Shown here one piece after another: positions 1 through 64,000 of a DNA stretch of 64,000 nucleotides (positions within the stretch are counted from its first letter, which is position 1; every line of letters begins with the position of its first letter). The translations under genes and the position numbers were made by a program. The notes under the pieces were generated by a model that saw nothing but the letters and a program-made list of their open reading frames with translations, ran no database searches and was not told where the DNA came from. Origin of the DNA: an uncultured archaeon. GTDB lineage: Archaea > Thermoproteota > Nitrososphaeria_A > Caldarchaeales > Wolframiiraptoraceae. The stretch spans positions 64,001 to 128,000 of the forward strand of contig CALKCF010000002.1 in NCBI GenBank assembly GCA_938083505.1, in the 5' to 3' direction.

Positions 1-82
1 CGTCTTTGGTTCTGGCACCTTGAACAACTCTGACCGCTTCACGAACCCACTCTGGGGAAAGGAACAACAATTTTTCAGACAT
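1..82 (-). CDS. Partial CDS (5' end only), possibly SCP2 sterol-binding-domain-like
   Basis: ATG at 82 reads MSEKLLFLSPEWVREAVRVVQGARTKD and runs off the window; FLSPEW resembles archaeal SCP2-like N-termini; co-oriented downstream of the DsrE gene. Confidence 0.4.
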   Translation of the reverse strand, partial: MSEKLLFLSPEWVREAVRVVQGARTKD

Positions 83-98
83 TGTTTTATTTCCCTCA

Positions 99-524
99 CT
101 AAACGTAGATAATTGTAGCATCTTTGGCGTCTTCTGTTAAGAACGAAGCTAGCCCGCGCACTCCATCTGTATTATCAGTTAACTCATCCATTGTTAAGTT
201 GTGAAATGCCATGGCGGCGGGACAAGCGTATATCTTCCCTCCCAAACTGCGAAGAAGTTTTAGCTGCTCTGAGATTTTTGGTAGACCGTTTTTTCTCCTT
301 CTTTTATGAATTTCCTTTCTTATTGACTCATCTGTTTCCTCTCCCACTTCATCCTCAAACCCCTTCCTCAATCTTAGAATCCCTCCGTAACTGAACAGCA
401 CATAGACCGTTTCTCCAAGCGCAGAAGAAACTGTTGCAAGGTTTAAAGCAGATACCACTCGCTCATAGGACGCGGTGTTTATGATTAAAGCTTTTTTCTG
501 GATTCTTGTCTGATGGTTGGACAT
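99..524 (-). CDS. DsrE/DsrF/DrsH-like (peroxiredoxin-family) protein
   Basis: KIYACPAAM motif, VYVLFSYGG, C-terminal GLASFL...IIYV pattern. Confidence 0.8.
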   Translation of the reverse strand: MSNHQTRIQKKALIINTASYERVVSALNLATVSSALGETVYVLFSYGGILRLRKGFEDEVGEETDESIRKEIHKRRRKNGLPKISEQLKLLRSLGGKIYACPAAMAFHNLTMDELTDNTDGVRGLASFLTEDAKDATIIYV

Positions 525-1051
525 TAGGCTAAAACCCTTGCTTTTAAGCCTCGCTTTTCTCTTTCAGCATCTTTTATTCTTTCTGCCCATTCAAGAAGAG
601 GAATGTCTTCTTTGCGTATTCTTTCAAGATTTTCTGCTAACTCGTTAAGCTCTTTTTGAGTTAATTTTTCAGCAAAAAGGACGATACCCTCACATTCAAT
701 GGGATGGGAAAGGATATCGCTCCTGATTATGTCCGGCAATATTTTAGCTTGTTCCTCCGAAATTTTTCCCTTACTTAAGATTTCTACAAGCTCCCTTCCT
801 CTTTTTACTATTCGATCATGTACACCAAGCAAGTATTCTAAGTACTGTCTTCCAAAGAACTTCTCAAATGTTAAATAGAGACTTTCTTCCTCCCATCTAA
901 AGTGTGGGCCTCCTATTTTATCTAGACGAATCATTATTTCCAGCGCTTTTGTCGCGTCTTTCTTGCTTACTGCGTCTATTAGTTCCAAAAGCATGTCTCT
1001 GACCTTTGCGTGATCACTTCTAAATTCAGCTATGGGATCTAATTTTGGCAT
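524..1051 (-). CDS. Hemerythrin-domain (HHE) protein
   Basis: DH...HFRWEE...H...HPIECE pattern; start moved to MPKLDP at 1051, which has a GGAGGTGG RBS. Confidence 0.8.
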   Translation of the reverse strand: MPKLDPIAEFRSDHAKVRDMLLELIDAVSKKDATKALEIMIRLDKIGGPHFRWEEESLYLTFEKFFGRQYLEYLLGVHDRIVKRGRELVEILSKGKISEEQAKILPDIIRSDILSHPIECEGIVLFAEKLTQKELNELAENLERIRKEDIPLLEWAERIKDAEREKRGLKARVLA

Positions 1052-1222
1052 TTTAAACACCACCTCCTTTTCTTTAGGTGTAATTATAACAGCGTTATAG
1101 ATAAATTTTTCGGTCATTAGATGTTGCATAAGGGTTGCAACACGTCAAGTAAAAGCACACATATCTCCAGAAGAAGAATCTCAATACGTTTAGGAAACAG
1201 TATAGAGATCATCAAGTTATCT

Positions 1223-1639
1223 ATGGTGTTTTTTATTTCTTTATTTTACAAACTTGATACCTCATTCCTTGCAAAAGCTTATGCTCCTTTCGAGTTCCTG
1301 GTTTTGTTTTTAGTTTTTCTACTGTTTGGTGTATTTCGTTGGTAGGTCAACTATCATAAAACTTAATTTCCTGATTATTTCGTCTTTTGCAAAATTGTTT
1401 CCAATTTTGGGCATAAAAAATAAATTAAGGCATCATTCAAGAATTTATCGCCCAAGAAACAAGCCATAGTATTTGCCTCAGGAGCAATTGGCCTTTATGA
1501 TTTCCTCTTGATTTGCTTAATCTACGCCATAATATATCTGGAAACTTGGATTGGAGCTTTAGTAAGCATAATAACAGCCGAAAATATCCTCTTCACACTA
1601 TTTTTTAGCACAAAACTCGGGGGATCTTCCCAAGGCTAG
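1223..1639 (+). pseudogene. Possible degraded membrane protein (EamA/DMT-like remnant)
   Basis: Hydrophobic fragments in different frames broken by stops/frameshifts, last piece ...YDFLLICLIYAIIYLETWIGALVSIITAENILFTLFFSTK*; AT-rich. Confidence 0.25.
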
Positions 1640-1796
1640 AAAATCATTGTATGTTTCACATAGTTCCAACACCTAAAAACTCAAGAAAATACCATCCGAG
1701 GTGTTCTTAAAGTTGTATTTTCTTTATCGTCTTATCTTTTGGACGGAAAACGAGTAATGTAACACTTCATGGAATGGTTCCGGAACTAGGGGGTAT

Positions 1797-1873
1797 TGGA
1801 GCCTCGGGCGGGATTTGAACCCGCGATCGCCGGCTTACCAAGCCGGCGCCCCACCCGGCTAGGCTACCGAGGC
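1797..1873 (-). tRNA. tRNA-Thr(GGT), CCA encoded
   Basis: Minus strand GCCTCGG acceptor, CCGGC-TTGGTAA-GCCGG anticodon arm, GGTTCAAATCC T-arm, ends TCCA. Confidence 0.95.
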
Positions 1874-1960
1874 CGAATAATTGATACAAACGAAAATTAT
1901 TAGCTTTACCGTTAAGTTGCAAAAATAATTTATAAATGCGCTGAAGTAAAAGCTCAACTA

Positions 1961-2088
1961 GGGGGCGTGGCCCAGAGGAGGAAGTCTCCGGGGAGCAAGG
2001 TCTACGGCGCCGGGCTCCAGATCCACTCATGTAGTGGGTTAAGGGTGTAGAAACCCGGAGACCGCCGGTTCGAATCCGGCCGCCCCCA
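1961..2088 (+). tRNA. tRNA-Trp(CCA) with two introns: non-canonical 15/16 (1976-1995) and canonical 37/38 (2021-2052)
   Basis: GGGGGCG/CGCCCCC acceptor, CCGGG-CTCCAG|A-CCCGG anticodon arm, GCCGG-TTCGAAT-CCGGC T-arm; the D-arm is normal only after removing a 20-nt BHB-like insert; TATA TTTATAAA at 1929-1936. Confidence 0.9.
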
Positions 2089-2097
2089 CATAACCAG

Positions 2098-2146
2098 ATT
2101 AGTTCAGCGTCATTAGAAATTTTTCTGGATGCTGTGCTGAAGTAAT
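2098..2146. repeat. Dispersed imperfect palindromic element, copy 1
   Basis: ATTAGTTCAGCG...GAAATTTTTC...GTGCTGAAGTAAT; homologous to 35934-35978 in inverted orientation. Confidence 0.6.
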
Positions 2147-2171
2147 TCAAGAGGGGGCGTGGTTGCCACGC

Positions 2172-2975
2172 TTATGAAGGTTGTAGAACCAACCTCATAG
2201 CGACTATTAGGAGCGTAAGGCCCAGAAGCCTCTTGATCTTCGCGTCGCCTACACGGCTGGAAATGCGCGCACCCACCTGAGCACCCAGCATGCCACCTAG
2301 GCCTAGGAAAATGGCATAATCGAATAGGATGTTGTTCAGCGTGGAATGGGTAATGGAGCCGAACAGCGTTGTGAATACGAGTATAAAATGAGATGTGGCG
2401 GTTGCGATGTGTACGGGCATGCCTAGTATGTGTATCATAATAGGAACATGTAGCACGCCACCGCCGATTCCGAAGATGCTGGATGCCAAGCCAGCGAAGA
2501 AGCTTGTTATAAGCCCTAAGGGTACGTTAACTGAATACTCGTAGACTTTACCGTCGGAATCGACAAACCTCCTTTCGTATCCTCCAGCCTTCACGTTGCT
2601 AGACTGCTTCGTATGTTTGAGCAAAAGATAAAGCGATGTCCAAACCAAAAGGGCCGCAAAGATTGCCTTAAACATGAAGGACCCAAGGTGACCTGCAAGG
2701 TATGCACCCGCGATCGCGCCCGGAATCGTAGGAATCACGAGTATGAGTCCAAGCCTGACATCAGCCCTCCTCAGCCTCAAGTACGAAACGCTTCCGGACA
2801 GAGTGTTTAAGAAAACGAAAAACAAGCTAGTTCCAGCCGCCACCTTAGGCTCAAAGCCATATAGCAATATGAGAGCTGGAACAAGATACGCCCCACCACC
2901 TATCCCTATTAACGTCCCCAATCCGCCTATTCCAAAACCGAGGGCTGTTAATGCCAGCTCCTCATACCATAACAT
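2172..2975 (-). CDS. Sulfite exporter TauE/SafE family permease
   Basis: Duplicated GIGGG motifs, A.GTS and ATATS, about 8 TM helices; start set at MLWYEE. Confidence 0.88.
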   Translation of the reverse strand: MLWYEELALTALGFGIGGLGTLIGIGGGAYLVPALILLYGFEPKVAAGTSLFFVFLNTLSGSVSYLRLRRADVRLGLILVIPTIPGAIAGAYLAGHLGSFMFKAIFAALLVWTSLYLLLKHTKQSSNVKAGGYERRFVDSDGKVYEYSVNVPLGLITSFFAGLASSIFGIGGGVLHVPIMIHILGMPVHIATATSHFILVFTTLFGSITHSTLNNILFDYAIFLGLGGMLGAQVGARISSRVGDAKIKRLLGLTLLIVAMRLVLQPS

Positions 2976-3231
2976 TATCAAACACCCAAAATTTCGCTCA
3001 TGTAACATGTGGAAGAAAGAATTCGTCTTTCTTTATTCAATAACGACCGCCTGTCATTTACGGCAAATTTTCTCGAATGATTTAAATATATCTTTAAACG
3101 CGGGGTAAAAAAAATTGATTATTAAGACGAAAAGTAAACGAATGTATGCGACCTTAGATGCCTCTTCAAAGATGTCCATAAACTTTAAAAACAAGATGTC
3201 GGTGTAGTTTTCAATACGACGGTGGGTTAAT

Positions 3232-3372
3232 ATGATATATCCAGGCATATTATCAGTTGAGGAAGAGGAGGAATTCGAAGAAGAATTTGAGGAAGAGTTT
3301 GAAGAAGAATTTGAGGAGGAGTTTGAGGAGGAAGAAGAGTTCGAAGAGGAAGAGCTTGAAGAAGAATTTTAA
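3232..3372 (+). CDS. 46-aa highly acidic microprotein with (EEEF)n repeats; absent from the ORF track
   Basis: MIYPGILSVEEEEEFEEEFEEEFEEEFEEEFEEEEEFEEEELEEEF*; synonymous GAA/GAG and TTT/TTC variation; GGTGG RBS 3221-3225; TTTAAAAA TATA-like box near 3184. Confidence 0.7.
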   Translation: MIYPGILSVEEEEEFEEEFEEEFEEEFEEEFEEEEEFEEEELEEEF

Positions 3373-3388
3373 CGCTTGGGGTAATAAC

Positions 3389-3970
3389 TTAATTTCTTCC
3401 ACTAACTTTTTTATTTATGTGCTTTTTCCTAAACTCAACAACACTTATTTCCTCGAAAAACAGACTAACGGATTTGAGAGTTTTGTGATCGAGTTCTAGT
3501 TTTGAGGCTACATCCCATAACCTTTTCAGATCGGAAACGCTTGAAATTACCAGTAAGATTTTGCCAGAACATGAAAGCATGCGACATGCTTGCTGCAAAA
3601 ACTTGAGTGAGATATCTACACCATGCTCACCACCAAATATTGAAACGTCCCTTAAACACTCGTCAGGGAGGTACGGTGGGTTAAAAACTATCAGGTCAAA
3701 GCCTGAGCCTTCCCTGAAGGGCGAGAGGAGATCGCAGCAGACCACATCGGTGTTTGCCCTTTTGTTGTATTTATGAAGCCATTCCAGCGTAGCATAGCAT
3801 GAGTTCAAATCTATGTCTGTAGATACTAAGTATTCGGACTTTTGCGTCAACGCTACGGAAACTAGGCCGCTACCAGAACCTACCTCCACCGCCTTTCTGA
3901 CATAAGGCATATCCTTAACGGTATCGATTAATAAGAAGGTATCCTCTGAAGGCTGGTATACCCCGTTCAT
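3389..3970 (-). CDS. HemK2/PrmC-type N5-glutamine methyltransferase
   Basis: VYQPSEDTFLL N-terminus, EVGSGSG SAM motif, FNPPY; start overlaps the asnS stop. Confidence 0.9.
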   Translation of the reverse strand: MNGVYQPSEDTFLLIDTVKDMPYVRKAVEVGSGSGLVSVALTQKSEYLVSTDIDLNSCYATLEWLHKYNKRANTDVVCCDLLSPFREGSGFDLIVFNPPYLPDECLRDVSIFGGEHGVDISLKFLQQACRMLSCSGKILLVISSVSDLKRLWDVASKLELDHKTLKSVSLFFEEISVVEFRKKHINKKVSGRN

Positions 3971-5271
3971 GGATAAACCCTTGCGGGCGTCCTCGGAAAT
4001 AGCGTGACGCTCCTGATATGTGTCATGCCAAGCAGCCACCAAAGCATCCTTTCCAAGCCGAGACCGAAGCCGCTATGTGGTACCGATCCATACTTCCTTA
4101 AATCTAGGTACCACTCATAGTCTGAAGGGTTAAGGCCAGCCTCCTTGATTCGCTGGACGAGTAGCTCGTAATCGTGAATCCTTTGACCTCCGCCAACTAT
4201 CTCACCATAACCTCCAGGTGCCAGAAGGTCAGCACTGAGCGTAACCCTTGGGTCCGATGGGTCGGGCATGTGGTAGAAAGCCTTTGTCTCTTTGGGGTAA
4301 TGAGTGACGAAAAATGGCTTATCGAATTCCTTGGAAAGCTCCCTCTCCTCGTCGGCTCCAAGATCTTGCCCCCATTCTATGTTGAAACCTTTGTTTTTCA
4401 GAATCTCTAACACCTCGGCATACTTTATTCTAGGGTAGGGAGGTTCTGCGATCGAAGGGTCTATACTCTTCCCCAAAATCTTGAGGCATGGTTCAGCAGA
4501 CTCCGCCAATGCCTTGATGGTTTCGCCGACGAGCTTTTCAACAATCACCATCATGTCCTCCAGCGTAGCGTTGGCCATCTCAGCCTCAACGTGCCAAAAC
4601 TCGGTTAGATGTCTCCTAGTTCTGCTGAGTTCAGCCCTGAAGCTAGGCTGTATCGTGTAAACCTTCTCTAACCCGAATATCGCTGCCTCTTGATAGAATT
4701 GAACACTCTGGGTCAAGTAAACGTTCTTGCCGAAGTAGTCTACCTTAAACAGCGTAGCACCACCCTCGACGGCGGCCGTTATGAACGTAGGACAATGGAC
4801 CTCAGTAAACCCATTCTTCCTAAACCATTCGTGAAGAAGACCGGTCAGTAATGCACGTATCTTCATTATAGCGGCGACCTTAGGGCTCCTAATGTGCAGG
4901 TGTCTGTTGTCCAGCAGGAACTTAATGCTGGCGCCGGGCTTTATGGGGAATTCAGCTAATGATTTACCTATGACCTTAAACGACCTACATTGGATTTCCG
5001 TTCCACCTGGCGCCCTCGGGTCCTTTTTTACGAGGCCCGTTACTATAACTGAGGATTCCCTTGTAACGTCTAAGGCTTCCGTAAAGTCTGTTTCATCAGT
5101 AAGCCCCCGCTTCACCGTAACCTGGATTGTTCCTGTGGAGTCTCTAAGCTCCAGAAAAACCAATCCTCCATGCATTCTTTTGTTCCTGACCCAGCCAAAT
5201 ACTTCGACTTCCTCGTTCTCCGGCACCCTAAATGCTTCAGTAATGTGCAACCTTCTGGCCAATTTGGGCAC
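3967..5271 (-). CDS. asnS: Asparagine--tRNA ligase
   Basis: OB-fold N-terminus, YLTQS, FRAELSRTRRHLTEF, DLLAPGGYGEIVGGGQR, PHSGFGLGLER. Confidence 0.9.
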   Translation of the reverse strand: MPKLARRLHITEAFRVPENEEVEVFGWVRNKRMHGGLVFLELRDSTGTIQVTVKRGLTDETDFTEALDVTRESSVIVTGLVKKDPRAPGGTEIQCRSFKVIGKSLAEFPIKPGASIKFLLDNRHLHIRSPKVAAIMKIRALLTGLLHEWFRKNGFTEVHCPTFITAAVEGGATLFKVDYFGKNVYLTQSVQFYQEAAIFGLEKVYTIQPSFRAELSRTRRHLTEFWHVEAEMANATLEDMMVIVEKLVGETIKALAESAEPCLKILGKSIDPSIAEPPYPRIKYAEVLEILKNKGFNIEWGQDLGADEERELSKEFDKPFFVTHYPKETKAFYHMPDPSDPRVTLSADLLAPGGYGEIVGGGQRIHDYELLVQRIKEAGLNPSDYEWYLDLRKYGSVPHSGFGLGLERMLWWLLGMTHIRSVTLFPRTPARVYP

Positions 5272-5317
5272 CCACCCCTAAAAGTTTAGGGCACGTTTTG
5301 AATGTTTCCAATAAAGC

Positions 5318-5713
5318 TTATAATACTTGGGACCCTTCCCTTACATCCCTTTCAGGGATTATCGGCGCTATGACATTTTCTGACTCAGCAGCCGCCAATA
5401 TCATACATTCGGATATCTCACCTCTAACAGTCTTCGGCTTGAGGTTCACCAAGAACACGAATTTCTTACCGATAAAGTGCTCTGGTTCATATATGTGGCC
5501 AAGGCCAGTTATCGCCTTTTTCTTGAAGAAGCCAAAGTTGACAAGCATCTTTATGAGTCTGTCAGTTCCGGTAACCCTTTCTGCATACTCGACTAGACCC
5601 ACCCTAATGTCGAACCTCTTAAACTCCGACATTTCAACCTGCGACAATTGACTTCGAACTTGTAGATTCCTAAATCGTTTAAAAAGATTACTTAGCAATG
5701 CCAACTTCAGCAC
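5318..5713 (-). CDS. Stand-alone tRNA-binding OB-fold protein (Trbp111/MetRS C-terminal/CsaA-like); true start probably near 5650
   Basis: F..FDIRVG.V, VNLKPKTVRGEISECMIL motifs. Confidence 0.85.
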   Translation of the reverse strand: MLKLALLSNLFKRFRNLQVRSQLSQVEMSEFKRFDIRVGLVEYAERVTGTDRLIKMLVNFGFFKKKAITGLGHIYEPEHFIGKKFVFLVNLKPKTVRGEISECMILAAAESENVIAPIIPERDVREGSQVL

Positions 5714-5731
5714 TCCACTTCATTAATTTCA

Positions 5732-5766
5732 ATTGTTATAAAAATTCGAAAAATTTTTATAACAAT
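5732..5766. promoter_or_regulatory. Perfect 15-bp inverted repeat; probable back-to-back BRE/TATA bidirectional promoter
   Basis: ATTGTTATAAAAATT-CGAAA-AATTTTTATAACAAT between divergent genes. Confidence 0.65.
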
Positions 5767-5794
5767 AAATTTGTATAAAATATAGTGAATAAAC

Positions 5795-5899
5795 ATGCCA
5801 AAGAAAAAGGCAAAGAAGACAAGTGCAAAAAAGAAGAAACGTACAAAAAAGGCCAAGGAGGAAGAAAAAGCACCAGAAACCCCTGCTGAAGCGGGATAA
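5795..5899 (+). CDS. 34-aa Lys-rich microprotein (histone-H1-tail-like composition); absent from the ORF track
   Basis: MPKKKAKKTSAKKKKRTKKAKEEEKAPETPAEAG*; TATA TTTATAA about 35 nt upstream; T-rich tract downstream near 5960-5970. Confidence 0.65.
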   Translation: MPKKKAKKTSAKKKKRTKKAKEEEKAPETPAEAG

Positions 5900-5983
5900 C
5901 CTACTACAAAGCATTCCAAGTACTAAACCGTTGAAGCCATCTCCTGATAATTTTACCTTCTTTTATTTTTTGTAAACTGACCT

Positions 5984-6496
5984 TCAAACGACTATCGTCT
6001 CTTTGCGTGTTAAGAATATTGATGATAAAAAACCAAAAACGCCCGAGAATGCTAAGACAATTAGATATGGTATCACAAGGTTAAGCGGATGGGGCAGTAT
6101 AAAGTTTTCTATGAATGCATTCACCTTAACTAACCAGAATTGATGACCGTATACCTCTGCAAAAACTAAGCCCGTCAAACTAAGCCATGAGAGGATAACA
6201 GACGAAGGTATGAGTAACGATAGTTTTAAGGAGGCAGAGAACTTTCCGGCTACCAATCCAGCGAGTGCGGATGCGGCTGCCCACACTATGACGCACGTTA
6301 GACCCTCACTACTGCCCATAAAACCCGTGAATAGGGGTGCCAAAAGCGCCGTATATGCCTGAAGCAACACTGAGAGCACTAAAAGTTGGAAATTCACAGG
6401 TTCTGGCCATGAGGGGCTATGACCAGTAAATAAGGCGACGGAAGTTAAGGTAAGCATCGCCATACCGATTATGAAACTGGCAATCAGCCTAACCAT
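5984..6496 (-). CDS. Hypothetical membrane protein
   Basis: 170-aa ORF with about 5 hydrophobic segments. Confidence 0.7.
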   Translation of the reverse strand: MVRLIASFIIGMAMLTLTSVALFTGHSPSWPEPVNFQLLVLSVLLQAYTALLAPLFTGFMGSSEGLTCVIVWAAASALAGLVAGKFSASLKLSLLIPSSVILSWLSLTGLVFAEVYGHQFWLVKVNAFIENFILPHPLNLVIPYLIVLAFSGVFGFLSSIFLTRKETIVV

Positions 6497-6635
6497 ACTG
6501 TTTAACTTATGAGCTAGCTTATCATAAACCTTCCCTTAAAAGCGTATACAGTAAATTGTACGCCGGTAGTCGTCCGTATTATTTGGGCAATATTGAGCAA
6601 TATTTTTATAGCGAGCGTTTTGTGCTAAACATAGT

Positions 6636-6863
6636 ATGCAGACAGCTTACATATTGCTGACAATAGAGCCTGGACATGAGGAGGAGACGTTAGCCGAGCT
6701 AAAACAGATAACCAATGTAAAAGAGGCTTACAGGGTGTACGGAGTTTACGATATAGTAGTTAGAGTAGAGGCCGAGGACCATGAGAAGCTTAGGATGATG
6801 ATATCCAAGATAAGGCACATTCAAAGGATCAGGTCGACTACTACGCTTATAGTGTGGGAGTAG
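6636..6863 (+). CDS. Stand-alone Lrp/AsnC ligand-binding (RAM) domain protein
   Basis: AYILL, VYGVYDIVVRVEA, IRSTTTLIV. Confidence 0.9.
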   Translation: MQTAYILLTIEPGHEEETLAELKQITNVKEAYRVYGVYDIVVRVEAEDHEKLRMMISKIRHIQRIRSTTTLIVWE

Positions 6864-7049
6864 TCTGCTAACCTCTCCTCAATCATAACATACTCAATAT
6901 CCGGAAGTCACATCTCTTGTCCCTTAAACCCGTGATGCTGGGAGCCCTCCATACCTCGGTTTCACCCGATAGTCCGAGGAGGAATGCGACCGTTGTACTG
7001 TATCGAGGGGTCTGATTAAAAGTTATTAAAGCACTATTAGCTGATTAAA

Positions 7050-8576
7050 TTGATGAAATTTGAAGTAATTTCGACGAATTTAGAAGGTGTAAGGGTTGAT
7101 TCTCTCATTATTCAATTCTTTGAGGGTGCTGAGGTTCCAGAAGCTGTGGTTACGCTACCCGAGAGTATCAAAGAGGAGATAGAGCCCTCGATTGGGACAG
7201 GCGGCTTCAAGGCCAAGCTCGGTCAGGTGCTTCCAGTGTATCCAAAATCTGCGGACGCCATCCGCTGCTTTCTGCTATTAGGCCTGGGAAGTAGGAAAGA
7301 TTTCAGCCTAGAGGCTGTAAGGCAGGCTCACGGTTATGCGGCCATAAGAGCCAAGGAGATAGGCAGTAAGAGCATAACGGTGCCCATATTCAGCATACCT
7401 CCCTACACCGCTCCCGAGATAACTGCCAGCGTTGTCGAGGCAATAAACCTGGCTTTTTACAGGTTTGACAGGTACAAGTCAAAGGTCGAGGATGGTAAAT
7501 ATCCGGAGCTTGTCAGACTCGTGGCAGATCCGGACGTAAGGAATATGTGTGATGCAGCGGCCAATGAGGCCGCCATAGTCTCGGAGGCCGTAAAGCTTGC
7601 GAGGGACTTAACCAACATGCCAAGTAGTGATATACCGCCAAAAAAGATGGCGGAGATAGCGACCGAGGTCGGAATGGTAAGCGGTTTCTCTACAAAGGTC
7701 TTAGAGGCAGAGGTGCTTGAAAGAATGGGAATGGGAGGCATAGTGAACGTCGGGAAAGGTAGCTCCAACCCGCCGGTCTTGATAATCATGAAGTACGACG
7801 GTGGCGGCGATACTTATGTGGTCGTAGGGAAAGGTGTGGTGTTCGATAGCGGAGGTATATCCCTAAAGCCGTCGGAGAAGATGGAGGAGATGAAGTATGA
7901 CAAAGCGGGCGCAGCCGCAGTCATCGCACTCATGAAGGCGGTAGCGGAACTTAAGCTTCCCGTAAGGCTAATAGGTATAGTGCCCGCCGTCGAAAACCTG
8001 CCAAGTAGCAACGCACTTAAGCCCGGCGATATAATAAGATTCAGAAACGGAAAGACTGCGGAGATTATAAGCACGGATGCGGAGGGTAGGTTGATACTTG
8101 CGGACGCTCTTGCCTACGCATCCGAGATGCGACCAAAGGTCATAGTAGACTTGGCAACACTGACCGGTGCCTGCGTTATAGCCCTCGGAACGCATGCAAG
8201 TGGCTTATTCAGCAACAACGACGAGCTAGCTGAGGCGCTTATAAAGGCAGGAGAAAAGACTGGAGAGAGACTTTGGAGACTTCCGCTCTGGAAGGATTAC
8301 TTCGAGCAGATAAAGAGCGATGTGGCTGATATGAAGAACGTCGGCGGTAGAGCCGCAGGCGCGATAACCGCGGCAGCCTTCCTGATGAACTTTGTAGAGG
8401 GGAACATACCTTGGGCCCATATAGACATAGCTGGGACTGCATGGACCCAAGAATCGTCGCCAGAGAAGAGCTACATACCGAAAGGTGCTACAGGCGTTGG
8501 TGTTAGATTACTCGTCGAATTCCTGAAGTCGGAGATTAAACGAGTTAAGCCTTACCCATCGGATGCCAACACTTAA
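7050..8576 (+). CDS. pepA: Leucyl aminopeptidase (M17)
   Basis: VGKGVVFDSGG, MKYDKAG, STDAEGRL, ATLTGA, WAHIDIAG. Confidence 0.93.
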   Translation: MMKFEVISTNLEGVRVDSLIIQFFEGAEVPEAVVTLPESIKEEIEPSIGTGGFKAKLGQVLPVYPKSADAIRCFLLLGLGSRKDFSLEAVRQAHGYAAIRAKEIGSKSITVPIFSIPPYTAPEITASVVEAINLAFYRFDRYKSKVEDGKYPELVRLVADPDVRNMCDAAANEAAIVSEAVKLARDLTNMPSSDIPPKKMAEIATEVGMVSGFSTKVLEAEVLERMGMGGIVNVGKGSSNPPVLIIMKYDGGGDTYVVVGKGVVFDSGGISLKPSEKMEEMKYDKAGAAAVIALMKAVAELKLPVRLIGIVPAVENLPSSNALKPGDIIRFRNGKTAEIISTDAEGRLILADALAYASEMRPKVIVDLATLTGACVIALGTHASGLFSNNDELAEALIKAGEKTGERLWRLPLWKDYFEQIKSDVADMKNVGGRAAGAITAAAFLMNFVEGNIPWAHIDIAGTAWTQESSPEKSYIPKGATGVGVRLLVEFLKSEIKRVKPYPSDANT

Positions 8577-8657
8577 ATTATGCTGGAGACCTGAGAATTT
8601 TTGCCTAATAAAAGGCGTGTTTAGTCGTCTGGACCTGTGTTTGTAGGTGGACTGAGG

Positions 8658-11402
8658 TTGCATAGGGTCGCGGTCATAGATTACGATTTCTGTCAGCCAA
8701 CCAAGTGCGGCCAGCCCTGCATATCATTCTGCCCGCCCGTGAGGAATAAGATAGAGGCCATCAAGCTCGGTGAGAAGGGATTTCCAGTAATTAACGAAGT
8801 GCTGTGTATTGGGTGCGGTATATGCCTCGACCCGAACACACCAGTGGTAACAGAGGCTGGTTTGAAGCCCATTAGAGAGGTTAAGGTAGGCGACAAAGTA
8901 CTCACACATAAAGGAAGGTTTAGGACTGTTCTCTCAAAAAGCGTCAGGCTGTATACCGGCCCCCTCTACAGAATAGAGGTACATGGTATACCGGACCCGA
9001 TACTGCTAACCGAGGATCATCCTTTACTCGTCGCTTCAAAGAACCAAGAAGCGGATGATTTTACGTTTGCCTGGAAAACCCCGCCCGAACTGAAAGAAGG
9101 CGATTACCTTTGTGCTCCAATAGTTACAAACGAAGGTTGTTTAGGGCAGCAAGAACAGCTCACTATCACTACCTCAGGAGTGCTAGCCCAATCGTTATCC
9201 TTTGAATTGACGTTCAAGCTCGGTATAATATTCGGTTATTACCTTGCCAGGGGGTCTGTAGAGCGTGAAAAAGTCGTATTTAGATTCGAAAGGGAGGGTA
9301 TGGTTAAAAAGGCAGAGGAGCTTCTAGAGAAATGCTTCGGTGTGAAAGTCATCCAGAAAGGCCCCAGATCGTTCTTTGTAAACTCGGAGCCTTTAGCCAA
9401 TCTGTTCCGCAACATTCTCGGAGGCTCGGAAGATTCTAAGAGGATACCAATGAGCTTCCTATCCGCATCCTTAGACTTCTTAAAAGGTTTCATCTTAGGA
9501 TTCATAGAGGCTGGGGATAATCGTACGAGTCCTTACATTTCCATGAATAATGCATACATCTTAAAGTTGATGGGAGCAAGGCTTAGCTTACCGTTATCAA
9601 TAAAAAAGGTCGCAAATGCTTATGCAATCTCACTCAGCGATAGGGGGAATGTATCATCAGGAGGTTACCAACTAAACATAATAAACTCAGTGAAGGTTGA
9701 GTTTGTGAAAGATTACCTAGTAATAAACTTAGAAGTCGAAGATGACGAGACATACAACGCCGTAGGGCTTATAGTTCATAACTGTGTTAAGAAGTGCCCG
9801 TTTGAAGCGATCACGATAGTTAACCTGAGCGAAGAGCTTGGTAGGGACATGGTGCACCAATACGGTGTGAATTCGTTCAGGCTTTACAGGCTTCCATACT
9901 TGGAGAAGGAAAAAGTCATCGGTATAATCGGAAAGAACGGCATAGGTAAGACCACAGCGTTGCAGATACTTGCGGGCCGTATTGTCCCGAACTTAGGCAA
10001 GTTATGCGAGGAGAAATCCCTACATGATGTTGCCAGAATGTTCAGGGGCTCACTTATACAAGATTATTTGACGAAGCTCGCCAGCGGTGATGTAAAAATT
10101 TCATACAAGCCGCAATACATCGACACGATACCAAAAGTCGTTAAAGGTAAAGTTGGCGCAATTTTGTTAAAGATTGGTCCCGAAGAGCGTGTTAACAAGC
10201 TAATAGACATGCTGGAGCTCCGCAACCTATTGGATAGGGATGTTTCTGTACTTAGCGGCGGTGAGCTCCAACGCCTTGCGATAGCGGCTTGCCTTGCAAG
10301 GGATGCTAATGCGTTCATACTAGACGAGCCGACCAGCTTCCTTGATATAAAGCAAAGGTTTAGGATAGCTTCAGTAATCAGGGAGCGCGCGCGGGAGGGC
10401 ATGGCCCTCGTATCTGACCATGACCTCGCGGTTCTTGACTATATATCGGATAAGGTTTTCGTGTTTTACGGCGAGCCAGGGGTATACGGCATCGTCGCAG
10501 GCCCTTATGGTGTTAGGGAGGGCATAAATATATTCATAGAAGGATACATACCTGACGAGAATGTAAGGTTTAGGAGTGAAAGGATATTGTTCCAGCTGAG
10601 GCCTCCAACGGAGGCTTATGAAGAGGGTTACTTAAGGCTCTACTGGCCGAGCATGACAAAAACCTATGATGTCTTTAGGCTGGAGGTCGAAGAGGGCTAT
10701 GCATATCCTGGCGAGGTGATCGGTATAGTGGGTCCAAACGGTATAGGTAAAACAACCTTCATAAAAATATTGGCGGGCATCGAGAAGGCTGATGCGGAGT
10801 TTCAGTTACCTTATAGGACGATAAGTTACAAGCCACAGTATCCAGAGATAAAGGACGAGAAAGTTGAAGTCGTTCTTAAAGAAGCTGCTGGAAGCAAGTT
10901 CAATACCGACCTTTACCAATCAGAGCTGATTAGAGCATTGGGTCTACATAAGATACTTGAAAGGAATGTTAGAGAGCTGAGTGGTGGCGAGCTCCAGAAG
11001 GTTGCAATAGCTGAGGCCCTTTCAAAGGATGCTGAAATTTACCTGATAGACGAACCGAGCGCGTACCTGGACGTCGAAGAAAGGTATACAGTCGCAAAGT
11101 TGCTGAAGAGGATAACACGCGAAAGGCAGGCCCATACATTCCTCGTTGAGCATGACCTTATGGTATTAGACTTTGCATCAAGCAGATTGATGGTTTTCTC
11201 GGGCGAGCCGGGTATCAGCGGACATGCCAGCAAACCCATGGACCTTAGGTCAGGGTTCAACGCTTTTCTAAAAGATATGGGTGTCACATTCAGGAGGGAC
11301 CAACAGACGTTCAGGCCGAGAGCGAACAAGCCCGATTCTAGATTGGACAAACAACAAAAAGCGATCGGTGAGTATTACTATCCAGTACCGACCTCGGAGT
11401 AA
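8658..11402 (+). CDS. Ribosome recycling ATPase ABCE1/RLI, intein-containing
   Basis: N-terminal CX4CX3CX3CP and CIGCGI|CVKKCPF Fe-S motifs; two ABC domains (GKNGIGKT, GPNGIGKT, LSGGELQ twice); TFRRD/RPRANK tail; likely TTG start at 8658. Confidence 0.95.
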   Translation: MHRVAVIDYDFCQPTKCGQPCISFCPPVRNKIEAIKLGEKGFPVINEVLCIGCGICLDPNTPVVTEAGLKPIREVKVGDKVLTHKGRFRTVLSKSVRLYTGPLYRIEVHGIPDPILLTEDHPLLVASKNQEADDFTFAWKTPPELKEGDYLCAPIVTNEGCLGQQEQLTITTSGVLAQSLSFELTFKLGIIFGYYLARGSVEREKVVFRFEREGMVKKAEELLEKCFGVKVIQKGPRSFFVNSEPLANLFRNILGGSEDSKRIPMSFLSASLDFLKGFILGFIEAGDNRTSPYISMNNAYILKLMGARLSLPLSIKKVANAYAISLSDRGNVSSGGYQLNIINSVKVEFVKDYLVINLEVEDDETYNAVGLIVHNCVKKCPFEAITIVNLSEELGRDMVHQYGVNSFRLYRLPYLEKEKVIGIIGKNGIGKTTALQILAGRIVPNLGKLCEEKSLHDVARMFRGSLIQDYLTKLASGDVKISYKPQYIDTIPKVVKGKVGAILLKIGPEERVNKLIDMLELRNLLDRDVSVLSGGELQRLAIAACLARDANAFILDEPTSFLDIKQRFRIASVIRERAREGMALVSDHDLAVLDYISDKVFVFYGEPGVYGIVAGPYGVREGINIFIEGYIPDENVRFRSERILFQLRPPTEAYEEGYLRLYWPSMTKTYDVFRLEVEEGYAYPGEVIGIVGPNGIGKTTFIKILAGIEKADAEFQLPYRTISYKPQYPEIKDEKVEVVLKEAAGSKFNTDLYQSELIRALGLHKILERNVRELSGGELQKVAIAEALSKDAEIYLIDEPSAYLDVEERYTVAKLLKRITRERQAHTFLVEHDLMVLDFASSRLMVFSGEPGISGHASKPMDLRSGFNAFLKDMGVTFRRDQQTFRPRANKPDSRLDKQQKAIGEYYYPVPTSE
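8823..9782 (+). mobile_element. Class-1 intein (320 aa) with degenerate LAGLIDADG endonuclease region
   Basis: Block A CLDPNTPV, block B LTEDHP, blocks F/G VINLEVEDDETYNAVGLIVHN followed by Cys+1; removal restores CIGCGICVKKCPF. Confidence 0.95.
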
Positions 11403-11451
11403 TTATTTTAGGATAGGAAAAATTAAATATTTTTAAGTTTAGAGCCAGAGC

Positions 11452-13744
<2,293 letters not shown>

Positions 13745-13792
13745 ACACTAGAGTTTTATAACCAGCCCCAATCTTTTTATGCGTGATAAGGT

Positions 13793-14260
13793 TTGGTAAG
13801 GCTTAGCTATGAGAATAGGTTGAAGGAACTCGGCTATTCGTTACCAGAGCCTCCCAAACCGGTCGCATCATATGTTCCGAGCATAAAAGTGGGCAAACTG
13901 CTTTTCGTGAGCGGGGTTCTACCCATAGTAAATGACAGATTGCTGTATACCGGTAAGCTCGGTAGAGAAGTCACGTTGGAGCAAGGATATGAGGCGGCTA
14001 AAGTTGCTGTATTGAACGCTCTTTCTATCGTAAAGTCTTCACTCGGCACTCTTGAAAAGGTGAATAGGGTTGTTAGGCTGGTCGGTTACGTGGCATCGGC
14101 AGAAGGTTTTAACGAGCAGCCGAAAGTCGTCAATGGTGCTTCGGACCTTCTCGTAAAAGTATTCGGTGAAAAGGGGAAGCACTCGAGGGTTGCGGTTGGT
14201 GTCATGGAACTACCAAAGGGCGCTCCGGTAGAGATCGAGATTATACTTCGGACAAAGTAG
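13793..14260 (+). CDS. RidA/YjgF family protein
   Basis: PVASYVP, NGASDLL, GKHSRVAVG, LP.GAPVEIE. Confidence 0.9.
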   Translation: MVRLSYENRLKELGYSLPEPPKPVASYVPSIKVGKLLFVSGVLPIVNDRLLYTGKLGREVTLEQGYEAAKVAVLNALSIVKSSLGTLEKVNRVVRLVGYVASAEGFNEQPKVVNGASDLLVKVFGEKGKHSRVAVGVMELPKGAPVEIEIILRTK

Positions 14261-14271
14261 GGTAGGGATAT

Positions 14272-14919
14272 ATGCCCAAACAAAAGCTAATAATTTTTGA
14301 TATAGACGGTACGTTGTATAGGAATGACGAGTACGAGAAAAACTTGCATAAGGAAATCGTAGAGTTGCTCGCAGAGAAGCTCAGCTGCAGTCCTGAAGAG
14401 GTTAGAGTTAAACTCAGAGCTTTAAGGAAAGAAACTGCAAGTATAAGCTGGTGCTTAATAAAGCTCGGGATAAACCTGAAGAAGTTTTACGAAGAGCTCG
14501 CAAAAAGAGTAAATCCATCAAAGTACATAAGAGAGACAAAGGACGTCAAAGTTTTGCTAAGAAAGCTTAAGGAGGCTGGATTCAGGCTAGCGGTACACAC
14601 GAATTCCGGCAGGGCGCTTGCTCTTAAAGTGCTCGAGGCCCTTGGGATAGATCCATTGACGTTTGACGTAATGGTCACGAGCGACGATACAGAACCGAAG
14701 CCCTCCCGTGACGGATACTTAAAGGTCCTTGAACTCGCAGACGTAACCGCTGAAGAGGCCGTGTACGTCGGCGACCGCTACGATGTTGATTTGAAGACTG
14801 CAAAGGAGCTTGGTATTAAGACGGTTATCGTGGGAAAAGGTACGATCCCAAATGACGTAGACTTTAAAGTCGAAAACATACTTGAAATCGAAAAGCTTTT
14901 CCTGAAGATGGAAGGATAA
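14272..14919 (+). CDS. HAD-superfamily hydrolase
   Basis: FDIDGTL, HTNS, KP, VGDRYDVD. Confidence 0.9.
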   Translation: MPKQKLIIFDIDGTLYRNDEYEKNLHKEIVELLAEKLSCSPEEVRVKLRALRKETASISWCLIKLGINLKKFYEELAKRVNPSKYIRETKDVKVLLRKLKEAGFRLAVHTNSGRALALKVLEALGIDPLTFDVMVTSDDTEPKPSRDGYLKVLELADVTAEEAVYVGDRYDVDLKTAKELGIKTVIVGKGTIPNDVDFKVENILEIEKLFLKMEG

Positions 14920-14990
14920 TGTTTACGTCATGCATCTTATTTAAGTATAAAAGGAAACAGACGTAGAGTAATTATTTTGGGTAAAAAAGC

Positions 14991-15590
14991 TTGGGATGTA
15001 AACTTATGGGTGCAAATTCTGACACAATACAAAGATTCGTATCAGAATTGGAAAAGGTAGGTGCAACCGCTAAGTTTCTTAGAACGCGTACAGAGGTCGT
15101 TAGATATCTCTCAGATTTCGTAATGAAGAAAGGAGCTAATCTTGTGCTCACGTGTGGTTTGGAGCACGAGTTGTCCTTCGAACTCTCTAAGGTTATAAAC
15201 TCGATGGGCATATCCTGCTTTGACATAGACGTTGTCGATAAACGTAACCTTCGCAAGCTCCTTGAGGCGGCATATATAGGTATAACGGATGCAGACTTGG
15301 CAGTTGCCGAGACAGGTTCGCTTATCATAATAAGCGAGAATGACGCAAAGAGGCTTATATCTTGTTTACCACCAATCCATGTAGCAATACTTTCAAAGGA
15401 AAACATACTCGATAACTTTTTAGAAGTTTCTGAATGGCTTAGAAAAGCGCAGAGCACTGGCAGGTATACGGTATCCATAATCACCGGACCGAGCAGGACC
15501 GCTGATATAGAGCTTGAGATCGTGATAGGCGTTCACGGACCCCACGAACTGCATGTCATAATATTGGAGGGGATGTCAGATGAAAAGTAG
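14991..15590 (+). CDS. lutC: LUD-domain lactate utilization protein C-like
   Basis: AETGS, LPPIH, ITGPSRTADIE...GVHGP. Confidence 0.85.
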   Translation: MGCKLMGANSDTIQRFVSELEKVGATAKFLRTRTEVVRYLSDFVMKKGANLVLTCGLEHELSFELSKVINSMGISCFDIDVVDKRNLRKLLEAAYIGITDADLAVAETGSLIIISENDAKRLISCLPPIHVAILSKENILDNFLEVSEWLRKAQSTGRYTVSIITGPSRTADIELEIVIGVHGPHELHVIILEGMSDEK

Positions 15591-17706
15591 GAATATAATC
15601 GCTGAGGTTTCCGAAGCGCTGAAGAACAAGAACCAGATTGAGAATCTGAAGATCGCCATGTTATATATGAGAGACAAAAAAAATGCTGCTATGGCAGAGT
15701 ATAATGAGAAGGAATTGCTTGAGTTAAAGAGCATAAGGCAAGCATCGTTAAACTCGCTCGACGAAAACATTAAGCTACTTAAGGACAGGCTTGAGAGGAA
15801 TGGCTGTAGTTTTTACTTCGCTAAAACTGCCAAAGATGCGTGTGAGTATGTTGTAAGCTTAGCAAGGGTCAAGGGTGTTAAAAGAATCGTTAAGGCGAAG
15901 TCCATAACTACGGAAGAGATAGAACTGAACAAGCGGCTTGCGTCTGAAGGTTTTGAGGTTATAGAGACAGACTTAGGTGAATGGTTGGTTCAGTTAGCTG
16001 ACCATAAACCGTCACACCTGACTGCTCCGGCCATACATTTCTCAAGGTACGAAATAGTTAAGCTCATAGAGGACAGGTTAGGGGTCAGGCTACCGGCAGA
16101 CCCTAAAGAGATCACAAAATTTGTGCGCGCATTCCTTAGAGAGAAGTTTATCACGGCAGACATGGGAATAACGGGAGGGAACATCGTTGTCGCGGAGACT
16201 GGGAGCTTAGTGCTTGTGACGAATGAAGGAAACGGGAGACTGGTCACAGCACTTCCTCGCATTCATGTTGCTATCGTAGGGGTTGAGAAAATTGTCAGAA
16301 CCTGGGAAGATGCCGTAAAGATACTAGACGTTTTACCGAAAAGTGCCACCGGACAGAAGATGGCAACGTACATTACGATACTGAATTCAGGCTCTGAAAC
16401 ACCATTGCCGAATAATGAATTCGTTAAACGGGAGTTCCATCTAGTTTTGTTGGATAACGGAAGGCTTAACGCGCTTCAGGACAAGATTCTGTCTGATGCG
16501 TTGAAATGCATAAGGTGCTCGGCATGTTTCAATGTCTGCCCAACATATAGGGTTTTAGGAGGCCACGTCTTCGGTTACATCTACAACGGCCCAATTGGCA
16601 TACCTTGGACGTACATATCGCATGGTCTTGAAAATGCGGCAGGTTATGCATCCCTTTGCATATCTTGTGGGCTATGCCGAGAAACATGTCCACTCAGCAT
16701 AGACATACCAACAATAGCCTCCGAGATAAAGCGAAGGTACGGGGAAAGCAACGGTTATCGTTGGGTTGACAAAAGGCTCGCCGGTTATGAAAGTCTCGTG
16801 AAGCTTGCAAGCAGTGTGGCGCCCGCGTTAAACTTCTTAGCCAGCACGAGCGTGATGAGGTGGGCTTTGGAAAAATTCTTAGGCATAGATAGAAGGGTAA
16901 ACCTTCCAAAGTTCTCAAAGAAGACTTTACCTGAGTTGTTGGATAGTGTGCTCGTTCAACATATAGAAAGTGATAGAAAGGTTGCATACTTCGCTGACAG
17001 CATGGCCTACTACGTAGACGTAGATGTTGGGTTAGCAACAATTAATGTACTTCTGAAGAATCGTTTCGAGATCGTTATGCCACCTCAGAAAGGTAGCGGT
17101 ATGCCTTCGTTCCTCTATGGTCTTTTAGACGGCACAAAGAAGGTTGCGGAGTACAACGTTAAGTACATGCACGAATACGTATCTAAAGGTTACGATGTAG
17201 TTTCTGCAGAACCGACAGCAATCTACTGCTTCAGATTCGTATATCCTAAGTTGCTCGAAACAAAAGAAGCACAGGAAGTGGCAGAGAGAAGTTACGAGTT
17301 GTTTGGCTACCTTTTGAGAATGCTAGAGAGCGGTATGTTAGACCTAAGCTTTAAGCGATACAATGGTGTCAAAGCGGTCTATCATCTTCCGTGCCATTCC
17401 AAGCATTTAAGCAAGGAGAAACCCGTCTTAAAGTTTTTGGAAATTCTTGGAATGGAAATAGAGTTCGTTGATTATGGTTGCTGCGGTATGGGCGGCACAT
17501 GGGGCATGAAAAGGGGCTATGAGGGTTACGAGATAAGCAAGGTGATAGCCGAGCCGCTTGTTACAGCAATCTCTAACTCAGGCGCGGATCTCATCGTTAC
17601 AGAGTGCAGCCTCTGTAGGATGCAAATAGAACGTTTTAGTGGCAAAAAGATAGTTCACCCGGTAATATTGTTGGACAAGGCATATAAAGGTCTACCAATA
17701 CCCTGA
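15580..17706 (+). CDS. LutB-like LUD/4Fe-4S protein fused to C-terminal CCG (LutA/GlpC-like) domains
   Basis: ETDLGE, PSHLTAPAIH, NEGNGR, CIRCSACFNVCP, CISCGLCRETCP, YHLPCH, GCCGMGG, ECSLCRMQ. Confidence 0.85.
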   Translation: MKSRNIIAEVSEALKNKNQIENLKIAMLYMRDKKNAAMAEYNEKELLELKSIRQASLNSLDENIKLLKDRLERNGCSFYFAKTAKDACEYVVSLARVKGVKRIVKAKSITTEEIELNKRLASEGFEVIETDLGEWLVQLADHKPSHLTAPAIHFSRYEIVKLIEDRLGVRLPADPKEITKFVRAFLREKFITADMGITGGNIVVAETGSLVLVTNEGNGRLVTALPRIHVAIVGVEKIVRTWEDAVKILDVLPKSATGQKMATYITILNSGSETPLPNNEFVKREFHLVLLDNGRLNALQDKILSDALKCIRCSACFNVCPTYRVLGGHVFGYIYNGPIGIPWTYISHGLENAAGYASLCISCGLCRETCPLSIDIPTIASEIKRRYGESNGYRWVDKRLAGYESLVKLASSVAPALNFLASTSVMRWALEKFLGIDRRVNLPKFSKKTLPELLDSVLVQHIESDRKVAYFADSMAYYVDVDVGLATINVLLKNRFEIVMPPQKGSGMPSFLYGLLDGTKKVAEYNVKYMHEYVSKGYDVVSAEPTAIYCFRFVYPKLLETKEAQEVAERSYELFGYLLRMLESGMLDLSFKRYNGVKAVYHLPCHSKHLSKEKPVLKFLEILGMEIEFVDYGCCGMGGTWGMKRGYEGYEISKVIAEPLVTAISNSGADLIVTECSLCRMQIERFSGKKIVHPVILLDKAYKGLPIP

Positions 17707-17726
17707 AACCATACCTGCAAAAAGGG

Positions 17727-18284
17727 TTGAGGCCAGAGTTGAGGTACGGTAGCGGCGATGATGGAACTACTGAGCTTTTAGGAGGGGTCAGAGTCCCAAA
17801 GGACGATCCAAGGGTCGAAGTTTTAGGAACACTCGACGAGCTGAATGCTATCCTAGGCCTTGCCAGAACTTTGACCGGATACCACGACGTAAAAGACGTT
17901 TTATCGCGCATACAAAGGTCGTTGTATGTTGTTGGTGTTGAGATAGCATCAGTCAACACACCAGCGTACAAAACGACCGTTAATGAAGGGATGTTAAAAG
18001 AGCTTGAAGACTTAATCGGACGTTACGAGTCCGAAGTGTACGCGACGACGGGGTTCGTAATACCTTATGGCGCTACGAGTAGCGTAGTATTGCACATAGC
18101 AAGATGTGTTGCCCGAAGACTGGAGAGGAGAGTTGTATCGCTAAAAGCGAGTTTCTACGTAAGCAAAACGCTTCTTGCATACCTGAATAGGCTTTCTACG
18201 TTCCTCTTCATCTTGGCAAGGGCAATAAACGCCAGAGGGTACGTTGAAGAAGAGGTTCTGGAGGTTAAAAACCTAATTGAATGA
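17727..18284 (+). CDS. PduO-type ATP:cob(I)alamin adenosyltransferase
   Basis: GDDGTT, GTLDELNA, ARCVARRLER, YLNRLS. Confidence 0.88.
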   Translation: MRPELRYGSGDDGTTELLGGVRVPKDDPRVEVLGTLDELNAILGLARTLTGYHDVKDVLSRIQRSLYVVGVEIASVNTPAYKTTVNEGMLKELEDLIGRYESEVYATTGFVIPYGATSSVVLHIARCVARRLERRVVSLKASFYVSKTLLAYLNRLSTFLFILARAINARGYVEEEVLEVKNLIE

Positions 18285-18290
18285 CGAAAC

Positions 18291-18971
18291 CTAACGACGC
18301 TCAGAATGTATGTATTTATCCGCTTCCTTCTCCAGCATATCCACCAACAGCACCGATGCCATTCCAAGCTCACGCGCCGGTAGGAATCTGTCGGAATTTG
18401 CGCTGAACGAAATATTAGCCACCGCTGGTACGTATTCCCGTTTCTCTGCCGCCCAAAGTTGACAAAGGACTCGAACCCTCGGAAGTATCTGGAAGGAGAA
18501 ACCCATGCCTCCCAATTTTTCACGTTTTCCACCCAATGCCTTACAAGCATATTCGTACGCATCCACCATATTGCCGAACTTCTTAACCAACCGTTTTAAG
18601 ACAAAATCCTCAAACTCTCTAATGTAATGGACTGCGCCAGCAACGTCTTTATAGTTTACCCATGTGGCACCTAGCGGTGTACCGTCGCCAGTTATAAGAT
18701 ATTTGAGGATTATGTATTGGATGTTTATGGGTGCAGGTTTATCGGTTAACAGGTCGACGACGCGTCCTTCTGAGACCTCAACTGAATACGTTCTATTAAG
18801 GAAAGTTATTATAAACCTACCTTTGAGGCCCGATCCACGGGGCGATATGTATGCAACAGCGCATTTTCTGGCGACCTCGCCAAGATTTCTTTGAGATAGT
18901 TCAGCAAATGCCTTTTTGGTTTCAATAGTTATTAAGTCGTCAGACATCCTAATCGTATGGTATCCTGACAT
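18291..18971 (-). CDS. DUF3786-domain protein
   Basis: ILKYL, W..YKDV.G, F..LPRV...LW, PA.ANI.F pattern. Confidence 0.7.
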   Translation of the reverse strand: MSGYHTIRMSDDLITIETKKAFAELSQRNLGEVARKCAVAYISPRGSGLKGRFIITFLNRTYSVEVSEGRVVDLLTDKPAPINIQYIILKYLITGDGTPLGATWVNYKDVAGAVHYIREFEDFVLKRLVKKFGNMVDAYEYACKALGGKREKLGGMGFSFQILPRVRVLCQLWAAEKREYVPAVANISFSANSDRFLPARELGMASVLLVDMLEKEADKYIHSERR

Positions 18972-19082
18972 CCCGGCCGTAATCCAAAGTAATCCATGTT
19001 TCTATATGAATTTTGTCGTGGAAGAGTTTTTTAAGAAAAGTTTTAAGACATGCACCTACAGCTCATATTGTGGTGCTAACAG

Positions 19083-19916
19083 TTGGTACGCAAAAGTCAA
19101 CATAAGCAGACCACTTTTGAGATAATAAGCGTCGGAAATGAGTTGCTAATAGGCAAGGTTGTCAACACGAACGCTAGTTGGTTGGCTAAAAGGATTACAG
19201 AGATCGGCGGATTTGTTAGGAGGATTACGGACGTCAGGGATGATCTGTCTGAGATTTCTTCGGCTGTGAAGGAGGCACTAAAGAGGGGTACGAAATGGAT
19301 AATAACGAGCGGTGGCCTCGGGCCAACCTTTGACGATATGACGCTAAGCGGTGTTGCTAAGGCTGTAAAGAGGCCGTTAAAGCTAAACAAGCGAGCCTAT
19401 CAGATGATATTTGAGAAGTACAAGGAGATGTTCGAGCGCGGCATCCTCAAGAGCTTAGACATAACACCAGAGCGAAGGAAGATGGCCGAGCTCCCTACAG
19501 GCGCCATTCCGTTACAGAATCGGGTGGGTACAGCACCGGGTGTGCTTATAAAATTCGGCCGTCAAAGGATAGCTTGCTTACCTGGTGTTCCGGCAGAGTT
19601 AATAGACATTTTTGAAAACGAGTTGCTGCCGATAATTCAAAAATCGATAAAACGCACATACATGGTTGAGAGGGTGTTAATCGTAAAGGACGTTATAGAG
19701 TCTGCGTTAGCGCCAGTGATAAAGGAAGTGATGTCGAGGCATCCTACAATATACATAAAATCGCATCCAAAAGGTAGAGAGTCTGGCGCATCCATAATAG
19801 AGTTGCATCTGACAACAACCACTTCATCACCTGAGAAGATTGAGAAAGAGATGGAACAGGCCGTGCAGGAGCTAAGGGAAAAAGTAGCAGCATTGGGTGG
19901 AATGGCAGAGCAATGA
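19083..19916 (+). CDS. CinA-type molybdopterin-binding (COG1058) protein
   Basis: VGNELLIG, NTNA, SGGLGPTFDDMT, GTAPG, LPGVP.E, YIKSHPKG. Confidence 0.88.
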   Translation: MVRKSQHKQTTFEIISVGNELLIGKVVNTNASWLAKRITEIGGFVRRITDVRDDLSEISSAVKEALKRGTKWIITSGGLGPTFDDMTLSGVAKAVKRPLKLNKRAYQMIFEKYKEMFERGILKSLDITPERRKMAELPTGAIPLQNRVGTAPGVLIKFGRQRIACLPGVPAELIDIFENELLPIIQKSIKRTYMVERVLIVKDVIESALAPVIKEVMSRHPTIYIKSHPKGRESGASIIELHLTTTTSSPEKIEKEMEQAVQELREKVAALGGMAEQ

Positions 19917-21007
19917 ATCTAGATGAACCTACTATTTACGAAAAGTCTGAGGTAAGGGAGTTCTTGGTGCAACTCAGGACAGGGCTGGATGGTTTCTTAG
20001 AATGCATGAGTTCTGCCGAACATATTTCGCTCAACTTGCACCCTAATATAAGCTCTGTGGTGTTCTTAGGGGTCGGTGGCTCAGGAATAGTTGGCGACCT
20101 TTTATCCGATATTACGGCAAAATACAGGGATTTGCCAATCATCTGCCACAAGGACTACTCCTTCCCTTCCTATCTAACGAGGGGCACGCTGGTCGTTGCT
20201 GTCAGCTACTCGGGTAATACTGCTGAGACTCTCTCTGCGATGGTTAAGGCTTACGATGTAGGCTCGCCTATGTTTGCTATTACATCGGGCGGCTTGATGG
20301 AAAAAATTTGTAAGAAGTTAGGGATACCAATAGTCAAGATCAGAACGGGCCTGTTGCCGCGGATGGCCGTCCCTCATATGCTAGGTGCCGCAGTTTCGGT
20401 CTTAGCGAATGTCGGAATCATAAACACATCTTTCAATGAGCTTAGGAATGCCGTTGAGAGGGCGAAACGTACGCAGGAATCTGTGGAGGTTCATGTAGAA
20501 ACTGAATCGAATATAGCAAAGCAGGTTGCAAACAACATATGCAACAAAACGGCGTTCATATACTCTTACGGACCCCTCTCCTCCGTCGGTTATCGTCTAA
20601 AGTGCCAGCTAAATGAGAACGCTAAGATGCTTGCAGTGAACCAATGTTTACCTGAAATTTTACATAACGATATAGAGGGGTGGGATCCGGCGGCAGCTAA
20701 TTGCTTGGCGGCTGTCATGCTAAGGTGTAAAGATGAGCACCCAGCTATAAAAGAAGCGCTGGATAACATGGAGACAATTCTAGGTGAACGTTTCGGTATC
20801 GCTATCTCAAAAATAGTAAGCGAAGGTGACGATGCTACCAAAATCCTCTCCACCATGGTTATATGCGATTACGTAAGCCTCTACGCAGCAATTATGAAAG
20901 GGGTAGACCCTGCGAGGGTCGATAGAATAAAGCTTATGAGGGAGGGCATTGTAAGCAACGCGAAGTTGCTCGAACAAGTTGCGAGGAGGTTTGGAGTCGA
21001 ACATTGA
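19913..21007 (+). CDS. Bifunctional phosphoglucose/phosphomannose isomerase
   Basis: GVGGSG, SYSGNTAET, R.K.QLNENAK, PE..HN.IEG. Confidence 0.9.
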   Translation: MNLDEPTIYEKSEVREFLVQLRTGLDGFLECMSSAEHISLNLHPNISSVVFLGVGGSGIVGDLLSDITAKYRDLPIICHKDYSFPSYLTRGTLVVAVSYSGNTAETLSAMVKAYDVGSPMFAITSGGLMEKICKKLGIPIVKIRTGLLPRMAVPHMLGAAVSVLANVGIINTSFNELRNAVERAKRTQESVEVHVETESNIAKQVANNICNKTAFIYSYGPLSSVGYRLKCQLNENAKMLAVNQCLPEILHNDIEGWDPAAANCLAAVMLRCKDEHPAIKEALDNMETILGERFGIAISKIVSEGDDATKILSTMVICDYVSLYAAIMKGVDPARVDRIKLMREGIVSNAKLLEQVARRFGVEH

Positions 21008-21525
21008 GTATTGGGTGCATCACACTCAATAGGAGAATGCTTCTGGTCACTGTTTCTACGATATTATTGGTGATCGTTCTTCTGTCGGGCTCTTTAGTAA
21101 CTTTAAGTCAGGAGGAGAGTGAAGAAAGGATTCAACAAATTAGTGAGCTTCTTCGTGACATAAACGTTTGGAAGATATTCTTTAACAACTTCCAGATAGC
21201 TTTACTGATGCTCATTCCAGCACTCGGCATACTTGCCGGTGGGTACATCATTTACTCTACAGGGACAGTCTTCGCGGCTTACTCAGCTCAGTCAGGCATA
21301 CCATCCGTGTACCTCGCCGGGCTTGCGGTATTGTCACCATACGGTATTCTAGAATTCTTGGGTTATGGGCTGGCGATGTCCGAAGGGTTGCTGATAATTT
21401 ATGCAAGCTTTAAGAAGAGGCTAAGGTCTGAGGTTAAAGTGCTTCCTTTAATAATTTTGGCGATGGCTGGTTTACTGCTTACGGCAGCAGCTTTGGAGAT
21501 GCTGATGATAGAACTGTATTCTTAA
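21004..21525 (+). CDS. Stage II sporulation protein M (SpoIIM)-family membrane protein
   Basis: IFFNN, PYGILE, AAALE motifs; hydrophobic. Confidence 0.75.
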   Translation: MSIGCITLNRRMLLVTVSTILLVIVLLSGSLVTLSQEESEERIQQISELLRDINVWKIFFNNFQIALLMLIPALGILAGGYIIYSTGTVFAAYSAQSGIPSVYLAGLAVLSPYGILEFLGYGLAMSEGLLIIYASFKKRLRSEVKVLPLIILAMAGLLLTAAALEMLMIELYS

Positions 21526-22241
21526 AAACTCAACAAATTTTTGAATATCACTCCTAGTAGATCTCCATAAAATACGGAGACAACGAAACCGCCGGTTATG
21601 AAGACCAGCAACGGTATGCCGGGGGTGAGCCATGCTTTGTCGCCTTCGACCTGAGGTTCGACATCGATAAAAATGTTGAATGAAAATCTGCGCTTACCAT
21701 CCAAGACACTTTCCATTGGTATCCAGAACTTTTTAGTCTTCACATCCTTACATAACGTTCCAAGGAAGCACGCTAAAGCTTTTCTTGAAATAGGTTCATG
21801 TTCCAAACCATCAAATATTTTATCACCTTTAATCATACGTATGATGTTGTATATCGCAAAACCCATCGGTAAAGCCGCTGATATCAACAAACCGTTCATG
21901 AAAGCGAATATCGCTGTAAAAGGATGTATAGCAGCGGCTGGCCAGTATATGGGCATTATCAAAGAGATAGTGGTCAAGGCTTTTGCATCGGCTCCGCCGT
22001 AGAGCCTGGCATAGTACAGGCCGAAGAACGTAGCGGCACCTAAACCTATCGAAATTAGACCTAAAAAAGTATAGTTAGATAACCCTGCCACCGCAAAGTC
22101 ATACGTTGTTATGATCGCACCAATAAAGCCAAAAACTATCCATAGTTTGTCGCTAACTTCCCTGAACCTTAAGTCGCTATAGGACGCGTAACACATCATC
22201 ACCAGTATCAGAGCTATCCTGATTACCTCTAAATTTAACAT
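21522..22241 (-). CDS. A24-family prepilin/prearchaellin peptidase (PibD/FlaK-like)
   Basis: SYSDLRFREV, GGADAK, W.TPGIP. Confidence 0.88.
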   Translation of the reverse strand: MLNLEVIRIALILVMMCYASYSDLRFREVSDKLWIVFGFIGAIITTYDFAVAGLSNYTFLGLISIGLGAATFFGLYYARLYGGADAKALTTISLIMPIYWPAAAIHPFTAIFAFMNGLLISAALPMGFAIYNIIRMIKGDKIFDGLEHEPISRKALACFLGTLCKDVKTKKFWIPMESVLDGKRRFSFNIFIDVEPQVEGDKAWLTPGIPLLVFITGGFVVSVFYGDLLGVIFKNLLSF

Positions 22242-22259
22242 GATCTTAACTTTCTTTGA

Positions 22260-23510
22260 TTAAGGCCAGTTCCCTAAAGCCTTTACTGCCTCCGCAACCC
22301 TTTTTATTGCAACAGTTATTGCCGCCTGTCGTGCACTCACCTCATACTCTTTGGCAGACCTGAGGACCTCATCGAATGCTTTTATCATCTTCCTCTCCAA
22401 GTTCGCCATGACTTCTTCTACAGACCATTTAGTGCGTGTAAGGTTTTGAACCCACTCGAAGTAACTAACGGTTACACCGCCCGCGCTGGCTAGGATGTCT
22501 GGTACAACGAGGATGCCCTTTTCGAATAAAATCCTATCCGCCTCTGGGGTTATCGGTCCATTGGCCGCTTCTATTATTGCCGAGGCTTTGATGTTATCCG
22601 CATTCTTTGCCGTTATCACATTCTCTATGGCGGCAGGGATTAGAAAGTCGCACTCCAACTCTAGAAGTTCTTCGTTCGTTATATTCTTAGCTTTTCCGTA
22701 GTTTACAACAGAGCCTGTCATTTTTTTGTTCTCTAAAACTTTCTCGACATGTAGTTGTTCGTTAGAGTATATACCACCTTTTGAGTCGCTTACGGCTATG
22801 ATCCTACAACCCATATCTTGAAGCAACTTAGCCGACATGTATCCCACATTACCGAATCCCTGTATGACGACCTTAGCACCTTTTAACGGTTTCCCTAAAT
22901 ATTTACTGACCTCTCTTGTGATAATGGCCACACCCATGCCGGTAGCCTCATTCCTACCTTCACTCCCACCTAAAGCGATGGGCTTACCGGTTACAACCGC
23001 AGGTGCTAGTTCACCTTTTATCTTGCTGTAAGTGTCCATTATCCAGGCCATTATCTGGGCATCTGTGTAAATATCAGGTGCAGGTATGTCCAAGTAGGGA
23101 CCTATGATGTTCGCTATTGCCATTGTATATCTCCTGGTGAGCCTTTCGAGCTCTGCCTGGCTCATACCTTTTGGATCACACCTTATACCTCCCTTTGCTC
23201 CACCGAACGGTATGTCCACTACAGCACACTTCCAAGTCATCAGCATGGCCAATGCCGTAACTTCCTCAAGGGTTACGTCCGGATGATACCTTATGCCACC
23301 TTTATACGGCCCCCTTGCAGAATTGTGTTGAACTCTATACCCAGTGAAAACCCTGAGTTCACCGTTGTCCATTCTACAGGGCAGAGATACCGTAACGGTG
23401 CGCTCAGGCTTCCTTAGAACGTCGCACAAGTCATGGCTTAAACCTATTGCTTGCGCCGCTTCATCAAACTGCCTTATCATGTATGACAAGAAGGACATGT
23501 TTGACATCAT
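22260..23510 (-). CDS. gdhA: Glutamate dehydrogenase
   Basis: GPYKGGIRYHP, MTWK, GGAKGG, DIPAPD, GR.EATG, GGVTVSYFEWVQN. Confidence 0.92.
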   Translation of the reverse strand: MMSNMSFLSYMIRQFDEAAQAIGLSHDLCDVLRKPERTVTVSLPCRMDNGELRVFTGYRVQHNSARGPYKGGIRYHPDVTLEEVTALAMLMTWKCAVVDIPFGGAKGGIRCDPKGMSQAELERLTRRYTMAIANIIGPYLDIPAPDIYTDAQIMAWIMDTYSKIKGELAPAVVTGKPIALGGSEGRNEATGMGVAIITREVSKYLGKPLKGAKVVIQGFGNVGYMSAKLLQDMGCRIIAVSDSKGGIYSNEQLHVEKVLENKKMTGSVVNYGKAKNITNEELLELECDFLIPAAIENVITAKNADNIKASAIIEAANGPITPEADRILFEKGILVVPDILASAGGVTVSYFEWVQNLTRTKWSVEEVMANLERKMIKAFDEVLRSAKEYEVSARQAAITVAIKRVAEAVKALGNWP

Positions 23511-23588
23511 GTTTAGAAAATTTTTGGTAAATTGTTGATATAAATACTTTTCGTAAATTTTCTCATCAGTAAAAGAATTCTAAAACGT

Positions 23589-24848
23589 TCATAAATCCTC
23601 GATCCTCCACATATATTCTTCGAACTCTTCACGAGCGTATGCTTCTGTAGCGACGTCTATGTTGCCCTCTCTTAACAGCATTGCTTTTTTGACCCTTCTT
23701 TTTGCTACCTTTTCAGCAACACTTCTAGGCGAACTGTTTGAGTGGGCTGACTCTATTAGAACCCTCTTTACGTTGGTAGTTATTTTATACTTGATCAACT
23801 CAAACGCTTGCACCTCAGTTCCGCCTATATACTCGACATAAGAACCGATGACTCCGCCTGCGTTAACGAGAAAGTCTGGTATTATCCATACACCTTTTTC
23901 CCGCAATATCTCTTCTGCACCTTTCGTCGTTGGTATGTTTGCTGCCTCAACAACTATCCTCACTTTAGATGAGGCAAGGATGCTTACGTTTTGCTCGTTT
24001 ATCGTGTACGAAGAAGCAGCAGGTATGAATATGTCCGCTTCTTTCTCAAATATCTTATCTCTAGGCTCTTTTATTCCAATCTTTAAATCGCTAAGCATGG
24101 GGGCTTTCGTTTTTGTTCTTAAGAACTTCAGCTCCTCCATTATTTCTGGTATGTCCAAACCATTTGGGTCACATATGCAAGCTGAGGCATCATTTATAGC
24201 GATAACTTTGTACCCCATCTCGTCAAGGAACTTTGCTGTGAACGAGCCCACGTTGCCGAAACCTTGTATTGCGACCCTGGCCTCCTTTGGTTCTATGTTC
24301 AATATGTTTAACTTGTTCAGAATCTTGACCGACAGGTCTGTTGCAATTGCCACACCGTAGCCTGTGGTACCGAGCTCATGCGGTATGCCTCCCAACTCTG
24401 TAGGCTTGCCAGTGCACGCCCTCATGTCACCTATCTCATGCGCGAATACGGCCATATCCATCTCCGTCGTTCCCATATCTGTAGCCGCTATGTATTGCAA
24501 CGGCACGTATGGTTTAATGGCCTTTGCAAATGCCCTAACCCATGCTACCCTATCAACTTCTAAAGGGTTGCCCCTGATGCCTCCCTTTGCTCCGCCGAAT
24601 GGCAGCCCGGCCATGGCACACTTCCAGGTCATGACCCTTGCAAGTAAGAAAATCTCCTTAGGCGTTACCGTTGGTTGGAACCTTATCCCACCTTTTCCTG
24701 GACCCATGGCCGTGTTATCTATTACCAAGACACCTTGCATCTTTGTATGGGGGTCGTAAACTTGTATGACCTTTTCTGGCCCCCATTCGTCAGCTAAGTC
24801 CCAAGCATCAAAATCCTTTCTAAAAGACTGAGCTGACATTATTCTCAC
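23589..24848 (-). CDS. Second Glu/Leu/Phe/Val dehydrogenase family protein
   Basis: GPGKGGIRF, MTWK, GGAKGG, QGFGNVG, EAAN, PDFLVNAGGV. Confidence 0.88.
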   Translation of the reverse strand: MRIMSAQSFRKDFDAWDLADEWGPEKVIQVYDPHTKMQGVLVIDNTAMGPGKGGIRFQPTVTPKEIFLLARVMTWKCAMAGLPFGGAKGGIRGNPLEVDRVAWVRAFAKAIKPYVPLQYIAATDMGTTEMDMAVFAHEIGDMRACTGKPTELGGIPHELGTTGYGVAIATDLSVKILNKLNILNIEPKEARVAIQGFGNVGSFTAKFLDEMGYKVIAINDASACICDPNGLDIPEIMEELKFLRTKTKAPMLSDLKIGIKEPRDKIFEKEADIFIPAASSYTINEQNVSILASSKVRIVVEAANIPTTKGAEEILREKGVWIIPDFLVNAGGVIGSYVEYIGGTEVQAFELIKYKITTNVKRVLIESAHSNSSPRSVAEKVAKRRVKKAMLLREGNIDVATEAYAREEFEEYMWRIEDL

Positions 24849-25195
24849 CTCCTCACAATCTCAGAAGGTTTTCTCAGAAATTTTCATATTCTGTATTCCC
24901 CTCTTCTTGTTAAGAGAGGATCTTAAAATTTTCAATGGAGTGTACAAATTGCTAATCCCATCTATTATTTTCTTCAGCATAAACTTATTAATATTTTCTG
25001 TACAACCCTACTGCTGCACGTATAATATTGGAGCAAATCTCTTCGTCACTCCTTTAACGTTATGCTACATAATACGCTATATAAATAACATAATTCTTCT
25101 CCATGTTATGTTAGCGTGAACGTTTCACGAACATCTTGCGGGTTTTTAATACTATAGCGAAATTTTATATAGGGATGCCTGAGTTTGGTTAAAGG

Positions 25196-27025
25196 ATGTC
25201 TACATTTGCTCATAGATTCAGGGGCAGGGATTTTGTACCAACAATCTCCCAAAGATCGCTCTTAGAAAAGCTCGATAAGGGTTACGCCAAATTGGCTAGG
25301 CTCGATCAGAGACTGCTACCTTTATCACATGAATCCGTGCCAGAGCCCACAATATACGTTAACGGTAAACCAGCGTCCGTGCTCAGTATAAGTTCCGAGC
25401 TGAAGCTTGGAGAGGATGCTCAATCTGAGAAATTTTCTGTCATCCGATGGATGACAGAGTTCGTCTCAGGACTTTATGGACCGTTCAGGATGAGCAAGCT
25501 AATAACAGATAAAGATGGTTTAAAGTATTTGGCAAGCGATGTCAGGACGATTCTAAAGAAAGTAGGATTAGCGCATCCAATAGCCCAGCTCATGGCTGGT
25601 GCTGGTTTAACCATGTCGAAGACTGTGGGTGATGGAGCCGTGTATACTATAATCCTAGGTGGCAAGATTTTAGAAAGATGTCTAGAGCTCATGCTGAAAG
25701 GTCTTAACGTATCGACAATACTCGACGGGCTTTTGGATGTGCTTAACCAAAGCCTACGTATAGTGGAGCACCTTTCAATTGATATTTCATCTCAACGCGA
25801 AAGGATGCTAACTCTAGTTATGAAGACTAGTGTGATGAACAGATTGCCTGAACATGTTCAGCACAAATTTGTAAACATCCTACAAAAAGTGATGGAAATT
25901 GTAGGGATGGAGGAATTAACGTCTGTTGATGTAAATAAGGTACTCGACGTTAAAGCCATTGAGAGCGGAACGTTAGAGGATTCATTCGTCTTGGACGGTG
26001 TTGCCGTTTTCAAAGAAATGGCTCATCCAGATATGCCGAAAAGGATAGAGAACACAAAAGTCGCTGTGCTTAAAGATGAACTGAGAGTGCATGAAAGGAT
26101 TGGACGTCACCTAAACTATTCATTAGAACTCGGTGATGTGGGCTTAAAGGATTTGCTAGAAGATAAAAATGCATATATCTCTGATCTGGTTAAAAAAATC
26201 ACGGACCTGAATGTTGGCTTCCTCGTCGTCGAAAAAGGGGCGGACCCAATTGCCATTGAAAAGCTCGCAAATGCAGGAATAGCCACCATATATGGGCTCC
26301 CGCACCCGGAAGTGGAGTTGATAGCCAGGGCAGTTAACGCAATACCAACAAAAATGACGCTGCTGGAAGCATCAGACCTTGGGTGGGCAGGAATCGTAGA
26401 GCAGGTTGAATTTGACGAGAAAAAGGTAATACTTATCCATAAATGCAAAAGACCCAGAAGCGTTACCGTCCTGCTTAGAGGTGTAACAAATATGCTACAA
26501 AGTGATGTGGAGAGGTGCATCAAGCATTCTCTTCCAGTTTTCTCCATCATTAAAGAATGTTGTAAGGTTGTCTATGGCGGCGGTGCCTCTGATTTAGAGT
26601 TATCATTGCGCCTTAAGGAATATGCCGAGAGCATTTCAGATAAGAGGCAGCTGGTCGTTAAAGCTGTAGCGGATGCATTTGAGGATGTAGTATCGGTCTT
26701 GTCCAGGAACTTAGGTCAAGATTCTGTAGAGGTATTAAGCAAGCTGAAGTCAGAACATGTGTCTGGAAAAGTTGATGCATGTGTTAACTTTGAAGGTAGT
26801 ATTGGAAACGCTAAAGAGTTAGGCTTATACGAGTTATCTGCTGTTAAGCAGCAGGCTATTAAGACTGCCTTCGAGCTTGCTTACACTATCCTCAGAATAG
26901 ATGGCATAATAACCGGCAGAAAATTGTCAGAATCTGAGTATTACTATGTGAAAAGGACTAAAGGAACTTCCCCAGAAAGACTGAGTGAGCTTAAGAAAGA
27001 ATACGGCCTCGAGAGTTTAGAATGA
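25196..27025 (+). CDS. Divergent group II chaperonin (thermosome/TCP-1) paralog
   Basis: GLYGP..MSKL, HPIA, VGDGA, HPDMPKRIEN, TVLLRG, YGGGA, ILRID. Confidence 0.85.
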   Translation: MSTFAHRFRGRDFVPTISQRSLLEKLDKGYAKLARLDQRLLPLSHESVPEPTIYVNGKPASVLSISSELKLGEDAQSEKFSVIRWMTEFVSGLYGPFRMSKLITDKDGLKYLASDVRTILKKVGLAHPIAQLMAGAGLTMSKTVGDGAVYTIILGGKILERCLELMLKGLNVSTILDGLLDVLNQSLRIVEHLSIDISSQRERMLTLVMKTSVMNRLPEHVQHKFVNILQKVMEIVGMEELTSVDVNKVLDVKAIESGTLEDSFVLDGVAVFKEMAHPDMPKRIENTKVAVLKDELRVHERIGRHLNYSLELGDVGLKDLLEDKNAYISDLVKKITDLNVGFLVVEKGADPIAIEKLANAGIATIYGLPHPEVELIARAVNAIPTKMTLLEASDLGWAGIVEQVEFDEKKVILIHKCKRPRSVTVLLRGVTNMLQSDVERCIKHSLPVFSIIKECCKVVYGGGASDLELSLRLKEYAESISDKRQLVVKAVADAFEDVVSVLSRNLGQDSVEVLSKLKSEHVSGKVDACVNFEGSIGNAKELGLYELSAVKQQAIKTAFELAYTILRIDGIITGRKLSESEYYYVKRTKGTSPERLSELKKEYGLESLE

Positions 27026-27054
27026 AAGAAAAAATAAAAAATGTTTGTAATATT

Positions 27055-28476
27055 TTACACCGGAAGCGCAGCCTTTAACTCCTCAAACTTTCTCACGTAA
27101 TACTCGTTGTTGTCAGGAAGATCTGGTGACAGGAAATACCTTGTCATCTTCTGTTTATCCTCTACGGAGCCAAGGTCCCTGACATTACCTCTCGGATGCG
27201 GCGTGCCCTCTCTGGGCGGCTCACCTGTCCAGAAATGCTTAAAGTATACATCAGGTAGGAAGAGGGCATTCTGTAACCTTTCTGGTACTGTTGCAAATTC
27301 TGGTCTATCTGGCCATATAACCCTCATTACCTCCTCTATCGGCAGGTAAGTGCTCTTGCCCTCGTAGAACCAACCATAGAACTCGTCTCCCATGGCATTC
27401 TTATAATCCTCCCAAGCCCATGCGGGCGTCGGATATCCTTGCCTAGTGTAAAGCATCTGTGTGAAAAGCTCAAGGTGCCAGTTGAGTAGCCTTATACCTT
27501 CTTCTGCAACCTCAGGTGAGACTAAGGAGGATACATAGCCGGAGTTGTACCAGAAGAATGGACCGTGCTGTAAAGCTGCGTAGTACGCAGGTGTCCCAGC
27601 TTTTCTCGTATCAAAGCACACTGGCTGCCATGTGCTGGCCAGCCATATTTCCCTAGTTGAGAATAGCGTAACTATATCCCCGTAGGAGAACCAAAACGTC
27701 TTTATGAATCCTTGCTTAACATACGGTAGGAGGTAGTTAAAAACGGCATCGACTTCTTGCTTGGTTAGATTAGTTATGGCACCTGAAAAAGTCATCTGCT
27801 CGGTTGCCTCTAGATAGTTTGCAGTCTCGCTAAATACCGTGAAACCTTCGTCCTGCATTCCAGTCCTTCCTTTCCATTCTGGGTTCCAAAGTTCTGAGTA
27901 AGCCAGCGTTCTTTTAGTACCGCCACGCTCATCATAAGGTATGAATTCTGGAAGGTATGTTACGGAGTCGAAGTTCCACATGACTGGGACGGCGACGAGG
28001 GACTTTCCAGGTTCCTTCCAAAGCAGGTAATTGAACCTCTCTGCCTGTGCTGGCTTAAAGTATTTCTCAACATGATAGAACATTTCTAAGACTTTATCTT
28101 CTCTCCACCTAGGCACTTTCTCAACGGGTATTGTCCTAGCTAAACCCTCTGCTATGATAGGCCTGTATCTTCCAGAAGCGGCCACGTCCCATGCGGCGGG
28201 GTTAGCCAGTTGCTTCTGAGTCATAACGAAGAAGTCTAGATAAGTCGTTTCAACATCTATGCCCGTTAGCTTTTCATACTCCCTCTCAGCCTCAGGCGGG
28301 AAATAGAACGGATGTGTTGAGTACCTAATTTTTGACGGTTTTGTCACAGTCGGTGTTGGTGTCGGTGTTGGTGGGGCGCTCGTATAGACATAGTACGCCA
28401 ACCCACCGACAATGGCAGCGGCAGCAATTCCTCCAACAGCAGCCAAGAATTTCCTTCTAGAAATTTTTTCCGACAT
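27055..28476 (-). CDS. ABC transporter substrate-binding protein (PotD/PotF-like) with Tat signal
   Basis: SRRKFL twin-arginine signal, PT-rich linker, ELWNPEWKGR; last gene of ABC operon. Confidence 0.8.
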   Translation of the reverse strand: MSEKISRRKFLAAVGGIAAAAIVGGLAYYVYTSAPPTPTPTPTVTKPSKIRYSTHPFYFPPEAEREYEKLTGIDVETTYLDFFVMTQKQLANPAAWDVAASGRYRPIIAEGLARTIPVEKVPRWREDKVLEMFYHVEKYFKPAQAERFNYLLWKEPGKSLVAVPVMWNFDSVTYLPEFIPYDERGGTKRTLAYSELWNPEWKGRTGMQDEGFTVFSETANYLEATEQMTFSGAITNLTKQEVDAVFNYLLPYVKQGFIKTFWFSYGDIVTLFSTREIWLASTWQPVCFDTRKAGTPAYYAALQHGPFFWYNSGYVSSLVSPEVAEEGIRLLNWHLELFTQMLYTRQGYPTPAWAWEDYKNAMGDEFYGWFYEGKSTYLPIEEVMRVIWPDRPEFATVPERLQNALFLPDVYFKHFWTGEPPREGTPHPRGNVRDLGSVEDKQKMTRYFLSPDLPDNNEYYVRKFEELKAALPV

Positions 28477-28552
28477 TGTTGATTACTTTTTTTCAAGTTG
28501 TATTTAAATTTTTTAACGAATAATTGTTTGTAAATATAAACATAATTTCCGT

Positions 28553-29374
28553 TTAACGGACTCTTCTAGACATTATATAAGCGAATATTGCTAAGCCTAT
28601 GAATGCTATTATTGCAATCAGTGTACCGGCAGCAAACCACTTCGGGGTTATCGGGTTTATTGATAGCTCGTTTTTAATATAGGTTGCTAAAGTACCCGTA
28701 CCTTTCATGACGAACTGTGTTCTGATCACCTCACCCCACGAGAGTAGGAAGCCTATTATCGCTGCCGATATTACCTCGAATATTATCAAAGGTAGCGTTA
28801 TACGTCTGAATACGTTGAGGGGGCTTGCTTTTAATACGCTAGCTGCATACTCGTATGTGGCCAGGTCGGGATCGAATCTTGACATCATAAGTATGAGGCC
28901 GAAGGGTACCGTGTAAACCGTAAGAACTGCTGCAACTGCCAGAAGGGACGATTCAATGCCGAAAAGTCTAAACATGAAGGCTACGCCTAAGCCAAGCGCA
29001 ACACCAGGAACTATGAAGCCTAAAATGAACAGGTAGAATAGCAGGTCCCTGCCCACTATTCTCTTCCTAAGAGCTAATGCTGTCGTAGTAACTAAGAGGC
29101 ACGTCAGTAGTGCAGTGAGGATTGATACAAATAACGAGTTGTTTAAGGCTGTAAAGAAATTATTGTCATGCAGTATTGAGATGTATGCAGAGTACTCGTA
29201 ACCGGTCGGTGGTTTTATGTACCAATCCCATGTAAGGCCCTCTATCGGAAAGCTTATTTTAGCGCCGCTCTTGAAGGATAGGGCTATCATGAAGAATACC
29301 GGAAGGTATATAAAAAGTATAATTAAGGCGATGTAAACTTTTGCTAACCTATCTCCCCATCCCATTTCCAACAC
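28553..29374 (-). CDS. ABC permease (PotC-like)
   Basis: FIYLP, EAA-loop variant EYAASVLKAS, ITLPL. Confidence 0.88.
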   Translation of the reverse strand: MLEMGWGDRLAKVYIALIILFIYLPVFFMIALSFKSGAKISFPIEGLTWDWYIKPPTGYEYSAYISILHDNNFFTALNNSLFVSILTALLTCLLVTTTALALRKRIVGRDLLFYLFILGFIVPGVALGLGVAFMFRLFGIESSLLAVAAVLTVYTVPFGLILMMSRFDPDLATYEYAASVLKASPLNVFRRITLPLIIFEVISAAIIGFLLSWGEVIRTQFVMKGTGTLATYIKNELSINPITPKWFAAGTLIAIIAFIGLAIFAYIMSRRVR

Positions 29375-29378
29375 CTCG

Positions 29379-30269
29379 CTAATATACCAGCTTCTTTATA
29401 TCAACCACCTTCAGAAGTACGTAAAGCACAAGCAGAGCTATCACTACCAAAATTGTCGAAAGCGCGGCGGCGTAAGGCCATACGAAGTTAGCGGCATAGT
29501 TGGCTACCGATAAACCAAGCGTCTGTATACCTCCTGCCCATAAGGCTGGCGTTATGTAGTCTCCCAAAGTACTTACGAAGACGAATATGAAGCCCATCAC
29601 GACACCAGGAAGCGATAGCCTAAACGTTATATCAAAGAAGACACGGTGCGGTGGAGCCTTCAATACCTTGGCCGCGTTTATTATATCGGGATCTATTCTC
29701 GTTAAAGCAAGATACGATGGGAATATCATCCAAAGCAGATAGGTTTGAGGCCAGATTATGAGTAAAGCGCTACGCCCGAATAATAGCTCCAAAGGTTCTT
29801 TAATCACACCTAATGACATTAAGCTATAGTTAACTATGCCGCTCTCCCCCAATATCGGTAGCCAAGCAACAACACGGATGCTCCAGTCAATCAAGAAAGG
29901 TACGAGCAACAAGCTGACTACGAAAAACCTTGCGCGTGTACTTTTAACCCTAAACACCAAAAAGTATGCCATAGGATAACCAAGCAAGAAAGCTATCAAA
30001 CATGCAATTAAGGACATTCCAAATGTGTTTAACAGTATTGTTGACATTTGAGGTGACGTAAAGAATGTGACGTAATTACTCAGCGTAAAGTTTTCAGGGC
30101 CCGCAAGCGTAAACCTTTCAAAGAAGCTTATGCTGACTATCATGCTAAGGGGTATCAGCAAAAAAAGCAATAACAGCACAAAGCCTGGAAGAAGCAATAG
30201 GTAGCGGGAGTACTTGGAAACCCTGTCGAGAACGCCCATCTTCAATTGAGGGATGCTCAAGTCATACAC
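29379..30269 (-). CDS. ABC permease (PotB-like)
   Basis: GYPMAY, G..N..L, AAKVLKA EAA loop, GDYITP. Confidence 0.88.
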   Translation of the reverse strand: MYDLSIPQLKMGVLDRVSKYSRYLLLLPGFVLLLLFLLIPLSMIVSISFFERFTLAGPENFTLSNYVTFFTSPQMSTILLNTFGMSLIACLIAFLLGYPMAYFLVFRVKSTRARFFVVSLLLVPFLIDWSIRVVAWLPILGESGIVNYSLMSLGVIKEPLELLFGRSALLIIWPQTYLLWMIFPSYLALTRIDPDIINAAKVLKAPPHRVFFDITFRLSLPGVVMGFIFVFVSTLGDYITPALWAGGIQTLGLSVANYAANFVWPYAAALSTILVVIALLVLYVLLKVVDIKKLVY

Positions 30270-31397
30270 CTACTTTCCGTATATTACTTCTTCTATGTCC
30301 AATCCTTCTATCATACACGGCTTCTCTATTAACAGGGCATCTTTTGCGCTCCATCCTAGAAGGTATGTCGACCCGAGGGTAAGGTTGCCCACTTTCTCAG
30401 TGGGAACGGAGACCTTTATTTTTGCGTTACCACCCGTTTGGAATACGTACTCCATGTAGTGACCGAAGTAGTAGTAACTGACAAGCTTAGCTTCTATTTT
30501 GTTTTCATATAGTTTAGCTTCCTCTCCTATCTTTACACGTTCAGGTCTTATCGCATACGCTACCTTATCACCAGATGAGAGAGTGTTCTTATTTTTGGGA
30601 TTTGCCTTGAGTTCGCCTATATCGGTGTTAAGGTAACACAGCTCACCATCCCAGGACTTAATTTGTGCCGAGAACAGATTTATCTCGCCGACGAATCTTG
30701 CGGCGAAAACCGTGGCAGGATTGTTGTAAACTTCTTCAGGCTTTCCGATCTGTTCTATTACTCCCGTGTTCATAACCATGACAGTATCTGCAAGGCTAAG
30801 TGCATGTTCTTGGACATGGGTTGTCAAGATGAAAGTGTTACCTACTTTTCTATGAATTTCTTTAAGATCCTCCATCAACTTCCTTTGTAGCCTGTAATCT
30901 ACATGGCTGAGCGGCTCATCAAGTAGAAGAATGCTTGGATTAATGACGAGTGCCCTCGCTAGCGCAACCCTTTGCCTTTGTCCACCACTCAGCTCAAGCG
31001 GCATTCTCTTTTCGAGTCCAGCTAAACCGACTAACTTTAGAGCTTCCTTCACCTCTTTCTCTATTTCTGACTTGTTCTTTCCTAACATCCTAAGACCGAA
31101 TGCTACGTTATCGAAGACGTTCATGTGTGGGAACAGAGCGTAGGTCTCCAACATCATCGAGACATCCCGCTTGTAGGGCGGAACATTCTTCATATCCATG
31201 CCGTTTATGTAAAGCTTCCCGGAGTCGTAATCTAATATACCTGCGATAATTTTCAATAGGGTACTCTTACCACATCCGCTAGGACCGACTATGACGAAGA
31301 AGTCCCCTGAATCTATGTCAAACGTTACTTTATTGAGTGCTAAAACTTCTTTTCCGTACCACTTCACGAGGTCCCTGGTCTCTAGGGCTTTACCCAT
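30270..31397 (-). CDS. ABC ATP-binding protein (PotA-like, TOBE domain)
   Basis: GPSGCGKS, LSGGQRQRVALARAL, LLDEP, IRPE. Confidence 0.92.
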   Translation of the reverse strand: MGKALETRDLVKWYGKEVLALNKVTFDIDSGDFFVIVGPSGCGKSTLLKIIAGILDYDSGKLYINGMDMKNVPPYKRDVSMMLETYALFPHMNVFDNVAFGLRMLGKNKSEIEKEVKEALKLVGLAGLEKRMPLELSGGQRQRVALARALVINPSILLLDEPLSHVDYRLQRKLMEDLKEIHRKVGNTFILTTHVQEHALSLADTVMVMNTGVIEQIGKPEEVYNNPATVFAARFVGEINLFSAQIKSWDGELCYLNTDIGELKANPKNKNTLSSGDKVAYAIRPERVKIGEEAKLYENKIEAKLVSYYYFGHYMEYVFQTGGNAKIKVSVPTEKVGNLTLGSTYLLGWSAKDALLIEKPCMIEGLDIEEVIYGK

Positions 31398-31484
31398 GCC
31401 GGCATTACCTCTTCTATATTTTTAGGAAATATTACATTTTGACCTGCTTATATTTTTATCTTTAAATTAAACTTGCAGGGTTTT

Positions 31485-31514
31485 AGCATAAACTTTTTCG
31501 AAAAAGTTTATGCT
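31485..31514. promoter_or_regulatory. Perfect 30-bp palindrome, probable operator between divergent promoters
   Basis: AGCATAAACTTTTTC|GAAAAAGTTTATGCT. Confidence 0.65.
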
Positions 31515-31607
31515 TTATGTCCAGAAGATCTTCCCGCAATTCGTTTGCATGTACGAAAAACTTATAAAAGGAATCTTCCCTCATTCTGCCCGTCGGAGGA
31601 ACTTCTA

Positions 31608-32660
31608 ATGAGAATTTTAAGGGAGAAAGAGCTAATAGATATAGTATACGGAGCCACTTTGCTTGGAGCTGGTGGCGGTGGTTCTCCTGAGAACGGAATA
31701 CAGCTTGTCAAGAGCATATTAGAAATTAGCGGAGAGGTTCGGATGGTAAGCCCAGAGGAAGTGCCGGATTATAGCATGGTAGCGGTCGTAGCGGGTATGG
31801 GTGCTCCAGAAGTATTGCTTAAGAGGGGATGGAGAAACGAGGACATACCTGCCCTTAGATTGTTGGAGCAAGTAGTTGGTAGGAAGATGGATTACATTAT
31901 TGCAATCGAAACAGGAGGCTTTAACTCTATAACACCACTTCATGCCGCTGTAGCAAGCGGCGTTCCAGCAATCGACGGTGACGGTGTAGGAAGAGCAATA
32001 CCACAGCTTGAAATGACAATGTTCTACGTGCAAAATGTGCCATTAGCTCCTGTCACGCTAGCGGATGCCCATGGGAATTCGGCTATACTTTATCCTGTGG
32101 ATGCTCCGATGGCTGAAAAGATGGCTAGGGGGATAACCGTAGCTTTTGGTATGCAAGCCGGTATAGCATGTCATCCTATGGCAGGCTGGCAAATGAAGAA
32201 GGCAGTAATAAGCGGAACCTATACGATGGCTGAAAAGGTGGGCAGGGCTATTAGGGAGTCGAGGGACAAGGGCAAAGACCCTGTCAAGGCTGTAGTAGAA
32301 GTCACAAACGGTTTTGAAATTGCAAGGGGGAAGGTCACCAAGAAAGAGGTTGAAACCAAAGGAGGCTTCGATTACGGAAAAGTCTACGTGGGTGACATAC
32401 GCGTAGATTACAAAAATGAAAACATGATAGCTTGGAGGAGGGGAAACCCGGTAGCCATATCGCCAGACCTGATATGCTGGATGACGACAGACGGCCGGCC
32501 CCTAACCAACGCAGACATAAAAGAGGGGTTAGAGGTTGCTGTGATAGGAATAAAGGCCTATGAAAAGTGGAGGACGCCGGAGGGGCTTGCTGTATTCCGT
32601 CCTGTCCTTGCTGAGCTAGGCTATAGTGGAGAATACATACCCATAGAAAAACTCCTTTAA
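31608..32660 (+). CDS. DUF917 family protein (S-methyl thiohydantoin desulfurase-like)
   Basis: GATLLGAGGGG, MGAP, ETGGFNS, DGDGVGRAIP, NEN, PDLI; start at MRILRE behind BRE-TATA 31555-31569. Confidence 0.85.
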   Translation: MRILREKELIDIVYGATLLGAGGGGSPENGIQLVKSILEISGEVRMVSPEEVPDYSMVAVVAGMGAPEVLLKRGWRNEDIPALRLLEQVVGRKMDYIIAIETGGFNSITPLHAAVASGVPAIDGDGVGRAIPQLEMTMFYVQNVPLAPVTLADAHGNSAILYPVDAPMAEKMARGITVAFGMQAGIACHPMAGWQMKKAVISGTYTMAEKVGRAIRESRDKGKDPVKAVVEVTNGFEIARGKVTKKEVETKGGFDYGKVYVGDIRVDYKNENMIAWRRGNPVAISPDLICWMTTDGRPLTNADIKEGLEVAVIGIKAYEKWRTPEGLAVFRPVLAELGYSGEYIPIEKLL

Positions 32661-32700
32661 ACATAAAAATCTTAAATCAAACTTTTTTATTTATAAGTGC

Positions 32701-33450
32701 ATGCGGAAAGTAAGAGTGTTAGTAGTTCTTCCTATATTGAAAAATCCTGTGCTGGAGGAAGTTACGCGAAGGGAGATTGAGCAGATCCAAGACGGAACCC
32801 TTGAGGTAGACTTGGTTAGCTTAGAACAAGGACCAGCCTCGATTGAATCAGAATTTGACGATAGAATAGCATCGCCTTGGGTGTTGGAGAAGGTTAAGGA
32901 GGCCGAGGCCAACGGTTTTGACGCCGTGTTCTTGGACTGTATGGGAGACATAGCTCTGAATGCTGCAAGGGAAATCGTAAGAATACCAGTGATTGGTCCG
33001 TGCCAAGCCACGATGGCAATAGCGTCGATGCTTGGCGATAGATTCTCAATAATCACCATCCTAGAAAACGTGGTGCCGCTTTTCTGGCGAAAAGCTAGGG
33101 AATATGGTTTCATACAAAACCTCGCCTCAGTAAGGTCTGTGGAGGTGCCCGTGCTTGAGTTGGATACGAAGAGGGAGTTGGTAAAAAAGAGGCTTGCCGA
33201 GGAGTCTATGAATGCGGTAAAGGAAGATGGTGCAGAGGTTATAATTCTAGGATGCACCGGCATGGTAGGGATGGCGAGAGACGTCCAGGAGATTGTCGGC
33301 GTTCCTGTTATAGACCCAGTACCAGTATCGATAAAGCTCGCAAAACTCATGGCAGAGCTTAGACTTATTCACAGTAGCAAAGCTTATCCAAAGCCGCCAA
33401 CAAAGTTGAGGAAGTTTCCGGGAGCTTCAGAGCAGTTATTCAAAGTTTGA
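32701..33450 (+). CDS. Hydantoin/Asp/Glu racemase family protein
   Basis: GPASIES, DCMGD, ILGCTGM, VPVIDP; both catalytic Cys present. Confidence 0.88.
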   Translation: MRKVRVLVVLPILKNPVLEEVTRREIEQIQDGTLEVDLVSLEQGPASIESEFDDRIASPWVLEKVKEAEANGFDAVFLDCMGDIALNAAREIVRIPVIGPCQATMAIASMLGDRFSIITILENVVPLFWRKAREYGFIQNLASVRSVEVPVLELDTKRELVKKRLAEESMNAVKEDGAEVIILGCTGMVGMARDVQEIVGVPVIDPVPVSIKLAKLMAELRLIHSSKAYPKPPTKLRKFPGASEQLFKV

Positions 33451-33460
33451 TTCCTTAACT

Positions 33461-34189
33461 TTACTTCAACCACCCTTCATCAGCAGGCGGCGGCTCGTAT
33501 CCGTATAGCTTGCTGTGACTCGTGCCGAACTTTCTGTAAAGGTCCGCCAACATCTCAGCATATTTCCATGCAACCACCACCGGGTCCAGAACTGGGACTT
33601 TTAGCCGTAGAGTAAGTTCCTTCATGAAGCCTGACTCCGCCGTGCATCCTAGAATTATAACCTCTGCACCATCTTCCTTCACTGCCTTCTCGGCCTGCTC
33701 GATTATTGCCTCCTTTAGTTTTTCCGGCTCTTTCATCATCCTTCTCACACTAAAACCCACTTCTCTAAAGGACGCAAGTTTCTTCTCTAAACCGTAAAGC
33801 CAGACGTTTCCCTCCATCTTTGGTATCCACTTCCGCCTCCCTACTATAATGGAGAACTTATGTCCGAGGGTGGAGGCAACGTGCAAACAGGCCTCGGCCG
33901 GTGCAACGACGGGTATAGAAACTATCTCTCTGGCCTCCCTCAAGCTCGGGTCGTAAAAACATCCTATAACCGCTGCATCGAAACCATCCGACTCGGCCTT
34001 TCTTATAACTCTAAGGAGTTCATCTGCCACGAGGTGCTCATAATAGTGGTATTCCAGATGGTCCGGCCCCTTTTCGAGGTGAGTAACGAAAGGTTCAACA
34101 TCAGGCCTCTTAATATCTTTGAGTATTCTGAGCATATGTTCATCAAATGAGGGCGTTCCTACAGGATTAATCCATAAAATCTTTAGCAT
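33461..34189 (-). CDS. Hydantoin/Asp/Glu racemase family protein (second copy)
   Basis: INP, IGCFYDP, ILGCTAE, VPVLDP. Confidence 0.88.
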   Translation of the reverse strand: MLKILWINPVGTPSFDEHMLRILKDIKRPDVEPFVTHLEKGPDHLEYHYYEHLVADELLRVIRKAESDGFDAAVIGCFYDPSLREAREIVSIPVVAPAEACLHVASTLGHKFSIIVGRRKWIPKMEGNVWLYGLEKKLASFREVGFSVRRMMKEPEKLKEAIIEQAEKAVKEDGAEVIILGCTAESGFMKELTLRLKVPVLDPVVVAWKYAEMLADLYRKFGTSHSKLYGYEPPPADEGWLK

Positions 34190-34231
34190 AAAAAAAGTTT
34201 TTGTAAAAATTTATTTAAATTTTTTGGAACG

Positions 34232-35866
34232 TTACTTTGATGATTTACTGAACTCTTCTTCTCTCAAAAGCCTTCTATGAACTTTGCCCGCAGATGTCAA
34301 AGGCAACTCTCTCCTGAACTCTACTTCCCTCACCAACTTGTATGGCTCCAGCCTCTCTTTTAAGAAATTAATGAGTTCCTCTGCCGTAAGTTGAGCTCCG
34401 TCTTTCAAGACGACGAATGCCTTTGGTAGCTCACCCGCAATCGGATCAGGCTTACCAACGACCGCACAAAGCTTCACGGCTGGGTGCTCATATATGGCAT
34501 CCTCGACCTCCCTCGGGTATACTGAGTAGCCTTTGTACTTGATGACGTCTTTCTTTCTATCGACGATGTAAAAGTATCCATCTTCATCCATTTTTGCCAC
34601 ATCGCCTGTGTACAGCCAGCCGTCTCTCAGCACCTCCTTAGTCTCTTCGGGTCTCTTCCAATAACCCAACATGACCTGCGGCCCCTTTATGACGAGCTCA
34701 CCTATCTCTCCAGGAGGTAACGTCTTACTTCCGCTCTCAAGGTCGACTATCTTCGCATCCACATCGGGCCAAGGTAAACCGATGGAGCCTATCTTGACAG
34801 ACTTCGTGGTAGGATCAACAGGGTTTGTATGTGTTCCTGGCGAGCATTCAGTTAATCCATAACCTTCCACGAGTACGCCCCCAGTAATTTGGACGAATTT
34901 TTTCTGAACCTCAGGCGGAAGGGGCGATCCCCCGGATATGCAGCATCTTACTGACCTGAGATTATATGACTGCGTTTCTGGTGATGAGACTATGAGTGCG
35001 TACATCGTGGGAACGCCGCAAAAAACTGTTATGCCGTACCTCTGAATTGTTTCCAAAACAACTTTTACGTCGAATTTTTGAAGTAGGACAATGGTTCCAG
35101 CAGTATAAATTGGTGCGTTCATCGAAGTCGTCATCCCGAATATATGAGATAGTGGCAACACCGTTAGGAATACCTCTTCGGCAAGTTTGCACTTTATCCA
35201 GGTTGAGAACGCGATGGTGTTTGAGACCATGTTGAAGTGTGTTAACATGGCTCCCTTAGGTGTACCCGTTGTCCCTCCAGTATACTGGAGGCAAGCTAGG
35301 TCATCCTTTGGGTTTATCTTAACCTTTGGTGATTCTGGAGGATACTTTGCAAGCGTGGCGCCGAGGTCATAAAAATTCCCCTCCGGCAACCGGGATGGCC
35401 TGCTAAGCTCTTCACCCGTCACGAAGACCCTCTTGACAGTTGTTGATGGTGCAACCTTAAGGAAGGTAGGAAGCAAGTGCTCGTAAACAACCAACGTCTC
35501 AGCCTCCGAGTCGTTGAGCTGGAAAAGCAACGTATTTTCACGTGCCAGTGAGCTTATCGTTGTTACTACACAGCCAGCCTTGAGCACGCCGTAGTACGCT
35601 ATCAGAAACTGCGGTATGTTTGGCAGGAAAAGGGCGACTCTATCACCTTTGGCTGCGCCCATACTGACCAACGCGTTCGCAAAGCAGGACGTCAGCTTGT
35701 CTAGCTCACGGTACGTTAACTTGTACCCGCTCTCACCGGATATGACCGCGACACTTTCTGGAAAAGTCGCCGCAGAACGTTCTAGCAGACCATGGAGTGG
35801 TATCTCTGGGTACGCTATGGACCTAGGCACACCCTCAGGATAGAACTTATACCAAGGCCGCTCCAT
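34232..35866 (-). CDS. Long-chain fatty acid--CoA ligase (FadD-like)
   Basis: QYTGGTTGTPKG, EGYGLTE, GWLYTGD, DRKKD, AGK. Confidence 0.9.
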   Translation of the reverse strand: MERPWYKFYPEGVPRSIAYPEIPLHGLLERSAATFPESVAVISGESGYKLTYRELDKLTSCFANALVSMGAAKGDRVALFLPNIPQFLIAYYGVLKAGCVVTTISSLARENTLLFQLNDSEAETLVVYEHLLPTFLKVAPSTTVKRVFVTGEELSRPSRLPEGNFYDLGATLAKYPPESPKVKINPKDDLACLQYTGGTTGTPKGAMLTHFNMVSNTIAFSTWIKCKLAEEVFLTVLPLSHIFGMTTSMNAPIYTAGTIVLLQKFDVKVVLETIQRYGITVFCGVPTMYALIVSSPETQSYNLRSVRCCISGGSPLPPEVQKKFVQITGGVLVEGYGLTECSPGTHTNPVDPTTKSVKIGSIGLPWPDVDAKIVDLESGSKTLPPGEIGELVIKGPQVMLGYWKRPEETKEVLRDGWLYTGDVAKMDEDGYFYIVDRKKDVIKYKGYSVYPREVEDAIYEHPAVKLCAVVGKPDPIAGELPKAFVVLKDGAQLTAEELINFLKERLEPYKLVREVEFRRELPLTSAGKVHRRLLREEEFSKSSK

Positions 35867-35933
35867 TTTTCTTTCTAAGAAAAAGTACCAGAGCGATATA
35901 TATATTAAGACGTCCTATTCATCACCCGACGGA

Positions 35934-35978
35934 ATTAGTTCAGCGCAATTGGGAAAAATTTCAACGTGTTGAACTAAT
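35934..35978. repeat. Dispersed imperfect palindromic element, copy 2
   Basis: ATTAGTTCAGCGC...GAAAAATTTC...GTGTTGAACTAAT; matches 2098-2146 inverted. Confidence 0.6.
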
Positions 35979-36016
35979 GACTCTATACACTTCATTTAGG
36001 TTTTGTCGAGTTCTAG

Positions 36017-36257
36017 TTAGTACTTGATGCTGAGATGCAACAGAACGACGAGTGCCGCAACTGTGAACAGGTCAGGCATTAGAGCAAAGGGCCAAGACTG
36101 AACGGTCTAAACCCGAAGGTCCACATTATCATGAGGTTGGAGGTAAGGGCGTATAGGAATAGGATTATCGAAAATATTATCAGTCCAATTGTGAACTCGG
36201 ACCTATTTTTCTGTATATGTCAACGTATACTAACAACAAGAATATTAGAAGAGCGTA
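36017..36257 (-). pseudogene. Frameshifted small 3-TM archaeal membrane protein
   Basis: Three frames join into YALLIFLLLVYVDIYRK/RSEFTIGLIIFSIILFLYALTSNLMIMWTFGFRPFSLGP/FALMPDLFTVAALVVLLHLSIKY*. Confidence 0.55.
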
Positions 36258-36337
36258 ACTTTGACGAAGAGGGGGATAAACGCATCTCCGAATTTTTTAT
36301 TTTTATGCTTATATAACCCTATCCATCGGTGATTGTG

Positions 36338-36396
36338 TGGGATGATGAGCAACGTCCGAGTTGATTATTTATGATACTCGACGGGCAGGCTGACCA
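36338..36396 (+). ncRNA. Box C/D methylation-guide sRNA
   Basis: C ATGATGA 36342-48, 12-nt guide, D' TTGA 36361-64, C' ATGATAC 36371-77, 12-nt guide, D CTGA 36390-93, TGG/CCA terminal stem, TATA TTATATAA upstream. Confidence 0.8.
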
Positions 36397-36438
36397 AGAT
36401 GTTTCTATAATGCCGAGTATGTCAAGAATGGGCTGGGA

Positions 36439-36542
36439 GCGGGGGTTGCCAAGCCTGGTCAACGGCGCAGGGCTCAGATTCTTTATAATGATGGGAGACC
36501 CTGTCCCGTAGGGGTTCGTGGGTTCAAATCCCACCCCCCGCA
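36439..36542 (+). tRNA. tRNA-Leu(CAG) with 19-nt intron (36479-36497)
   Basis: GCGGGGG/CCCCCGC acceptor, CAGGG/CCCTG anticodon stem, long variable arm, GTGGG-TTCAAAT-CCCAC, A73; BHB with CTCA/TGGG helix. Confidence 0.92.
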
Positions 36543-37058
36543 TAAATTTACTAATAAATTATGAATATTTGAGATGCTGTTTATTTTTATGGTGTTAGTT
36601 TGTGAAGTCAAATTAGGATAAGACGTGCACCAATTAAGGATCATACCATTTACGTTTATTTGCCTTTTTGTTTGAAATTGTTTTGTATCTTTCTTCAATG
36701 TTCTTCTTGTGAGGCTTTGCGAGTTTTAGGCTAACGTTGCTTACTGCATACTTACGTGCAGTCTACTCCACCTGGCCAGCATTATCTAGAAGATTGAGCA
36801 TCATCAAAATTTTATTCCCATAGTATCTCTATAAGCTTACCCTCCATACTAATACCAAAGAGGGAATTGAGGGCATTGATATCAGGTAGATACATAAACA
36901 TGCCTATTTGGATATTACCGCATTGGGAGATAAAAAGCGATCAAAGCTTACTTTCCATCAAAAATTTCATGAGATTGCACGTAAAAAATTTAGAGAATGA
37001 TTTTGGAGATAGGTTCAACGTTTATAAGCGTGACTGCAACACATATTTTGGTGAGGTT

Positions 37059-38168
37059 ATGCCCGTAATGGGTAGGGGTTTCTTAGCTGTAGTGTTAGTA
37101 GTGATACTTTTTTTAGTAGGAATGAATTTTTACACATATGTTATCTTCAGTCAAGAGAATCTGGAACTCAAGAATAAGCTGATGCTGAGGATAGGCGAAT
37201 ATAATAATCTTGAACAAGCCCATAACTCTCTTCAAGGTATGTATAACGAGTTGAGGCAGAATTACGAGCGGCTGGCCGAGCTTAACAAGAACCTCACGCT
37301 CCAGGTTTCCGAGGCTGAGGAGAAATATCAGAAGCTCATCAATAGTTACCACGAAGTCTTGGAGGCTAATAGAGAGCTAGCCAGGGCATTGGAGTTTATC
37401 GCGAACAAGCTAATCGTACCATGCAACTACACCTTGGCTGGTGGGCCTACATGCATTGAAAACAACACCTTCACGTTAATGAGTTTCTATGAGTTCATTA
37501 ACAGATCGATATATGCTTACGACAAAGAGATGAAGGAATACGTCTATAGTGTGACGGATGGATGGGATGGAAGTGAGGAGGATTTTCGTTCAGACCTCTA
37601 CAAGATATATGAGGCTTGGCGTAAGGACTTCAACTATATGCTTCCATCGCCAGCACAAAAGAACTTGACTTTCATCGTTGTTGGGACTTGGTGGTATCCG
37701 CCAACTAAGATGGGAGACCACTTCCTCAAGGAGGTGAAAAACTACGATGTAATGAACACGACAGTAGTGGGTGCGCCGATAAGCTTCAGATATAAGAAAG
37801 GTGTCTGCTGGGATTACGCGACCGTACTAGTTGCCCTCTACTACGCATACTACGACATCGCGGGGAGGAGTCTTCCCACCGGCTACCTTTCCATCGGCCT
37901 CTTGGACATGGACGGCCACCACGGGTGCACACTTATAAAAGAAAGCGGCGACAGAGTAGCGATAATAGACTGGGAAGTGATAACGAAGGAGGATAACAAA
38001 ATCGTCTTCATACCATTTGAGGAGGCGAAGAAACTCCATGAAGAGTATTGGAACTCTAGAATAAGCTACGATGCCGTTCAGAGGAGGACCGTCACGTCAC
38101 CATTCGTGATAAATAACTTCACATCGAACGAAGAATTCCATAAATGGTTGATCGAAGAGTTCAACTAA
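37059..38168 (+). CDS. Membrane-anchored coiled-coil protein with transglutaminase-like domain
   Basis: N-terminal TM, heptad region, KGVCWDYA...GHH...IIDW (Cys-His-Asp); GGTGAGG RBS before ATG 37059. Confidence 0.7.
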   Translation: MPVMGRGFLAVVLVVILFLVGMNFYTYVIFSQENLELKNKLMLRIGEYNNLEQAHNSLQGMYNELRQNYERLAELNKNLTLQVSEAEEKYQKLINSYHEVLEANRELARALEFIANKLIVPCNYTLAGGPTCIENNTFTLMSFYEFINRSIYAYDKEMKEYVYSVTDGWDGSEEDFRSDLYKIYEAWRKDFNYMLPSPAQKNLTFIVVGTWWYPPTKMGDHFLKEVKNYDVMNTTVVGAPISFRYKKGVCWDYATVLVALYYAYYDIAGRSLPTGYLSIGLLDMDGHHGCTLIKESGDRVAIIDWEVITKEDNKIVFIPFEEAKKLHEEYWNSRISYDAVQRRTVTSPFVINNFTSNEEFHKWLIEEFN

Positions 38169-38228
38169 TCCTGTATCAATGAAATATCAAAAATAATTTC
38201 CAAAGAAACAAGGTATTTTAAAATTATT

Positions 38229-38657
38229 TTACTTTAGCTTTTCCAAAGGAACATAAACATCCAGCTCGAATTCCGATAAGTGAACCTTCCCAGAGTCGGT
38301 CACGACCATGTGGTAAGTTGACTTTGGAGGCAGTTTTCTCTTTTTTAGGCCAGCCTCCCTCACGATGTCCTTACAAACGGGCAATCCGAGCGGACCTGGC
38401 TCTACAACTATCAGCGGCGAGTCGTAGTCGAAGAGCGACACAGGAACTTTGCTGCATCCGAACCCTTTTAGTATATTGTAGCGGTGGTGTCCATCTAAGA
38501 TCACCATGGTCTTATAGTCTACTGCTAAAGACTTCCTAAGGTAGCCGTCGCGAAGTATCTCTGCTTTCAGTTCCTCTAAATGTATAAGGTCTATCTCCTC
38601 ATGTTCAATGAGCGAATCTATCTTTACAATCTTCACATCTATGGGTCGTAGTATCAT
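38229..38657 (-). CDS. ParB/Srx N-terminal domain protein (SerK/SbnI-like)
   Basis: HEE, ILDGHHRY, LPPKSTYH. Confidence 0.78.
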   Translation of the reverse strand: MILRPIDVKIVKIDSLIEHEEIDLIHLEELKAEILRDGYLRKSLAVDYKTMVILDGHHRYNILKGFGCSKVPVSLFDYDSPLIVVEPGPLGLPVCKDIVREAGLKKRKLPPKSTYHMVVTDSGKVHLSEFELDVYVPLEKLK

Positions 38658-38788
38658 TACCTACAGGGCAAAATGCCGCTTATATTAATCTGTTTCTCTA
38701 AGAAATGTATTTGAGATACTTTATGCTTAAAAACCCAAACTGCTTGTGCTTGTGATACATAGCCAAGCAGTCGGTATGAACGGGGTGG

Positions 38789-39340
38789 TTGTACGGTTTG
38801 AAGAGTAAGACTAGATCTCTGGCCGTTTCGTCCGTCCTGGCATCTCTTTATGCAGTCTTGGTTGTGACACTTGCACCCTTCAGTTTCCTACCTTTTCAGG
38901 TAAGGGTTGCCGATGCCCTTCTCCCACTTTCTATAATGTTTGGACCTCCAGCAGCCTACGGCTTATCCATAGGATGTGCGGTTGCCAATTACATAGGTGG
39001 TCTGATACTTTTTGGCGGCGCATTTGTAATAGACGTAACCGGCGGTGCTGTAGCTAACTTTCTCGCCTGTTACCTTGCATGGCTTATAGGAGGGCATGGT
39101 GGTGTAAAGAGAAGATTTCTCGCGACACTTGTCCAAACAATAATCGTCACGCTAATAGTGGGGGGTTATCTATGGGTTCTAGTCGGCATGCCTAGCGCCT
39201 ACAACATCGTCGGTTTTGAGTTGCCCGGTCTGCTAGCAGTTATCTTAGGCGTGGCTATAGGTTCGGTAATAGCGATAAATGTCATGGGATTTGCGCTGGA
39301 GGAGGCGGTTAGAAGGGTGCTATACATAACAGATAAGTAG
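38789..39340 (+). CDS. QueT-family transporter (putative 7-deazaguanine precursor S-component)
   Basis: A.LY.V, PFSF.PFQVRVAD, GL.IGC.VAN. Confidence 0.8.
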   Translation: MYGLKSKTRSLAVSSVLASLYAVLVVTLAPFSFLPFQVRVADALLPLSIMFGPPAAYGLSIGCAVANYIGGLILFGGAFVIDVTGGAVANFLACYLAWLIGGHGGVKRRFLATLVQTIIVTLIVGGYLWVLVGMPSAYNIVGFELPGLLAVILGVAIGSVIAINVMGFALEEAVRRVLYITDK

Positions 39341-39364
39341 GAACGGGGCCTTTGGGGATTTAGT

Positions 39365-40192
39365 ATGAGCGGTAATGTGACCGTTGCTTTTCAAGGCGAG
39401 CTTGGTGCTTATAGTCATATAGCTGCCTTAAAGTTCTTCGGCTCAATAAACGCTCTACCCCAGAAGACAATATCAGACGTCTTCGAGGTCGTTGAAGCAT
39501 CCAAGGCTACATATGGAGTAGTACCATTCGAAAATTCGCTTGAGGGTAGCGTGAACGAGACATATGATATGCTTCTCGAGACTAACCTTAACGTTATGGG
39601 TGAGGTGAAGCTAAGGATAGTTCATTGCTTGATAGCTAACTTAGACATCGAAATATCCGATATAAAACGCGTTTACTCACACCCTCAAGCACTTGCGCAG
39701 TGCAAGTCTTACATTAGAGCCATGGGCTGGGAAACTGTTCCATGCTACGATACGGCTGGAAGCGTAAAGATGCTGAAAGAGTTAAAAATCAATGACGCTG
39801 CAGCAATCGCAAGCGAGCTGGCCGCTGAGATATACGGAATGAAGGTCCTCCAAAAAGGTATAGAAGATTTTGCTGCGAACTACACGAGGTTCTTAGTTAT
39901 TGGTAGGGACAGCGTTCCAAGAACCGGTAAAGACAAAACCTCGATAATCTTCACAACAAAGCACATACCGGGTGCGCTCTACGTGGCTCTCGAGGAGTTT
40001 GCAAGGAGGAGCATCAACCTTACAATGCTTGTATCAAGACCGAAGAAAAAGACACCTTGGGAGTACAATTTCTATGTAGACTTCGAGGGGCATGTTTCGG
40101 ACGAAGTTGTGAGGCATTGTCTGGAAGCGTTAAAGGACAAAACGGTATTCCTAAAAGTCTTGGGCTCCTACCCGGCAGCAACTGATGTATGA
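39365..40192 (+). CDS. pheA: Prephenate dehydratase
   Basis: FQGELGAYS, PFENSLEG, SHPQAL.QC, NYTRF, ACT domain INLT...SRP. Confidence 0.93.
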   Translation: MSGNVTVAFQGELGAYSHIAALKFFGSINALPQKTISDVFEVVEASKATYGVVPFENSLEGSVNETYDMLLETNLNVMGEVKLRIVHCLIANLDIEISDIKRVYSHPQALAQCKSYIRAMGWETVPCYDTAGSVKMLKELKINDAAAIASELAAEIYGMKVLQKGIEDFAANYTRFLVIGRDSVPRTGKDKTSIIFTTKHIPGALYVALEEFARRSINLTMLVSRPKKKTPWEYNFYVDFEGHVSDEVVRHCLEALKDKTVFLKVLGSYPAATDV

Positions 40193-40222
40193 ACACCAGT
40201 TAATCTTTTTAAGCAAAGCCAA

Positions 40223-40723
40223 ATGTTCAGGTTATCGATGATCAAGGTCATCGTCCTTTCAGACTCCCACACATATAGCTTGGATCTATTCCCGAGAAAA
40301 ATTTTAGAGGAGCTCGATACTGCTGATTGGATAATCCATGCTGGAGACTTCACGGAGATAGACCTCGTCAATGAATTAAAAGCTCGCGGGAATTTTAAAG
40401 GTGTTCGTGGCAACATGGACTCACTAGAGGTGAAGACTCTGCTTCCGGAGACCGAGCTACTAGAAGTTGGTGGCTTTCTCATAGGCATATGCCATCCTGC
40501 CGAGGGCGGGCCGCCGCTAAGAATCCAAGATAGGATTAGAGCTAAGTTCGGCAGGGTCGACGTCATAGTTTATGGCCATACCCACGAGTCAAAAAACGAA
40601 GTTCGGGATAAAATCTTATATCTAAACCCAGGCAGCGCGACTGGTGCTTGGCCCGCCACTTACGCATCTTATGGCATAGTAGAGATAAAGGATAATATTA
40701 GGGTCAGGATAGTACACATATAA
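40223..40723 (+). CDS. YfcE/MJ0936-family metallophosphoesterase
   Basis: SDSH, HAGD, GNMD, GHTH, LNPGS. Confidence 0.9.
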   Translation: MFRLSMIKVIVLSDSHTYSLDLFPRKILEELDTADWIIHAGDFTEIDLVNELKARGNFKGVRGNMDSLEVKTLLPETELLEVGGFLIGICHPAEGGPPLRIQDRIRAKFGRVDVIVYGHTHESKNEVRDKILYLNPGSATGAWPATYASYGIVEIKDNIRVRIVHI

Positions 40724-40729
40724 ATATTT

Positions 40730-41218
40730 TTGAGTAGCTACGGTAATCCTGTTTTTGGAATGGTTGTTTGGTACTTTGCTTACGGTGCTAACCTAAACAA
40801 AGATCTGATGAAGAAAAGGGTTGGCGGATGGAGGGATTGCAAGAGGGGCGTATTGGAAGGTTACAAGTTGAGCTTTGATGTTTTCTCAAAAAGCTGGGGA
40901 GGTGGTGTGGCGGACATAAGGGAAGAAAGCGGCTCCAAAGTTTACGGCGCAGTTTATCTACTTGATGAGGAGCAATTAAAGGTGCTTGATAGGTACGAAG
41001 GTGTTCCGAGCATTTACCTCAGAAGAAAAGTAATCGTGAAGACAGATGATGGTGAAGTTAAAGCCGTGACTTATGTCGCCGCTAACCCGAAACAGTACGT
41101 TAGACCCTCAGCAGAGTACCTAGCGATGATGCAAAAGGGCTTAAGACAGCATGGTTATGGTGACGAAGTTCTAAGAGAGGTTAGGAGGTTAGCTGAGGGG
41201 TTAGGATTAAAGATTTAA
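40730..41218 (+). CDS. Gamma-glutamylcyclotransferase (AIG2-like) family protein
   Basis: YFAYGANL, VYG, LDRYEG, PSAEY. Confidence 0.88.
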   Translation: MSSYGNPVFGMVVWYFAYGANLNKDLMKKRVGGWRDCKRGVLEGYKLSFDVFSKSWGGGVADIREESGSKVYGAVYLLDEEQLKVLDRYEGVPSIYLRRKVIVKTDDGEVKAVTYVAANPKQYVRPSAEYLAMMQKGLRQHGYGDEVLREVRRLAEGLGLKI

Positions 41219-41242
41219 TATAAACTTCATCATACCTCAACA

Positions 41243-41797
41243 GTGTTGAAGATAGCAGTTGACCTTGATGGCGTTTTAGCTGATAGCATATCTATGTGGT
41301 TGGCGATATGGAATGCATCTAAAGGTAGCTCGCTTACACTTAAGGACGTTAAATGTTGGGATTTTTGGAAGGAACTCGGAATTACTTCGAGCGAGTTTCA
41401 TAGAATATTCTACAAAGCATGGAAAAATTGGCAACTAATACAACCAACGGAGTTGGATCTTATCTCTAAGGTCACAATGTTGGAAGAGTTGGGTAGAGTC
41501 GATATAGTGACCTCAAGGCCAAAGAACACCAGGGCATATGTATTAAAGTGGTTGGAAAAGCATGGGCTCGGCAACAAGAGCGTGGTGTTCGTTAAGAGCA
41601 ATAAATCAGAGCTCGACTATGAGGTTTACATAGATGACTCTCCGGTCAACGCCGAGGAGATAGCGTCCGCAGGAAAGTACGTAGCCTTATATGACAGACC
41701 GTGGAATAGACATATGATAGATACTTATAGGATAAAGCGTGTCATGAACTTGGAGGAAGCCTACCTATTCATAAAAACGCATGTTTTAGGACGTTAA
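41243..41797 (+). CDS. 5'(3')-deoxyribonucleotidase-like HAD (NT5C type)
   Basis: DLDGVLAD, VTSR, YIDDSP, PWN. Confidence 0.82.
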   Translation: MLKIAVDLDGVLADSISMWLAIWNASKGSSLTLKDVKCWDFWKELGITSSEFHRIFYKAWKNWQLIQPTELDLISKVTMLEELGRVDIVTSRPKNTRAYVLKWLEKHGLGNKSVVFVKSNKSELDYEVYIDDSPVNAEEIASAGKYVALYDRPWNRHMIDTYRIKRVMNLEEAYLFIKTHVLGR

Positions 41798-41816
41798 GAT
41801 GTTTTTGTTTGAAATT

Positions 41817-43229
41817 TTATGAGCCCCACTCTGTGTGGAAAGTTCCAGACTTGTCGACCCTCTCGTATCCATGCGCACCGAAGCGGTCCCTTAAAGCCTG
41901 TATGAGATTTGCTGGCAGACGTTCGCGTCTAAAACAATCGAAGTAGTCTAAGGCAGAAGATATTGCAGGGCAGGGGATGCCGGTAAGCTTTGCCGTACTT
42001 ACGAATGACCTCCATTCCGCTTGTCTATCACATAACTCCTTTGCGTATGTAGTGTCAAGTAGAAGATTCACAAGCTCAGGTCTTCTGGAGTAAACGTCCA
42101 TTATCATGTTAAGCAACCTCGCCCTTATGATACATCCGCCTCTCCATACTTTGGCCACTTCCCACAACTTTGGGACATAGCCAAACTCCTTTGATGCCAC
42201 AGATATTAGGGACATTCCTTGAGCGAAGGCTACGAGCATTGTGCAGTGCAACGACGACCTTGCTGCACTTATAATAGACGATTTGTCTACATTAGGTTTT
42301 ACATCCATCATACATTTTATGATCTTCGATGCCGTAACCCTTTCTTCTTTCAACGCAGACATGTTTCTCGCAGAGACCGCGGCGTCAATCGTGGGCACAG
42401 GTACGCCTAAGTCCATTGCCGTCTGTGACGTCCACTTACCAGTTCCCTTCTGGCCTGCTTTATCCAATATTAGCTCGACAAGCGGTTTCTTAGTCTCATA
42501 ATCAATCTTACTCAAAACCTCAGAAGCTATCTCTAAAAGGAAGGAGTTTAGCTCTCCGGCGTTCCAATCGGCAAATATCTCAGAAATAGTTAGAGCATCT
42601 AACCCGAGCAACGTCGTAAAGGCATCATAGACCTCTGCTATGGCTTGCATTATTGCATACTCAATACCGTTGTGCACCATCTTCACGAAGTGACCGGCAC
42701 CACCAGGCCCCATGTAACCATAGCACGCATCATCCCCAACCTTTGCGGCAATCTTTACGAATACGGGCCTCATGATTTCCTCAGCCTCAGACGGGCCACC
42801 AGCCATTATACAAGGCCCCTTCAGCGCACCCTCCTCGCCACCGCTTATTCCAACACCCATGAAATGTATACCATGCTCTCCCAGCTTCTTCATTCTTCTT
42901 TCGGTATCTTTGAAGTACGAGTTACCACCATCTACTACTACGTCCCCCGGCTCAAGCCATACCATTAGCTGGCTAAGAAACTCATCAACAGCCTCACCAG
43001 CTTTAACCATCAATATTATCCTGCGGGGCTTCTCAAGAGATTTAACAAAGTCTTCTATAGAAAAGTATGCAAATATGTTTTTCCCCTTTGCTCTCTGTTC
43101 CATGAATGTTTTGGTCCTATCTGCAGACCTGTTATAAACGGATACCACGAACCCTTTATGTTCGATGTTGAGGGCAAGGTTTGCACCCATGGTTGCAAGT
43201 CCTATGAGCCCTACGTCTGACTCTCGCAT
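41817..43229 (-). CDS. gndA: NADP-dependent 6-phosphogluconate dehydrogenase, decarboxylating (long form)
   Basis: GLATMG, YNRS, MVKAG, DGGN, SGGEEGA, KMVHNGIEY, QKGTG, WRGGCIIR, RDRFGAH. Confidence 0.93.
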   Translation of the reverse strand: MRESDVGLIGLATMGANLALNIEHKGFVVSVYNRSADRTKTFMEQRAKGKNIFAYFSIEDFVKSLEKPRRIILMVKAGEAVDEFLSQLMVWLEPGDVVVDGGNSYFKDTERRMKKLGEHGIHFMGVGISGGEEGALKGPCIMAGGPSEAEEIMRPVFVKIAAKVGDDACYGYMGPGGAGHFVKMVHNGIEYAIMQAIAEVYDAFTTLLGLDALTISEIFADWNAGELNSFLLEIASEVLSKIDYETKKPLVELILDKAGQKGTGKWTSQTAMDLGVPVPTIDAAVSARNMSALKEERVTASKIIKCMMDVKPNVDKSSIISAARSSLHCTMLVAFAQGMSLISVASKEFGYVPKLWEVAKVWRGGCIIRARLLNMIMDVYSRRPELVNLLLDTTYAKELCDRQAEWRSFVSTAKLTGIPCPAISSALDYFDCFRRERLPANLIQALRDRFGAHGYERVDKSGTFHTEWGS

Positions 43230-43325
43230 AAATATATTTTTTTATCAAAGTAACAAAAAAGCTTATCGTATAATATATCAGTGGGGTTAACATAAAACTA
43301 TAATTCTGACCTTTCCACATGAATT

Positions 43326-44492
43326 TTGAGAAACATGGGTCAAACTGTTAGTAGCTTAGGTTACATCAACCAGATATTCCAAAATGTGGAGCTCGTTGAC
43401 GTGCCGCAACAGGAGAATTTCTATTACAGTCTTATGAAAAGCGGGGTGATAATTCCATCGGCTGAAGGAAGGTCTAAAGGCGCGCTAAGCATAGTGTGCA
43501 GCGAGATGGCCAAGATGAGGAAGGGAAAGATAATCGTGGACAGGAGCGACCTTGGCTTTCCAGGTAGGAGCATTTCTGAGGCGGCACCAATCCTGAAACA
43601 CAGATATGGTTATGTAAGCTTGCTAATAAACAGCGGCAGCGGTAAATCACTCATGCCCCTTATAGATGCTCAGAGTATGGCCCTTCATATAGAAAAGACG
43701 GGAGATGTCAAAAACTTTAGCATAGATGTCATGACTTCGGATGCCAACTCACCAATAGGGAAGCTCGGTGAAAAATATGGGAACGTCCTCATAATTAAAG
43801 GACGAGGGGAGAACAAGCGAACGGAGGGTGAAGCAAGGGAATTCCAATCCCATGGCATACTGGAGGACGTATTCATTCTGGGCAGCATGGTAATGCTTTA
43901 TGCAATGGCGGAGGCCATGAATGACGATAAGCCGGCTGAGAAGATACAGGATTATGTAAGCCCACTTTCGGTGGAGATATGTAAGATGGTGGACGACGTT
44001 ATAAAATCAAAATTCTTTGAATTTTTGGTGAATAATCTAGAAGAGAGGAAGGCCTGCTTCTTTGCTGGTCTCGGTAGCGGTCAGGAAGTTGCCAGAATGA
44101 CTGCAGTAAGGGTTGGACATGTAAAAAGAGCGATAGGTGACCACGTATACGTTGCGGGCGAGTCAAGCACACCAGCTCCAAGGGCTGGCGACATTTTGAT
44201 AGTTATTTCTCAAAGTGGTGAGACTGAGATAGTCCTAAGCTGGTGTAAGAACTTCAAAAGGCTGGGCGGCAAGATTGCCGCAATAATTGGGACGCCTGGT
44301 TCAACGCTACAATCGATTGCCGACGAATCTTATGTAATAAAGAGTGAAAGGGTTCCTGGCAAACCAAGCGACTTTTACGTCAAGGCTGCGTTCGCGCTTA
44401 GCCCTCTGCCCATATACTTGGTCAGTCGTATTGAGGAGCGTGGCCTGAAGTTACCAGAATACATACTAAAATGGTACCATTCAGTAATGTGA
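43326..44492 (+). CDS. Tandem-SIS-domain protein, 6-phospho-3-hexuloisomerase (HxlB)-like
   Basis: EGRS and NSGSG in domain 1; GES.TP...GDILIVISQSGET in domain 2. Confidence 0.65.
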   Translation: MRNMGQTVSSLGYINQIFQNVELVDVPQQENFYYSLMKSGVIIPSAEGRSKGALSIVCSEMAKMRKGKIIVDRSDLGFPGRSISEAAPILKHRYGYVSLLINSGSGKSLMPLIDAQSMALHIEKTGDVKNFSIDVMTSDANSPIGKLGEKYGNVLIIKGRGENKRTEGEAREFQSHGILEDVFILGSMVMLYAMAEAMNDDKPAEKIQDYVSPLSVEICKMVDDVIKSKFFEFLVNNLEERKACFFAGLGSGQEVARMTAVRVGHVKRAIGDHVYVAGESSTPAPRAGDILIVISQSGETEIVLSWCKNFKRLGGKIAAIIGTPGSTLQSIADESYVIKSERVPGKPSDFYVKAAFALSPLPIYLVSRIEERGLKLPEYILKWYHSVM

Positions 44493-44493
44493 G

Positions 44494-45528
44494 CTACTCC
44501 GCAACTTTTCTTATGGGTTTATCTAACATTTCATGGAACTCTCTCATCCAAGGCAATATATCCCTTCCAAGAATGCTAATGAACTTCTCCTCGTCCGGGC
44601 TGGCGCTGTGTATGTACACTATATCGAGCCTCAGCTTAAGGAATTCTGCAAGCTCCTTGAATATATCGTCCGGGTCCGTTGTTATGAGCCAAGTTCTTTT
44701 GATTTTTTCTATCTCCTCTGGACTGACATTTGCCTCCAACTCTCTAGGGTCGTAGAGCTTTTCTCGTTTTTCCCTCGGTATCGCTGTTGATGCCCAGAAA
44801 AGTGCAGAGTTTAACGCTCTATCGTAATCCACGTCGTATGAAACTTTGAATTCCATAGACTTTACGAGTGTTGACGGATCCCTTCCGGCCTCTATCGCAG
44901 CCTTCTCCATGGCACGAACTATCTCGTAATATTTCTCAAGACCCCTAGGATTTATCAGCATACCGTCGCAAAGCCTTCCGGCGATCTTCGCGACCCTTGG
45001 ACATGCCGACGCTACGTATATCGGTATCTTCATCTTTGGCTTTGTATAGAGCTTTGCGTTCCTCAGTCTGTAGTACTTTCCCTCAAAATTTACGAAATCA
45101 CCTTTCCAGAGCTCCAGTATTATCTTGATAGCTTCTTCAAGCCTATCAACCTTCTCCTCAAAGCCTGGCCATTCAAACCCCAGAGGTTTCTCGTTCATCG
45201 CATGACCTGTACCAACAGTCAGGAACACCCTACCAGGATACATATAGTCTAACGTTGCAAAAGCCTGGGCAACGATTGCCGGATGATACCTGAACATCGG
45301 TGTGGTTACAGCAGTGCCTACTTGAACCCTCTTTGTTCTTTCTGCCACCGCTGCAAGCCAAACCCACGGAAAACCTGACTGTCCGCCAGTGTCACGCCAT
45401 GGATGGAAGTGATCGCTCGTAGCTATTATATCAAAACCCGCGACCTCTGCTCTGACTGCAAAGTCCAGCAGACGTGTCGGATCATATTGTTCCTGTGCCG
45501 CCCAATAGCCTAACCTGAGTGTCCTCAT
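44494..45528 (-). CDS. F420-dependent LLM oxidoreductase, Fgd (sugar-6-phosphate dehydrogenase) family
   Basis: AQEQY, SDHFHPW, GTAVTTPMFRYHPAIVAQAFAT, GTGHAMNE, EFKVSYD, YDP.ELE. Confidence 0.8.
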   Translation of the reverse strand: MRTLRLGYWAAQEQYDPTRLLDFAVRAEVAGFDIIATSDHFHPWRDTGGQSGFPWVWLAAVAERTKRVQVGTAVTTPMFRYHPAIVAQAFATLDYMYPGRVFLTVGTGHAMNEKPLGFEWPGFEEKVDRLEEAIKIILELWKGDFVNFEGKYYRLRNAKLYTKPKMKIPIYVASACPRVAKIAGRLCDGMLINPRGLEKYYEIVRAMEKAAIEAGRDPSTLVKSMEFKVSYDVDYDRALNSALFWASTAIPREKREKLYDPRELEANVSPEEIEKIKRTWLITTDPDDIFKELAEFLKLRLDIVYIHSASPDEEKFISILGRDILPWMREFHEMLDKPIRKVAE

Positions 45529-45632
45529 ACCTGCCTTACTATGAGCGAGTCAGACCTATTTAGTCTTGCTTATAAACTTGGCCAAATAATTAATATGCCG
45601 CTAAAAATGAGCTACTTGAATCAGGTGGGTCT

Positions 45633-46289
45633 ATGTTCGTGTTACTTTCGCATAAACTCAGCACCGCAACGCCTGTATATGCCAGGGGCCCAAGCCTTAC
45701 ACTGAAGCCCTTGAAGCAAATAAGCAAGGGCGACAGCAGTAACAGCTACCTAATAGAAATACCAAACCATTTGGGAACACATGTGGATGCGCCTCGGCAT
45801 TTCGATCCTTCTGGGCGCTCTATAGCGGATTACGGGATAGAAAGTCTAACATTTAAAAAACCGCTATTGCTTAACATACCGAAGCAAGATTCGGAGCTGA
45901 TTATGGCCGAAGATTTGGAAAGGCATGAGGACAAAATTATAGAGGCAGACATACTTCTAATAAAGACCGGTTTCCAGAGGTTTAGGTCATCTGACCCCCA
46001 AAGGTACAGCATGCACAACCCAGGCCTTTCCTCCAATGCTGCCAGCTACGTAGTTAAGAACTTTCCAAACCTTAGGGCCCTAGGTTTGGACACGATTTCC
46101 TTATCTTCTGTTGACCATAGAGAGGATGGTAGGCTTTCGCATAAGATATTGTTGAGCGGTCGGGATTTCTTTATTATAGAGGACATGGACCTTTCGAAGC
46201 TTACTGAAAGTCCAAAGATGGTGATGGTCGTACCACTCTTTATCGAAGGTATCGATAGCGCTCCTTGCGTCGTAATTGCCGAGGTTTAA
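45633..46289 (+). CDS. Cyclase/kynurenine formamidase-family metallohydrolase
   Basis: HLGTHVDAPRHF, LIKTG, GLDT.S, H..LL, IIED. Confidence 0.88.
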   Translation: MFVLLSHKLSTATPVYARGPSLTLKPLKQISKGDSSNSYLIEIPNHLGTHVDAPRHFDPSGRSIADYGIESLTFKKPLLLNIPKQDSELIMAEDLERHEDKIIEADILLIKTGFQRFRSSDPQRYSMHNPGLSSNAASYVVKNFPNLRALGLDTISLSSVDHREDGRLSHKILLSGRDFFIIEDMDLSKLTESPKMVMVVPLFIEGIDSAPCVVIAEV

Positions 46290-46423
46290 CTAAGGGTTAC
46301 CCTTCTTGAATTTTTTCGGAAAAATTTTACACGTTAATGAAGCCGTAAACCTATAATTTTACGAAAAACGTAAACATTATGCTTAAATACGTATAATGGT
46401 AACGATAAACATACGAATAGGCC

Positions 46424-47821
46424 ATGAGACCGGTCATCCTCGACTCAACGTTACGCGAGGGGCAACTTTATAGGATATTTAGTCGTGAAGTCAACAAACA
46501 GATAGCCGTTCAGCTGGCAGAGATAAACATTCCAAGGATAGAGCTAACGGTCGATTATCCACCTAGGACCACATATGAGGATGTTGCATGCATCGTAGAT
46601 GCATTGGGTTCTTACGACGTGGAGATCGTGATGCACGGCAGGGCTTACCAGAGGGATATAGAGGCAATGAGCAAGTACGACATAGATGGTTGTGCCCTTT
46701 ACCTTGCACCGACGGACATTCATAGAGAGTACAAGCTTGGCGGCATATCTTATGAGGATGCTGTACGGAGGATGGAAGAATCGATAGAATTGGCAAAATC
46801 ATTTGGCTTCAAGTACATAAGAGCAACAGTTGAGGATGCAAGTAGGTTTTACTTAGAAGGCCAAGCCGGTATGGAAAAACTTTTAAAACTTATTGACTTA
46901 TTGGGTGATGTTGGTGCAAGTTTAGTAAGCGTACCGGATACAGCCGGCATGTTATCTCCGACTCAAGCCAAAGACTTCGTGTCAAAGATAAAGAAAAAAT
47001 GCAAGACCCCAATATCGTGTCATTTCCACAACGACTATGGTTATGCTTCAGCGAACACGGTCGAGGCAGTAGCCGAAGGTGCTGATGAGGCGCATGTATG
47101 TATACTTGGAATCGGTGATAGAAATGGAATAGCGGATCTTTACGAAGTCATTGCAGGGTTAGAAGATCTATACAACATAAACACAGGTGTGAGGCGCGAG
47201 GCTATTTCTAAGCTCTATGAAAAATTTTCAAAGCTTACAGGCATAAGACCCTACTTTTCCCATCCACTTTCGAAAGAAGCCAGAACTGTCAGGGCAGGTG
47301 TGCATCAATCCATGGTCATTAAGATGCCGAAGGGTTATGTCCCTGAAAAGAAGCTGATATATGACTTTAACGGAAGTCTTATATTTGAAGCTACTCCTTA
47401 CTTGAGTCATAAAATTGTTGAAAGGCTACTGTCGAAGTATGGAGTTAAGGACGATGAGGTGAGAAAGATTACAGAGATTCTCGCCTACAGCGCAAGTAGC
47501 AAAGGAAGAAAGCTCCTACCGTCAGAAGTTAGGGAGATCCTATTGAACGCTGGCATATCAGTCAGCATGGAAGAAATCTCGAACATGTTCGGAACCGAGA
47601 GCGCCTACATCCTGATAAGGCTGAAGCCCCAGTTCCCGGCATCAAAGATAATAAGCGAGCTTATAACATGGGATGATGTAGAAAGTATCGACGAAGTTTA
47701 TGGCGATGTGGATATGATAATAAAGGCGAAAGTGTTGTCAGGTGATGATAACGTGGTGTCCCGTCTTAAGAAGACTTTTTCCGGGGTTGTCGAAGACGTT
47801 AGGGTACTAATCACCGACTAA
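46424..47821 (+). CDS. Homocitrate/2-isopropylmalate synthase family with C-terminal Lrp-type RAM domain
   Basis: DSTLREG, PDTAG, HFHNDYG, GIGDRNG, AGVHQ; C-terminal EVYGDVD as in Sulfolobales-type homocitrate synthase. Confidence 0.8.
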   Translation: MRPVILDSTLREGQLYRIFSREVNKQIAVQLAEINIPRIELTVDYPPRTTYEDVACIVDALGSYDVEIVMHGRAYQRDIEAMSKYDIDGCALYLAPTDIHREYKLGGISYEDAVRRMEESIELAKSFGFKYIRATVEDASRFYLEGQAGMEKLLKLIDLLGDVGASLVSVPDTAGMLSPTQAKDFVSKIKKKCKTPISCHFHNDYGYASANTVEAVAEGADEAHVCILGIGDRNGIADLYEVIAGLEDLYNINTGVRREAISKLYEKFSKLTGIRPYFSHPLSKEARTVRAGVHQSMVIKMPKGYVPEKKLIYDFNGSLIFEATPYLSHKIVERLLSKYGVKDDEVRKITEILAYSASSKGRKLLPSEVREILLNAGISVSMEEISNMFGTESAYILIRLKPQFPASKIISELITWDDVESIDEVYGDVDMIIKAKVLSGDDNVVSRLKKTFSGVVEDVRVLITD

Positions 47822-48626
47822 CGAGTCCCCCGATGTATTCTTTGATAACTTCCGCAGTAGTTAAACCTCTGAAGACCTTGACTATGTTTCCGTCTTCATC
47901 CATTAATACTAGGTGCGGATACCCAGTTGCTCCAAAAGCATTAAGAAGCCTATATTCAGGGTCCATTCCTGTCTGCCAAGAGACGCCGTGTGCCTCGTTA
48001 AACGAAACGACATCTTCAACCGTCACTCTAATGTCTGCGCATACAGATAACACGTTGATTATATCACCATAATTTTCCACGATCTTCTTTAATTCATAGG
48101 CCTGCATGCTACAGTATTTACACCAAGGCGACATCAATTCTAACAGTAAGGGCTTACCCTTAAAATTCGATAGAGTTATAACCTCACCGTTTAAGAGCTC
48201 AAACTCCACGTGAAGGTATTGTCGTTCATTTGGATGTATGATAAGTCCTAACTCACCACCGATGTACGCCGTCGCGACCACACTTACAATACCGGTGAGC
48301 GAAACAATTAACGATATACTCACAATCTGCTTTAGTTTGGTTTGAAAAGCCTCTTTTTTAGAGACATAAAACAATAGGAGTAAAATACCTAGAGCTAGCG
48401 TTGGAGCTAAAAAACTTAGGTTAACCTCTAGCCCTCCAAGTTTCGCATAGTATCCTAAAAGGTTAACAAGTACAGGACTGCAAAGACAGTCAAGGCCAGA
48501 CTCTTTCGCTGCAAGGTTCGGAACACCCACTATTGCCGCCAATATGCCGGACACAGACCATAGAACAAACACCACAAACAGCCCTAAGATTAACTTAACT
48601 AAAAACTGACTCTTTACATTCTTCAT
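47811..48626 (-). CDS. Membrane-anchored TlpA/thioredoxin-like protein
   Basis: About three N-terminal TM segments, then LSNFKGKP, PWCKYC, GYPHLV.MD..G. Confidence 0.8.
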   Translation of the reverse strand: MKNVKSQFLVKLILGLFVVFVLWSVSGILAAIVGVPNLAAKESGLDCLCSPVLVNLLGYYAKLGGLEVNLSFLAPTLALGILLLLFYVSKKEAFQTKLKQIVSISLIVSLTGIVSVVATAYIGGELGLIIHPNERQYLHVEFELLNGEVITLSNFKGKPLLLELMSPWCKYCSMQAYELKKIVENYGDIINVLSVCADIRVTVEDVVSFNEAHGVSWQTGMDPEYRLLNAFGATGYPHLVLMDEDGNIVKVFRGLTTAEVIKEYIGGLVSR

Positions 48627-48699
48627 AAAAGCCTCCCCCTTCTTTAATGCCAACCCAAAAATATATAAGATCTCTAGTTCAGTAATTAAGATTTTTCCA

Positions 48700-50796
48700 T
48701 CAATCTGTAAGCTCGTAAATGTATACGTATGCATAACTCCTATATGGAGGGCTGGACGAATAGATGAGCTTGAAACCACTTACGTTAGGCTCCTCGTAAT
48801 AATGTGTAACAGCACCACTTTCTGTGCGTGGTTTGTAAGGTATAAGTTGACCGAGTAATGTTTCCTTCCAAAACCTATCCGTAGCGCCCACGGTTAGTGG
48901 TTTTGTTGGGTCATAGTAGTCTCTTTCGCTGAAGCGCTCTATACCGAGCTTTTGTGCTTCTTGATTTGCTATTCTTAGCATCCAGACCCATTTTCCCTCG
49001 TCACCGTAACCAAGCAACCTTGGTAAATATGTGCCAGCATATGACACAACTTCGTGCGTTACGAATATTAAAACATGAGTTACACCATATTGCCTCAGTA
49101 TCTGAGCAGCCTTTTCAGGCGGCGACATGAATGCAAGTGCCAAAACCCCAATCTGCGTACTATTCGTTGTTGAGTTATCGGCAAGCGTGGTCTTGTTTCC
49201 CATTACGGTAATCCAATAACCATAGTCCCACCATGCAGCAACGACTGCGTTGTCTGGAAGATTGTCTCTCATCCATGAGAGTGCGTTTATCCAGTCAGGT
49301 ATGTTTGCCGCAACCGGTAACGTGCTTTGTATCACCGTAGGAGGAACGTATGCCTGGTCTATTGGTGATAATCTCGGTAAGCTTCTACCAATAAGAAAAG
49401 AGGGTGCTAACGGAGCTGTCAACATCAACACAACAAGCAGGGGCGTCACAATCGCGTATTCTATCGGAACTCTTTCTCCTTTTCTCATTTTAACTCTGCT
49501 TGTTATTACGTTCCCAAACGAGTCAAATATTCTACCGATAGCGTATCCAGAAGTTATTGCAATGAACGGTGCAGCTAGCGCAGATAACCTAACCATAGAT
49601 GCCGCGAAGTATACACTAAAGATGGTAAGAACAGATATGAATATTGCTTCATCGGTTCCTTTCTTTAATAGATAATAAATTCCCACAGGAACGAATACCA
49701 AGAAGAACCCTAAATCCATGAACATCGTTGTCCACGTACCTAACTGGTTCTCCGCAACAGATACTAGAATAGGTAATTCGCCTCTCATACCCGGCAGTAC
49801 TGTTGAAAGGAACTTAGTAGCCGGAAGTGCGGCCAAGATACCGAGCGATACCAACAGAACTATTGTCGTAATCCTGGGCACGAAACTCCTTAGGAATTTA
49901 TTGCCGAAGTTGCTCGAGAGTTCGAAGACTACGAGTAGAAAAAGGACCACCAGCCCACTTATTATAGTTATGTCATTTAAGTAACCTACACCACCTAACT
50001 TAGGGACGGATGTTGCTATCGTCGATGCTAAACCAAATGTTATCGAGTAAGACACTAGAAGTTCTCTTCTATACCGCCCTATGAATGAAAGCAACAACGT
50101 TATTATGTGTATAAACATGAACGGGAATTTATGAGCACCCCAGCATGTCGCAACGTATCCTAAGAAGAGGCCAGATAGGACAGAAAATATAATCACATGT
50201 TTGAGGCTCTTCCCCTTTTTGATGGCATAAACATACATGAGAAAACTTATCAGCATAAATGGTATGGAAATGCTCTCGTCATCGAACCAGCCTGCATGTG
50301 TCCTGCTTATGTTTGCATTGCTTATCGCTAAGGCGAACGCTGCCAATAGACCGGTTGATTTCCCACCAACCTCTTTACCTAGGAAATAAACTACGAGTAC
50401 AGCTACCACAGACATTATCGCAGGGAAGATGACGGCCAGTTCCAAAAGGTCGACATGTATACCTATTGATGATAAGGAGAGATAGATGAACGCCAGCAAG
50501 AAAGGAAGTCCTGGGTAGAAAGTCTTACTTACAAACTGTCCATAAGGATACCAACGTTCCGTATCTATCCAAGAGAAATACTCAACAAAGCCTGACCATC
50601 CTCTTTCGACGATAAATTCTGCTTGGCGGAACTGCATCCATGGATCAAACTCTGACAAAAGAGTACCCCACCTGATCGGCAGCATCCTGATAGTGAATGC
50701 AATTACCAAAATAGACATCATAGCTGCGATCTCTAGGACGATAGGTTTAAACGTGAGAAATGAACGGATACTGCTTTTAATTTCCATAAACTTCAC
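48700..50796 (-). CDS. aglB: Oligosaccharyltransferase catalytic subunit AglB/STT3
   Basis: EFDPW, WYPYG, GWFDDE, SVAENQ, WWDYGY, DNSTTN, DEGKWVWMLRIA. Confidence 0.93.
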   Translation of the reverse strand: MKFMEIKSSIRSFLTFKPIVLEIAAMMSILVIAFTIRMLPIRWGTLLSEFDPWMQFRQAEFIVERGWSGFVEYFSWIDTERWYPYGQFVSKTFYPGLPFLLAFIYLSLSSIGIHVDLLELAVIFPAIMSVVAVLVVYFLGKEVGGKSTGLLAAFALAISNANISRTHAGWFDDESISIPFMLISFLMYVYAIKKGKSLKHVIIFSVLSGLFLGYVATCWGAHKFPFMFIHIITLLLSFIGRYRRELLVSYSITFGLASTIATSVPKLGGVGYLNDITIISGLVVLFLLVVFELSSNFGNKFLRSFVPRITTIVLLVSLGILAALPATKFLSTVLPGMRGELPILVSVAENQLGTWTTMFMDLGFFLVFVPVGIYYLLKKGTDEAIFISVLTIFSVYFAASMVRLSALAAPFIAITSGYAIGRIFDSFGNVITSRVKMRKGERVPIEYAIVTPLLVVLMLTAPLAPSFLIGRSLPRLSPIDQAYVPPTVIQSTLPVAANIPDWINALSWMRDNLPDNAVVAAWWDYGYWITVMGNKTTLADNSTTNSTQIGVLALAFMSPPEKAAQILRQYGVTHVLIFVTHEVVSYAGTYLPRLLGYGDEGKWVWMLRIANQEAQKLGIERFSERDYYDPTKPLTVGATDRFWKETLLGQLIPYKPRTESGAVTHYYEEPNVSGFKLIYSSSPPYRSYAYVYIYELTD

Positions 50797-50801
50797 TCAC
50801 C

Positions 50802-50957
50802 TTACTTTAAAATCCTAATGTTTTGGACGGACGGTTTAAGAATCTTCCCACATTTAGGACAGACGCCGGAATACTCCCGAACTACCTCATCAGGTGTCTT
50901 TAATTCATTACCTTCGTACAGCACGTAACCGCAGTGTCCGCAAGTTATTATCAACAA
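50802..50957 (-). CDS. 51-aa zinc-ribbon microprotein; absent from the ORF track
   Basis: MLIITCGHCGYVLYEGNELKTPDEVVREYSGVCPKCGKILKPSVQNIRILK*; TTG start with GGTGG RBS; ends 5 nt before aglB. Confidence 0.8.
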   Translation of the reverse strand: MLIITCGHCGYVLYEGNELKTPDEVVREYSGVCPKCGKILKPSVQNIRILK

Positions 50958-51089
50958 GCCGACCACCGAGTTAATCATCAAAAATGTTTGTTAACGAGTT
51001 TTATATAGCTTTAGGAATCTTTAAAAACAACTGTAAATTAATTAATATAAACAAATTTCGATCATGTGACACTAAAACGGTGTTAGCGA

Positions 51090-51497
51090 ATGAAAAGAAA
51101 GTTGGAGGAACTTTACAACCGTTTTGTCGAATCATTTAATAAGTTCATTTCAGCAAGAGAGTTCAAGGTAGGTCTTCCATTAGCTGTTGCTTTGCTTGTA
51201 ATAATTCTTATGGGCGGGCTTCTATACTGTATCTCGAACCCGACCGTAGGCCCAGTGATATTCATAGAAGGTGTAGCCCGTGTTTTTATTCCTGACTATA
51301 TGATGCAAACTTCGGGTGAACTATTCGTCATGTTTACATACTACCTCATGGCCTTAATCGGCGTCATGCTTTACATCATGGCAGGAAGAGAGAGCTCTTT
51401 AGGTAGGAAGACAAAATACATGTATATCTTTAGTTTCATACTTTTGCTGATAGCATTCGTCGGTATACTATTAGCTCTACAGGCAAAAATTGGATAA
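51090..51497 (+). CDS. 3-TM protein resembling OSTC/DC2 and the OST3/OST6 membrane domain
   Basis: TM1 ending GGLLY, loop with QTSGE, TM2 with G, TM3 followed by terminal K; divergent from aglB. Confidence 0.6.
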   Translation: MKRKLEELYNRFVESFNKFISAREFKVGLPLAVALLVIILMGGLLYCISNPTVGPVIFIEGVARVFIPDYMMQTSGELFVMFTYYLMALIGVMLYIMAGRESSLGRKTKYMYIFSFILLLIAFVGILLALQAKIG

Positions 51498-52169
51498 TCA
51501 GCCTACGGCCTCTATGCCCACATTCGTTATCTTAAACCTTTGCTCAAAAGGCGGCCCGCCCTTTTCAACCTTTAGGACCTTGATACCCATGGGAGAGTTC
51601 TCAAGTCTAAATATGACGTCGGACCAATATCTGACTATCCTAGACGCCACAGGTTTTATGCCCAAACCAGGTACTTCGTGAGTTTGTCCTACTATGATTA
51701 TTGGTATACCGTTCGTGAGGGCGACTTCTTTGAGTGAGGCCGTCTGAAACGTCAACCTTTTGAATATGGGCGCATCCTCCTTCACTTCTCCCTTCATTGC
51801 TATCCTGTGTAGGTATGTGTAATCATCAAGCACTATTAACCTCGTACTAGGTGATGTGCCTTCCAGTAAGCTTATAATCGTTGCTTCCTGCTCATCAAAA
51901 TCCTTAACGGGTGTGAGCATAAGCTTGGAAGCATCTACCCTGTTTGTAGAAAGTACTTGTAAGAGTCTTTTAACATGTATTCTTTCTCCACAATCTACCC
52001 ATACGACCTTACCACCAAGTTTGATGGTGTTTGCAGCTGCTAAAAGTGCGAGGCTCGTTTTGCCACTTTTCTCCTCACCATAGATAAAGTGAAGCACACC
52101 ACCTACGTAGCCACCTATGGCTAGGTCGAGTTTTGGCAGGCCAGTAGGGATGCGCATCATTCTCTGCAA
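51498..52169 (-). CDS. radB: DNA repair protein RadB-like RecA-family ATPase
   Basis: IPTG...LD, GEEKSGKT, IVLDD, YWSDV; no N-terminal HhH domain. Confidence 0.75.
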   Translation of the reverse strand: MQRMMRIPTGLPKLDLAIGGYVGGVLHFIYGEEKSGKTSLALLAAANTIKLGGKVVWVDCGERIHVKRLLQVLSTNRVDASKLMLTPVKDFDEQEATIISLLEGTSPSTRLIVLDDYTYLHRIAMKGEVKEDAPIFKRLTFQTASLKEVALTNGIPIIIVGQTHEVPGLGIKPVASRIVRYWSDVIFRLENSPMGIKVLKVEKGGPPFEQRFKITNVGIEAVG

Positions 52170-52292
52170 ATAATCATCACTAAACTCGCATTAAACATTT
52201 AACGCAGGTTTTGCAATATAAAGAACATTAGCTTCAATAAACTATTTAATTTATGATTTAGGGTTTTTGAAGATATCTAGAGGTGCCGTTAG

Positions 52293-53057
52293 ATGGTAAG
52301 TTTAGCCGAGGTCGTTAACAGTTTACCTGAGACAAAAAAGCTTTACCTCGATGACTCTTACAAAAGGGAAGCGGAATCTCGTGTGCTACGTTGGATAAGG
52401 GAAACGGGAAGAAAGGGTTACATTGTCGTTAGTGAGACAATAATGCACCCAAAATCCGGAGCTCAACCATCCGATCATGGCATTTTGGAAACTGTCGGTA
52501 CAACTTTCATGGTAAGCAAGGTCATGGAATACGGTGGCGTCATTGTACACTATGGTGAGGTATGCGGTAGCGATTTCAAGGAAGGTATGGATGTGAGAAT
52601 GCGCCTTGACTGGGAAAGGAGGTACAAGATAATGAGAACACATACCGCTGGCCATATACTGGATTATGCAATCGTAGCAGTCTGCGGAAGATCTTTTCAG
52701 TCCCAGTCGGCGATGCATGATGTGGGATACGGTTTCCAAGAATATCTCGGTGAGTATTCTGGTGATTTAAGAGAAAGGATAGAAGAAGTTGCTAACGTAG
52801 TCGTAGCGTCAAACAAGCCAGTCTTCGCGGAGTACGTGAATGTTTATGAGCTAAATAAGAAAGTTTTCGGTGCGCCTAACTTGGGCCGACTACCCCGTCT
52901 GGATGTTTATAGAATAGTAGTGATAGAAGGTATAAACGCAATACCATGCAGCGGAACCCATGTAAAGAGTACGTCTGAGGTTGGGCGTATAAATATTGAG
53001 TTAATTGAGCGGGTAGGTAATGGTTTCAGGATAAGTTACAAAGTTTTAGAGGGCTAA
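52293..53057 (+). CDS. Alanyl-tRNA editing protein AlaX-M
   Basis: LYLDDSY, GAQPSDHG, HTAGHILD, CSGTHV. Confidence 0.88.
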   Translation: MVSLAEVVNSLPETKKLYLDDSYKREAESRVLRWIRETGRKGYIVVSETIMHPKSGAQPSDHGILETVGTTFMVSKVMEYGGVIVHYGEVCGSDFKEGMDVRMRLDWERRYKIMRTHTAGHILDYAIVAVCGRSFQSQSAMHDVGYGFQEYLGEYSGDLRERIEEVANVVVASNKPVFAEYVNVYELNKKVFGAPNLGRLPRLDVYRIVVIEGINAIPCSGTHVKSTSEVGRINIELIERVGNGFRISYKVLEG

Positions 53058-53854
53058 AATTCTCCGGATAGGTTATATTTTCTTACAAACCAGTCGCCGA
53101 TGTTCGGTGAAAGTGCGTTCAGCATAAGGAAAATTTTAACATTTTATCAGATTTGGGTATTATGACTTCGATCTTATCCTTTTCTACGGCATCGAGTATT
53201 GCAGCCGCCACTTGCTCTGGTGGAATAGGTCTTGTTACTTTTTCTATTGGGTAGCCTCAATTTCTCTATCAAAGATGTCTCGACGTATCCAGGGTAGACA
53301 TCCACAACACGTACACCTGTTCTGAATAACTCTTGTCTGAGAAGCTCTGTAAAGCCTATCAGAGCAAACTTGCTACATACGTAGCCAGGGGAGTGCTTCA
53401 AAGCCTTCTTACCTTCGACCGATGATACGTTTACTATAACACCCCCTGCCCCTCTTCAGCATTTCCTTCAAAGCCCTTAATGTGCAGTAAACGAGTCCGA
53501 AGAAATTTATCCTCATAACCTCTTCTATGTCCGTCGGGTCTGCCTTGGTCACTCCCCTTACGTCAGATACCCCAACGCTGTTTACGAGTATGTCCAAAGT
53601 TCCGAATGTTTGAGCAACCCAATCGATAAGCCTTTCAGTCTGTTGTCTGACACTCATATCCAAGGAAACGGGTATGCCTCAAATCCTTCGGAAATGAGAG
53701 CTTTCGCTATGGATTTAAGCTTATCAGCAGAACGTGCGGAAAGTATAGTCTTCGCTCCTTCCCTTGCAAAGGCTTCTGCTGTAGCCCTTCCTATTCCACT
53801 AGATACACCAACAACAAGGACGACGTGATTTTTAAGTCGTTCGCCCTTTGTCAT
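53054..53854 (-). pseudogene. Frameshifted short-chain dehydrogenase/reductase
   Basis: GVSSGIG, DILVNS, NFFG, YVCSKFA, PGYVET spread over at least 4 frame segments. Confidence 0.8.
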
Positions 53855-53957
53855 AATATGTATTACTATGGTGCTGTGTTTTTGAGCTTTGTCCTTGATA
53901 GTTCATACATTACTCGGATGATAAGTTCTTTGATGAGGTAGTCCTTGTTGAGTATAG

Positions 53958-54073
53958 CGCCGGGGCTGGGATTTGAACCCAGGCGACCCTCGTCGGGTCA
54001 GCGGCTTTCTTGACCAGCTTGTCCTCTTACAAGATCTCGAGGCCGCCCCTATACCTGGCTAAGGGACCCCGGC
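53958..54073 (-). tRNA. tRNA-Ser(CGA) with 29-nt 37/38 intron (54007-54035)
   Basis: GCCGGGG/CCCCGGC acceptor, G73, GCGGC-CTCGAG|A-GCCGC, long variable arm, CTGGG-TTCAAAT-CCCAG. Confidence 0.92.
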
Positions 54074-54179
54074 CCAAGAACTATACCGTTCCTTAATAAT
54101 ATTAATATTTTAGGTTAGTTTTTACATTATGTTATACATTAAATGTTAAAAGCTCAACACAATAATTAATTAATTCGTA

Positions 54180-54932
54180 TTACATCAGGTCGCCGCACTC
54201 GCACAAGGCTTCATGAATTAGAGCGTATAGGTCACTCATACCTTCACCTGTTTTAACCGAAGTCTTAACTATCCTAACAGTTTTAGATAATTCCTCAACC
54301 AATTCGATAAATTTCGATGTCAGATCTACTATCAGCCCCCTTTCTTCGGACATTAGCTTTTCTTTTAGATTACGTAAATCTATTGAGAATTCTTCAACTT
54401 TGCGAACTTCAGGTAGATCAGCTTTATTTATCACAGAGATTACTGGAATTCCCAATCTGAACCTAGTTATTATTGGCAGTAAGAACGACGTGACTAAACC
54501 GCTTAGATCGGAAGCCAAAGCAGGGTCAATTATGTACACAGAGACCGTCGGAGCGTGTTTGGATATCTCTTCGATAAATCTTGGACCCATAGGTCTAAAC
54601 AAAAAGAGCTCTATCTGTCCAGGAGTATCTATAAGCTTAAAGTCCGATTCTAGATTATAGATTTTTCTAGATACTTCAGAGATGTTCTCTTCTATTATCT
54701 CGGCTGCTCTAATCATCGCTCCATTAGGTCCTAACCCATACTTCATCAATCTATCAACGGTTATTATCTCCCTTACATCGTATGAGGGGTTGTACGGTAT
54801 CCTATGAACTCCGGGGTCTAAATTGACATAAGACACGTCTGTACCTAGCTCATGCTCTAACCACTTGCCAAAAACATATGTCAAACTAGTCTTTCCACAA
54901 CCAGCCGTGCCAATAAAAACTATATTTAACAT
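54180..54932 (-). CDS. GPN-loop GTPase
   Basis: GTAGCGKT, NLDPG, GLGPNGA, DTPGQIE, NKAD. Confidence 0.92.
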   Translation of the reverse strand: MLNIVFIGTAGCGKTSLTYVFGKWLEHELGTDVSYVNLDPGVHRIPYNPSYDVREIITVDRLMKYGLGPNGAMIRAAEIIEENISEVSRKIYNLESDFKLIDTPGQIELFLFRPMGPRFIEEISKHAPTVSVYIIDPALASDLSGLVTSFLLPIITRFRLGIPVISVINKADLPEVRKVEEFSIDLRNLKEKLMSEERGLIVDLTSKFIELVEELSKTVRIVKTSVKTGEGMSDLYALIHEALCECGDLM

Positions 54933-55001
54933 CGTTACGGAAATAGGAAATAATTTGTAAACTTATAAACCTTAGAACCTGACGATATCTAATCACAATT
55001 C

Positions 55002-55337
55002 CTATTTTGGTAACCATTCACTTAATAGTTTACGATACCATCTGTCCTCCTCGTATATTTCTTCGTACTTTCCACTCTCTGAAGCTATCTTTGCGGCTAA
55101 TAGATGATAACACATAGGCTTCTCATGACTTAATACTCTAAAATAGAAATCGTCGCATGTGCAGTATCCTGCTTTGAGTAAAATGAGATAATCTTGTGTT
55201 CTACCCACAACAACCCATCTCGTCCTACCACTCGGTTTGAAGACGTACCGCTTCACGAGACCCTTCTCTACGGCCTCGAGTGCTTCCTCATACATTAACC
55301 CATATTTCTCCTTCAACGAACTTAACTCATCCTTCAT
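55002..55337 (-). CDS. SWIM zinc-finger protein
   Basis: YCTCDDF...CYH. Confidence 0.85.
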   Translation of the reverse strand: MKDELSSLKEKYGLMYEEALEAVEKGLVKRYVFKPSGRTRWVVVGRTQDYLILLKAGYCTCDDFYFRVLSHEKPMCYHLLAAKIASESGKYEEIYEEDRWYRKLLSEWLPK

Positions 55338-56140
55338 GCAAACTCCCTTAAATCTGAAACCTTGCCCAGATGTGTGCCATCAAGCATGTAAACTTCAGCT
55401 TTAGAGAGGTCAAATAAGCCTGATTTCATTAGTGGTCCCAACAGTTCATGTCCCTCTGATATGGTGTTCACAGCAACGCCCGAAAGAAAATCGTTGAAGG
55501 ACGGCATCACTAAAAGACTCAGGCGTCCCCTCGGAGCCTTCGAGCCATGTTTACGTCTTAACCTTCTCACGAATGAAGATCTGTCAGTTTCTAGATTTAA
55601 CCAAACTCTCTTTCTGATTGTGAAGCCGAGTTCCGCACGTAGTCTGACGACAGGGTGTATGTGTCCCATCACAAGCATATCGGCGTTGGAGAGGAGCATA
55701 TATGGCCACGTATGGCCGTGGAATAAGCCGACCTTATGTTCTCCAACTTCTATCATGAAACCTCTCGAAGGTGCATAGATAACGGAGTCGCCGAGTATCT
55801 TGCTTATACTAGCATCATGATTTCCTGGAACCAGTACGACCTCATCAACCATCCTCCGAACGTCTTCAACCATGCTAGACAAATACCTCCACTCGGTCTT
55901 AGAGATCCCGGGAACCTTATGTTTAAGGTCGCCTAAGATTATTAACTTTTTAGCTTTAGTTTTCTCTATTAATTGCTTAATTTCTTCTATTAGTCTCCAG
56001 CTTTGAGAAGGAACTCTAAAGCCAATCTCATGAAGTTCTTCCTCGAAACCTACATGAACGTCTGATATTATGAGAGTCTTAACTGGTCGTTCAACCATTA
56101 GGACAGGTGCTTCTGGTATCTTAAATAAGATCGGCCTCAA
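55334..56140 (-). CDS. Metallophosphoesterase (COG1407/ICC-like)
   Basis: SDVHVG, LGDLKH, GNHD, HGH, GHIHP, MPSFN. Confidence 0.85.
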   Translation of the reverse strand: MRPILFKIPEAPVLMVERPVKTLIISDVHVGFEEELHEIGFRVPSQSWRLIEEIKQLIEKTKAKKLIILGDLKHKVPGISKTEWRYLSSMVEDVRRMVDEVVLVPGNHDASISKILGDSVIYAPSRGFMIEVGEHKVGLFHGHTWPYMLLSNADMLVMGHIHPVVRLRAELGFTIRKRVWLNLETDRSSFVRRLRRKHGSKAPRGRLSLLVMPSFNDFLSGVAVNTISEGHELLGPLMKSGLFDLSKAEVYMLDGTHLGKVSDLREFA

Positions 56141-56184
56141 TCATACTTCTGGTTGAGAGTCCAAAATTTATAGTTAAGCCTAAT

Positions 56185-57309
56185 TTACCGCTTAGTAAGC
56201 TCTGCTAACCTTTCAGGTAAGAATTCCTTCACGATAAACTCTAGACCGTACCTAGAAAAGGCCTCAAGTTCTGCTTTTCTTCCAATTTTCGAGAATACAG
56301 CTAACTCCCTCTTCCAAGGATCGGTCTGGTATCTTGGGTCTCTTTTTAGTTCTTCCAATCGTTTCGCGTCCTGTTCGGTAAATTTCATGGAAGGTAGCTT
56401 ATATTTGATTATGTCAGATGCGTATAAACCAGCCCACACAGCATCAGGGATGTTCAGTTCGCGCAGATGTGCTGATATAGCCGAGCCATGTATTAAGACA
56501 GATGCTATGTGAACACCGAACGGGTCTGCATCTGCAAATATGTAAACAGGGAGATTAAGCTCCTCATTCAACCTCCTGATCAGCTTCCTTGCGTTTCTTG
56601 GAGATTGTCCAGCCGTATGGATAAGGAGGGCCTTATATTTCTTGTCAGCCCCTTCCTCAACAAACCTTGCGAAGACTGCACCCTTCTCTATAACGAAGAG
56701 AACTTCGGCACCACACTTGATGAATTCGGCAGTTGTGAGAGCTGGACCTATGGCGAAACCATCTGGGTGTGATGAAAGATCAACCCTTTTGCCTCTGAAT
56801 CCTGGCACTGTGTACTCTATCACTAAGTCACCATATATAGAGGCCCTTTCTTCTGGAAATATGTTAAGGTCCTCCCTAGGATGTCCTAGCAAACTTTCTA
56901 ACTCGACTATTGCCTCGTCACTTTCATCCTGATCCTCAAAATCTATGCCCTCGCCTATAGCAACATAGTACGTATCTCTAAGGGTGGAGGTCTTGCCAGC
57001 CTTTATCAACTTCTTAGCAAAGCTGCTGATCCAGATTACCTGGGCGAATGGTCTAAGATGTTTAACGTTCTTCGTTGTCCTTAAAATGTATTTGTCTCCT
57101 AGGACATATTGTCTTAAGTTGGGATCATATATTATGTTGCTCGTTGCTCTCAACGGAAGCTGTATTTCTGGGAAAACACCGTTCTCGAGATTGTTCACTA
57201 TCTTCTCGCCTAATCGTGTCAAGGATTGTAATACGCTCTCCTTAATTTTATCGATCTTGTAGTAATGTCTCGTACGTTCATTGTCTTGCCCGCCCTCCAT
57301 AATCATCAC
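56185..57309 (-). CDS. top6A: DNA topoisomerase VI subunit A (Spo11 family)
   Basis: STLRDTYY (catalytic Tyr), EDQDESD, IEK and DADPFG Toprim, KAELEA. Confidence 0.9.
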   Translation of the reverse strand: MMIMEGGQDNERTRHYYKIDKIKESVLQSLTRLGEKIVNNLENGVFPEIQLPLRATSNIIYDPNLRQYVLGDKYILRTTKNVKHLRPFAQVIWISSFAKKLIKAGKTSTLRDTYYVAIGEGIDFEDQDESDEAIVELESLLGHPREDLNIFPEERASIYGDLVIEYTVPGFRGKRVDLSSHPDGFAIGPALTTAEFIKCGAEVLFVIEKGAVFARFVEEGADKKYKALLIHTAGQSPRNARKLIRRLNEELNLPVYIFADADPFGVHIASVLIHGSAISAHLRELNIPDAVWAGLYASDIIKYKLPSMKFTEQDAKRLEELKRDPRYQTDPWKRELAVFSKIGRKAELEAFSRYGLEFIVKEFLPERLAELTKR

Positions 57310-57417
57310 CTGTCCACCTTTCTTCGCTTCCTTTATTTATAGCTTAGATATATAAAGCATATATGCAACTAAGATTTATCTTAAAGTAACATCTTACTTG
57401 CTGACGGGCGTGCGAAG

Positions 57418-57792
57418 TTGGATGCTAAACTAGAAGTCAAAGCACCTCTGAACCCGACTGAGGATGAGGAAAAAGTTGTGAAAAGTATCCTAAGCATATT
57501 TAAAGTCAAGGTGAACGTAATGCAAGGTGAGGCAATAGGTTGTTCTGAAAATATATCCTCACTCGAAAAGTTAAAACGTATGATAAGGCAAAAAAGAATA
57601 AGGTTTACTGCCAGGGCCATTATGAAAAGCGGTATAAAAGGCAACATCGTGGAATTCTATCTACATAAACAAGCAGCGTACGCTGGTAAAGTGTCGTTTT
57701 CAAATGTTGAGGGTGAATCGCCGCTCGGTCCTATTAAAGTTATAATAAAAACAGATGATCCGGACAAACTGATAGAATGGCTCACTGAATGA
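57418..57792 (+). CDS. DUF54/COG1931 RNA-binding-domain protein
   Basis: PTEDEEKV, I..TAR, HKQAAY, ESPLGPI. Confidence 0.82.
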   Translation: MDAKLEVKAPLNPTEDEEKVVKSILSIFKVKVNVMQGEAIGCSENISSLEKLKRMIRQKRIRFTARAIMKSGIKGNIVEFYLHKQAAYAGKVSFSNVEGESPLGPIKVIIKTDDPDKLIEWLTE

Positions 57793-57810
57793 TAACAGGA
57801 TGTAAAAAGC

Positions 57811-58563
57811 ATGATACCGTGTGTATCAACACTCTTCGTTCACGAATCGCCGTTCGGCAGGATTCTAGAATGGTTAAAACGTTTGAGAGCTAGAGCATGG
57901 GAGATAATAGACGAAAAACCCAATGAGTTAGACATAAAAAAAGTTGAAAGTTACAAGGGTGCGTTATCTAACGAGTTAACATTGATAAACGTTCACGGTC
58001 CCTATAACCCACTAACATTCGGGCATTTTTGGTTTAAAAGACTTGAAGCTACGATTTTGTTGGCTGGGCTGTTACACTCTAAATATGTTGTGCTTCATAT
58101 TCCAAAGCGCGAAGATTTTGAAGTCATGCTTGAAAATTTAGAAAAACTGGCCCATACCGCCTCAAAATTTGAAATAAATCTGCTCGTTGAAAACTGCACA
58201 TCAAATGAGAGCGCATACCTAAATACTTTTGAAGATTTCGTCATACTCTTCGATACAACATCTACAAAAAATCTAGGCCTATGCCTAGATGTAGGCCACG
58301 CTTACATTGAAAGGGAGTTAGATGATTTTTTGAGTAAACTTTATGAAAGGTTCATGAACGTTCATTTACATGATAACGACGGATTACATGACTTACACAT
58401 GCCGTTAGACACTGGGAAGATTCCGTGGCGGAAAATTCTAGAAACATTGGCTAGAAAAGGATACGAGGGGTTTATTACGTTAGAGTGTAAGAGCAAAATA
58501 GAAGACAGCCTAAATAAATTAAACGAAACTACACTCAGGTTTAGTAGTCTTCGAACGTTTTAG
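57811..58563 (+). CDS. Sugar phosphate isomerase/epimerase (AP endonuclease 2 TIM barrel)
   Basis: VHGP, VEN, CLDVGHA, HLHDNDG..DLH, TLE. Confidence 0.85.
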   Translation: MIPCVSTLFVHESPFGRILEWLKRLRARAWEIIDEKPNELDIKKVESYKGALSNELTLINVHGPYNPLTFGHFWFKRLEATILLAGLLHSKYVVLHIPKREDFEVMLENLEKLAHTASKFEINLLVENCTSNESAYLNTFEDFVILFDTTSTKNLGLCLDVGHAYIERELDDFLSKLYERFMNVHLHDNDGLHDLHMPLDTGKIPWRKILETLARKGYEGFITLECKSKIEDSLNKLNETTLRFSSLRTF

Positions 58564-58588
58564 TGGAGTAGAGATTTTAGTTTTTATA

Positions 58589-59503
58589 ATGGAATTTTGG
58601 TGTAGAATAACTATCATGCCTGGATTACTTCTTTCGTTACTGTCGGCCGTGACCTTTGGGCTGAACTCGGTCGTAATGAGAAGGGGGCTTATAATTGGTG
58701 ACGTTTATCCAAGCGTATGGATCAGCTTATTATTCGCAACACCCTACACAGCCATCATCTCGTTTTTTACCGGTGAGATATTGGCTCTAACTAATTTGAG
58801 TACCACGGCAATAATCTATTTCGTTTTAGCAGGCATATCGAACTTCCTTATCGTAAGGTATTTAGTATATATGGCCATAAAGTTAGCTGGTGCTACTGTA
58901 ACCCTTCCGATAGTTTCGGGTAACACGTTGATAACTGTTTTTCTTGGAATAATTTTACTTAGAGAAGAGATTTCATCTAGGTCGATAGTTGCAGCAATTC
59001 TCGTTGTAATCGGCATTGCACTCATTACAAATAGAAAAGCCTATGCAGAAAGCGATCACGGATATTTCACAAACTTCAAGCGAGGTGCAGCTTATGCCAT
59101 TCTCGCAATGTTGAGTCTCAGTATATCGTCGATCACAGTTAGGTTAGGTGCGCTCGAGACGGGCTTACCATCACTAGGTCTGCTGATCTCGAATTTTTTC
59201 GCTCTGATAACATGTTCTATCTTCCTAGCGTTTCCAAACTATAAAAAAGAAGTTTTTAGTACCAACATGAAAGCCAGACATTATTTTCTTTTAGGTGCAT
59301 TCTTGGTAACGAACGGTCAGCTGACACGCTATGTTGCGCTTGCACATTCACCGGTCAGCATTGCATCACCGATTATTAATAGCTATCCTTTATTTACTTT
59401 AATATTATCTTACATATTTAATAGAAAGATCGAGGTTTTCGATTGGAAAGTCATCGTAGGTACACTTCTAGCAATGACGGCACTAATTTTACTCTTCACC
59501 TAG
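58589..59503 (+). CDS. EamA/DMT family transporter
   Basis: Two 5-TM repeats, LREEI, PLFT. Confidence 0.85.
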   Translation: MEFWCRITIMPGLLLSLLSAVTFGLNSVVMRRGLIIGDVYPSVWISLLFATPYTAIISFFTGEILALTNLSTTAIIYFVLAGISNFLIVRYLVYMAIKLAGATVTLPIVSGNTLITVFLGIILLREEISSRSIVAAILVVIGIALITNRKAYAESDHGYFTNFKRGAAYAILAMLSLSISSITVRLGALETGLPSLGLLISNFFALITCSIFLAFPNYKKEVFSTNMKARHYFLLGAFLVTNGQLTRYVALAHSPVSIASPIINSYPLFTLILSYIFNRKIEVFDWKVIVGTLLAMTALILLFT

Positions 59504-60418
59504 GGGATATGGTACATCATACTGCATAAGGTCTTCAGAGAGGTATGTTTGTGGAAATATACTCCTTGCCTCTGACAAAAGTCGCTCAGGGTCGTTATCG
59601 TAGCGGGGGCTTATGTGAAATAAATACAACCTCTTTACAGCAGCTGCGGCGGCAGTCTCTGCTGCTTCTTTTGCAGTGGAGTGACCTTCCATCTTGGCCC
59701 TTTCCAAAAGTTCATGAGAGAATGTTGCATCGTGTATCAGTACATCGGCATTTATGCTGAACTCTACAATCCTATCGGTAGGTCTTGTGTCTCCTGTGTA
59801 AACTACGATCCTCCCCTTCCTTGGAGGGCCGACTGCTTCTTCCGGTGTTATCTTACTACCTTTGTAAACTACGGTGCACCCTCTTTGTAATTTACCCCAT
59901 AGGGGACCTCTTGGTAGACCTATGCTCTCTAGGTATTCTACGCGCATCTTACCTGGTCTTTCCTTTTCTTGAAGTTTGTACGCTAACGAATAGACGCTAT
60001 GCACTGTTTTTATGGCCTCCACTTTATATTCTTGTGAGGTGTACACAATACCTTCATCTACTTCGAATATCTTTAGAGGGAAACTGGTTGCACCACATGT
60101 AGTAACAAGTAAGGCTTTAACAACTTCCTTCGTGCCAACAGGACCGTAAATTTCAATTGAGTCGTTTCTACCTAACATAGACATCGTGTACAACAGACCC
60201 GGCAAGCCTAATACATGGTCTCCGTGAAGATGAGTTAAGAAGATCTTAAAATTCCTTTTGAAACCCAACCCAGCCAGCATTGCTTGCCTTTGTGTTGATT
60301 CCCCGCAATCAAACAAAAGCGTACTACCTGCGTATTTGATCGCAATGGCTGGAAGGCCACGTCTCCTGCTTGGCATGCCACCCCCAGTGCCCAAGAAAAT
60401 TATCCTCATGACCGTCAA
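59489..60418 (-). CDS. rnz: Ribonuclease Z
   Basis: LGTGG..P, DCGE, THLHGDH, GP flexible arm, GDT, HDATF, HISPRY. Confidence 0.93.
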   Translation of the reverse strand: MTVMRIIFLGTGGGMPSRRRGLPAIAIKYAGSTLLFDCGESTQRQAMLAGLGFKRNFKIFLTHLHGDHVLGLPGLLYTMSMLGRNDSIEIYGPVGTKEVVKALLVTTCGATSFPLKIFEVDEGIVYTSQEYKVEAIKTVHSVYSLAYKLQEKERPGKMRVEYLESIGLPRGPLWGKLQRGCTVVYKGSKITPEEAVGPPRKGRIVVYTGDTRPTDRIVEFSINADVLIHDATFSHELLERAKMEGHSTAKEAAETAAAAAVKRLYLFHISPRYDNDPERLLSEARSIFPQTYLSEDLMQYDVPYPLGEE

Positions 60419-60472
60419 TCAGCATTCCTACCGAAGATCGTCCTGATATCTTGGTTTTTAATTATTGTTACT

Positions 60473-61513
60473 TTATCGCATCCTAAAAACTATTATGTTT
60501 CTCGTCAGACTCCCATGTACTTTTATCGCATAGGTTTCTAAGACGTCTAGACCATATACTTCTCCTAAGGGGATCATATCAATGTTTGAGGGTGAGGCCA
60601 TGCATACGCTACCACCCTTTACGAGCAGATCCACTAATTTCGATAGAAAATCTTCTAGCAAGCTAGTTAGCGATCCGGTTGGTATCGTCGTAGACCTGCC
60701 ATAAGGAGGGTCCGTCACGATCGAGTCAAAAACTCTCCTGAATGGCGCAACCCTCGCATCACCGTTTATTATATCGGGACCGCCGGGCGCGTAATGCTCT
60801 AAGTTTAGCCTCGCACCCTTACATATCCAATGCTTTATCTCCAATCCTACTGCCTCATATCCTAACAACCATGCCTCATTAAGTATTGAGGCAGAGCCGG
60901 CAAATGGGTCAAGTATTCTACCACCGGGCTTAACCCTAGCTAGGTTAACCATGCACCTAGCAATCTTAGGCTGAAGAGCAGAAGGTAACGTAAAGGGCCT
61001 CCTACCTGCTTTCCTGTCGTAGAACTCCTTCTTTTTCTTCTTTGCGACCGATAACCCGAAGAAGAGCTTATACGGTGTTGCCAGAACCACGAACTTTTTG
61101 TTAGGATTCTCTAAATTTACTGACACATGTTTCCCGCAATTTAAGAGAATTTTCCCTAACTCTATTTCAATTTTTTTTGTGTCGTGTTCTGCACCCCAAC
61201 ACCTTACGCACCTTATTTCGAACGTTTCTCCGTCGTCCAATAACTCGTGTAAAGGTATAGATTTTACGTATTCTATCAGCCCACACATATCCGTAGACTT
61301 CGCTATAAGCAATGCTGCTTCCTTAACGTAAGCAGAACGCTCAACGGTCATGACTGCACAATCTTTTGTGGTCTCAGTTACCCCAACACCCTTACATTCT
61401 AAAACAACATTTGAAGAACTATCAAATGTAGAGAGAATAGCCCTCAGTTCACCAAAGGACAGTTCAGGGTACTCGCCAGATAGTTGAAAGAAATATTGTG
61501 TTTTTTCTTTCAT
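60473..61513 (-). CDS. tRNA (guanine-10-N2) methyltransferase Trm11/TrmG10-like (THUMP + MTase)
   Basis: LSGE, VNLENP, RPF..P, AR.MVNL, DPFAGS, TDPPYG, VHGSLTR. Confidence 0.88.
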   Translation of the reverse strand: MKEKTQYFFQLSGEYPELSFGELRAILSTFDSSSNVVLECKGVGVTETTKDCAVMTVERSAYVKEAALLIAKSTDMCGLIEYVKSIPLHELLDDGETFEIRCVRCWGAEHDTKKIEIELGKILLNCGKHVSVNLENPNKKFVVLATPYKLFFGLSVAKKKKKEFYDRKAGRRPFTLPSALQPKIARCMVNLARVKPGGRILDPFAGSASILNEAWLLGYEAVGLEIKHWICKGARLNLEHYAPGGPDIINGDARVAPFRRVFDSIVTDPPYGRSTTIPTGSLTSLLEDFLSKLVDLLVKGGSVCMASPSNIDMIPLGEVYGLDVLETYAIKVHGSLTRNIIVFRMR

Positions 61514-62385
61514 AATTTTCGTAAGCACTCCGCTAACAGACCTGCTATAGACACGAAAGCGTACTTATTAGGGACGGCATCTGTAGCTATGATAACATCA
61601 GCACCCGATGATAGGATCTTCTTATCAGCATCGTCTACCATTATTGCATGAATACAACCGACAAGTATTCTTCTAGCCCCAGCAGACTTTAGGGTACTGA
61701 CTGATTTAACCATCGTGCCGCCTGTGCTTATCATATCATCAATCACCACAACGTCTCTATCTTTAACATCTATACCTTCCAACTCAATCTCGACAGTTCC
61801 TGTGTTGACGTTCCTCTTTGTCCTAATCACACCGTAATCAGCATTCAAAACCTTTGCAGCCGTTGCACTCATATACTCTCCCTTCTTTCCAGGCGCCAAG
61901 ATCATGGGGTTCTTCAGGTTCATTTGTAGGATATAAGAGGCAAGTGTACCAACAGCATCCAAGTTCTCGATAGGTATCGGCGATCTATCGATAATCCATG
62001 GCGCATGTATATTTACTGTTAATATTTTGTCCACACCAGATTGCTTAAGTATTTTTAATACAACGTCTATGCTTACCACTTCACCTTCTTTAAATCGCCT
62101 ATCCTGCTTAGCATATGCCAAATAAGGTATAACTACTACGACACTTTTGGCGCCTAGATCTTTTGCACCACTTGACAGAAGGCAAAGTTGAAGTATGTGC
62201 TTGTCCTGAGGTGGATGAGTACTCTGGAATATCACCACATTCTCATTTTCAACACTATCGACGTACCGAAAGTAAGATTCACCATCCGGGAATATCCTAT
62301 GTTCCAATTCCGTTAATCTAAGACCCAGTATGCTAGACACCTTATTCGTAAGTTCTACGGACGCTGGACCTGGGACCAGTTTCAT
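61510..62385 (-). CDS. prs: Ribose-phosphate pyrophosphokinase
   Basis: FPDGE, PYLAYAKQDR, VIDDMISTGGT. Confidence 0.92.
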   Translation of the reverse strand: MKLVPGPASVELTNKVSSILGLRLTELEHRIFPDGESYFRYVDSVENENVVIFQSTHPPQDKHILQLCLLSSGAKDLGAKSVVVVIPYLAYAKQDRRFKEGEVVSIDVVLKILKQSGVDKILTVNIHAPWIIDRSPIPIENLDAVGTLASYILQMNLKNPMILAPGKKGEYMSATAAKVLNADYGVIRTKRNVNTGTVEIELEGIDVKDRDVVVIDDMISTGGTMVKSVSTLKSAGARRILVGCIHAIMVDDADKKILSSGADVIIATDAVPNKYAFVSIAGLLAECLRKL

Positions 62386-62426
62386 GTTTGACCAAAATTA
62401 GTCATTCAAGGTAAACTATAAACTTC

Positions 62427-63710
62427 ATGAGGGGACTGAGCAATAGGTCGGATAAGATTGCAAAAACTCTAAAAAGGCAGGCTTCGTTCATAAATATGAT
62501 GAAGGTTAAGCTGATAAAAGACCCGGTGTGGGGGTATATAGAGCTTGATGAATATGATAGGCGAATCGTTGATACCGTAGCTTTCCAAAGATTAAGAAGA
62601 ATAATGCAACTCCCCCTAGTTTACCTTGTATACCCTTGCGCGAGACATACCCGGTTTGATCATTCGTTAGGCTGCTTTTACCTCGCTGGAGAGTATACCA
62701 AGCACTTAGAGTTAGACGAGTATTGGACAAGAGTTTTGAAATATGCTGCGTTACTTCATGACATAGGCCACACACCTTACTCCCACCTTTTAGAAGCTTT
62801 ACTGATTGAAAAGGGCATGAATCATGAAGTGATGGGTGTAAAAATTTTAAATGAAGATCCTGAGCTTGCTTCCGCGATAGAGGCTTCAGGTATTAGAATT
62901 AAAGACGTCATAGATATTCTTGAAAAACGCAAAGCAGAGTCTGCTATAATATCCGGACCGACAGATGTCGATAAACTTGATTTCCTCATAAGGGACTCGT
63001 ACTTTAGCGGAGCCACCTATGGAATAGTTGATGCTAAAAGAATAATCATGATGACAAAAATCATAGATGGTAAGACCATGATAAGCATCCGTGGGTTAGG
63101 CGTAGTAGAAGAGTTAGCGCTGGCGCGCTTTCAATCTTTCATGAATATTTATTTCCACCATGCGGCCAGGGCTGCTCAGTCGTTGTTCTTAAGGGGAGTT
63201 AAACTAATCGAGCATCTTTTGGATTTCTCTTCCATGTCAGTTGAGGAATACATTTCACAGGATGACTATACAGTATGGTGCATGATGAAGGTTAACGAGA
63301 AATCCAGGGAGATAATAAAAAGAATAGAGAGCCGAATACTGCCAAAGCGAGCTTTTGAAAATAGAATATCGCACGAGAAGATTTCGTTATCTATTTTGAG
63401 TAAACCGCATATAAAAAGGAACATTGAGGAAGAGATAGCGTCGATGGCGGGGATAAATGTTGAACATGTATGGGTAGATACGCCGTATGTTCCACCATTA
63501 CCACTTTCAGACTCCCAAGAGGTTAGGTTTTACGAAGAAAGTGCTGAAGGTATAAGAGAAGTAAGTGTAGACTCTTTCCTACTTAGGTCTGTAAGCGAAG
63601 TGTACAACATAATTAGGGTTTACACAGAAAGCGAATATAGGGAAAAAGTGTATAAAGCTGCTAAGGAATATTTTGAGACCTTCCCAAAGGCCACGAAGGT
63701 AAGCTTTTGA
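62427..63710 (+). CDS. HD-domain phosphohydrolase (dNTPase/YdhJ-like)
   Basis: DPVWG, FQRLRRI.Q, HTRFDHSLG, LLHDIGH, DVDKLDF, YFHH. Confidence 0.9.
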   Translation: MRGLSNRSDKIAKTLKRQASFINMMKVKLIKDPVWGYIELDEYDRRIVDTVAFQRLRRIMQLPLVYLVYPCARHTRFDHSLGCFYLAGEYTKHLELDEYWTRVLKYAALLHDIGHTPYSHLLEALLIEKGMNHEVMGVKILNEDPELASAIEASGIRIKDVIDILEKRKAESAIISGPTDVDKLDFLIRDSYFSGATYGIVDAKRIIMMTKIIDGKTMISIRGLGVVEELALARFQSFMNIYFHHAARAAQSLFLRGVKLIEHLLDFSSMSVEEYISQDDYTVWCMMKVNEKSREIIKRIESRILPKRAFENRISHEKISLSILSKPHIKRNIEEEIASMAGINVEHVWVDTPYVPPLPLSDSQEVRFYEESAEGIREVSVDSFLLRSVSEVYNIIRVYTESEYREKVYKAAKEYFETFPKATKVSF

Positions 63711-63857
63711 TACAGTGGCCCTTTCTTACTACCATGGTTTCAGTGAAGGTATTGTCAAAAAAGTTAAAGCTTATATTAGATCTCTCAGTTTGTATTTATA
63801 AAGAGTCTGGTGATGGTTAATAATTAACTCTAAAAATGAAAAGTGGGGCGACAATTT

Positions 63858-64000
63858 TTGAGTATAGGAATAACATCTGTCAAGTATGTAATAGAGGCCA
63901 AAATAGAAGTTGACGGAGTTGTCGACAAAAACGATATAATCGGTGCTATATTCGGGCAGACAGAAGGTATATTCAGCTCGGAGTTGGATTTCAGGGAACT
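63858..64000 (+). CDS. dnaG: Archaeal DnaG (5' partial)
   Basis: KYVIEAKIEVDGVVDKNDIIGAIFGQTEG...LDFRE. Confidence 0.88.
   Translation, partial: MSIGITSVKYVIEAKIEVDGVVDKNDIIGAIFGQTEGIFSSELDFRE

Follow-up and report, generated by a model that had tools for sequence, protein, structure and literature searches.

We consider it very probable that the sole ABCE1 gene of the archaeon studied here carries a class-1 intein with a dead nested LAGLIDADG endonuclease, an element that once homed, became fixed and is now trapped and vertically inherited. The gene lies in the window, by which we mean the whole 64,000-nucleotide stretch of DNA that was analysed. ABCE1, the ribosome-recycling ATPase, is an essential protein of archaea and of eukaryotes, and according to a published survey inteins are few among core translation proteins (PMC4760082). 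The host would be able to make ABCE1 only by way of protein splicing. The source genome (1.15 Mb, 98.5% complete) is placed near named Candidatus Terraquivivens MAGs, and the host is a Candidatus Terraquivivens-like hot-spring archaeon of the Ca. Wolframiiraptor lineage within Caldarchaeales. A profile search of this 98.5% complete assembly finds ABCE1 in single copy.

The longest ABCE1 open reading frame spans 8637..11402 on the forward strand (921 codons) and opens with a GTG at 8637. Judging from the relatives, which begin MHRVAV or MPRVAV, the true start is likely the TTG at 8658, giving MHRVAV and a precursor gene at 8658..11402 (+), stop codon included. Against the NCBIfam model for ribosome biogenesis/translation initiation ATPase RLI, NF009945, with its cut-off of 469, the reading frame reaches 793.7 bits, and the match falls into two parts, with the N-extein aligned to HMM positions 2-58 and the C-extein to positions 56-589; its profile domains are Fer4_RLI and two copies of ABC_tran. 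The N-extein (8658..8822, +), which aligns to chain residues 17-74 of Pyrococcus abyssi ABCE1 (3bk7), holds the first Fe-S motif, CQPTKCGQPCISFCP, together with the first two cysteines of the second, C(-6) at 8805-8807 and C(-3) at 8814-8816 (both +). The C-extein (9783..11402, +; chain residues 75-606) supplies the rest of that second motif, in which Cys+1 (TGT, 9783-9785, +, the first C-extein codon) and Cys+5-Pro (9795-9800, +) complete the set, followed by the hinge and two ABC ATPase domains. Once the exteins are conceptually spliced, the N-terminal 2x[4Fe-4S] domain contains eight cysteines. The essential nature of ABCE1 and the cluster ligands of the human protein have been described previously (PMC13255074).

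The intein itself occupies 8823..9782 (+; 960 nt, 320 aa), from Cys1 (TGC at 8823) to His319-Asn320, with the terminal Asn encoded by AAC at 9780-9782 and the TGT of Cys+1 following directly at 9783. The junctions read C(-6)IGC(-3)GI/C1LDPNT...LIVHN/C(+1)VKKC(+5)PF, where the slash marks the splice point, and the insertion falls between the second and third cysteines of CxxCxx/CxxxCP, the second ferredoxin-type motif of ABCE1. It is exact, since residue 74 of 3bk7 ends the N-extein match and residue 75 opens the C-extein match. Cys+1 is the equivalent of human ABCE1 C61, a [4Fe-4S] ligand, and Cys-3 that of C58. The first-pass annotation had described a 320-aa class-1 intein splitting CIGCGI/CVKKCPF, which the DNA, the motifs and the 3bk7 alignment bear out; its proposal that the +1 nucleophile doubles as an Fe-S ligand agrees with the C61 correspondence, and the CxxC that it saw between Cys-3 and Cys1 (C-G-I-C1) is confirmed in the DNA reading. 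An assembly artefact was rejected, as the interruption is present in seven separate species-representative genomes, and the five interrupted loci with public names belong to MAGs bearing separate names. We likewise rejected a pseudogene, given the intact frame and low dN/dS, and a BIL or Hedgehog-type autoprocessing domain, given the HN and Cys+1 residues and the exact continuity of the exteins.

The splicing domain shows the expected HINT organisation. Its N-terminal half (8823..9131, +; intein residues 1-103) begins with Cys1 as block A and contains block B's TxxH motif, T63-E-D-H66 (9009-9020, +), while the C-terminal part (9663..9782, +; residues 281-320) contains block F (VINLEVEDDETYNA) and block G (GLIVHN), ending in His319-Asn320 (9777-9782, +). 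Among 29 related inteins T63 and H66 never vary, and C1, T63, H66, H319, N320 and Cys+1 are invariant in the genus. Both a HINT fold and a LAGLIDADG fold are present in the AlphaFold2 model of the intein (pLDDT 89.8), for which Foldseek returns the endonuclease-bearing VMA inteins 7qss, 7qst and 7qsu at E ~1e-17 and TMq 0.73, as well as PI-SceI, PI-PfuI and the gp41-1 mini-intein. The curated intein profiles all score below their cut-offs (PF14890 25.8 against 35.8; PF13403 22.5 against 28.4; TIGR01445 19.1 against 24.5). The Pfam and TIGRFAM profiles are weak for such a divergent clade, and the assignment is carried by structure and motifs. The source genome shows no other inteins by PF14890 and PF14528, a weak negative because PF14890 missed the ABCE1 intein too. 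From the conserved catalytic residues, and from a host gene that is both single-copy and essential, we infer that the intein is self-splicing.

We propose that, after translation of the precursor, the HINT domain would run the standard four-step reaction. An N-S acyl shift at Ile(-1)-Cys1 would be followed by trans-thioesterification to Cys+1, cyclisation of Asn320 and a final S-N shift, to give a spliced product bearing the motif CIGCGICVKKCP. In the mature protein C(-6), C(-3) and C+1 would bind one cluster and C+5 the other, and the intein parts C(-6) and C(-3) from C+1 and C+5. Before splicing, neither [4Fe-4S] cluster could then have all of its native ligands, and the splicing nucleophile would itself double as a ligand, so the order of maturation would have to be splicing first and cluster insertion afterwards.

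The remains of the homing endonuclease occupy 9201..9596 (+; intein residues about 127-258). In the motif 1 remnant, YYLARG (9237..9254, +), Arg143 stands at the position of the catalytic Glu of intact relatives (YYLAEG), and in the motif 2 remnant, GFIEAGDN (9498..9521, +), G231 replaces the catalytic Asp found in the GDG of the relatives. All six full-length members of the genus have R, K or N at the first of these positions and G or K at the second, where intact relatives have E and D. A profile search gave no PF14528 match to the domain, and the intein is 50 aa shorter than the intact relatives, which include an ABCE1 intein clade of approximately 372 aa. Large deletions have occurred inside the domain in P0027 and P0028, and in one species of the genus it has been deleted altogether, leaving a 180-aa mini-intein within an intact ABCE1. 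On these sequence grounds the endonuclease looks catalytically dead.

The distribution of the intein fits an element that no longer moves. All 7 species genomes of the genus have it, as against 0/59 full-length ABCE1 matches across the other 14 genera of the class, these 59 running uninterrupted over HMM positions 2/3-590; the sister genera in the same family are among those whose ABCE1 lacks it. Both well-supported tree splits are common to intein and exteins, their pairwise identities correlate (r=0.78), and the two diverge together at 57-85% identity with no near-identical copies shared between species. A recent acquisition was rejected on account of this co-divergence and of an intein GC content like that of the genome, as also of the rest of the window. 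The alternative that the endonuclease is still active, and that presence in every species reflects ongoing homing within the genus, strikes us as exceedingly improbable. The modelled domain does keep its full two-lobed LAGLIDADG fold (alpha-beta-beta-alpha-beta-beta-alpha, with LAGLIDADG helices at 131-143 and 217-230), and same-site relatives in other archaea that keep YYLAEG and GDG appear to be mobile, but the loss of acidic residues from both catalytic positions, the absence of a PF14528 match, the shortened intein and the co-divergence with the exteins all argue against it. The element looks immobile and vertically inherited. In the history that we favour, it would have homed into a highly conserved stretch of coding sequence and been fixed by the time of the genus ancestor at the latest, with endonuclease activity lost afterwards and vertical descent since. 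The element would be trapped, since any loss that is not precise would ruin an essential gene and recombination has no intein-free allele left to draw on. The genus offers a clean series of full-length inteins with dead endonucleases, a natural mini-intein and intein-free sister genera.

Across the gene, and with synonymous sites near saturation (pS 0.54-0.73), dN/dS rises from 0.025 in the N-extein through 0.056 in the C-extein and 0.08-0.115 in the HINT domain (0.115 in its N-terminal half, 0.08 in its C-terminal part) to 0.17 in the endonuclease domain and 0.27-0.37 in the linkers. The endonuclease domain is still under purifying selection, at a dN/dS of about 0.17 under the same near-saturation, which is not obviously expected of pure decay. 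This value may come from the constraint that correct folding places on splicing, or from some retained function. One such function would be co-option of the excised intein through its LAGLIDADG-derived domain, for nucleic-acid binding as in WhiA or for a maturase- or chaperone-like role. Selection on a domain that has lost both catalytic acids is compatible with this, as are its confidently predicted fold and the Foldseek results, which include WhiA, a non-nuclease LAGLIDADG protein, beside I-DmoI and I-Tsp061I. We nevertheless think co-option quite improbable, considering that one species has dispensed with the whole domain and that P0027 and P0028 have lost much of it, that the linkers and the segments on the DNA-binding side are the least conserved parts, and that folding for splicing explains the constraint more simply.

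The position of the intein in a cysteine-rich cofactor motif raises the question of whether splicing is redox- or metal-dependent, for which this gene provides a natural test. A precedent that the first-pass annotation had invoked, the redox trap of the P. abyssi MoaA intein, is indeed found in the literature (PMC10663303, citing Callahan 2011). As reported there, Cys1 and an N-extein cysteine of that intein are able to form a disulfide, within an Fe-S enzyme that is sensitive to oxygen and comes from an anaerobic thermophile, and both the disulfide and the redox dependence of splicing were demonstrated experimentally (PMC10663303), whereas for the ABCE1 intein the CxxC is read from the DNA and a disulfide would be putative. 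The ABCE1 intein further differs in that its -3 cysteine is itself a cluster ligand, made obligatory by the host motif.

By analogy, oxidative or metal stress could block the first step of splicing and hold ABCE1 as an inactive precursor until reducing conditions return, the block being either a Cys(-3)-Cys1 disulfide or a metal or cluster bound by Cys1 with C(-6) and C(-3) in the pseudo-motif CIGCGIC. If so, ribosome recycling would be coupled to redox or iron status, the oxygen-labile Fe-S domain would be protected, and an immobilised intein would have been kept as a post-translational switch; if splicing is merely constitutive, the intein is a trapped selfish element like others. We regard such adaptive gating, in either form of the block, as unlikely. 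The CxxC has the same arrangement as the native MoaA trap (PMC10663303), the host Fe-S clusters are essential (PMC13255074) and Rli1 is reported to be a key target of ROS (PMC3442406). However, the host motif imposes the CxxC: it arises automatically wherever a Cys1 intein enters ahead of the third cysteine of CxxCxxC, and it is common to all 34 ABCE1 and 27 NuoI site-b inteins (61 in total), mobile or not, so that it is not evidence for an evolved switch, while related inteins also occupy NuoI site a, where there is no cysteine at -3. An adaptive role would predict that the intein persists long after the death of its endonuclease, as it does throughout the sampled species of the genus, in one case trimmed precisely to a mini-intein, but a trapped selfish element is equally expected to be retained, and the sister genera manage without one. 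Members of the host family have been described as anaerobic thermophiles (PMC9246946), so oxidative gating would be relevant only at occasional exposure to oxygen. Cys(-3)-x-x-Cys1 may well make splicing oxidation-sensitive in vitro, as a by-product of the insertion site rather than a demonstrated regulatory device.

The same site is used well beyond this genus. At least 33 further ABCE1 clusters at 90% identity carry an intein at exactly this position; none is labelled so, and labels among them include Thermoplasmata and Bathyarchaeota. A search of the genome collection with the single protein as query found only an unrelated bacterial intein. A search of the literature returned no published description of an intein in ABCE1 or NuoI, its matches being intein purification tags. 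The earlier suggestion that ABCE1 is not a catalogued intein host thus stands in so far as we found no paper, but the mapping of insertion sites among ABCE1 proteins that it called for shows that occupation of the site is no rarity in sequence data. The intein is a selfish element of an ordinary kind, at a site for which we found no published description.

Some of the ABCE1 inteins at this site in other archaea keep intact endonuclease motifs. The archaeal NuoI-like inteins at site b sit at the homologous position, CxxCxx/CxxxCP in a [4Fe-4S] motif, and belong to the same family despite the different host (29-32% identity; 83-138 bits for the intein only), their similarity being on a par with that of other ABCE1 intein clades and above that of SufB or terminase inteins. 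The aligned NuoI representatives mostly keep their endonuclease motifs, one having YYMAGG in motif 1, and some NuoI inteins are short mini-inteins; databases leave the inteins at NuoI sites a and b unlabelled. A single intein family might have specialised on the coding sequence of the ferredoxin-type CxxCxxCxxxCP motif and moved between the unrelated hosts ABCE1 and NuoI. The intein tree holds no settled branching order among the ABCE1 clades, NuoI-a and NuoI-b, so we claim neither a direction nor a number of host switches. The apparently mobile relatives at this motif, in other archaeal ABCE1 and in NuoI, provide a test of whether homing endonucleases can move between unrelated genes with a short conserved cofactor motif in common.

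Among characterised systems, the mycobacterial SufB intein, which is reported to be stress-sensitive, also interrupts an essential Fe-S-related protein, one of Fe-S assembly, but in another host and at another site, and its nucleophile is not a cluster ligand. Archaeal SufB and SufD inteins are detectable, more distant relatives of the ABCE1 intein (about 100 bits). The best structural matches of the ABCE1 intein are the archaeal VMA (A/V-ATPase subunit A) inteins TliVMA and PhoVMA (7qss, 7qsu and 7qst), beside which PI-SceI, PI-PfuI and PI-PkoII are also close systems. The VMA inteins have in common with it the class-1 chemistry (Cys1, TxxH, HN, Cys+1) and the HINT fold with a nested two-lobed LAGLIDADG domain, and they likewise interrupt an essential ATPase at its most conserved motif for cofactor binding. 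They differ in host and site, the ABCE1 intein being placed at an Fe-S ligand, and in sequence, with 13-19% identity and both catalytic acids lost in the ABCE1 intein.

A single long ORF on the forward strand (8637..11402) spans the ABCE1 region, and its product is ABCE1/RLI: it reaches 793.7 bits with NCBIfam NF009945 (cut-off 469), and Pfam recognises Fer4_RLI as well as ABC_tran twice. The RLI profile is matched in two parts, HMM 2-58 and HMM 56-589, with 960 nt between them. Read codon by codon, the forward-strand DNA gives Cys(-6) as TGT 8805, Cys(-3) as TGC 8814, Ile(-1) as ATA 8820, Cys1 as TGC 8823, Asn320 as AAC 9780-9782, Cys+1 as TGT 9783 and Cys+5-Pro as TGC-CCG 9795-9800, in exact agreement with the coordinates, 320-aa length and junction (CIGCGI|C...HN|CVKKCPF) of the first-pass annotation. 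When aligned with Pyrococcus abyssi ABCE1 (3bk7), the N-extein runs to chain residue 74 and the C-extein resumes at residue 75, and the insertion therefore leaves the host residue count unchanged. GTG 8637 opens the longest ORF; close relatives all begin seven codons further in (MHRVAV or MPRVAV), so that TTG 8658 is probably the true start and the better one to annotate.

Curated intein profiles match the insert only below threshold (PF14890 at 25.8, Hint_2 at 22.5 and TIGR01445 at 19.1 bits), and the assignment is therefore carried by motifs and structure. The splicing motifs comprise Cys1, block B T63-x-x-H66, block F/G ...NLEVEDDETYNAVGLIVHN and Cys+1; C1, T63, H66, H319 and N320 are unvarying in the genus alignment, and C1, T63, H66 and N320 across 29 related inteins. 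An AlphaFold2 model made from the genus alignment (mean pLDDT 89.8, pTM 0.88) has as its top Foldseek matches in the PDB the endonuclease-bearing inteins TliVMA and PhoVMA (7qss, 7qst, 7qsu; E ~1e-17, TMq 0.73), followed by PI-PkoII, PI-SceI and PI-PfuI and then by free LAGLIDADG enzymes such as I-DmoI. Judged by motif content and predicted fold, the insert is an intein, of class 1 since its nucleophile is Cys1.

The acidic residue at the end of each motif is catalytic in LAGLIDADG enzymes. Intact relatives of the ABCE1 intein carry YYLAEG in motif 1 and GDG in motif 2; the window intein has YYLARG (Arg143; K or N in congeners) and GFIEAGDN, with G or K at the catalytic position of motif 2 across the whole genus. 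It measures 320 aa against ~372 aa in the intact relatives, with an endonuclease domain ~50 aa shorter and no match to PF14528, and one congener lacks this domain altogether, leaving a 180-aa mini-intein. Taken together, these features suggest that the window intein can no longer home.

The nearest named loci belong to MAGs of Candidatus Terraquivivens (yellowstonensis, tengchongensis, tikiterensis and ruidianensis), named in a paper that describes the Caldarchaeales lineage and its family Wolframiiraptoraceae as anaerobic and thermophilic (PMC9246946). Among 76 species genomes of the class, ABCE1 is interrupted in 7/7 of the window's genus (HMM match starting at 56-57), and all 59 full-length matches from the other 14 genera are uninterrupted (HMM 2/3-590). 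Within the genus, exteins are 86-96% and inteins 56-85% identical; both well-supported tree splits are common to intein and exteins, and their pairwise identities correlate (r=0.78). Approximate dN/dS values (NG86, with synonymous sites near saturation) are 0.025 for the N-extein, 0.056 for the C-extein, 0.08 and 0.115 for the C and N parts of HINT, 0.17 for the endonuclease domain and 0.27-0.37 for the linkers. The intein GC content (44.3%) equals the window average. Genus-wide presence, co-divergence, the order of dN/dS and GC content together indicate a single old acquisition, followed by fixation, endonuclease loss and vertical descent under selection preserving splicing.

A database search with the intein and its flanks returned 255 proteins, and the groups described here are drawn from the 120 matches listed. 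Among these, at least 33 further ABCE1 clusters (90% identity) carry an intein at the identical site, and no source name shown mentions one. The ABCE1 inteins comprise the Terraquivivens clade, two relatives (P0027, P0028) whose inteins measure ~280 aa and whose exteins are very similar, a clade of at least 23 clusters with ~372-aa inteins and intact endonuclease motifs (one member labelled Thermoplasmata), one from Bathyarchaeota BA1 (P0035) and one singleton. Two ~32%-identical genome loci labelled Thermoplasmata and Methanobacteriota EA_24 are tied to the ~372-aa clade. Public annotation can mislead: P0035 appears as 'Trehalose/maltose import ATP-binding protein MalK' and P0039, from Thermoplasmata, as 'LAGLIDADG family homing endonuclease, partial'. 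Our literature search turned up no publication that describes an intein in ABCE1, although public data contain many unlabelled copies. A major survey reports few inteins in core translation components (PMC4760082). In kind and mechanism the ABCE1 intein is standard.

P0027 and P0028, from Logan assemblies, have N-terminal exteins (as shown) nearly identical to those of Terraquivivens. Their inteins are just 34-39% identical, bear a large deletion across LAGLIDADG motif 1 and group in the intein tree as sisters of the genus clade, but they are missing from the 76 species genomes searched. This suggests a related lineage not yet sampled and an acquisition that predates the genus.

Related inteins also interrupt NuoI-like subunits. 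At the homologous spot in the second ferredoxin motif (CVFCGL|C...N|CVDACPF) they occur in at least 27 clusters among the matches listed, and six residues upstream (DYGR|C...HN|CVFCGL) in at least 37; some proteins carry both, with a six-residue extein between. P0010-P0026 are such 2x[4Fe-4S] subunits of ~900 aa with two full-length LAGLIDADG inteins (residues 108-475 and 482-853 in P0011) and only CVFCGL as spacer, so that a single Fe-S motif supplies both the +1 Cys of the first intein and the -6/-3 Cys of the second. Other variants have either intein alone, or an upstream mini-intein of 166-182 aa.

The CxxC formed by Cys(-3) and Cys1 is real in the DNA, and a redox trap between these residues is documented for MoaA (PMC10663303); it would come as no surprise if oxidation blocked splicing in vitro. 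The first-pass annotation went further, proposing a switch that holds ABCE1 as a precursor under stress. However, any Cys1 intein placed before the third Cys of CxxCxxC gains a CxxC automatically, and the motif is common to 61/61 inteins listed at this position, mobile or dead, in ABCE1 or NuoI; the upstream NuoI relatives have no Cys at -3. A trapped selfish element would equally be expected to persist for long, to give rise to a natural mini-intein and to show selection on its HINT domain, and sister genera of the same family do without the intein. For these reasons we regard an adaptive redox switch as improbable and a trapped selfish element as the likely explanation. The sole observation that a simple model of this kind fails to explain fully is that some selection persists on the dead endonuclease domain, its likeliest cause being a folding constraint on splicing. 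What the ABCE1 intein offers is a well-defined system in which conditional splicing and inteins of cofactor motifs can be studied experimentally, rather than a demonstrated new regulatory mechanism.

A recent review gives the cluster ligands of human ABCE1 as C16-C21-C25-C65 and C29-C55-C58-C61 (PMC13255074). By alignment, C(-6), C(-3) and C+1 of the window protein correspond to C55, C58 and C61, in keeping with the earlier prediction that the +1 nucleophile is a [4Fe-4S] ligand; together with the final motif 1 Cys they make up the ligands of one cluster, and C+5 corresponds to C65, a ligand of the other. With the ligands of both clusters split by the intein, neither native cluster would be able to form ahead of splicing. 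The window genome (1.15 Mb, 10 contigs, 98.5% complete) has one ABCE1 gene, from which we infer that splicing in vivo must be efficient; no second copy of the intein was found in it.

Compared as inteins only by BLASTP, the best score against the window intein is 161 bits for the 23-cluster ABCE1 clade, 149 for P0027/P0028, 138 for both Bathyarchaeota ABCE1 and the homologous NuoI position, 131 for the upstream NuoI position, 100 for SufB and 90 for Terminase. Intein trees strongly support each group but no one branching order among them; a shared origin of the Fe-S-motif inteins is plausible. SufB/SufD is a third Fe-S-related host of the wider family: P0074, P0108 and P0113 (SufB/SufD-like proteins of DPANN-type archaea, labelled SufD) have one or two related inteins after ...YIEG|C. 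P0064, a 1138-aa protein with a precomputed Pfam match to PF17289 (Terminase_6C), contains two inteins distantly related to that of ABCE1 (87-90 bits), which hints that viruses could carry the wider family.

Follow-up and report, generated by a model that had tools for sequence, protein, structure and literature searches.

Four adjacent genes of the hot-spring archaeon Candidatus Terraquivivens probably form an oxidative pentose phosphate module composed of an F420-class luciferase-like oxidoreductase (LLM), a cyclase-family hydrolase, a 6-phosphogluconate dehydrogenase (Gnd) and a tandem-SIS protein. The predicted F420-linked oxidative route itself is well supported by comparative genomics. 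The genes lie in a 64,000-nucleotide stretch of DNA, referred to here as the window, that is part of an assembly rated 98.5% complete. The following features were considered.

19913..21007, plus strand: archaeal bifunctional PGI/PMI, probable supplier of G6P from F6P (TIGR02128, PF10432, PF01380)
41817..43229, minus strand: gnd, long-form NADP-dependent decarboxylating 6-phosphogluconate dehydrogenase, 470 aa (NF006765, TIGR00873)
43230..43325, no strand: AT-rich region that separates the divergent gnd and SIS genes, with promoter space common to both (read directly from the sequence)
43326..44492, plus strand: tandem-SIS sugar-phosphate-binding protein, 388 aa by open reading frame (PF01380, TIGR03127 in part)
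44494..45528, minus strand: clade A LLM, an Fgd-like member of the F420-class oxidoreductases, 344 aa, proposed hexose-6-phosphate (G6P) dehydrogenase (PF00296, TIGR03557)
45529..45632, no strand: region separating the divergent LLM and cyclase genes (read from the sequence)
45633..46289, plus strand: cyclase-family metal-dependent hydrolase, 218 aa, candidate 6-phosphogluconolactonase (PF04199)
61510..62385, minus strand: prs, ribose-phosphate pyrophosphokinase, consumer of R5P (PF13793, PF00156)

The layout given in the first-pass annotation, two divergent pairs consisting of gnd with the SIS gene and the LLM with the cyclase gene, was reproduced, and the open reading frames occupy exactly the coordinates listed above. 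The SIS and LLM genes are convergent, with 1 nt separating their stop codons. PGI/PMI and prs, which had been placed elsewhere in the window, were both recovered, the former with 235 bits against TIGR02128 (cut-off 213.9; match at window positions 20012-20944), and a gene for RpiA is located on contig C1 of the same assembly. The archaeal origin proposed for the DNA is supported by a tRNA match of 104 nt, a length that can accommodate an intron, and by loci of Candidatus Terraquivivens MAGs that are 92-97% identical.

Protein families encoded by the cluster

The identification of a long-form NADP-dependent Gnd held at the equivalog level, as the product exceeds the cut-offs of both NF006765 (634 bits, cut-off 413) and TIGR00873 (617 bits). 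The full C-terminal 6PGD domain is present (PF00393 matched at positions 1-290 of 290) and the closest solved relative is the Geobacillus 6PGDH 2W8Z (573 bits).

The neighboring oxidoreductase had been described as Fgd-like, which is correct for the subfamily but not for the Fgd equivalog. It matches TIGR03557, the F420-dependent LLM oxidoreductases of the G6PDH family, over its full length with 251.4 bits (cut-off 210.4), while its 311 bits against TIGR03554 stay under the 420-bit cut-off of the Fgd equivalog. Two solved FGDs, Rh-FGD1 (5LXE, 295 bits) and Mtb FGD1 (3B4Y, 291 bits), align with the protein along its entire length, and the alcohol dehydrogenase Adf is an almost equally good match (255 versus 295 bits). 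Glu13, His40 and Trp44 of the two FGD enzymes are retained and invariant across the clade, but five positions are substituted (E109H, K198R, K259R, H260E and R283T). In Mtb FGD, Glu109 serves as the acid in the protonation of F420 at N1 (PMC12384609). Position 109 is His in all 25 aligned clade-A sequences; of the 73 closest full-length representatives of 50% clusters, almost all have Glu there. Position 283, a phosphate-pocket Arg in FGD, is Thr or Ser throughout clade A, and the pocket of the Terraquivivens LLM reads Arg, Arg, Thr, with two of three positive charges kept by K198R and K259R. An Arg or Lys at position 282 is found in Terraquivivens only. Both the E109H/H260E swap and the missing Arg283 are clade-specific traits of clade A. 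An assignment as Fgd equivalog was rejected on the basis of the score and the replacements of Glu109 and Arg283.

The cyclase-family protein scores 86.6 bits against PF04199 (gathering cut-off 23.1) and contains an intact HxGTHxDxPxH metal motif whose residues are invariant in the alignment. Its nearest solved relatives are the uncharacterised metal hydrolases 8HMO and 1R61, followed by KynB. An assignment to the kynurenine formamidase/arylformamidase equivalog was rejected, as the match to TIGR03035 amounts to 46 bits, far under the cut-off of 223. Members of PF04199 include a metal-dependent carboxylesterase and a trans-dienelactone hydrolase (PMC5341072); no sugar-lactone activity was found for the family in the literature searched. 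The Terraquivivens protein is a candidate 6-phosphogluconolactonase that would be non-orthologous to Pgl.

Translation of the SIS gene probably begins with the ATG at 43335, giving a protein of 385 aa, the length that is also found for the closest database relatives. The tandem-SIS architecture described earlier was verified: PF01380 is matched, an alignment and an AF2 model (pLDDT 85) reveal two SIS domains with the SIS loops kept in both halves, and the match to TIGR03127 (HxlB) is confined to residues 222-341 in the C-terminal half, with 78.6 bits and thus below the cut-off of 160. Mean column identity of the tandem-SIS alignment is 76%. Sequence matches in the PDB are limited to PHI or HPS-PHI chains, and Foldseek searches with the AF2 model returned GlmS-type tandem SIS isomerase domains (TM 0.5-0.6, about 13% identity). 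Canonical PHIs of Caldarchaeales reach 183-201 bits against TIGR03127 and are encoded by open frames of 192-218 aa. An identity as canonical HxlB was rejected by the score and by the comparison of a 388-aa two-domain protein with single-SIS proteins of about 180-200 aa.

Distribution of the module, other pentose routes and F420 supply

Conservation of the neighborhood was confirmed at several levels. Synteny across the four genes and the regions that flank them was seen in four Terraquivivens MAGs, and the cluster is present but rearranged in Aigarchaeota SKYB10. The cyclase gene is the divergent neighbor of the LLM gene in all 11 Caldarchaeales loci inspected (L006-L008, L023, L025, L105-L108, L110 and L112), which represent seven genera (g1, g6, g8, g9, g12, g13 and g15), and gnd adjoins the LLM gene in g1, g6, g13 and g15. 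A sample of 71 Caldarchaeales genomes was screened for clade-A LLMs at a threshold of at least 65% identity. Such an LLM was detected in 40 genomes, every one of which encodes the tandem-SIS protein and 39 of which encode long-form Gnd, while only five of the 31 genomes without a clade-A LLM contain gnd. The linkage is not due to chance, and the tandem-SIS protein most likely is a member of the same module as LLM, cyclase and Gnd.

This distribution is complementary to that of other pentose routes. Transketolase is encoded in 17 of the 71 genomes and none of these 17 has a clade-A LLM. Neither transketolase nor HPS nor canonical PHI was found in the 37 genomes of two families (f2 and f4), a set that includes a one-contig genome rated 99% complete; Gnd is therefore the only recognisable source of ribulose-5-phosphate (Ru5P) in these families. 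All seven Terraquivivens genomes encode RpiA and none encodes transketolase. Searches of the whole assembly verified the reported absence of zwf and pgl (TIGR01198). For hxlA, the earlier statement that no gene is visible stands to the extent that TIGR03128 gave no match in the whole assembly, but the absence is unsafe because the gap coincides with a contig end: the HPS gene of congeners lies beyond the contig break here. A stand-alone HPS scoring over the family cut-off is present in four of six congeners (four of the seven genomes of the genus), and in genome G159 it lies amid aromatic amino acid genes, unlinked to the cluster. Canonical PHI was detected in no genome of the genus, which has the tandem-SIS protein only. 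Given the HPS of its congeners, Terraquivivens may have another pentose route besides the oxidative one.

Two groups outside the order add to this picture. In at least 12 Nitrososphaera MAGs, the genes for LLM, RpiA, cyclase and short-form Gnd follow one another in the same direction; the LLM encoded there belongs to a different clade, and the cyclase is about 25% identical to that of Terraquivivens. This operon is an independent case of the same linkage. Long-form gnd is rare in Bathyarchaeia (two genomes in a 151-genome sample), and each of four Bathyarchaeia genomes with an LLM-SIS pair has a long-form gnd 10-30 kb away. In the Bathyarchaeia genomes that carry LLM, SIS and gnd, neither an orthologue of the cyclase nor HPS was found, and the LLM gene follows genes for an ABC-2 exporter and an aldo/keto reductase.

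The F420 genes expected in the genome proved to be only half present. The genes cofC, cofD, cofE and fno were detected, but Fo synthase (CofG and CofH) was not found in this genome, and CofH was found in only one of the 71 Caldarchaeales genomes. As CofC, CofD and CofE are present and Fo synthase is missing, F420 is probably built from scavenged Fo, and the supply of the cofactor would rest on a putative Fo uptake.

Proposed pathway and alternative explanations

From the observed gene identities, linkage, co-occurrence and complementarity to other pentose routes, we infer the substrates and activities of all module enzymes as follows. G6P would be provided from F6P by PGI/PMI and oxidized by the LLM to 6-phosphoglucono-delta-lactone with hydride transfer to F420. 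The cyclase-family metallohydrolase would open the lactone to 6-phosphogluconate, and Gnd would convert the latter to ribulose-5-phosphate by oxidative decarboxylation with formation of NADPH. RpiA and then Prs could carry the product via R5P to PRPP, and Fno is predicted to pass electrons from F420H2 to NADP+. F420 would be assembled from scavenged Fo via CofC, CofD and CofE. The tandem-SIS protein is probably a sugar-phosphate isomerase or a ring-opening enzyme that acts on the substrate or product of the LLM; with PGI/PMI detected in 69 of the 71 Caldarchaeales genomes, it is not required to serve as a PGI. The core of this proposal, a sequence of LLM, cyclase lactonase and Gnd leading to Ru5P, had been put forward in the first-pass annotation and is supported by the conserved linkage, the co-occurrence and the Nitrososphaera operon with rpiA; the LLM itself falls short of the Fgd equivalog level. 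A bolder version, in which Caldarchaeales lacking transketolase and RuMP enzymes make all pentose phosphates by the F420-linked oxidative route with scavenged Fo, a cyclase-fold lactonase and a tandem-SIS protein catalyzing a new reaction, is regarded as tentative and rather doubtful. It would further hold that the last two are enzyme types new to such a pathway, that the lactonase is metal-dependent, that the SIS reaction is tied to the Fgd clade with swapped His109 and Glu260, and that Fo comes from neighboring organisms. With an order lacking Fo synthase, a central anabolic route would then depend on a scavenged deazaflavin precursor.

Other explanations differ in the step that they reassign. 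The pathway could be right and the cyclase an unrelated amidohydrolase that merely shares a promoter region, with the lactone opening spontaneously at hot-spring temperature or through the SIS protein. 6-Phosphogluconolactone is a labile compound, and an isomerase fold can yield a lactonase, since canonical Pgl is homologous to the isomerase/deaminase NagB. These general considerations favor such a division of labor, as do the presence of SIS in every clade-A genome, the Bathyarchaeia that have LLM, SIS and gnd without a cyclase orthologue, and the amidohydrolase activity of the characterised classical-motif members (such as KynB and isatin hydrolase). However, the cyclase adjoins the LLM in all loci inspected across seven genera and recurs within the Nitrososphaera run despite its low identity, it falls far short of the arylformamidase cut-off, and ester and lactone hydrolases are known in the family; a cyclase without a role as lactonase is accordingly considered possible and somewhat unlikely. 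The SIS protein would instead have a defined role in a cyclic (dissimilatory) RuMP pathway, which keeps the oxidative steps of the main reading and serves another physiological purpose: HPS would fix formaldehyde on Ru5P, the SIS protein would act as 6-phospho-3-hexuloisomerase, and PGI/PMI, LLM, cyclase and Gnd would return Ru5P and CO2. The C-terminal SIS domain is indeed closest to PHI in both profile and PDB comparisons, and in a genus where four of six congeners have a stand-alone HPS, the tandem-SIS protein is present and a canonical PHI is not. This cycle is nevertheless judged improbable. LLM, SIS and gnd occur without HPS in families f2 and f4 and in the Bathyarchaeia sample, the score of the two-domain SIS protein is far under the PHI cut-off, and HPS is unlinked to the cluster. 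Co-occurrence of the tandem-SIS protein with HPS was not seen either, as 34 of the 37 HPS-less genomes of f2 and f4 encode it.

A further alternative is that the LLM is no sugar-phosphate dehydrogenase. Its substrate would be some other alcohol or carbonyl compound, or it would function as an FMN enzyme or an F420H2-dependent reductase, the linkage reflecting co-inheritance. Gnd would then receive 6-phosphogluconate from elsewhere, for example from gluconate and a kinase. The sub-threshold Fgd score, the clade-specific E109H/H260E swap and Arg283 loss, the near parity of Adf with FGD, the missing Fo synthase and the exporter and reductase genes upstream of the LLM in Bathyarchaeia all point in this direction. 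They are opposed by the retained Glu13-His40 dyad, Trp44 and two of three phosphate-pocket charges, by gnd in 39 of 40 LLM genomes with a distribution complementary to transketolase and HPS/PHI, by the different LLM clade that sits with rpiA and gnd in Nitrososphaera, and by cofC, cofD, cofE and fno in the genome. An LLM other than a sugar-phosphate dehydrogenase is rated quite improbable, and the oxidative pentose phosphate module is retained as the preferred reading.

Relation to known pathways and significance

In textbook accounts, archaeal pentoses stem from either the reverse RuMP route or a non-oxidative PPP, and an oxidative pentose route is known in haloarchaea only, where it consists of Azf, an SDR-type NAD-dependent G6PDH, and Gnd. 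The proposed route shares with the haloarchaeal one an oxidative path to Ru5P, a first enzyme other than Zwf and a conventional Gnd, but its first enzyme is of another family with another cofactor. It is similar to the mycobacterial route of Fgd1 (EC 1.1.98.2), Pgl and Gnd in the LLM type B dehydrogenase fold, the TIGR03557 family, the Glu13-His40 dyad and Trp44, and it would likewise pass its product to a canonical NADP-dependent Gnd with F420H2 as by-product. It differs in an LLM that stays under the equivalog cut-off and carries His for Glu109, Glu for His260, Thr for Arg283 and Arg for Lys198 and Lys259, in an archaeal host without a Pgl homologue or Fo synthase, and in the constant tandem-SIS partner. 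As zwf, the family searched, is absent from the host, the LLM would be its only G6PDH and not a second one. The cyclase has the family in common with KynB, isatin hydrolase, esterase MGS0169 and trans-dienelactone hydrolase, the latter two being precedents for ester and lactone substrates; these two have a modified Gln motif, whereas the Terraquivivens protein has the intact classical His motif. The tandem-SIS protein resembles HxlB/PHI in its SIS fold and C-terminal domain sequence, and the GlmS isomerase domain and other phosphosugar isomerases in its two-domain architecture. Unlike HxlB/PHI, it occurs mostly in HPS-less genomes and its phyletic pattern tracks the LLM, not HPS.

The novelty that had been implied for an F420-dependent oxidative route applies only in part. 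On the basis of annotation, Ca. Calditenuis aerorheumensis and thermophilic Thaumarchaeota were predicted to possess an F420-dependent G6PDH and a 6PGDH, with the gluconolactonase listed as 'missing' (Beam et al. 2016, PMC4681859). This is the idea proposed here, and it concerns the same archaeal order. An oxidative PPP was also predicted for Nitrososphaera (PMC4084955), and a review of F420 lists 'Thaumarchaeota?' (PMC8498797). These are annotation statements that do not include the cyclase gene, the tandem-SIS gene or the complementarity with transketolase and RuMP enzymes, and F420 was listed as self-made by Beam et al., in contrast to the lack of a CofH match in 70 of the 71 genomes here. 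Neither the cyclase as lactonase nor the SIS partnership was found in the literature searched. The candidate lactonase, the constant SIS partner and the cofactor supply are thus the new elements.

If the predicted activities are true, the LLM would be the first G6PDH of the Fgd type from archaea and would have a changed acid/base pair, and the cyclase would represent a new non-homologous family of 6-phosphogluconolactonases that fills the lactonase gap in the published annotations. A function would also be provided for a tandem-SIS family that is widespread in Bathyarchaeia and Aigarchaeota, and a core biosynthetic pathway would depend on a scavenged cofactor head group. The F420-linked oxidative route would be the only recognisable way to Ru5P in two families of Caldarchaeales and is probably important in Terraquivivens.

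Conservation of the four-gene cluster

The four adjacent open reading frames described by the first-pass annotation were recovered at the positions that it had given, as were the bifunctional phosphoglucose/phosphomannose isomerase (PGI/PMI) at 19913-21007 and prs at 61510-62385. The cluster comprises the following genes.

Genes of the cluster (window coordinates, strand, description)
41817-43229, minus strand: gnd (NF006765, 634 bits; TIGR00873, 617 bits); best solved relative is the Geobacillus 6-phosphogluconate dehydrogenase (6PGDH)
43326-44492, plus strand: tandem-SIS gene, two SIS domains
44494-45528, minus strand: LLM gene, Fgd-like F420-class luciferase-like oxidoreductase (TIGR03557, 251 bits; TIGR03554, 311 bits)
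45633-46289, plus strand: cyclase gene (PF04199), metal motif intact

The assembly (1.154 Mb in 10 contigs) is rated 98.5% complete, and LLM loci at 92-97% identity belong to MAGs named Candidatus Terraquivivens, a member of the Caldarchaeales (formerly Aigarchaeota) that has been described previously (PMC9246946). Conservation of the neighbourhood was borne out, as four Terraquivivens MAGs show synteny over the entire cluster and its flanking regions, and the cluster observation is confirmed. The predicted route from G6P to Ru5P, in which the LLM would produce 6-phosphogluconolactone with F420, the cyclase would open the lactone to 6-phosphogluconate and Gnd would release Ru5P, has good support from comparative genomics and is considered probable.

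All four genes are also present in Aigarchaeota SKYB10, in a rearranged order that matches the layout of a genome from another genus (g13). The cyclase gene is the divergent neighbour of the LLM gene in every further Caldarchaeales locus inspected (genera g6, g8, g9, g12 and g15), and gnd adjoins the LLM gene in g6, g15, Terraquivivens and SKYB10. Separate gene trees for the LLM, SIS, gnd and cyclase genes each recovered the same groups. The LLM-SIS pair was found again in contigs with the labels Bathyarchaeia or Bathyarchaeota (16) and Acidobacteria-like (two), as well as in Pelearchaeum and 'Thaumarchaeota' UBA141 (approximately 70% identity for the LLM and 59% for the SIS protein), and in most loci read the two genes lie tail to tail with gaps of at most 30 nt. 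At least 12 Nitrososphaera MAGs carry a co-directional run of an LLM gene, rpiA, a cyclase gene, a short-form gnd and a glycoside-hydrolase-like gene (L039:5932-11588, L047-L058, L078). The LLM at its head belongs to a different clade, approximately 45% identical to that of the window (clade A), and the run independently supports the view that LLMs of this kind are functionally linked with the cyclase family, with 6PGDH and with pentose metabolism.

Several further features of these loci were observed. In the window (44490-44496) the SIS and LLM genes converge with a single nucleotide between their stop codons. Their tail-to-tail layout, in which the genes overlap slightly or lie at most 30 nt apart, is conserved in two archaeal classes, which is unusual since convergent genes cannot be co-transcribed. 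The gnd gene is flanked by an NT5C-type 5'-nucleotidase (41243-41797) and a GGACT/AIG2-like protein (40730-41218), with synteny within the genus only, and a 104-nt tRNA long enough to hold an intron was identified at 36439-36542 by Rfam and not reported by ARAGORN. In SKYB10 a gene adjoining gnd encodes a LarA C-terminal domain (L025:2335-3342), and the last gene of the Nitrososphaera run is weakly GH116/trehalase-like. In Bathyarchaeia the LLM gene is preceded on the same strand by an aldo/keto reductase and an ABC-2 type exporter consisting of one ATPase and two permeases (L013:2285-5913), and past the SIS gene come a group-4-like [NiFe] hydrogenase module and the associated maturation protease (L013:8418-11423).

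Candidate functions of the LLM, cyclase and tandem-SIS proteins

The LLM passes the cut-off of TIGR03557, the model of the F420 G6PDH family (251 against 210 bits), and falls short of that of the Fgd equivalog TIGR03554 (311 against 420 bits). Pairwise HMMER alignment with Mtb FGD1 and Rh-FGD1 was confident over the full length. In Mtb FGD the catalytic dyad consists of Glu13 and His40, Glu109 protonates N1 of F420 (PMC12384609) and the phosphate is bound by three basic residues (PMC5352752). Compared with the solved FGDs, Glu13, His40 and Trp44 are conserved in the LLM (Mtb FGD1 numbering), while Glu109 is changed to His, Lys198 and Lys259 to Arg, His260 to Glu and Arg283 to Thr. All 25 clade-A sequences share the His109/Glu260 state. 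None of 73 neighbouring full-length 50%-cluster representatives shows it, and nearly all of these have Glu109. Based on the alignment to FGD and this residue pattern, the LLM is classified as a predicted type B F420 dehydrogenase close to FGD and not as a demonstrated Fgd. For distant LLMs, from Nitrososphaera or among the 50%-cluster representatives, the phosphate-pocket columns of a multi-family alignment were rejected because residues at approximately 195-280 vary too much, and trust was placed solely in the pairwise HMMER comparison between the clade-A LLM and solved FGDs. The Nitrososphaera LLMs keep Glu109, and the FGD phosphate-pocket residues were not seen in them by an alignment that is shaky in this region.

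With 46 bits against 223, the cyclase falls far short of the cut-off of the arylformamidase model, and the solved structures most closely related to it are those of uncharacterised metal hydrolases. PF04199 includes a metal-dependent carboxylesterase and a trans-dienelactone hydrolase (PMC5341072), which makes lactone hydrolysis by the cyclase chemically plausible. Counting against a lactonase role, no cyclase orthologue was found in the Bathyarchaeia that have the LLM, SIS and gnd genes. Taken together, the chances that the candidate cyclase acts as the 6-phosphogluconolactonase are judged to be roughly even. The literature searched contained neither a cyclase-family 6-phosphogluconolactonase nor anything on PDB entry 8HMO.

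Relatives of the tandem-SIS protein begin at the position equivalent to ATG 43335. Its AF2 model (pLDDT 85) shows a tandem-SIS fold resembling that of the GlmS isomerase domain (TM 0.5-0.6, approximately 13% identity), and the phosphate loops are kept in both halves of this very conserved family. We rank the possible roles in the order of a dedicated hexose-phosphate isomerase, 6-phospho-3-hexuloisomerase (PHI, HxlB) in species bearing the RuMP partner enzyme HPS, lactone ring opening and a non-catalytic sugar-phosphate binder, and any specific assignment is tentative. The C-terminal half alone matches HxlB/PHI (78.6 bits; cut-off 160), and the distribution of the tandem-SIS protein tracks the clade-A LLM and not HPS. 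A role as a necessary PGI was rejected because archaeal PGI/PMI is encoded in 69 of 71 Caldarchaeales genomes, including the one studied here. A paralogous clade of full-length tandem-SIS proteins (37-39% identity) occurs in 21 of 151 Bathyarchaeia genomes, mostly without a clade-A LLM and in unrelated neighbourhoods (e.g. L091, L094-L098), where its neighbours (BacA, the CCA-adding enzyme, IlvD/Edd, an IF-2B family protein, parts of an ECF transporter and an M50 peptidase) gave no functional lead. At L091 and L093 a different LLM gene lies approximately 1.2 kb from the paralogous gene, with an IlvD/Edd-family dehydratase adjacent.

Pentose routes and F420 supply in the Caldarchaeales

The phyletic pattern was analyzed in 71 Caldarchaeales genomes from 15 genera and four families, with clade-A LLMs counted at 65% identity or more. 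As genome counts are phylogenetically structured, they are taken as a few independent lineages and not as statistics: a clade-A LLM is present in 40 genomes, accompanied by the tandem-SIS gene in all 40 and by long-form gnd in 39, and gnd occurs in 5 of the 31 genomes without it, two of these five being 66-84% complete. Three genomes of genus g2, which belongs to the family of the organism studied here (G175, G180 and G194), have transketolase and long-form gnd without a clade-A LLM or tandem-SIS gene. Transketolase was found in 17 of the 71 genomes, all from genera g2-g4, and never together with the clade-A LLM. Strong HPS matches come from family f3, genus g5 and four Terraquivivens genomes, together with two genomes of g4 and one of g3, and canonical single-domain PHI is limited to f3, g5 and the HPS-bearing g3 genome. 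Neither transketolase nor HPS nor PHI was found in families f2 and f4 (37 genomes, one of them a single contig rated 99% complete), which leaves Gnd as their sole recognisable Ru5P source, and 6-phosphogluconate must be supplied to it by some means. All seven Terraquivivens genomes contain RpiA, and transketolase was not found in any of them. In each of four Bathyarchaeia genomes that carry the LLM-SIS pair, a single long-form gnd lies 10-30 kb from it; just 2 of 151 sampled Bathyarchaeia contain long-form gnd.

The first-pass annotation had seen no hxlA, the HPS gene, and absence from the organism is not safe to claim because the assembly breaks where the HPS-containing region of a congener begins. 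In the Terraquivivens genome G159 the start of this region (L104, G159:C2:171600-184200) corresponds exactly to the point where contig C6 of our assembly ends (183,046), and at least 12 kb of the region are missing from our assembly. The missing stretch includes several housekeeping-type genes. It encodes an ADP-forming acyl-CoA synthetase, prephenate dehydrogenase and a fusion of chorismate mutase with an aminotransferase as well as a stand-alone HPS, and none of these four has a close match in our assembly. Absence of HPS was consequently rejected as a firm statement.

F420 dependence, as envisaged initially, was matched in part by the gene content: cofC, cofD, cofE and fno scored over their cut-offs, and no match to CofG or CofH, the Fo synthase, was obtained. 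As CofH was not found in 70 of the 71 Caldarchaeales genomes, its absence is not an assembly artefact. In its simplest reading, this gene content suggests that the lineage may take up Fo and convert it to F420. This reading conflicts with a table of Beam et al. 2016 (PMC4681859), in which F420 is self-made in Calditenuis.

Relation to published work

An oxidative pentose phosphate pathway complete except for gluconolactonase, with F420 as the cofactor of G6PDH, was reported for Ca. Calditenuis in the same study, and the idea is thus already published at the annotation level. Similar remarks are found in the N. evergladensis genome paper (PMC4084955) and in a review of F420 (PMC8498797), and the literature searched held no biochemical study of an archaeal Fgd. 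The present analysis adds the complementarity of the predicted route with transketolase and RuMP, the rpiA-containing Nitrososphaera operon, the strict co-occurrence of LLM and SIS genes, the specificity of His109 to clade A and the order-wide lack of Fo synthase.

Follow-up and report, generated by a model that had tools for sequence, protein, structure and literature searches.

Sequence and modelling evidence for a probable DC2/OST3-like partner of the oligosaccharyltransferase AglB at an ancestral-looking archaeal locus

The oligosaccharyltransferases (OSTs) of archaea and bacteria are, in the textbook view, single-subunit enzymes; the AglB structures solved to date are single-chain, and we know of no AglB subunit demonstrated by experiment. 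How the eight-subunit eukaryotic OST originated is still debated in studies of eukaryogenesis. A locus of the hot-spring archaeon Candidatus Terraquivivens (Aigarchaeota-type Nitrososphaerota; genome of 1.15 Mb, 98.5% complete), lying within a 64,000-nt stretch of DNA that we refer to as the window, raises the question of whether AglB has partners in this lineage. The original prediction pointed to a 135-amino acid (aa) membrane protein and a CxxC thioredoxin encoded on either side of aglB and read them as the two halves of OST3/OST6 before their fusion. All the sequence features that it described in the three genes are present (Table 1), and the locus is arranged as a DC2-like gene divergent to a 58-aa zinc-ribbon gene, which is followed by aglB. 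On balance, we consider it probable that this is an ancestral-looking TACK locus, in which the 135-aa protein is a homolog of the OST3/OST6 transmembrane (TM) part that sits on AglB within a small multi-subunit OST, and in which the thioredoxin is not an OST3/OST6 half.

Table 1. Features of the aglB locus, with positions numbered along the window
Feature	Position	Strand	Basis
aglB, catalytic oligosaccharyltransferase (STT3 family), 698 aa, eukaryote/TACK-like type	48700..50796	-	PF02516 match and motifs
DC2/OSTC-like small membrane protein (putative OST3/OST6 TM-domain homolog), 135 aa	51090..51497	+	Profile, fold, complex model, synteny
58-aa zinc-ribbon micro-protein gene	50802..50978	-	CxxC...CPxC, 'LYEGNEL'
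Divergent AT-rich intergenic region, 108 nt	50982..51089		TATA-like runs
Membrane-anchored ResA/TlpA-type thiol-disulfide oxidoreductase, 271 aa	47811..48626	-	Redoxin match, WCKYC, predicted topology

AglB matched the STT3 family PF02516 (3.3e-40, 139 bits) as well as the AglB core domains, and was the single STT3 match in its genome. The protein has the N-terminal TM domain, the WWDYG motif (residue 522), the acidic loop and the SVSE/TIXE-type and DK motifs of STT3 proteins, and the eukaryote-like motifs noted earlier (EFDP, SVAE and DxxK..WM.RIA) were confirmed as EFDP at residue 49, SVAE at 346 and DEGKWVWMLRI at 599. A double sequon, NSTTNST, is located at residue 541. The surroundings of this sole OST gene would represent an ancestral TACK arrangement, in which the AT-rich region between the divergent genes is likely, from its sequence, to be the site of two divergent promoters: it contains the TATA-like runs TTTTATATA, CTTTAAAAA and TTAATTAATATAAA, 35–80 nt ahead of the start codon of the DC2-like gene (ATG, 51090).

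The 135-aa open reading frame encodes three hydrophobic helices (hydropathy windows 27–45, 78–96 and 112–130), and the GGxxY/QxxxE/terminal-lysine spacing for which this divergent gene had been singled out corresponds to GGLLY at residue 42, QTSGE at 73 and K133. Because the key residues are kept across 17–20 homologs with identities down to 26% (G43, E77 and K133 invariant, Q73 nearly invariant), the spacing can be regarded as a signature of the family that did not arise by chance. Family members are found across Thermoproteota as open frames of approximately 119–200 aa; a search with one sequence through 1.84 billion representative proteins returned 15 relatives, none usefully named, and a precomputed PF04756 label was present on one relative. 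Profile searches revealed PF04756 as the top family for 18 of the 20 members, with a best E-value of 7.6e-6. Relatives scored 16–26 bits (E-values between 7.6e-6 and 8e-3), all under the 27-bit gathering score, and the 135-aa protein itself reached 7.6 bits (E = 3; residues 63–129 aligned to profile positions 218–283). Ten relatives were collinear with the profile, aligning residues approximately 18–139 to positions approximately 174–288 of 294. When a profile of the 135-aa family was searched against solved-structure sequences, neither OSTC nor Ost3 chains came up at E ≤ 10, and the matches were chance TM matches only. The counts of lysine plus arginine (seven in the N-terminal tail, one in loop 46–77 and four in loop 97–111) predict an inside N terminus, with the C terminus and the long first loop outside, a topology that fits OST3_OST6 and OSTC/DC2 proteins.

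The AlphaFold2 model of the 135-aa protein, built without a template, had a pLDDT of 81.5. The Foldseek comparison that had been proposed as a check placed OST chains in all six best positions (6s7o_H, 9n9j_J, 8b6l_J, 8pn9_H, 6s7t_H and 7oci_C; TM-scores 0.47–0.76). VIA-align against 48,161 representative chains ranked 6s7t_H (Z 11.4, 2.8 Å over 103 residues), 6s7o_H (Z 11.0, rmsd 2.9 Å over 104 residues) and 7oci_C (Z 8.7) as its top three, compared with 7.4 for 6c26_3 and 8.1 for the best unrelated chain; small three-helix membrane folds easily give middling Z scores, and helical bundles below about Z 13 are possibly generic. The best fold matches were thus human MagT1, human DC2 and yeast Ost6, and the modelled three-helix fold is superimposable on DC2 and on TM2–4 of MagT1, Ost6 and Ost3. 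In yeast Ost3/Ost6 and human MagT1/TUSC3, the part homologous to the 135-aa protein would be the last three TM helices (PF04756 positions approximately 180–288 of 294, 6s7t_H residues 215–326 and 7oci_C residues 214–326), whereas their N-terminal luminal CxxC thioredoxin domain, which defines OST3/OST6 proper, and their first TM helix are absent from the archaeal protein. Human and metazoan DC2 (OSTC), the STT3A-specific subunit of OST-A (6S7O chain H, 8PN9 chain H and 8B6L chain J), likewise consists of three TM helices without a soluble domain and, at about 149 aa, is similar in size. The agreement in fold (Z 11.0, TM-score up to 0.76) is accompanied by a sequence identity of just 13–16%. 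DC2 tethers OST-A to Sec61 (PMC5674889); here, the host is an archaeon without an endoplasmic reticulum, and the gene is paired on the chromosome with the catalytic gene. Taken together, the profile matches and the modelled fold support a remote homology between the 135-aa protein and the membrane portion of OST3/OST6 (MagT1/TUSC3), the portion represented by DC2/OSTC.

A complex model of AglB with the 135-aa protein scored 0.82 in all three runs, compared with 0.00 for the best of three controls; among solved complexes, 58 of 80 attain the pass mark of this score, and among mismatched pairs, 2 of 110 do so. At least 94% of the contacts were common to the runs and the pLDDT of the partner was at least 81. 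The model thereby supports DC2-like docking on AglB, the outcome anticipated for it. The modelled contact residues of AglB (351–378, 388–402 and 443–458) coincide with its hydrophobic windows 359–377, 384–402 and 449–467, and the interface corresponds to the site where Ost3 contacts Stt3, namely TMH10, 11 and 13 (PMC7226087), although the pass may reflect memory of solved eukaryotic OST structures. The equivalent helices also carry the modelled site when the comparison is made with DC2. On the strength of the model, the 135-aa protein probably sits on AglB, most likely at helices 10, 11 and 13, beside external loop 5 and the entry for the lipid-linked oligosaccharide, in a binding mode resembling that of Ost3 and DC2 on Stt3. 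Its likely role would be to stabilize or tune AglB, possibly with a link to the Sec translocon; any effect on glycosylation is inferred.

The gene neighbourhood points in the same direction. The DC2-like family is single-copy in 70 of the 76 genomes of the class, and in 30 of the 67 class genomes that have both genes, representing all four families, the DC2-like gene lies within 5 kb of aglB and divergent to it; in approximately half of the class (seven genera) the two are unlinked. Among the matches listed, the DC2-like gene is divergent to aglB or a few kilobases away in many Thermoproteota families, with the pairing extending outside the class, including to Bathyarchaeia. Conserved adjacency to aglB, which had been expected of both flanking genes, therefore stood for the DC2-like gene in many families and failed for the thioredoxin, which adjoins aglB in seven genomes of one genus. 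A radB-like gene is the other neighbour of the DC2-like gene and is equally conserved, without an obvious functional link. In another genus, a 572-aa protein with two TM segments is encoded between aglB and the DC2-like gene; considered as a candidate Ost1, it gave no Ribophorin_I match.

Further OST subunits were sought in the same genome, as the original prediction had suggested for ribophorin I and OST48. A ribophorin I (Ost1)-like gene was identified outside the window (L033:859-2493, minus strand), matching PF04597 with 36.6 bits, above the cut-off of 25. Its product aligns residues 222–331 to profile positions 246–365, a partial coverage, and shows a hydrophobic N-terminal segment, a hydrophobic stretch at approximately 375–395 and a charged, helical C-terminal tail, in line with the luminal domain, one TM helix and cytoplasmic tail expected of ribophorin I. 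The other half of that search found no match to OST48 (PF03345), nor to DAD1 (PF02109), at E ≤ 10. Rather than working alone, AglB would probably form a small OST of several subunits with the DC2-like protein and the Ost1-like protein encoded elsewhere.

Downstream of aglB, the open reading frame listed as 47811-48779 counts from a GTG further upstream and overlaps aglB; the thioredoxin gene more likely starts at the ATG at 48626 (271 aa), with GGGGGAGG just ahead. The resulting 73-nt gap to aglB contains a TATA-like box and a Shine–Dalgarno-like site, and the gene may therefore have its own promoter. As described beforehand, the product is a membrane-anchored thioredoxin with WCKYC (residue 169) and an extra CLC (residue 47), both invariant in four same-genus orthologs. 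Hydropathy and the positive-inside rule predict three N-terminal TM helices, an outward CLC loop and then an outward thioredoxin domain, which is the orientation that a split OST3/OST6 requires. The sequence itself belongs to another thioredoxin subfamily. It matched Redoxin PF08534 (42.2 bits, cut-off 26.6), with AhpC-TSA and Thioredoxin_2 also matching, and the ResA subfamily in NCBIfam (2.1e-13, the NCBIfam scores being far under the equivalog cut-offs), and its closest solved relatives by sequence were ResA chains (7e-11); PF04756 gave no match at E ≤ 1, and the solved relatives at E ≤ 0.01 included neither TUSC3 nor Ost6 chains. With a Redoxin/TlpA-like fold, a CxxC motif, a membrane anchor and a predicted outward domain, the protein resembles Bacillus subtilis ResA, Bradyrhizobium TlpA and DsbE/CcmG, but it differs from them in having three N-terminal TM helices and a conserved outward CxC loop instead of a single anchor, and in that its genome yielded no electron donor of the CcdA/DsbD type (PF02683, no match at E ≤ 0.01; control genomes match). 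An AlphaFold2 model from a four-sequence alignment was too poor for use (pLDDT 56.5, TM domain below 50). The one PF04756 match in the genome was a soluble WCAPC thioredoxin encoded on another contig, which aligned to the thioredoxin part of the profile only and was set aside as an OST3/OST6 candidate because control genomes match PF04756 in the same way.

Full-length orthologs of the aglB-linked thioredoxin were restricted to the Terraquivivens genus (seven genomes, 67–77% identity), always downstream of aglB and co-oriented with it, whereas elsewhere among the class genomes the thioredoxin domain alone matched, at 20–34% identity and away from aglB. Because the pairing is limited to one genus while the DC2-like gene is phylum-wide, it is derived and not ancestral. 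A ResA/TlpA-type oxidoreductase could nonetheless have been recruited behind aglB in Terraquivivens and act there as a convergent analogue of the Ost3/Ost6 thioredoxin, holding substrates with cysteines in an unfolded or reduced state close to the OST active site. The retention of the gene in all seven genomes leaves room for such a functional link, as do the invariant CLC and WCKYC motifs and an unusual three-TM anchor that may dock on a membrane complex; the protein is also the sole Redoxin-family match in its genome, where neither a DsbD/CcdA nor a VKOR (PF07884) redox partner was found. We regard this recruitment as unlikely, given that adjacency within one genus may be plain inherited gene order, that the gene may be transcribed from its own promoter and that the structure model is poor. 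We favour the reading in which the thioredoxin, the one extracytoplasmic thiol-disulfide oxidoreductase of ResA/TlpA type in this genome, acquired its place next to aglB within this genus alone and does not represent the half that the DC2-like protein lacks relative to OST3/OST6.

The zinc-ribbon gene invites a broader interpretation. Its stop lies 5 nt ahead of the aglB start, and among the matches listed the family occurs in 310 of 401 Thermoproteota genomes, usually adjoining aglB, the DC2-like gene or both; it also precedes aglB in loci of other families, including Bathyarchaeia. With Pfam, NCBIfam and solved structures as targets, searches of the family returned generic zinc-ribbon noise alone, and its relatives carry the database name 'hypothetical protein'. 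The product may act in the cytoplasm as a partner or as a regulator. Taken further, AglB of Thermoproteota would be a conserved multi-subunit machine of AglB, DC2-like protein, Ost1-like protein and a cytoplasmic zinc ribbon, to which Terraquivivens convergently added the thioredoxin as a supply of Ost3/6-like redox function. The cluster would be centred on the zinc-ribbon gene, which across the phylum would immediately precede aglB, face away from the DC2-like gene, or both, and its product would be a prokaryote-specific subunit or regulator, possibly linking the enzyme to the ribosome or translocon. We hold this full assembly to be improbable as a whole; the roles given to the zinc ribbon and the thioredoxin are inferred.

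Less probable still is a reading of the 135-aa protein as some generic small membrane protein, perhaps associated with the translocon or with lipids, that has no role with AglB. The fold match and the linkage would then go back to a three-helix shape that is common and a gene order that was inherited, in keeping with Pfam scores under the curated cut-off, helical Z scores of 8–11 that are possible by chance, the absence of linkage in approximately half of the class genomes and a radB-like neighbour that is just as conserved. Against this, the three best of all the chains compared belong to the OST3/OST6 family, PF04756 is the sole recurrent family with the same region aligned each time, a divergent arrangement with either aglB or the zinc-ribbon gene ahead of it is seen in several distant families, and the complex model passes while every control scores 0.00. 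Least credible is the original reading of the DC2-like protein and the thioredoxin as unfused halves ancestral to the eukaryotic subunit: aglB is indeed flanked by both genes, with a predicted outward CxxC domain like the luminal one of Ost3/6 and an arrangement kept throughout the genus, but the thioredoxin is of ordinary ResA/TlpA/DsbE type, its three TM helices precede the thioredoxin domain in the opposite order to OST3/OST6, it is no conserved partner of aglB outside one genus, it may have its own promoter, and a search for longer members of the DC2-like family, with a fused domain, found none at E ≤ 0.1 (weak evidence by the tool's own rating).

What survives of the earlier proposal is its DC2/OST3-6-like assignment of the 135-aa protein, borne out by PF04756 matches below the cut-off, the fold, the modelled complex and the conserved linkage; none of the three outcomes that the proposal had named as counting against it was seen for this gene. 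This genomic and modelling evidence suggests that a DC2-type subunit on AglB was already present in the TACK lineage and not just in Asgard archaea. A minimal, thioredoxin-less DC2 form would be the widespread archaeal state, and the thioredoxin domain of OST3/OST6 is more likely a later addition in the eukaryotic line than an inheritance from such a gene pair. OST1 and OST3/6 homologs have been reported from Asgard and TACK archaea (Zaremba-Niedzwiedzka 2017, cited in PMC8993221 and PMC10307638; Carilo et al. 2024, PMC11417166); they are the same kind of gene as those described here, the present genome has both, and our finding is incremental because such homologs in TACK are already published. 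In their passages on these homologs, the surveys (PMC8993221, PMC10307638 and PMC11417166) record presence, with no mention of an aglB pairing, a zinc-ribbon gene or a modelled interface. The new detail is the conserved 58-aa zinc-ribbon gene between the DC2-like gene and aglB, whose product is a testable extra candidate for an OST component.

Four genes form a tight cluster: a zinc-ribbon ORF, aglB and the gene of a thioredoxin-fold membrane protein, all on the minus strand, and the gene of a 135-aa membrane protein on the plus strand. Close homologs belong to Candidatus Terraquivivens (74% identity to one Candidatus Terraquivivens tikiterensis protein), and the window's genome (1.15 Mb, 98.5% complete) gave a single STT3 match. 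Every motif named in the original prediction was present. The likely start of the thioredoxin gene is ATG at 48626 rather than GTG at 48779, which overlaps aglB. The eukaryote-like motifs of AglB were located at EFDP49, SVAE346 and DEGKWVWMLRI599, together with WWDYG522 and the double sequon NSTTNST541, a trait that PMC8993221 describes as common to eukaryotic Stt3 and Asgard/TACK AglB.

Features in and beyond the window (L numbers are excised genomic loci)
Feature	Position	Strand	Remarks
Thioredoxin-fold membrane protein gene	47811-48626	-	73 nt beyond aglB
aglB	48700-50796	-	start 5 nt past zinc-ribbon stop
58-aa zinc-ribbon ORF	50802-50978	-	CxxC...CPxC
135-aa membrane protein gene	51090-51497	+	divergent over 108-nt AT-rich spacer
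RadB-like RecA-family ATPase gene	51498-52169	-	TIGR02237 at 2.9e-29, below the TIGR02237 cut-off
146-aa soluble thioredoxin (WCAPC)	L001:1381-1821 (contig C7, window's genome)	+	PF04756, 31.1 bits
544-aa ribophorin I (Ost1)-like ORF	L033:859-2493 (contig C3, ~72520-74154)	-	far from aglB
572-aa two-TM protein of genus g6	L040:3998-5716 (genome G011)	+	

The 135-aa protein is DC2/OST3-6-like, as originally proposed from its GGxxY, QxxxE and terminal K spacing. Its motifs (GGLLY42, QTSGE73 and K133) are conserved in alignments of 17–20 homologs, which show no variation at G43, E77, G91, Y95, Y110, L118, G125 and K133 and almost none at Q73; because these positions persist down to 26% identity, the spacing represents a family signature. 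The window's own protein matched the Pfam family OST3_OST6 (PF04756) only at E=3; 18 of the 20 family members matched it, and no second Pfam family recurred. Ten relatives aligned collinearly (residues ~18–139 against positions 174–288 of 294) with scores of 16–26 bits, narrowly missing the 27-bit gathering cut-off, and one relative carries a precomputed PF04756 label. For the template-free AlphaFold2 model (pLDDT 81.5), the top six Foldseek matches were all oligosaccharyltransferase (OST) accessory chains, comprising five human entries (6s7o_H, 9n9j_J, 8b6l_J, 8pn9_H and 6s7t_H; rmsd 2.9–3.5 Å) and yeast Ost6p (7oci_C; 5.1 Å). An independent all-against-all structural alignment over 48,161 representative chains ranked 6s7t_H first (residues 215–326, Z 11.4) and 6s7o_H second (residues 28–144, Z 11.0), with 7oci_C (residues 214–326) at Z 8.7 and yeast 6c26_3 at Z 7.4, the top unrelated chain scoring Z 8.1. 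From residue numbering, we take 6s7t_H, 6s7o_H, 7oci_C and 6c26_3 to be MagT1, DC2/OSTC, Ost6 and Ost3, respectively. By hydropathy and the positive-inside rule, the N-terminus is predicted to lie inside, with both the C-terminus and the first loop (32 residues) outside, as in DC2.

PF04756 exceeded its cut-off in the window's genome solely at the soluble 146-aa thioredoxin, where the match spans only the thioredoxin part of the profile (positions 10–104). The profile was also matched in 12 of 14 control genomes, one above the cut-off, presumably likewise via its thioredoxin part. Annotation that relies on PF04756 matches alone risks naming an ordinary thioredoxin OST3/6.

A family profile detected the DC2-like gene as a single copy in 70 of the 76 genomes of the window's class, spanning all 15 genera (g1–g15, with g1 the window's own); STT3 was found in 71 of the 76, and by our count 67 genomes contain both. 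In 22 of these 67 (g1, g7–g10, g12 and g15) the pair is divergent with no gap to another position, each gene directly neighbouring the other; in 8 more, mostly from g6, 2–5 kb separates them. The 30 linked genomes cover all four families of the class. In g2–g5, g11, g13 and g14 there is no linkage. Across the Thermoproteota sample, the family occurs in 174 of 401 genomes (80 of 158 genera), almost always as a single copy of 120–170 aa. Among the matches listed, divergent pairs with aglB occur in several other families, either directly (for example in genomes G114, G139, G097, G104, G146, G090 and G239) or at 3–8 kb; some genomes with divergent pairs are Bathyarchaeia by database name. The pairing recurs well beyond the genus.

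In g6, the gene of the 572-aa protein lies between aglB and the DC2-like gene, co-oriented with the latter. The protein has a signal-like helix at its N-terminus and a TM helix at its C-terminus; considered as a possible Ost1, it gave no Ribophorin_I match, its sole Pfam match being a weak Kelch motif. The radB-like gene converges on the DC2-like gene, the two abutting with 0 intergenic bases, and a C-terminal radB-like ORF likewise flanks the DC2-like gene in loci of other families (L036–L051), a conserved neighbourhood with no obvious functional link.

Modelling of the complex, from a 19-row AglB alignment and a 20-row alignment of the 135-aa protein, agreed with the expected DC2-like docking, scoring 0.82 in all three runs against 0.00 for the best of three controls. 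This passed a mark that 58 of 80 solved complexes reach, as against 2 of 110 mismatched pairs. At least 94% of contacts were common to the runs, and the partner's pLDDT was no lower than 81. The modelled contacts on AglB (residues 351–378, 388–402, 419–430 and 443–458, the first beginning just past the SVAE motif) coincide with hydrophobic windows 359–377, 384–402 and 449–467; in yeast, three Ost3 helices touch Stt3 TMH10, 11 and 13 (PMC7226087). The model supports, rather than demonstrates, binding of AglB by the 135-aa protein; the pass is proof of likeness, not of binding, and may partly reflect memory of solved structures, since eukaryotic OST complexes are among these.

The membrane-anchored thioredoxin downstream of aglB carries the anticipated WCKYC (residue 169) and extra CLC loop (residue 47). 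Its domain was assigned to Redoxin/AhpC-TSA/Thioredoxin_2 by Pfam and is ResA/StoA/DsbE/TlpA-like by NCBIfam; its top solved relatives by sequence were ResA chains (7e-11), with no TUSC3 or Ost6 among solved chains at E≤0.01. The predicted topology comprises three N-terminal helices, with the N-terminus in, the CLC loop out, a KK-rich loop in and the thioredoxin domain out rather than cytoplasmic. The conserved outward CLC loop in the three-TM anchor matched no known family. Full-length matches were confined to the 7 genomes of the genus (67–77% identity), always just downstream of aglB; in all other genera of the class only the thioredoxin domain was matched (20–34% identity), at unrelated places, and different genes follow aglB. 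The proposed adjacency is kept within the genus but absent from the others. The thioredoxin gene may have its own promoter, as the intergenic gap contains a GGGGGAGG site and, ~38 nt upstream of the start codon, TTATATAT. The protein is the sole Redoxin-family (PF08534) match in the window's genome, where searches for DsbD/CcdA and VKOR homologs found none (98.5% completeness). We read it as a housekeeping oxidoreductase, facing outward, whose gene neighbours aglB in one genus; that it became convergently linked in function to glycosylation is possible, if rather improbable. That it and the DC2-like protein are the two halves of a pre-fusion OST3/6 encoded around aglB is very unlikely: the thioredoxin domain is predicted on the correct, outer side, but the order from TM helices to thioredoxin is the reverse of that in OST3/6, the ResA/TlpA-like domain did not match PF04756 at E≤1, and the full-length protein adjoins aglB in a single genus.

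Of the further subunits sought, Ribophorin_I (PF04597) was matched at 36.6 bits (cut-off 25) by the 544-aa ORF, which has a signal/anchor-like hydrophobic N-terminus, one late TM stretch and, at the C-terminus, a tail that is helical and charged, whereas neither OST48 nor DAD1 was matched in the window's genome (98.5% complete). Homology, conserved linkage and modelling support a multi-subunit OST of AglB and the DC2-like protein, with the Ost1-like protein as a further member; the original scheme of two OST3/6 halves is not supported. The Ost1-like and DC2-like genes fit PMC11417166, which places OST1 and OST3/6 in both Asgard and TACK archaea, so that such homologs in TACK are already known; PMC10307638 reports subcomplex-III subunits from Heimdallarchaeia only. 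The new details are the phylum-wide pairing of the DC2-like gene with aglB, the modelled TM10/11/13 interface on AglB and the conserved zinc-ribbon gene.

The zinc-ribbon ORF is not noise: the same protein, with its CxxC...CPxC motif and 'LYEGNEL...PEE' core, is encoded upstream of aglB in distant loci. Neither a curated family nor a solved structure matched it, and its database name is 'hypothetical protein'. A profile search found the family, mostly single-copy, in 310 of 401 Thermoproteota genomes (136 of 158 genera); in the window's class, detection was limited to g1, g14 and g15, plus marginal matches close to the threshold in a single genome each of g4 and g12. Among the matches listed, the gene typically lies directly before aglB and, where aglB is elsewhere, is divergent beside the DC2-like gene (for example in genomes G279, G368, G160, G174, G281, G286 and G384). 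The gene appears to be the cluster's pivot, and its product is a candidate partner or regulator.
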